14,342 nt of DNA, from assembly GCA_030614005.1 (NCBI GenBank), contig JAUWKS010000076.1, forward strand, positions 1-14,342, in the 5' to 3' direction. This stretch comes from Candidatus Heimdallarchaeota archaeon. GTDB taxonomy: Archaea; Asgardarchaeota; Heimdallarchaeia; JABLTI01. The notes below the pieces were generated by a model, which was not told the origin of the DNA, did no database searches, and worked only from the letters and a program-made list of their open reading frames with translations. The position numbers and the translations under genes are program-made. Every line of letters begins with the position of its first letter. The first letter of the stretch is position 1. Shown here one piece after another: positions 1-14,342 of this stretch.

Positions 1-78
1 ATTAGCCATTCGTACATCTTCTCTAAGAGGCATTTAAAAAGAAGACAGGGTATTGAATTGTAGGAGAATCACTATGCA

Positions 79-138
79 AAATTATTGACATTTCTATGAA
101 AAAAATACTGGCTTTTTTTCTTTGACTGTCGAAAATTT
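79..138. repeat. Imperfect inverted repeat, about 60 nt
   Basis: GAAAAAAA (98-105) pairs with TTTTTTTC (113-120) around a 7-nt loop. The outer arms AAATTATTGACA (79-90) and TGTCGAAAATTT (127-138) match at 10/12 positions. Confidence 0.5.
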
Positions 139-147
139 AACTATTAG

Positions 148-768
148 TTAACGAAATGATATCATACCATGAGTTTTTGCTACAGGCATAATCTCTAATT
201 CTATGTGCCTGCTGAACATATTATACATTGGTTGTTCAACAATGGGTTTGTGAGCTTTCAATTCCTTAGCAACGGCATTGGCTCGTTCTAATTGCGCTGC
301 GGTCCACACAGAAGTCCCCCAATAGTGAATTTTCCCGTCTCGAACAAGATCATCGAGAGTTTCTATTGTTTCTTTGACTGGGGTCATGTAATCATAACGG
401 TGCATATAATAGATATCAATGTAATCGAGGTTCAATCGTTCGAGTGTCCCTTCAATAGCATTCATAATATTCTTTCTACTTAATCCCCAGCGGTTAATAT
501 CTTCACTCATAGGCCAGAAGACTTTACTAGAAATAACTAAATCTTTGCGTTTAACAGTTCCTTCAGCTAAGAATTCAGCAATAACTTTTTCAGCTTCACC
601 TTTTGCGTAGATTTCCGCTGAATCAATAAAATTAACTCCTTGTTCAATCGCTGCAGCCATACATTTTTTTGCTATTTCATTTTCAACGGTACCTCCGTAT
701 GTCAACCAAGAACCTAATGAAATTTCACTTATTTTTAAACCACTTTTTCCTACACTACGATATTTCAT
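148..768 (-). pseudogene. Aldo/keto reductase (Kv-beta/Tas-like), C-terminally truncated
   Basis: The N-terminus GKSGLKISEISLGSW and the catalytic tetrad D49/Y54/K82/H123 (FIDSAEIY, SSK, YMHR) are present, plus EQPMYNMFSR. The ORF stops at 206 aa (HGMISFR*), where family members continue with WSPL-x-G and about 110 more residues. No such continuation exists in any frame in 1-147. Confidence 0.8.
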
Positions 769-777
769 TTGTTAATT

Positions 778-782
778 TCCTC
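778..782 (-). promoter_or_regulatory. Shine-Dalgarno motif for the AKR gene
   Basis: GAGGA lies 9 nt upstream of the ATG at 768. Confidence 0.55.
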
Positions 783-944
783 TGGTTAAAATTAGTCTTA
801 ATCTACCATTGATTTCAGTGAATATTAAAGAGAGCGGTTAATAAAACAAGGAAAAATTGCTTCTTCTCTTTCTTTTTGAAGCTTTACTTTAATAAAAAGG
901 CTATTTTGCCGGATTAGCTGGAATTCGAGAAATTTAATGATAAA

Positions 945-1370
945 TTAGATATCTGCCGGTGGACCTTTATTTTCATTTAACATTATTGGGTCATCAGAAT
1001 ATTGCGTCAATTCTTGAAAATTGAGATATCTATTAAAACATAGATTGAATGTCTCAAGTTTAAGTTTTTCAGGATCACTATGATATTCTTTAACTAGGTT
1101 TAACATTTTTGCAGATAAAACAGCATCACCCAGAACATAATGGATCCATAAAGCAATATCGCATTCATAATCTCCCTCATCTATTCTACACAATGCAGGA
1201 AAAATTTCTTCGGTTGGAATATCTGACAATACATCAACTAGCTCTTGTAAGCTATGAATTTTGATTTTTGTATCACCATTACCTGAGTCTCTCAGTATAA
1301 ATGCATCATCCTCATTTGGCGTTCCATTTGACATCATTGCTAGTACGTGTAAATCAGTTACTTCAGTCAT
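945..1370 (-). CDS. Hypothetical protein, DUF5752-like domain, acidic, 141 aa
   Basis: The pattern AFILRDSGNG...KIHSLQELVDVLSDIP...DIALWIHYVLGDAVLS fits the F-x-F...SL-x-E(F/L)...D(F)-x-x-WI-x-x-x-LGD-x-x-LA pattern I associate with DUF5752. Confidence 0.6.
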   Translation of the reverse strand: MTEVTDLHVLAMMSNGTPNEDDAFILRDSGNGDTKIKIHSLQELVDVLSDIPTEEIFPALCRIDEGDYECDIALWIHYVLGDAVLSAKMLNLVKEYHSDPEKLKLETFNLCFNRYLNFQELTQYSDDPIMLNENKGPPADI

Positions 1371-1469
1371 TTCTAATCTTACCTGTTTTTCTCATTTCTA
1401 TGAGGGGACGAACTTACCTCTATGAAATAGAGAAGGCACTAATAATGTTTTCCATTTGAGATATTTGGG

Positions 1470-1500
1470 AAAGAAAAGGAAAGAAGAAAAGAAGAATGAA
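1470..1500 (-). terminator. Pyrimidine/T-rich tract after the tauE-like gene; candidate archaeal terminator
   Basis: The minus strand reads TTCATTCTTCTTTTCTTCTTTCCTTTTCTTT, starting about 12 nt after the stop at 1513. Confidence 0.35.
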
Positions 1501-1512
1501 TCAATTCCTCTA

Positions 1513-2487
1513 TTACTTAACAACTACTAGTACTTTAATTATAGACCAAATCCCAACAGCTAGCAAAGCAACGGCAAAAATGAGTTTTAAAGGTTGAGAT
1601 TTTATACGTTTAGCAATTTGTGCTCCGATTTGAGCACCGATGATTATACCGACAGCTAAACCCGCAACATATGGCCACCAAATTATGTTTAAGTTTAACT
1701 CAGGATTAAGAGCTGCAGTACCAACTGCAGAAATTGATGAGAAAATCATTATGAATGCAGAAGTTGCTGTTGCGAAATGCATTGGTAAACCTATAGCTAT
1801 ATGAAGAATTGGTACCATTACAATTCCTCCACCTAGTCCACCAATTCCCGCGACAAATCCACCTGCAAATGCTAATGGAGTCAAATATAATTTGGCATTA
1901 TAAGTCCAAGCATCTCCACAATTATCTTCAAGCGTTCTATTTCGAGTTAATTTCCCCCAAATGGTAGTTTGTATTGGGGTCTCAGGGAGTGAGTTAATTA
2001 CCTGATGAGTAACGGGTTCGCAGTCATCCTCATTTTCTTTTGCAGGCTGATTTTTAGTCTGCAAATAATGTGTTGCAATTTTGGAAAACATTCTAAGAGA
2101 AGTAACTATGAGTAATCCAGCAAAAATAATAGATAAGATAGTATTATCAAATAATGTTTGTATCCACTTGCCAAGTATAGCCCCTCCAACAGCAAATACA
2201 GCTGATAATCCTCCAACAACAAAATCAACACGTTTCTGTATGCTGAAAGCAACCGTTCCTGATAGACCCGTGAATATTATTACCGTGCTCGAAATTGTAG
2301 TAGCATATTTCATAATTAATTCTGGTTCAGATACTATTTCTGCTGTGCCAACCACCATAAATTCAAAAACAATATAGGCGATTATCGGAACCATCAGCAC
2401 TCCTCCGCCAATACCAATGAGTGCTGCGAGAATACCTACTGCAAGAGCAATAGGAATAAGAATGAAGAAAATAGCAATTAATTCCAT
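1513..2487 (-). CDS. Sulfite exporter TauE/SafE (TSUP) family membrane transporter
   Basis: Two repeated halves each carry the Gly-rich signature (ALIGIGGGVLMVP; GIGGLGGGIVMVPILH). It also has HFATATS and about 8 hydrophobic segments. SD motif AGGAGT at 2494-2499. Confidence 0.9.
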   Translation of the reverse strand: MELIAIFFILIPIALAVGILAALIGIGGGVLMVPIIAYIVFEFMVVGTAEIVSEPELIMKYATTISSTVIIFTGLSGTVAFSIQKRVDFVVGGLSAVFAVGGAILGKWIQTLFDNTILSIIFAGLLIVTSLRMFSKIATHYLQTKNQPAKENEDDCEPVTHQVINSLPETPIQTTIWGKLTRNRTLEDNCGDAWTYNAKLYLTPLAFAGGFVAGIGGLGGGIVMVPILHIAIGLPMHFATATSAFIMIFSSISAVGTAALNPELNLNIIWWPYVAGLAVGIIIGAQIGAQIAKRIKSQPLKLIFAVALLAVGIWSIIKVLVVVK

Positions 2488-2565
2488 CGAGACTACTCCT
2501 GAATTGATAGTGGAATCAAAGGATAATCAAATAAAATTGTTACGGTTCATCGCAATTTAAACATT

Positions 2566-2574
2566 AAAAAAAAA
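2566..2574 (-). terminator. Oligo-T (T9) tract, candidate archaeal terminator
   Basis: Nine Ts on the minus strand begin 1 nt after the TAA of the 2576-3055 ORF. Confidence 0.5.
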
Positions 2575-2575
2575 T

Positions 2576-3055
2576 TTAATCTGACTGTTGTAGATATGGC
2601 AAAATCTTCATTTTATTACAGTTAGGGCATTTATATCGCTTGAATAACTGTTGCTGGATCTTAGGCTGAGAGTCAAAGAAGAGTAATATTAAATCCGCAT
2701 CCTCTTGAGACATACGTTCACAGTCAACAAAGGATTTCAAAGTGTGGGCTGCAGTTTCTCGGTGAATCAGAAAATCGCCTGTGTCTTTCAAGAAGTCTCT
2801 GTAATGTATTTCAACCCTCATAGGGATTTTACAATCTTCACAGAACCCGGGCTTTTTTCCTTCTTTGATTAATTTTTTAAACTCTCTTTCATTAAATTCG
2901 GAAATTCTTCCAACATGATTTGCCTTTCGCATATAACGCCATAAATAAATCAATAACGCAATTGCAGCAACTATGCCGATAGCAGGTAACAACCAATTTA
3001 ACACATTCTGAGCTGTGATTTCTTGTGTCAGTAAGCTGTTTAATTCTTGAATCAA
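2576..3055 (-). CDS. Hypothetical membrane-anchored protein with split CxxC...CxxC zinc-finger motif
   Basis: TTG start with GGATGG 7 nt upstream and an in-frame TAG two codons before it. One hydrophobic helix spans about aa 21-39, followed by a basic stretch. CEDC at 72-75 and CPNC at 143-146. Confidence 0.75.
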   Translation of the reverse strand: MIQELNSLLTQEITAQNVLNWLLPAIGIVAAIALLIYLWRYMRKANHVGRISEFNEREFKKLIKEGKKPGFCEDCKIPMRVEIHYRDFLKDTGDFLIHRETAAHTLKSFVDCERMSQEDADLILLFFDSQPKIQQQLFKRYKCPNCNKMKILPYLQQSD

Positions 3056-3153
3056 TTGCTATCCATCCTAGCAAATTATGCTATATTACGTACTATTGTA
3101 TCTTACTTCACTCTTAAAATGATTAGGTTTATTCTATTATTAAATGTTAAGAA

Positions 3154-3813
3154 TTAATTTTCCGTGTTTGTTTTATTGTGAGCACAGATATCACTCAAAA
3201 AACATTCATGACATAGCGGTTTTCCTGCTTTACAGACCGTTCTACCATGCTCTATAATGTTCAAATGGAAATTATACATTTGTTCGGGCGGAATAAGTGA
3301 CTTCATTAACTCTTGAGTTTTTTCCCTGCTTTTAGTTGAAACCATTCCCAAACGATTGCTCACTCTATGAACATGAGTATCTACTGGCATAATTGGAAAA
3401 TTGAATGAAAAGATTAACACACAAGCAGCTGTTTTCGGCCCAACGCCATCAAGTGATACTAAATACTCTTCTGCTTTTTGGATATCATAATCAGCTAAAA
3501 ATTCAAGGTCGATTTGCCCTCTTTGTTGTTTTATTTCAATAAGAGCTTTTTTTATTTTTTTGGCTTTGATATTTGCTAATCCACCACTTCTAATTATTTC
3601 AGCTATTTCTTCTTCTTGAGCAAGTATAAGATCTTCCCAGGTTGGGAATTTTGCTATCAGATTTGCGTATGCTCTTAGACTATTCTTATCAGTTGTGTTT
3701 TGTGAGAGAATAGTTCGAACAAGCTCTCCAACTGGTTCCCGCCAACGAGCCCATTTTTGTTCGCCGTAATGAGCATTAATCCTACTTATGAAAACAGATA
3801 TTCTTACTGTCAA
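3154..3813 (-). CDS. nth: Endonuclease III (HhH-GPD DNA glycosylase/AP lyase with 4Fe-4S cluster)
   Basis: LVRTILSQNT, the HhH motif LDGVGPKTA with catalytic Lys, PVDTHVHRV with catalytic Asp, and the FeS motif C-x6-C-x2-C-x5-C (CKAGKPLCHECFLSDIC). TTG start. Confidence 0.93.
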   Translation of the reverse strand: MTVRISVFISRINAHYGEQKWARWREPVGELVRTILSQNTTDKNSLRAYANLIAKFPTWEDLILAQEEEIAEIIRSGGLANIKAKKIKKALIEIKQQRGQIDLEFLADYDIQKAEEYLVSLDGVGPKTAACVLIFSFNFPIMPVDTHVHRVSNRLGMVSTKSREKTQELMKSLIPPEQMYNFHLNIIEHGRTVCKAGKPLCHECFLSDICAHNKTNTEN

Positions 3814-3817
3814 TCAA

Positions 3818-3823
3818 ATCACC
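3818..3823 (-). promoter_or_regulatory. Shine-Dalgarno motif for nth
   Basis: GGTGAT lies just upstream of the TTG at 3813, within the 13-nt gap after the cofE stop. Confidence 0.55.
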
Positions 3824-3826
3824 AAA

Positions 3827-4609
3827 CTAATTCGATTGCTGTTCTTCATTTTTGCTTTTCAGAAATGTACTGAAATACATACATTCATTCGGTGGAATTG
3901 ACATTGTTTCTGTTAAGTCTTCATCTGTAAGTATAATCGGTGCACCACGTATCAAAACTAAAGGTACTTTTTCATCTACTTCTCCTGAAAGGATTTCTGC
4001 TGCAGACATTAGATTATCAGCAATCGCTCTTCTAGTCATTTTCATTTCTCGACCATATAGATCTCGTCTACCTCGATCATCAATAACAGGCACAAAACCA
4101 GCGACACCTAAAGCCATACCACTTGTTCCACGCCGTAATGGTTGAACACGACTATCACCAATAATAATACCTAATTTACAATTGAATTTTTCTTGAAGGG
4201 ATTGTTGAATTTCTCGAGCAATTTTTGATGGGTTTTTTGGAAGAATTATAATAATACCTTCCGGTGCATTGCTTTGGTCTGCACCAGCATTTGGCATTAG
4301 ATTGTTGTCACATTTTGTTAAAAGAGCGCCCCAACAAGCTCCTAAAACCTCATCTGATTCCCTAATCGATATTTCCATAAATACAGGAGAAAGTTTAGTT
4401 ATTTCGGAGTATTTTTTAGCTTCTTCAGAAATCTCAATATCATCACTATGAACGATCAACCCACTTGTTACACTTACAATTTTACTAGCGATTGTTAAAA
4501 CATCACCATCTTGCAAAGTGACTTTTGCAGATTCTAATGCATTTAATATTACATCATAGAGATTATCATCTGTTGTTATCAAGGGTGTTCCTAAGGGAAA
4601 TAATTGCAT
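3827..4609 (-). CDS. cofE: Coenzyme F420-0:L-glutamate ligase family protein
   Basis: Motifs DGDVLTIASKIVS, PNAGADQSN, GIIIGDSRVQPLRRG, DLYGRE and AIADNLMSAAEILSGE...PLVLIRG. Confidence 0.9.
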   Translation of the reverse strand: MQLFPLGTPLITTDDNLYDVILNALESAKVTLQDGDVLTIASKIVSVTSGLIVHSDDIEISEEAKKYSEITKLSPVFMEISIRESDEVLGACWGALLTKCDNNLMPNAGADQSNAPEGIIIILPKNPSKIAREIQQSLQEKFNCKLGIIIGDSRVQPLRRGTSGMALGVAGFVPVIDDRGRRDLYGREMKMTRRAIADNLMSAAEILSGEVDEKVPLVLIRGAPIILTDEDLTETMSIPPNECMYFSTFLKSKNEEQQSN

Positions 4610-4668
4610 TTTTATTGTACTCCGTGAAGATTTTTCTCATTTTACTTTCCTAACTTACAAACTTAATT

Positions 4669-7629
4669 TTACGGTTTTATAATAAATCCCTCTCTTTTTT
4701 GTGCATCTATCCTTATCTTAAGAGGAGATTTTACTTGAATATGTTTCAAATATTTAGTTTCAGTAATAACCTTTTGTTTCTCTAACCAATGCCAATCGAT
4801 TTTATGATCTTGCGAATCATGTTTCAGATGGAAATAGCCAATATTTGATGTAATGATGTTTTGGAAGAAATGGCTTCCTTGCGAAAAGTCCACTTGAAAA
4901 CCCTCTAATTCTGCTTCTATGATTATTTTCGCACCACTTAGATTATTCCATTTAGCTGGAATGCCTAGAAATCTGTCAGCAGTCCCCCATCTGCCAAAAC
5001 CTATTAGAATATAAGGTATAGTATTTTTTACTAAATTAGCATTAATCTTATCTAGTTCTTGAACGATGTCTAATGTGTTCATTTTATTAAAAGACTCTTG
5101 TTTAACATAAACGATATCTTGGATGTCTTTTCGAACCAAATTACCAGATACTTGATTTGAGTAAACAAAAATTTGTTCAACTTCAACGGATTCAGAATCC
5201 TCTAATAGTTGTGCTTCTTGGCGCAAGAAAGGCCGAATCTGTAATAAATAGAACTTGTCCTTTTCATCTGATTTTTGACTGAAATTGCCAGCAAATTCAA
5301 CTTCTATTGAACACCCCATAGCTCGTTCACCAAGGGAAAGGATTCTGGTGATGATATCTGCTATTGGTAAAGTATCTAATTTCAGTTGTTTATTGAAAGT
5401 GATTACAGGAGAACCTTCACCAAAATAGCCAGATCTTAACATTCTATTGCCGAAATCATATGTGTCTGCAATCTTTGTCAGTGTTTTGTCTTTTATTGCA
5501 GCATCAAAATCAAGTTGAATTAGAAATGGATCCTCAACAGTAAAATCAAATTCTTCTTTAGTCATATCTATAGCGTAGAAATTTCTTTGACTTTGATTTA
5601 GTAAAATATCAGGTGTTGAATAGAAATTTGTTTTCGGGTATTTTGGACAGAAATGAAGTACTGCTCCTCCATCTACAATAATTTTACCTAACCCTAAAGC
5701 AATATGAGCAATTCTGTCTTCTGGTTTCATATTATCTCCTAAAGGATAATAATTATACGAAGCAGCGGTTCCAGAAAAGTCAGGATAATAACGACTATTG
5801 TGCTCATTTCCCACTACTTTTTGTATTACAACAGCCATTTTGGATTCTTCGACGGTTTGTCCGATTGAATCTGCATAAGATTTAGCTATTTTTAAAAATG
5901 GAGAAGCATAAACCAATTTTATTGCAATAAATAATTGCTCTAAACGTTGAGCAATATTTGAACCTTTATTAGGTAACATATATGTATTGAAAATTCCAGC
6001 AAAAGGTTGATATGCAGAATCTTCAAATAAACTCGAAGATCTTATTGCTAATGGTCCAGTCAATTTCTTTAATAGAAATTTTAAATCATCTTTCAATTTG
6101 GAAGAAAGTTTTGCTGCAACAAATTTGTTTTTAATTATTTGATCTGATACTTCCGATAGAGCAAAATCATAGAGATTATTATTCGCCATAAATTTGTCAA
6201 ATGCATCAGTGCCGATTACAATTGTTTTTGGTATTTCAATAGAAACATTTTCGAACTCTTTTGGAGATAGAAATGTATTCAAAAGAAACATTAAGAAGGC
6301 AATTCCTCTTCCTTTTCCTCCCAAGGAACCTGGTCTTAATCTCAAAAACAATGTTTCTGGATGATAATTATTTCTGGAGAAATCGTTAATTATTCCACTG
6401 GTTTTTTCAAGTACAATTTCGTTAAGGGTATTTAGAAGAAATGCTCTCAATTCCCCTTTTAAAAATTCAGACACTTTTCTGGGTTTTAGTATTTGAGCTA
6501 TTTCAAATTCGCCTCTTGCTCTTAACCAATTTGAAAAGTGATCATTTGTCCCATGATAAATTAAGGATTCAATTGGGACTTTAGCGAGTTTTTTATGAAA
6601 GTCAATTACATCTTTAGCTTTTCCAACTTCTTTTCCATTTGGTAACTTGAAAATAAAATCGCCAAATCCAACGCAATCTAGTAACCATTTACGTATATCC
6701 CATAACATTCCATGCGATCTTTTATGTATAAAATAACAACCATATTTCTCTGCTTTCTTTCGATATGTATCCTTACTCGACAGTAAAATAATAGGCATAT
6801 TTGGCCAATCTCCATGAATTTTCTCAGTAAAAGAAAAGCCTGCATTCTTATCTAACTCACCATTTTTAGTAAATTCAATGTCTGAGATAATACCCAGAAC
6901 ATATTTTTCGTATTTGTTATAGTATTCCATAGCTTCTTCATAAGTTTCTGCCAACAATATTTTTGGTCGTATCCTCATTTTAAGTAAATCTTGAAAATCG
7001 TTTGTTCCTTCTGAAATCAACCTATGTGTTTGCATCATTATCTCTGCATATAATTCAGGCAATAGAAGCGAATAAAATCTAACCGAATCATCTACGAAAA
7101 TGAAAACTCTTACTTGTCCATTTTTAGTGTCAAAATCAGCATTAAGTTTATCTTCCAAGTGTTTGATGATAGCAACAAATATTTTAGAATCACCATTCCA
7201 AACAAATGTCCTATCAATTCCACCCCTATTTTCAGTACTTGGTAGGAATTTTATTTCTACAACGCTATTTAACAATAAAATTACGGGAATATCATGGATT
7301 TTTTTCACTGCACTGCCAAATGAAAAAGCATCCATATCGCCTACTCTTCTCATAGTAATAACGAGATCATATTTCTTTTTCTGTAGTAAATCAAGTGCTT
7401 CTTTTGCTGAGGATACTCTTGAAATTCTAGGCAATGTCCGTAGATTCAAATTCTGAAATTCTTCGTATATTTGATCAGAGAGTCTTCCATCCTCTTCTAA
7501 CATAAAACTATCATAAATACTTGAAACCAACAACACATTAGTCAATCGTTTCGCCATTAATTCATGAAAGACTTTGTATTTTGGTTTGTATTCTAAATAG
7601 AAGCTTTCATCTTTATTTTCGTGTGTCAT
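4669..7629 (-). CDS. Receiver-domain / PEP-pyruvate-binding (PPDK_N ATP-grasp) fusion protein, 986 aa
   Basis: N-terminal pseudo-receiver (LLVSSIYDSFMLEEDG; YDLVITM). Second receiver with D180/D181, D250, S284/S285 and K303. ATP-grasp motifs GSLGGKGRG, LAIRSSSLFEDS, FAGIFNT, MAVVIQKVVG, EVEFAG and LLQIRP. C-terminal GRWG...SQGSHFFQN domain. Confidence 0.85.
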   Translation of the reverse strand: MTHENKDESFYLEYKPKYKVFHELMAKRLTNVLLVSSIYDSFMLEEDGRLSDQIYEEFQNLNLRTLPRISRVSSAKEALDLLQKKKYDLVITMRRVGDMDAFSFGSAVKKIHDIPVILLLNSVVEIKFLPSTENRGGIDRTFVWNGDSKIFVAIIKHLEDKLNADFDTKNGQVRVFIFVDDSVRFYSLLLPELYAEIMMQTHRLISEGTNDFQDLLKMRIRPKILLAETYEEAMEYYNKYEKYVLGIISDIEFTKNGELDKNAGFSFTEKIHGDWPNMPIILLSSKDTYRKKAEKYGCYFIHKRSHGMLWDIRKWLLDCVGFGDFIFKLPNGKEVGKAKDVIDFHKKLAKVPIESLIYHGTNDHFSNWLRARGEFEIAQILKPRKVSEFLKGELRAFLLNTLNEIVLEKTSGIINDFSRNNYHPETLFLRLRPGSLGGKGRGIAFLMFLLNTFLSPKEFENVSIEIPKTIVIGTDAFDKFMANNNLYDFALSEVSDQIIKNKFVAAKLSSKLKDDLKFLLKKLTGPLAIRSSSLFEDSAYQPFAGIFNTYMLPNKGSNIAQRLEQLFIAIKLVYASPFLKIAKSYADSIGQTVEESKMAVVIQKVVGNEHNSRYYPDFSGTAASYNYYPLGDNMKPEDRIAHIALGLGKIIVDGGAVLHFCPKYPKTNFYSTPDILLNQSQRNFYAIDMTKEEFDFTVEDPFLIQLDFDAAIKDKTLTKIADTYDFGNRMLRSGYFGEGSPVITFNKQLKLDTLPIADIITRILSLGERAMGCSIEVEFAGNFSQKSDEKDKFYLLQIRPFLRQEAQLLEDSESVEVEQIFVYSNQVSGNLVRKDIQDIVYVKQESFNKMNTLDIVQELDKINANLVKNTIPYILIGFGRWGTADRFLGIPAKWNNLSGAKIIIEAELEGFQVDFSQGSHFFQNIITSNIGYFHLKHDSQDHKIDWHWLEKQKVITETKYLKHIQVKSPLKIRIDAQKREGFIIKP

Positions 7630-7715
7630 TTGGAAAACCTACTCTTTCAAAGCTGTTCTCTTAGTATAGAAATCGTTTTTGAGATATAATAATGCTAGTG
7701 TGTTTTAGTGCTATT

Positions 7716-8174
7716 TTATTCATCTGAATATGTTGCACTAGCACCAGGTGCTTCTTCTATATTCACTGTTATCACAAATTGAGGCCATAATTTTTTGAGA
7801 ATAGAATGGAAATATTTTGATAACGTTTCAGAGGTTGTTGCTTCTAATGGTAAAAATACCACATCTTCTTTGGGAAACAAATAGCGTTTATTACAGGTTA
7901 TAACTTCAATCGAGTCATCTTTTTCTTCCACTTGTAACCCTTCTGCTTTAGAGGGAATTAGTACCCTGTGGTCCAATTTGTTAGTTATTTTTTTTAATTC
8001 GGATTTCAAGTCTCCATAATCTAAAACCATATGTTGGTCATCTAATTCGCCTTTTAATTTCACCTTTATGAAATAATTATGTCCATGCAATCTCCCACAT
8101 TTATCATGACCTACAATAAAGTGAGCAGAAGCAAAACCAATTCTAGGATCCTCGAATTCAATTTCAAACGGCAT
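7716..8174 (-). CDS. queD: 6-carboxy-5,6,7,8-tetrahydropterin synthase (QueD/PTPS family)
   Basis: FASAHFIVGHDKCGRLHGHNY carries the Zn-binding His residues and the catalytic Cys; also MVLDYGDLK and LDHRVL. I place the start at ATG 8174, because GAGGA (8183-8187) sits 8 nt upstream, rather than at TTG 8189. Confidence 0.9.
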   Translation of the reverse strand: MPFEIEFEDPRIGFASAHFIVGHDKCGRLHGHNYFIKVKLKGELDDQHMVLDYGDLKSELKKITNKLDHRVLIPSKAEGLQVEEKDDSIEVITCNKRYLFPKEDVVFLPLEATTSETLSKYFHSILKKLWPQFVITVNIEEAPGASATYSDE

Positions 8175-8185
8175 GTAATATTTCC

Positions 8186-8779
8186 TCAAAATGTTCTTGA
8201 TTTCACAGTATCTTCACTGATTGCTTTTAATTCAGCAATAAAACTTTCTGCTATCATTTTCGCTATGTTTTCTAATGAGACATTGTCTTTTATTTCTTGC
8301 AAACCGATTGCTTTTACGTAATCTGGAACACCAGATGAAACGATGTTTAATCCAAAATGGATTTTTGTAGAGTTATTTGAACTTGTTGCGATGCCTACAT
8401 TGATTTTCTTTTCATCATAGAACAGGTCTGTTCCTTTTTTTGTTATTTCAATAGCAAGCTCCTTTTCGAGAATTCTTTGAGTAATAAATGCTAACAGATG
8501 TAACCTATGATATGTTACTTTCAGATTTGCTGGTTGGTCATCAAACATCTCTATGATAAAATGGATGCAATCATCACCTGAAATAAGTATATCTGCAAGG
8601 TCTTTTTCACGAACAATATCTTTGACATCGATCATTTCTTGTTGTTCTAAACGCATGCTTCCTCTGAAAATGACAAAAGTATCTCCTGAGATTCCATATC
8701 GTTCTAATGCCCATAAAGGATAAATCTGTTTTCCATCATAGCATTCTTTTTTTGAGAATTCGTTGAATATTATTTCTAT
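8186..8779 (-). CDS. DUF366 family protein (COG2029-like), probably 197 aa from a non-canonical ATA start
   Basis: Core motifs EMIDVKD, DDCIHFIIEMFD, KGTDLFYDEKKINVGIAT, KIHFGLNI and VKAIGL. The in-frame upstream extension encodes YDGKQIYPLWALERYGISGDTFVIFRG, which I recognise as the family's N-terminal motif. Confidence 0.8.
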   Translation of the reverse strand: MEIIFNEFSKKECYDGKQIYPLWALERYGISGDTFVIFRGSMRLEQQEMIDVKDIVREKDLADILISGDDCIHFIIEMFDDQPANLKVTYHRLHLLAFITQRILEKELAIEITKKGTDLFYDEKKINVGIATSSNNSTKIHFGLNIVSSGVPDYVKAIGLQEIKDNVSLENIAKMIAESFIAELKAISEDTVKSRTF

Positions 8780-8786
8780 TTTTTAT

Positions 8787-8792
8787 CCCACC
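8787..8792 (-). promoter_or_regulatory. Shine-Dalgarno motif for DUF366
   Basis: GGTGGG lies 7 nt upstream of the in-frame ATA at 8779. Confidence 0.55.
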
Positions 8793-8845
8793 AAGTAAAT
8801 GATTTAGTCCAGTATTCTATCTATCTAGATTATTTGTAACTGTAA

Positions 8846-8866
8846 TTTAATTAAAAGGTTACTTCT
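8846..8866 (-). promoter_or_regulatory. Candidate BRE-TATA internal promoter upstream of DUF366-queD
   Basis: The minus strand reads AGAAGTAACC-TTTTAATTAAA in the raSEA-DUF366 gap: a purine-rich BRE-like element followed by a TATA-like box. The AT-rich background lowers specificity. Confidence 0.3.
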
Positions 8867-8871
8867 AAAAC

Positions 8872-9990
8872 CTACTTTAGGAGGTTATGTGCATTTTCTA
8901 CTAACCTGAGAGAGGAATCTCGAGATACTACTTCATATTCCAACAATTCTCTCCAAACTGTTTCACACCAACAATTTGGTTGGTCTAATTCTTCCGGGTT
9001 TTGTGTGAGAGTGTACTTCTTCAATGCTTTTACAAAGTATTTATCACAGTGTCTTCCATTGTGAATTCCTCTTTGAGAACCTGCACCTGAAGGATCACTT
9101 ACTATTCTATCAACTTGATTTCTTAGTCCCTCTTCATCAATTCTTTGCCAAACGATTTGAATGATTTCTTTCAAACTCCAAAACCTTGGAGGACGATAGA
9201 GGTCATCTCTCCATAATTTGAAAACTAAGGTTCCATTTTGAATATTTACTGGATTAATTGATATTGTTCTTGCACCCACTTTTATTGAATCAATGGTTGA
9301 TTGTATAGTATCAGCAATTGCTTCTTTTTCAGTCAAGAAAGGTGGTTTGAATAGTAAATAGCTTTTTACCCTGACATTATTGTTAATAGCTAATTTCACT
9401 GCTTTATTAAAATCGTTAAAAAGAAAACCTTTGTTGATATAATTAATTCTGATAAAATCATCACTTGATTCTAGACCAATACCCAGTTCTAATTCTTTAT
9501 CGTTACCAAGAATTGCTTTCAATCTTTTTAGTGCCTTTTTTGTAACAAATTCAGGTCTAGTCTCAACAATTACTTCAGTCACTTTACTTAAATTGCTAAT
9601 CATTTTCATAATTTCATCTTGAGCTTTAATTGGAATCTCGTTTTCATCTAGAAAACTTCCAGAGTTAAAAAGTTTCACCGATTGGAAGGTTTTATCCGAA
9701 AATTCTTGCAGAACCTTCTGAACCTGTTCAATTAAATTCTCATCTGTTATGACTTCAGAAGTATCATTTGAGTACCCACACATGCTGCATCCCCCACCTT
9801 CTCCAAGAGCCCAATCACACCCACTAGAATTCATAATAATTACTAGAGCTTTCCCTGCTTCATTGATCAATCTATCATCTTCAATCCAAGCAGCAATAGC
9901 TTTATTTGGAGCTCTGCTTTTCCTTAATCTCAATGCTTTTTCTCGCATAGTACATAACTGATCAGTGAGAATTCCTTTGAGTATTGTCAT
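8872..9990 (-). CDS. raSEA: Archaeosine biosynthesis radical SAM protein RaSEA (TIGR01210-like)
   Basis: C58-x9-C68-x2-C71 (GCDWALGEGGGCSMCGY), KLFNSGSFLD, VETRPEF, IGLESS, INKGF, YLLFKPPFLTEKEAI, SINPVNIQNGTL and LYRPPRFWS. Adjacent to arcS. Confidence 0.92.
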   Translation of the reverse strand: MTILKGILTDQLCTMREKALRLRKSRAPNKAIAAWIEDDRLINEAGKALVIIMNSSGCDWALGEGGGCSMCGYSNDTSEVITDENLIEQVQKVLQEFSDKTFQSVKLFNSGSFLDENEIPIKAQDEIMKMISNLSKVTEVIVETRPEFVTKKALKRLKAILGNDKELELGIGLESSDDFIRINYINKGFLFNDFNKAVKLAINNNVRVKSYLLFKPPFLTEKEAIADTIQSTIDSIKVGARTISINPVNIQNGTLVFKLWRDDLYRPPRFWSLKEIIQIVWQRIDEEGLRNQVDRIVSDPSGAGSQRGIHNGRHCDKYFVKALKKYTLTQNPEELDQPNCWCETVWRELLEYEVVSRDSSLRLVENAHNLLK

Positions 9991-10018
9991 TTTCTTTTGC
10001 TCCAGATTACATTATCAT

Positions 10019-11953
10019 TTATTTGACCTTACTTTTAATTTTAGCAACAGCACCAAATCTTACAGTTTCCATATCTCTTCCGGATATGAGAGCATGACCA
10101 ACGCCTAGGAGTGCGTGGTTTTTATCAACAATAACTATTTCATCTGATGGTCTTATTTCAGGGTCTGCTTTCTTAACACCTACTGCAAATAGTGTTGAAC
10201 CTTCAAGTTTCTCTCCCTCAAACATAACAAAATATTTTTTCTTTTTAGCAAGTATCCCACCGTTTTTCATTGAAAGGGTCAATTTTCCAGTAGAATAATG
10301 TATTACACCATGTTGCTGATTTTGTCTCAGAATTTTAAATGGTAGTGGTGGTCTGCCTTTCAAAGAATAAATCTCAGGAAACATTGCTTCTCCGACACCT
10401 ATCCCAAATTGATAATCAGCCACTTTTTGTATTTTGTATGTATCTGCTGAGAATTTTATTGGAGAAAGCGGTTCAACGATTTTATTGATTTCTTTGGCTA
10501 AATTTTCTAAGGAAGTATCTGTTGTAGCTCTTGTGTTTTTAGATGTGTAAATAAATGATCGTTTTAGAATTTTCTCGGATTCTTCGCATAATTCAATATA
10601 TTCTCCTGCAATATGAGCTATAATAGTAACATCGGAATCAATTTCTGATAAAACACCTACAAGTTGATCGATTGCAATTTGCTTCTCTTCATAGGACCAA
10701 TCACCAGTTACAGGAATATCATAATGCGCAGCCGGATACACCGATTCTAGTTCCCTAGGTATCACTCCTAGTGGTGAAGTCAGAATTAATTCTTGAATAT
10801 AGCCTCTCTTATTGTTGGCAACACTATCGATTGCTGCTCTAAACTTCTGATGGCTTTTTGATTCAGAATATGGTTTTCTCGCAGAGCAGGGTAAAATAAC
10901 AATAACTTTCTTTGAACTAGATATGGTAAAACGCTCGTGAACTCTTTTTTGAAATTCGTTAATAGATGGGCGAGTAAAACCATATGAGGTTATACTTTTA
11001 ATTGGAACAGTAGACCATGTTGGTGTTCTTGCAATTAACCAATCAATCCAATTTTTATCTAGTAATCTTAAAGCACTTGCACTAAATGGATTTATTTGTA
11101 TTGCTCGTTCAATATATCCTCTTAGATCTTGTTTTTTTACTGCTGAACGGATTTCTCTTATTTTCTTAGCAAAGATTCTTTCATTGTGAATTATAAGTGA
11201 ATGAAATTCACCAACACTAGATTCAGTAAATGATGAGATAAACTCTTTTGGTTCTGTATGCTTTGAACAAATTTCACATAAGCAGGTTATTTCATTCATA
11301 TCTTCCAGCTTATCTCCACCTGCATCAGTTAAATACAAACGCTGTTTTGCAGCGATATTAGCAAAACCGTTTGAAAAAACATCTATCCCTGTATAGGACA
11401 ATATTGGTAAATAAGTATGAGGTATTGGAGATAATAAAAATAATAAACTATTAACAGGAAGCACAGTTTTTAGTTTAGCAATAAAATCAATCATTTGACG
11501 AGGATTGTTGATAAATGGTAAAAGATTAGTTATTGCAATATTTTGTAATTCGAGGTTATTTAGCTCATTCAAAATCTTTTCAAATATTTGCGCTGATTTG
11601 GGGGGTTGAACAATCACTAATGACTTTTCCTTTGAATAGCTTTCAACGGAATTGCGGAGTGTTTCTAGCGTTTTATTTAACTGCTTTTCAATTATATTCT
11701 CAGATAGAGATTTGTGCATGAATAAATTTGCTATGAATTGAAAGTCAAAATTTTCAGTTACTGATATTTCAGTTGATAAATATCTTGGAGGAAGATTCAG
11801 TGAAAATCTCTCTTTTCGGTCGCCAATCTCCCAATAAAACGTATCAGATTTTGTTGAAATTTTCATAATGGTTGGCGTTTCAACTATCTTTGAATTCTCC
11901 TTTAATTTGGCTAATTTAGCAAAACCGGAAACTGAAGATATTTGAATTCTCAT
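10019..11953 (-). CDS. arcS: Archaeosine synthase subunit ArcS (TGT-like N-terminus, DUF5591 core, C-terminal PUA)
   Basis: Zn site CLCEIC...HN, ILPCSARKPYSESKSH, ILTSPLGVIPRELE, YPAAHYDIPVTGDW, DYQFG, and a PUA domain (GSTLFAVGVKKADPEIRPSDEIVI...GVGHALISG). Confidence 0.93.
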   Translation of the reverse strand: MRIQISSVSGFAKLAKLKENSKIVETPTIMKISTKSDTFYWEIGDRKERFSLNLPPRYLSTEISVTENFDFQFIANLFMHKSLSENIIEKQLNKTLETLRNSVESYSKEKSLVIVQPPKSAQIFEKILNELNNLELQNIAITNLLPFINNPRQMIDFIAKLKTVLPVNSLLFLLSPIPHTYLPILSYTGIDVFSNGFANIAAKQRLYLTDAGGDKLEDMNEITCLCEICSKHTEPKEFISSFTESSVGEFHSLIIHNERIFAKKIREIRSAVKKQDLRGYIERAIQINPFSASALRLLDKNWIDWLIARTPTWSTVPIKSITSYGFTRPSINEFQKRVHERFTISSSKKVIVILPCSARKPYSESKSHQKFRAAIDSVANNKRGYIQELILTSPLGVIPRELESVYPAAHYDIPVTGDWSYEEKQIAIDQLVGVLSEIDSDVTIIAHIAGEYIELCEESEKILKRSFIYTSKNTRATTDTSLENLAKEINKIVEPLSPIKFSADTYKIQKVADYQFGIGVGEAMFPEIYSLKGRPPLPFKILRQNQQHGVIHYSTGKLTLSMKNGGILAKKKKYFVMFEGEKLEGSTLFAVGVKKADPEIRPSDEIVIVDKNHALLGVGHALISGRDMETVRFGAVAKIKSKVK

Positions 11954-12111
11954 TTATTTTTTCCATCCATTTTTTCGTCAACAAAAATTCAAAGGTATTA
12001 TTTTAAGTAGTTTACCATTACAATTACTCAATTTAGTAAGCTTGTAATATATTGTTGGAAAAATCTTAGCCTAATAATATATAGAACTGAATTTTATATT
12101 TAAAAGAATTT

Positions 12112-12118
12112 AAAAAAA
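12112..12118 (-). terminator. Oligo-T (T7) tract, candidate terminator of the zinc-ribbon gene
   Basis: T7 on the minus strand about 28 nt after the stop at 12146, within a T-rich stretch. Confidence 0.35.
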
Positions 12119-12145
12119 TAAAGTTAAACCAGTTCAATGAACTAA

Positions 12146-12871
12146 TTACTCTAAACTCTTGCCACAATGAATGCAGAAACCACTTTTACCGTGAGGTAGT
12201 TTTTTACCGCAATGTGGACAGAAATTAGAAAATTCACTCATCGGACCGAACATCTTAAGCCCAATCATCATAGAATAATTTGCTAAATCAATTAATTGAG
12301 GTAAGGTAACTTCCATTCGCTCTAATTTACCATAAGTTGGTGAAGTTGGTTCATCAGAAACCTTTGTTTGAACTATGAAACGGGTATCGATTAAGTTTTC
12401 AGGGATTTCAATTATAGCATCTTTTTGTGAGCTTCTTTTGTTAAATATAGTGAAATTTTCCAAGCACTTTAAATCGTCAACTAATTCAACGAGAATACTT
12501 TGGATCATAGAACTTTCTCCAAGAACCTTAACGAAAGCATCTGGTTTCCCTCTTAAGGAAAATCTCATTGGATTTACTGACTTTATTTGTAACGTTGCTT
12601 GGACTCCTTCTTCAGTTACTGAAATTTTTCTTTTGGAAAACCACACAAAGAGATAGTGATCCAATCCATCTGGAGATGTTTTCTTTGGCATTGATAAACC
12701 TATAACACCGTCCACATCTACTCCTCTAAGATAAAAAGCACCAAGTGGTTGAAAATTTTTCTTTTTTCCTTCTTCTTCAACAAACCTTCTTAAATCATTA
12801 TCTCGTGGAATTTCTTTTCCAATAGAATATGAAATCAATTTTGCTAGCTTTTCACGATTTAATGTAGGCAT
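12146..12871 (-). CDS. Hypothetical protein with C-terminal double zinc ribbon
   Basis: The C-terminus FCPHCGKKLPHGKSGFCIHCGKSLE contains C218/C221/C233/C236. SD motif GGAGTG at 12879-12884. The N-terminal roughly 210 aa are not recognised. Confidence 0.8.
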   Translation of the reverse strand: MPTLNREKLAKLISYSIGKEIPRDNDLRRFVEEEGKKKNFQPLGAFYLRGVDVDGVIGLSMPKKTSPDGLDHYLFVWFSKRKISVTEEGVQATLQIKSVNPMRFSLRGKPDAFVKVLGESSMIQSILVELVDDLKCLENFTIFNKRSSQKDAIIEIPENLIDTRFIVQTKVSDEPTSPTYGKLERMEVTLPQLIDLANYSMMIGLKMFGPMSEFSNFCPHCGKKLPHGKSGFCIHCGKSLE

Positions 12872-13034
12872 CTTTCAACACTCCGGTAGTAGACCCAAAG
12901 GTCTCTAACATAGTAGTAAGAACATTTCACTGATAAAAACTATACCAAATAGATTAGATAACAAATACTTTCCACATTTAATATTTTTTTCGTCAAGTAA
13001 TTATCAAAACCAATTTCTTAATTGATAAACACAA

Positions 13035-13065
13035 GGGAATAATTAAAAGAGCATAATTGATTCCC
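13035..13065. promoter_or_regulatory. Inverted repeat upstream of the NSUN6-like gene; candidate operator or hairpin
   Basis: GGGAATAATTA (13035-13045) and TAATTGATTCCC (13054-13065) form an 11-bp stem with one bulge and an 8-nt spacer. Confidence 0.4.
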
Positions 13066-13093
13066 GAACACACACAATAGGAAGATGCTGTAA

Positions 13094-14302
13094 ATGAGTG
13101 AAAGAGTAGATGACCGCATAAATGAAGTAGCAGACAAGTATCAATTTAACCCTGCCTTAGTTAATCGTTTAAGTTTCGTTTATGGGTTCGATCGAGCAAC
13201 AAGTATCATCGAATCGCTCACAAAACACACAAGTGCCTTACCTATTAGAGTAAATACAGTACTTACTACTCCAGATGCTCTCGTTAAATCATTAAATGAA
13301 AAAGAAATTCCCGCAAAACGTCATCCAGAAGTTGAAGATGCAGTATTAGTTGATGTCCGAGGACCAAATGAAATAGTTGAAAAATCCAAGAAAATTATTG
13401 TTCATAAATATGCTGCTGCTAAAGCTTTAATCGGAGGGAGCATAGGTGCTCCGGGTATTAAAGATCATGAAGATCTAAAAATTGGTGATGAAGTATCCAT
13501 TGTTGATAAAATGGGTAAAATCATTGTTGCAAATGCGGTCTTAATGATGTCCTCAAATGAAATTGACGTTCAAAAACGAGGTGTAGCTCTCAGAATAACT
13601 GCAAGCAAGTATGAGTTGCCCAGCTTTCAAAATGTTACAGAATTCCTTCGTGGACATTTCATTCAACAAATGTTACCAAGTATTTTACTTGGCTCAGAAA
13701 TCAAGTTAAAACCTCTAGCGCGAGTTCTTGACTTATCTGTTGGGCATGGAGCTTTGCTCACACATGTTTGGCAAAATAATTCTAAATCCAATGCTAGAAT
13801 TATTGCTATTGATAATTCGAATACTAGACTTGTAAGATTTAAAGACAACCTTAAGCGACTTCGTTTGCTTAATGCTCCTTTTGAGATTATGAAAATGGAA
13901 AGTAATAAAGTTTCTAGAAGATTCAATCGAAATGAGACATTTGATGTTATTATTTATCATGCACCAAACTCAAAAATAGGTATTCGACCAAAAGTCTCTG
14001 ATAATACCACTGAGGGATTGATTTTCAATAATGCCAGAAACATGAATAAAATGATGGCACAAGCAGAACGATTATTGAAAAGAGATGGTATGATCTATTA
14101 TACTACAAATAGCCTTGACCCTGCAGAAAATGAGAGAATTATTGAAGAAGTAGTTAATCACGGTCGTCTTTCTGTCGTTGAACAATCCCAATACCTTGGG
14201 GATAAAGGACCTACTAAATTCAAAGGTTCTGAACACTTACAATATTTCTTCCCAGATAAACACGACACTCAAGGATACTTTATCGCAAAGTTAACTAAAT
14301 AA
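13094..14302 (+). CDS. RsmB/NOP2/NSUN6-like PUA-domain RNA m5C methyltransferase homolog, predicted catalytically inactive
   Basis: IRVNT, a PUA domain (GAPGIKDHEDLKIGDEVSIVD), then VLD...THV, IIAID, GIRPK, ENE and the C-terminal FFPDKHDTQGYFIAKL. Motif IV reads HAPNS (normally DAPCS/T) and motif VI reads YTTNS (normally YSTCS/T). Confidence 0.88.
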   Translation: MSERVDDRINEVADKYQFNPALVNRLSFVYGFDRATSIIESLTKHTSALPIRVNTVLTTPDALVKSLNEKEIPAKRHPEVEDAVLVDVRGPNEIVEKSKKIIVHKYAAAKALIGGSIGAPGIKDHEDLKIGDEVSIVDKMGKIIVANAVLMMSSNEIDVQKRGVALRITASKYELPSFQNVTEFLRGHFIQQMLPSILLGSEIKLKPLARVLDLSVGHGALLTHVWQNNSKSNARIIAIDNSNTRLVRFKDNLKRLRLLNAPFEIMKMESNKVSRRFNRNETFDVIIYHAPNSKIGIRPKVSDNTTEGLIFNNARNMNKMMAQAERLLKRDGMIYYTTNSLDPAENERIIEEVVNHGRLSVVEQSQYLGDKGPTKFKGSEHLQYFFPDKHDTQGYFIAKLTK

Positions 14303-14311
14303 TTAACCAAC

Positions 14312-14317
14312 TTTTTT
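14312..14317 (+). terminator. Oligo-T (T6) tract, candidate terminator
   Basis: TTTTTT lies 9 nt after the stop at 14302. Confidence 0.4.
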
Positions 14318-14342
14318 ATTATCCAGTAATGTAGTAGTAGTA

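What the first reader, a model, noticed from the sequence alone, without database searches (positions are those of the whole stretch)
13094..14302. Intact NSUN6-like protein with both catalytic cysteines replaced by Asn: a candidate RNA pseudo-methyltransferase
Seen in sequence: motif IV is H-A-P-N292-S (AAC at 13967-13969), motif VI is T-T-N339-S (AAT at 14108-14110), motif I is LSVGHGAL instead of the usual (M/L)(C/A)AAPGGK, and the 402-aa protein has no Cys at all. Established: RsmB/NOP2/NSUN enzymes need the motif VI Cys as nucleophile, the motif IV Cys for product release, and the motif IV Asp and motif I Gly-Gly-Lys for SAM binding. Cys (TGY) to Asn (AAY) needs two substitutions per codon, so a sequencing error is unlikely. 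The ORF is full length and keeps the PUA domain, RPK, ENE and the C-terminal motif, which argues against recent decay. Inference: this is a maintained RNA-binding pseudoenzyme, acting as a tRNA chaperone, as a scaffold subunit for an active paralog (as Trm6 or METTL14 do), or with new chemistry. It is transcribed divergently from a region containing the tRNA-modification genes arcS and raSEA.
Basis: partly seen in the sequence, partly recalled or inferred. Interest (0 to 1): 0.82.

Follow-up and report, generated by a model that had tools for sequence, protein, structure and literature searches.

The report
Catalytically dead NSUN6 paralogue family
This archaeal gene encodes a well-folded copy of the tRNA cytosine-methylating enzyme NSUN6 that has lost every residue needed for methylation yet is kept by selection across a whole group of Asgard archaea, so it probably now works as a non-catalytic RNA-binding protein.

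Summary
ORF 13094-14302 (+) encodes a 402-aa, Cys-free protein with the full NSUN6 architecture (RRM-like, PUA and RsmB-type methyltransferase domains). It matches P. horikoshii NSun6 at E 4e-45, and its AF2 model (pLDDT 93.8) superposes on that structure at TM 0.81-0.85. Both catalytic Cys are Asn (AAC 13967-69, AAT 14108-10). The motif I Lys is Leu and the motif IV Asp is His. Independent metagenome contigs carry the same codons.

It is not decay. About 34 orthologue clusters (40-99% identity, Heimdallarchaeial MAGs) all lack the motif VI Cys. dN/dS is 0.04-0.12, the same as neighbouring ArcS, and is lowest in the dead methyltransferase core.

A careful tree puts this clade, a second dead clade (motif VI T-H-S, four more families) and a Njordarchaeota clade in one lineage (100/98), sister to active Asgard NSUN6. 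This points to a single old loss.

The window's genome (90% complete) has no Cys-intact NSUN6. That argues against a scaffold role for an active NSUN6 twin.

SAM-contact and CCA-contact residues are also unconserved across the clade, whereas RNA-cleft motifs and a basic pI are kept. Most likely it is a non-catalytic RNA-binding pseudoenzyme whose target is unknown. I class it as a new variant of a known kind. I found no description of it in the searchable literature.

The parts
13094..14302 (+). pseudo-NSUN6 gene (402 aa, no Cys), protein P0001
   Evidence: AF2 pLDDT 93.8; Foldseek TM 0.81/0.85 to 5zvd
13157..13354 (+). RRM-like / ferredoxin-like N-terminal domain (aa 22-87), including the conserved R52-V-N-T55
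   Evidence: Pfam PF22458, E 8.5e-08; conservation
13391..13600 (+). PUA domain (aa 100-169); fold kept, CCA-contact residues replaced (G118 for Ph Y112)
   Evidence: Pfam PF01472; residue mapping
13712..14293 (+). RsmB/NSUN-type Rossmann methyltransferase domain (aa 207-400), catalytically dead but the most constrained part of the gene
   Evidence: PF01189, E 5e-22; dN/dS 0.05-0.09
13730..13756 (+). degenerate motif I, D-L-S-V-G-H-G-A-L (active enzymes: D-x-(C/A)-A-A-P-G-G-K); the Lys equivalent is L221
13958..13972 (+). degenerate motif IV, H-A-P-N-S; H289 replaces the Asp and N292 (AAC 13967-13969) replaces the Cys
13985..13993 (+). R298-P299-K300, invariant in the clade and conserved in active NSUN6
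14102..14113 (+). degenerate motif VI, T-T-N-S; N339 (AAT 14108-14110) replaces the nucleophile Cys; S340 and D342 are derived residues shared by all dead clades
14126..14134 (+). E345-N346-E347, conserved in dead and active proteins
14273..14299 (+). C-terminal G-Y-F-I-A-K-L-T-K; F396 corresponds to hNSun6 F458, which packs on the target cytosine; present in all 33 dead sequences that reach this column (one is cut short at the C-terminus)
14312..14317 (+). T6 run 10 nt after the stop, a possible archaeal terminator signal; the contig ends at 14342
   Evidence: read directly; function inferred
12872..13093 (.). 222-bp A+T-rich divergent intergenic region between the zinc-ribbon gene and pseudo-NSUN6
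   Evidence: promoter role inferred, not tested
12146..12871 (-). conserved 241-aa protein with a C-terminal CxxC...CxxC zinc ribbon, divergent neighbour in genomes of family f1; a possible associate, unproven

Best explanation
The gene encodes a conserved, catalytically dead paralogue of the tRNA m5C72 methyltransferase NSUN6. It keeps the whole NSUN6 fold: an RRM-like domain, an inserted PUA domain and a Rossmann methyltransferase core. It cannot make m5C. The nucleophile Cys (N339), the release Cys (N292), the motif I Lys (L221) and the motif IV Asp (H289), which hold cytosine and SAM, are all replaced. The lineage arose once from an active Asgard NSUN6. It has been kept under purifying selection in Heimdallarchaeia and Njordarchaeota, often after the active copy was lost. 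Inferred mechanism: it still binds RNA in the cleft between the PUA and methyltransferase domains. A nucleotide may dock non-covalently in the former active-site pocket. The protein would then act without catalysis, as an RNA chaperone, adaptor or assembly factor. Shown here: fold, loss of catalytic residues, selection, single origin, phyletic pattern. Inferred: RNA binding. Unknown: the RNA target.
For: Fold and homology:
- PhNSun6 matches at E 4e-45 over the full length.
- The AF2 model has pLDDT 93.8.
- Foldseek gives TM 0.81-0.85 to 5zvd and 0.82 to hNSun6/tRNA.

Dead site:
- None of the 34 clade members has the motif VI Cys (N23, S4, R2, K2, Q, E, D). The motif IV Cys is kept in only 4.
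- The Lys215 equivalent is mostly hydrophobic (I/L/V/M in 31 of 34). The Asp277 equivalent is N/H/S in 26 of 34 and Asp in only 3.
- All of these residues are invariant in 10 active outgroups.
- In hNSun6 the mutations C373A, K248A and D323A each abolish activity (PMC5499824).

Selection:
- dN/dS is 0.04-0.125, against 0.07-0.12 for ArcS in the same genome pairs.
- The methyltransferase core is lowest, at 0.05-0.09. The Asn codons 292 and 339 vary synonymously.
- ORFs stay intact down to 41% identity.

Single origin:
- All 39 dead sequences form one clade with support 100/98 in the careful IQ-TREE, sister to active Asgard NSUN6 at 98/86.
- They share the derived residues S340 and D342.

Independence from an active twin:
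- No intact NSUN6 was found in G000.
- Only 2 of 12 f1 genomes have an active copy. Families f2, f4 and f5 showed only the dead type: 7 of their 16 genomes were checked by sequence, the rest judged from the hit list.

RNA-binding features kept:
- pI is 9.4. The clade median is 9.2, against 9.1 for active enzymes.
- R52-V-N-T, G187..Q192..S196, R298-P-K300, E345/E347 and F396 are conserved.
Against: No experiment or RNA-binding test was possible. The residues that contact the CCA end and base 73 in PhNSun6 and hNSun6 are not kept (Y112 to Gly in 27 of 34). The RNA partner may therefore differ from tRNA, or RNA binding may be altered. P0001 and its three closest relatives keep D240, R245 and E269 and have a generic GxGxA motif I, with a Methyltransf_31 hit at 39.8 bits. 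Residual SAM or adenosine binding in this sub-branch is therefore not excluded. The sister T-H-S clade is less basic (median pI 6.8).
Confidence: 0.7

Rival explanations
1. It is the non-catalytic, RNA-presenting subunit of a heteromeric methyltransferase, as Trm6 is for Trm61 and METTL14 is for METTL3. The partner would be an active RsmB-family paralogue: the 320-aa Trm4-like or the 456-aa RsmB/Nop2-like protein of this genome, or an active NSUN6 where one is present.
For: Two Cys-intact paralogues exist in the genome. Dead and active NSUN6 coexist in family f3 and in G075. Dead methyltransferase folds that act as partners are an established pattern (general knowledge).
Against: No active NSUN6 was found in this genome or in 10 of 12 f1 genomes, nor among the hits in f2, f4 and f5. 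The paralogues lie on other contigs, with no linkage. NSUN6 enzymes act as monomers on tRNA in the solved complexes (PMC5499824). No heteromer was tested here.
Confidence: 0.15
2. It is still an enzyme with changed chemistry, for example a Cys-independent N- or O-methyltransferase, or another SAM-using activity, in the sub-branch that holds this gene.
For: P0001 to P0004 keep the ribose and adenine contacts D240, R245 and E269, and have a canonical-looking G-x-G-x-A motif I. Generic methyltransferase Pfam models score above cut-off. The methyltransferase core is the most constrained part.
Against: Across the clade these positions vary: D233 equivalent D/E/R/S/H/N, D260 equivalent S/K/N/E/T/D, and Glu in place of Gly214 in 21 of 34. 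The motif IV Asp, whose Ala mutant cannot bind SAM in hNSun6, is His here. No new invariant polar residue appears at the old catalytic positions.
Confidence: 0.1
3. It is a decaying pseudogene, or the Asn codons are assembly or sequencing errors.
For: None was found beyond the loss of the catalytic residues themselves.
Against: ORFs are intact in 11 genomes and about 34 protein clusters. dN/dS is about 0.1. The Asn codons differ synonymously between genomes. The same codons occur in contigs of independent runs.
Confidence: 0.01

Closest known systems
Archaeal NSun6 (Pyrococcus horikoshii PH1991; PDB 5zvd; PMC6393295)
   Same: Same length and domain order (N-extension, RRM-like, inserted PUA, Rossmann core). 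30% identity at E 4e-45, TM 0.81-0.85. Shares RPK, ENE and the C-terminal F-I-A-K-L motif.
   Different: Lacks both catalytic Cys, Lys215, Asp277, Gly214 and Tyr304, and the CCA contacts Asn98, Tyr112 and Glu174. It cannot use the m5C mechanism.
Human NSUN6 (PDB 5wwr/5wws/5wwt; PMC5499824)
   Same: Same fold (TM 0.82 to the tRNA complex). The aromatic residue that packs on the target base (F458) is kept as F396.
   Different: Lacks the eukaryote-specific Lys-rich loop and insertions, as PhNSun6 does. K248, D323, C326, C373, R126 and Y131 are all replaced.
Non-catalytic methyltransferase-fold subunits: Trm6 (with Trm61) and METTL14 (with METTL3)
   Same: A degenerate SAM-methyltransferase fold retained under selection, presumably for RNA binding.
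   Different: Those act as obligate partners of an active paralogue. Here the closest active paralogue is usually absent from the genome, and no partner is known. The comparison rests on general knowledge and was not tested.
Nop2/NSUN1, whose role in ribosome assembly is reported to be separable from catalysis (general knowledge)
   Same: An RsmB-family protein whose RNA binding, and not methylation, may be the selected function.
   Different: Nop2 keeps its catalytic residues and has no PUA domain. The pseudo-NSUN6 has lost catalysis altogether.

Membership tests
RsmB/NOP2/NSUN RNA m5C methyltransferases (PF01189) | Rossmann methyltransferase fold of the RsmB-F type | tested here: met
   PF01189 at 78.9 bits against a cut-off of 27. 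Foldseek finds NSun6, Nop2, RsmB, RsmF and aTrm4.
RsmB/NOP2/NSUN RNA m5C methyltransferases (PF01189) | Motif VI Thr-Cys nucleophile | tested here: not met
   N339 (AAT). No Cys in any of the 34 clade members.
RsmB/NOP2/NSUN RNA m5C methyltransferases (PF01189) | Motif IV Asp-x-Pro-Cys (SAM and cytosine contact, and release Cys) | tested here: not met
   H289-A-P-N292.
RsmB/NOP2/NSUN RNA m5C methyltransferases (PF01189) | Motif I (C/A)-A-A-P-G-G-K with the catalytic Lys | tested here: not met
   S-V-G-H-G-A-L; L221 stands at the Lys position.
RsmB/NOP2/NSUN RNA m5C methyltransferases (PF01189) | SAM binding (motif II and III acidic residues) | tested here: inconclusive
   D240, R245 and E269 are kept in P0001 to P0004 but vary across the clade. 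No binding assay was possible.
RsmB/NOP2/NSUN RNA m5C methyltransferases (PF01189) | m5C formation on RNA | not testable with these tools
   Needs an in vitro methylation assay or bisulfite sequencing.
NSUN6 subfamily | PUA domain inserted between the RRM-like domain and the methyltransferase core | tested here: met
   PF22458 at 22-87, PF01472 at 100-169, PF01189 at 207-400. Full-length alignment to PH1991.
NSUN6 subfamily | Residues recognising the tRNA CCA end and base 73 (Ph N98, Y112, E174; human R126, Y131) | tested here: not met
   H104, G118, N180 and I113. Y112 is Gly in 27 of 34 clade members.
NSUN6 subfamily | Phylogenetic placement within NSUN6-type proteins | tested here: met
   The dead clade nests among PUA-containing NSUN6 proteins, sister to active Asgard NSUN6 at 98/86.
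Pseudoenzyme (dead homologue of an enzyme, maintained by selection) | Catalytic residues lost while the fold and ORF are conserved under purifying selection | tested here: met

The most novel reading that the evidence does not exclude
The dead NSUN6 lineage is an ancient, dedicated non-catalytic RNA-handling factor of the Heimdall/Njord Asgard archaea. For example, it could be an acceptor-end or rRNA-binding chaperone or adaptor that recruits other RNA enzymes, with ArcS-RaSEA, RNase HII or the neighbouring zinc-ribbon protein as candidates. It outlived the catalytic enzyme from which it came. That would make it the first pseudo-m5C-methyltransferase with a function of its own.
Probability: 0.25. 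Interest if true: 0.75.

Novelty: new variant of a known kind. Interest (0 to 1): 0.55.

Why it matters
RNA m5C methyltransferases of the NSUN family are treated as enzymes throughout. A conserved, selection-maintained dead branch shows that the NSUN6 scaffold has a function that does not need methylation. The branch spans at least five Heimdallarchaeial families and Njordarchaeota, the archaeal groups usually placed closest to eukaryotes. It often persists where the active enzyme has been lost. This gives a natural separation-of-function variant for asking what NSUN6-type proteins do besides methylate. It also warns that genes annotated as 'methyltransferase domain-containing' or '16S rRNA C967 methylase' in Asgard MAGs should not be counted as m5C capacity when tRNA modification repertoires are predicted.

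Tried and rejected
- **Complex of pseudo-NSUN6 with the zinc-ribbon neighbour:** no verdict (score 0.00, below the mark). This is not evidence either way.
- **Expression:** no RNA holder was listed for the gene.
- **Fold of the zinc-ribbon neighbour:** the model has pLDDT 80.6. It found no convincing solved relative (best PDB TM 0.38). It found only DUF3137- or DUF1682-like predicted folds at TM about 0.47. Its function remains unknown.
- **Co-absence of the neighbour and pseudo-NSUN6 in G080:** this looked like a phyletic link. G080 also lacks any ArcS match, so the whole locus is probably unassembled. I rejected it as evidence.
- **Link to arcS-raSEA:** the roughly 25-kb block is syntenic in all f1 genomes examined. 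The Kariarchaeaceae T-H-S homologue and the Njordarchaeota-type homologue lie in unrelated contexts. The association is not supported beyond family-level synteny.
- **Earlier notes of this scan:** no look-alike by sequence.
- **Literature:** no paper holds both 'Asgard' and 'NSUN6'. Searches on pseudoenzyme and RNA methyltransferase gave nothing relevant.

Full report
**1. Observation**

The ORF at 13094-14302 (+) is intact: 402 aa, ATG start, TAA stop, and no Cys.

- **Domains.** Pfam finds an RsmF/B ferredoxin-like domain (aa 22-87), a PUA domain (100-169) and the RsmB-F methyltransferase domain (207-400).
- **Closest structure.** The best solved relative is Pyrococcus horikoshii NSun6 (PH1991, 5zvd), at E 4e-45 over residues 28-402. 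Human NSUN6 comes next.
- **Motifs.** In that alignment, motif I D-M-A-A-A-P-G-G-K pairs with D-L-S-V-G-H-G-A-L. Motif IV D-A-P-C-T pairs with H-A-P-N-S. Motif VI S-T-C-T pairs with T-T-N-S.
- **Codons.** Codon 292 is AAC (13967-69) and codon 339 is AAT (14108-10).
- **Independent DNA.** Logan contigs from four runs in three marine-sediment and cold-seep studies match at 99% or more. None differs at these codons. The first codon is covered in four runs and the second in two.

**2. Not an error and not decay**

- A search of 5.8 billion proteins gave 33 further clusters at 40-99% identity, all from Heimdallarchaeota or Asgard MAGs. After a gap come active-type Asgard and Thermococcales NSUN6 at about 30%.
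- None of the 34 clade members has the motif VI Cys (N23, S4, R2, K2, Q, E, D). Only four keep the motif IV Cys. The motif I Lys is mostly hydrophobic (I/L/V/M in 31 of 34). The motif IV Asp is N/H/S in 26 of 34 and Asp in only 3. All ten active outgroups keep every one of these residues.
- Between the window's genome and two congeners (86-88% identity), dN/dS is 0.04-0.125. ArcS gives 0.07-0.12 and RaSEA 0.05-0.07 in the same genome pairs.
- The dead methyltransferase core is the most constrained part (0.05-0.09). PUA gives 0.10-0.17 and the N-terminus 0.08-0.23.
- Both Asn codons differ synonymously (AAC/AAT) among the three genomes.
- The AF2 model is confident (pLDDT 93.8, pTM 0.90). It superposes on PhNSun6 at TM 0.81/0.85 and on the hNSun6-tRNA complex at 0.82.

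**3. Where the lineage sits**

I searched 82 species-representative genomes of the class.

- **This clade.** Strong orthologues occur only in family f1, in 11 of 12 genomes. All are dead.
- **Active copies in f1.** Two f1 genomes carry an active-type NSUN6 (C-A-A-P-G-G-K, D-P-S-C-S, S-T-C-T). G075 has it beside the dead copy. In G080 it is the only copy found.
- **Family f3.** It has active NSUN6 and also a longer (425-480 aa) NSUN6-like protein with motif VI T-H-S and a ruined motif I.
- **Families f2, f4 and f5.** Only the T-H-S type was seen. Seven of their 16 genomes were checked by sequence; the rest were judged from the hit list.
- **A third dead type.** It turned up in the exhaustive representative search. 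It maps to Njordarchaeota MAGs.
- **Tree.** A careful IQ-TREE (73 sequences, LG+C20) puts all 39 dead sequences in one clade with support 100/98. That clade is sister (98/86) to active NSUN6 of the Asgardarchaeia type.
- **Shared derived residues.** All three dead groups have S340 (Thr in 95% of actives) and D342.

One ancient loss of catalysis is therefore the simplest reading. The motif IV Cys persisted in a few members of each subclade and was lost later.

**4. This genome has no intact twin**

- Searches of the window's 3.6-Mb, 90%-complete assembly found only two other RsmB-family genes. One is a 320-aa Trm4-like protein and one a 456-aa RsmB/Nop2-like protein. Both are Cys-intact, lack a PUA domain and lie on other contigs.
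- The queries were PF01189, PF01472 and a same-genus active NSUN6.

The dead protein is thus kept in the absence of an active NSUN6, here and in most of the class. This argues against a role as an obligate scaffold for an NSUN6 twin.

**5. What is lost and what is kept**

I used the residue lists from the PhNSun6 and hNSun6 papers (PMC6393295; PMC5499824).

- **SAM pocket.** It is not conserved in the clade. The Gly214 equivalent is Glu in 21 of 34. The Asp233, Asp260 and Tyr304 equivalents vary freely.
- **This sub-branch.** P0001 and its three nearest relatives still have D240, R245 and E269 and a generic G-x-G-x-A motif. This explains the Methyltransf_31 hit. Residual SAM or adenosine binding in this sub-branch is not excluded.
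- **CCA and base-73 contacts.** These are also replaced: Ph Y112 to Gly in 27 of 34, E174 variable, and human R126 to I113.
- **Kept in the clade.** R52-V-N-T55, G187-x-F-I-x-Q192...S196, R298-P-K300, Y336, E345-N-E347, and F396, the equivalent of hNSun6 F458 that packs on the target cytosine. F396 is present in all 33 members whose sequence reaches that column.
- **Charge.** The proteins are basic. P0001 has pI 9.4 and the clade median is 9.2, against 9.1 for active NSUN6.

**6. Context**

- The gene is divergent from a 241-aa zinc-ribbon protein. After that come ArcS, RaSEA, DUF366, QueD, CofE and endonuclease III.
- In six f1 relatives the gene is followed on the same strand, within 0-50 bp, by RNase HII. 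A pterin-related cluster lies further downstream.
- In this assembly the contig ends 40 nt after the stop, and the orthologous RNase HII is not assembled.
- The whole block of about 25 kb is syntenic across f1. The sister dead clades lie in unrelated contexts. Linkage therefore says little about function.
- The zinc-ribbon protein belongs to a small, highly conserved family confined to these archaea. Its fold is unassigned.

**7. Mechanism**

- **Shown:** the NSUN6 fold, the absence of all four catalytic residues, purifying selection, a single origin, and persistence without the active enzyme.
- **Inferred:** the protein still binds RNA through the cleft between the PUA and methyltransferase domains, and works non-catalytically.
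- **Unknown:** the target (tRNA, rRNA or other RNA) and any protein partner.
- **Rivals:** subunit of a heteromer with another RsmB paralogue (0.15), altered SAM-dependent chemistry in this sub-branch (0.10), and decay or error (0.01).

**8. Novelty**

- Sources annotate these proteins as 'methyltransferase domain-containing', 'PUA domain-containing', 'hypothetical' or '16S rRNA C967 methylase'.
- No paper in the searchable library joins Asgard and NSUN6. A review of NSUN enzymes does not describe any dead member.
- It is a new variant within a known kind: an RsmB/NSUN fold that has become a pseudoenzyme.
- I score interest as moderate. Pseudoenzymes are common, but this one is old, widespread in the Heimdall/Njord Asgard archaea, and well supported.

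Noticed in passing
window 12146-12871 (-): A 241-aa protein with a C-terminal CxxC...CxxC zinc ribbon. It belongs to a family of about 30 clusters confined to Heimdall/Asgard MAGs, with 73% mean column identity. Its fold has no solved relative (DUF3137- or DUF1682-like at TM about 0.47). It is always divergent from pseudo-NSUN6 in family f1.
   Followed up: partly
L045-L049, L056-L065 (families f2-f5 of the class): A second dead NSUN6-like clade, 425-480 aa, with motif VI T-H-S and motif I D-x-G-E-(I/V)-A. It coexists with active NSUN6 in family f3 and was the only type seen in f2, f4 and f5. One member is from a Kariarchaeaceae MAG.
   Followed up: partly
L072-L076; P0170, P0174, P0182, P0184: A third dead NSUN6-like clade in Njordarchaeota MAGs, with motif I obliterated and motif VI T-(F/E)-S...L-D-P-x-E-G. 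One member lies next to ribosomal protein genes S8 and L6 and near RNase P Rpp14.
   Followed up: partly
L052:5939-6616 (-) and equivalents in L015, L023, L053-L055: RNase HII follows pseudo-NSUN6 on the same strand with a gap of 0-50 bp in six relatives, so the two may be co-transcribed. In the window's genome the contig ends 40 nt after the stop and the orthologous RNase HII is missing from the assembly.
   Followed up: partly
window 7716-11953 (-): An arcS (TGT + DUF5591 + C2 + PUA), raSEA-like radical SAM, DUF366, QueD/PTPS cluster. It is conserved in order across family f1.
   Followed up: partly
window 4669-7629 (-): A 986-aa protein that combines a response-regulator receiver with a PPDK/PEP-synthase nucleotide-binding domain.
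   Followed up: no
L025-L043 (family f3 active NSUN6): Active-type Heimdall NSUN6 proteins carry C-A-A-P-G-N-K instead of G-G-K, and R-P-R instead of R-P-K. This is a lineage-specific variant of otherwise intact motifs.
   Followed up: no
window 13086-13094: A 2-codon upstream ATG-CTG-TAA mini-ORF whose stop codon (TAA, 13092-13094) shares its last base with the A of the gene's ATG (13094). Its significance is unknown.
   Followed up: no
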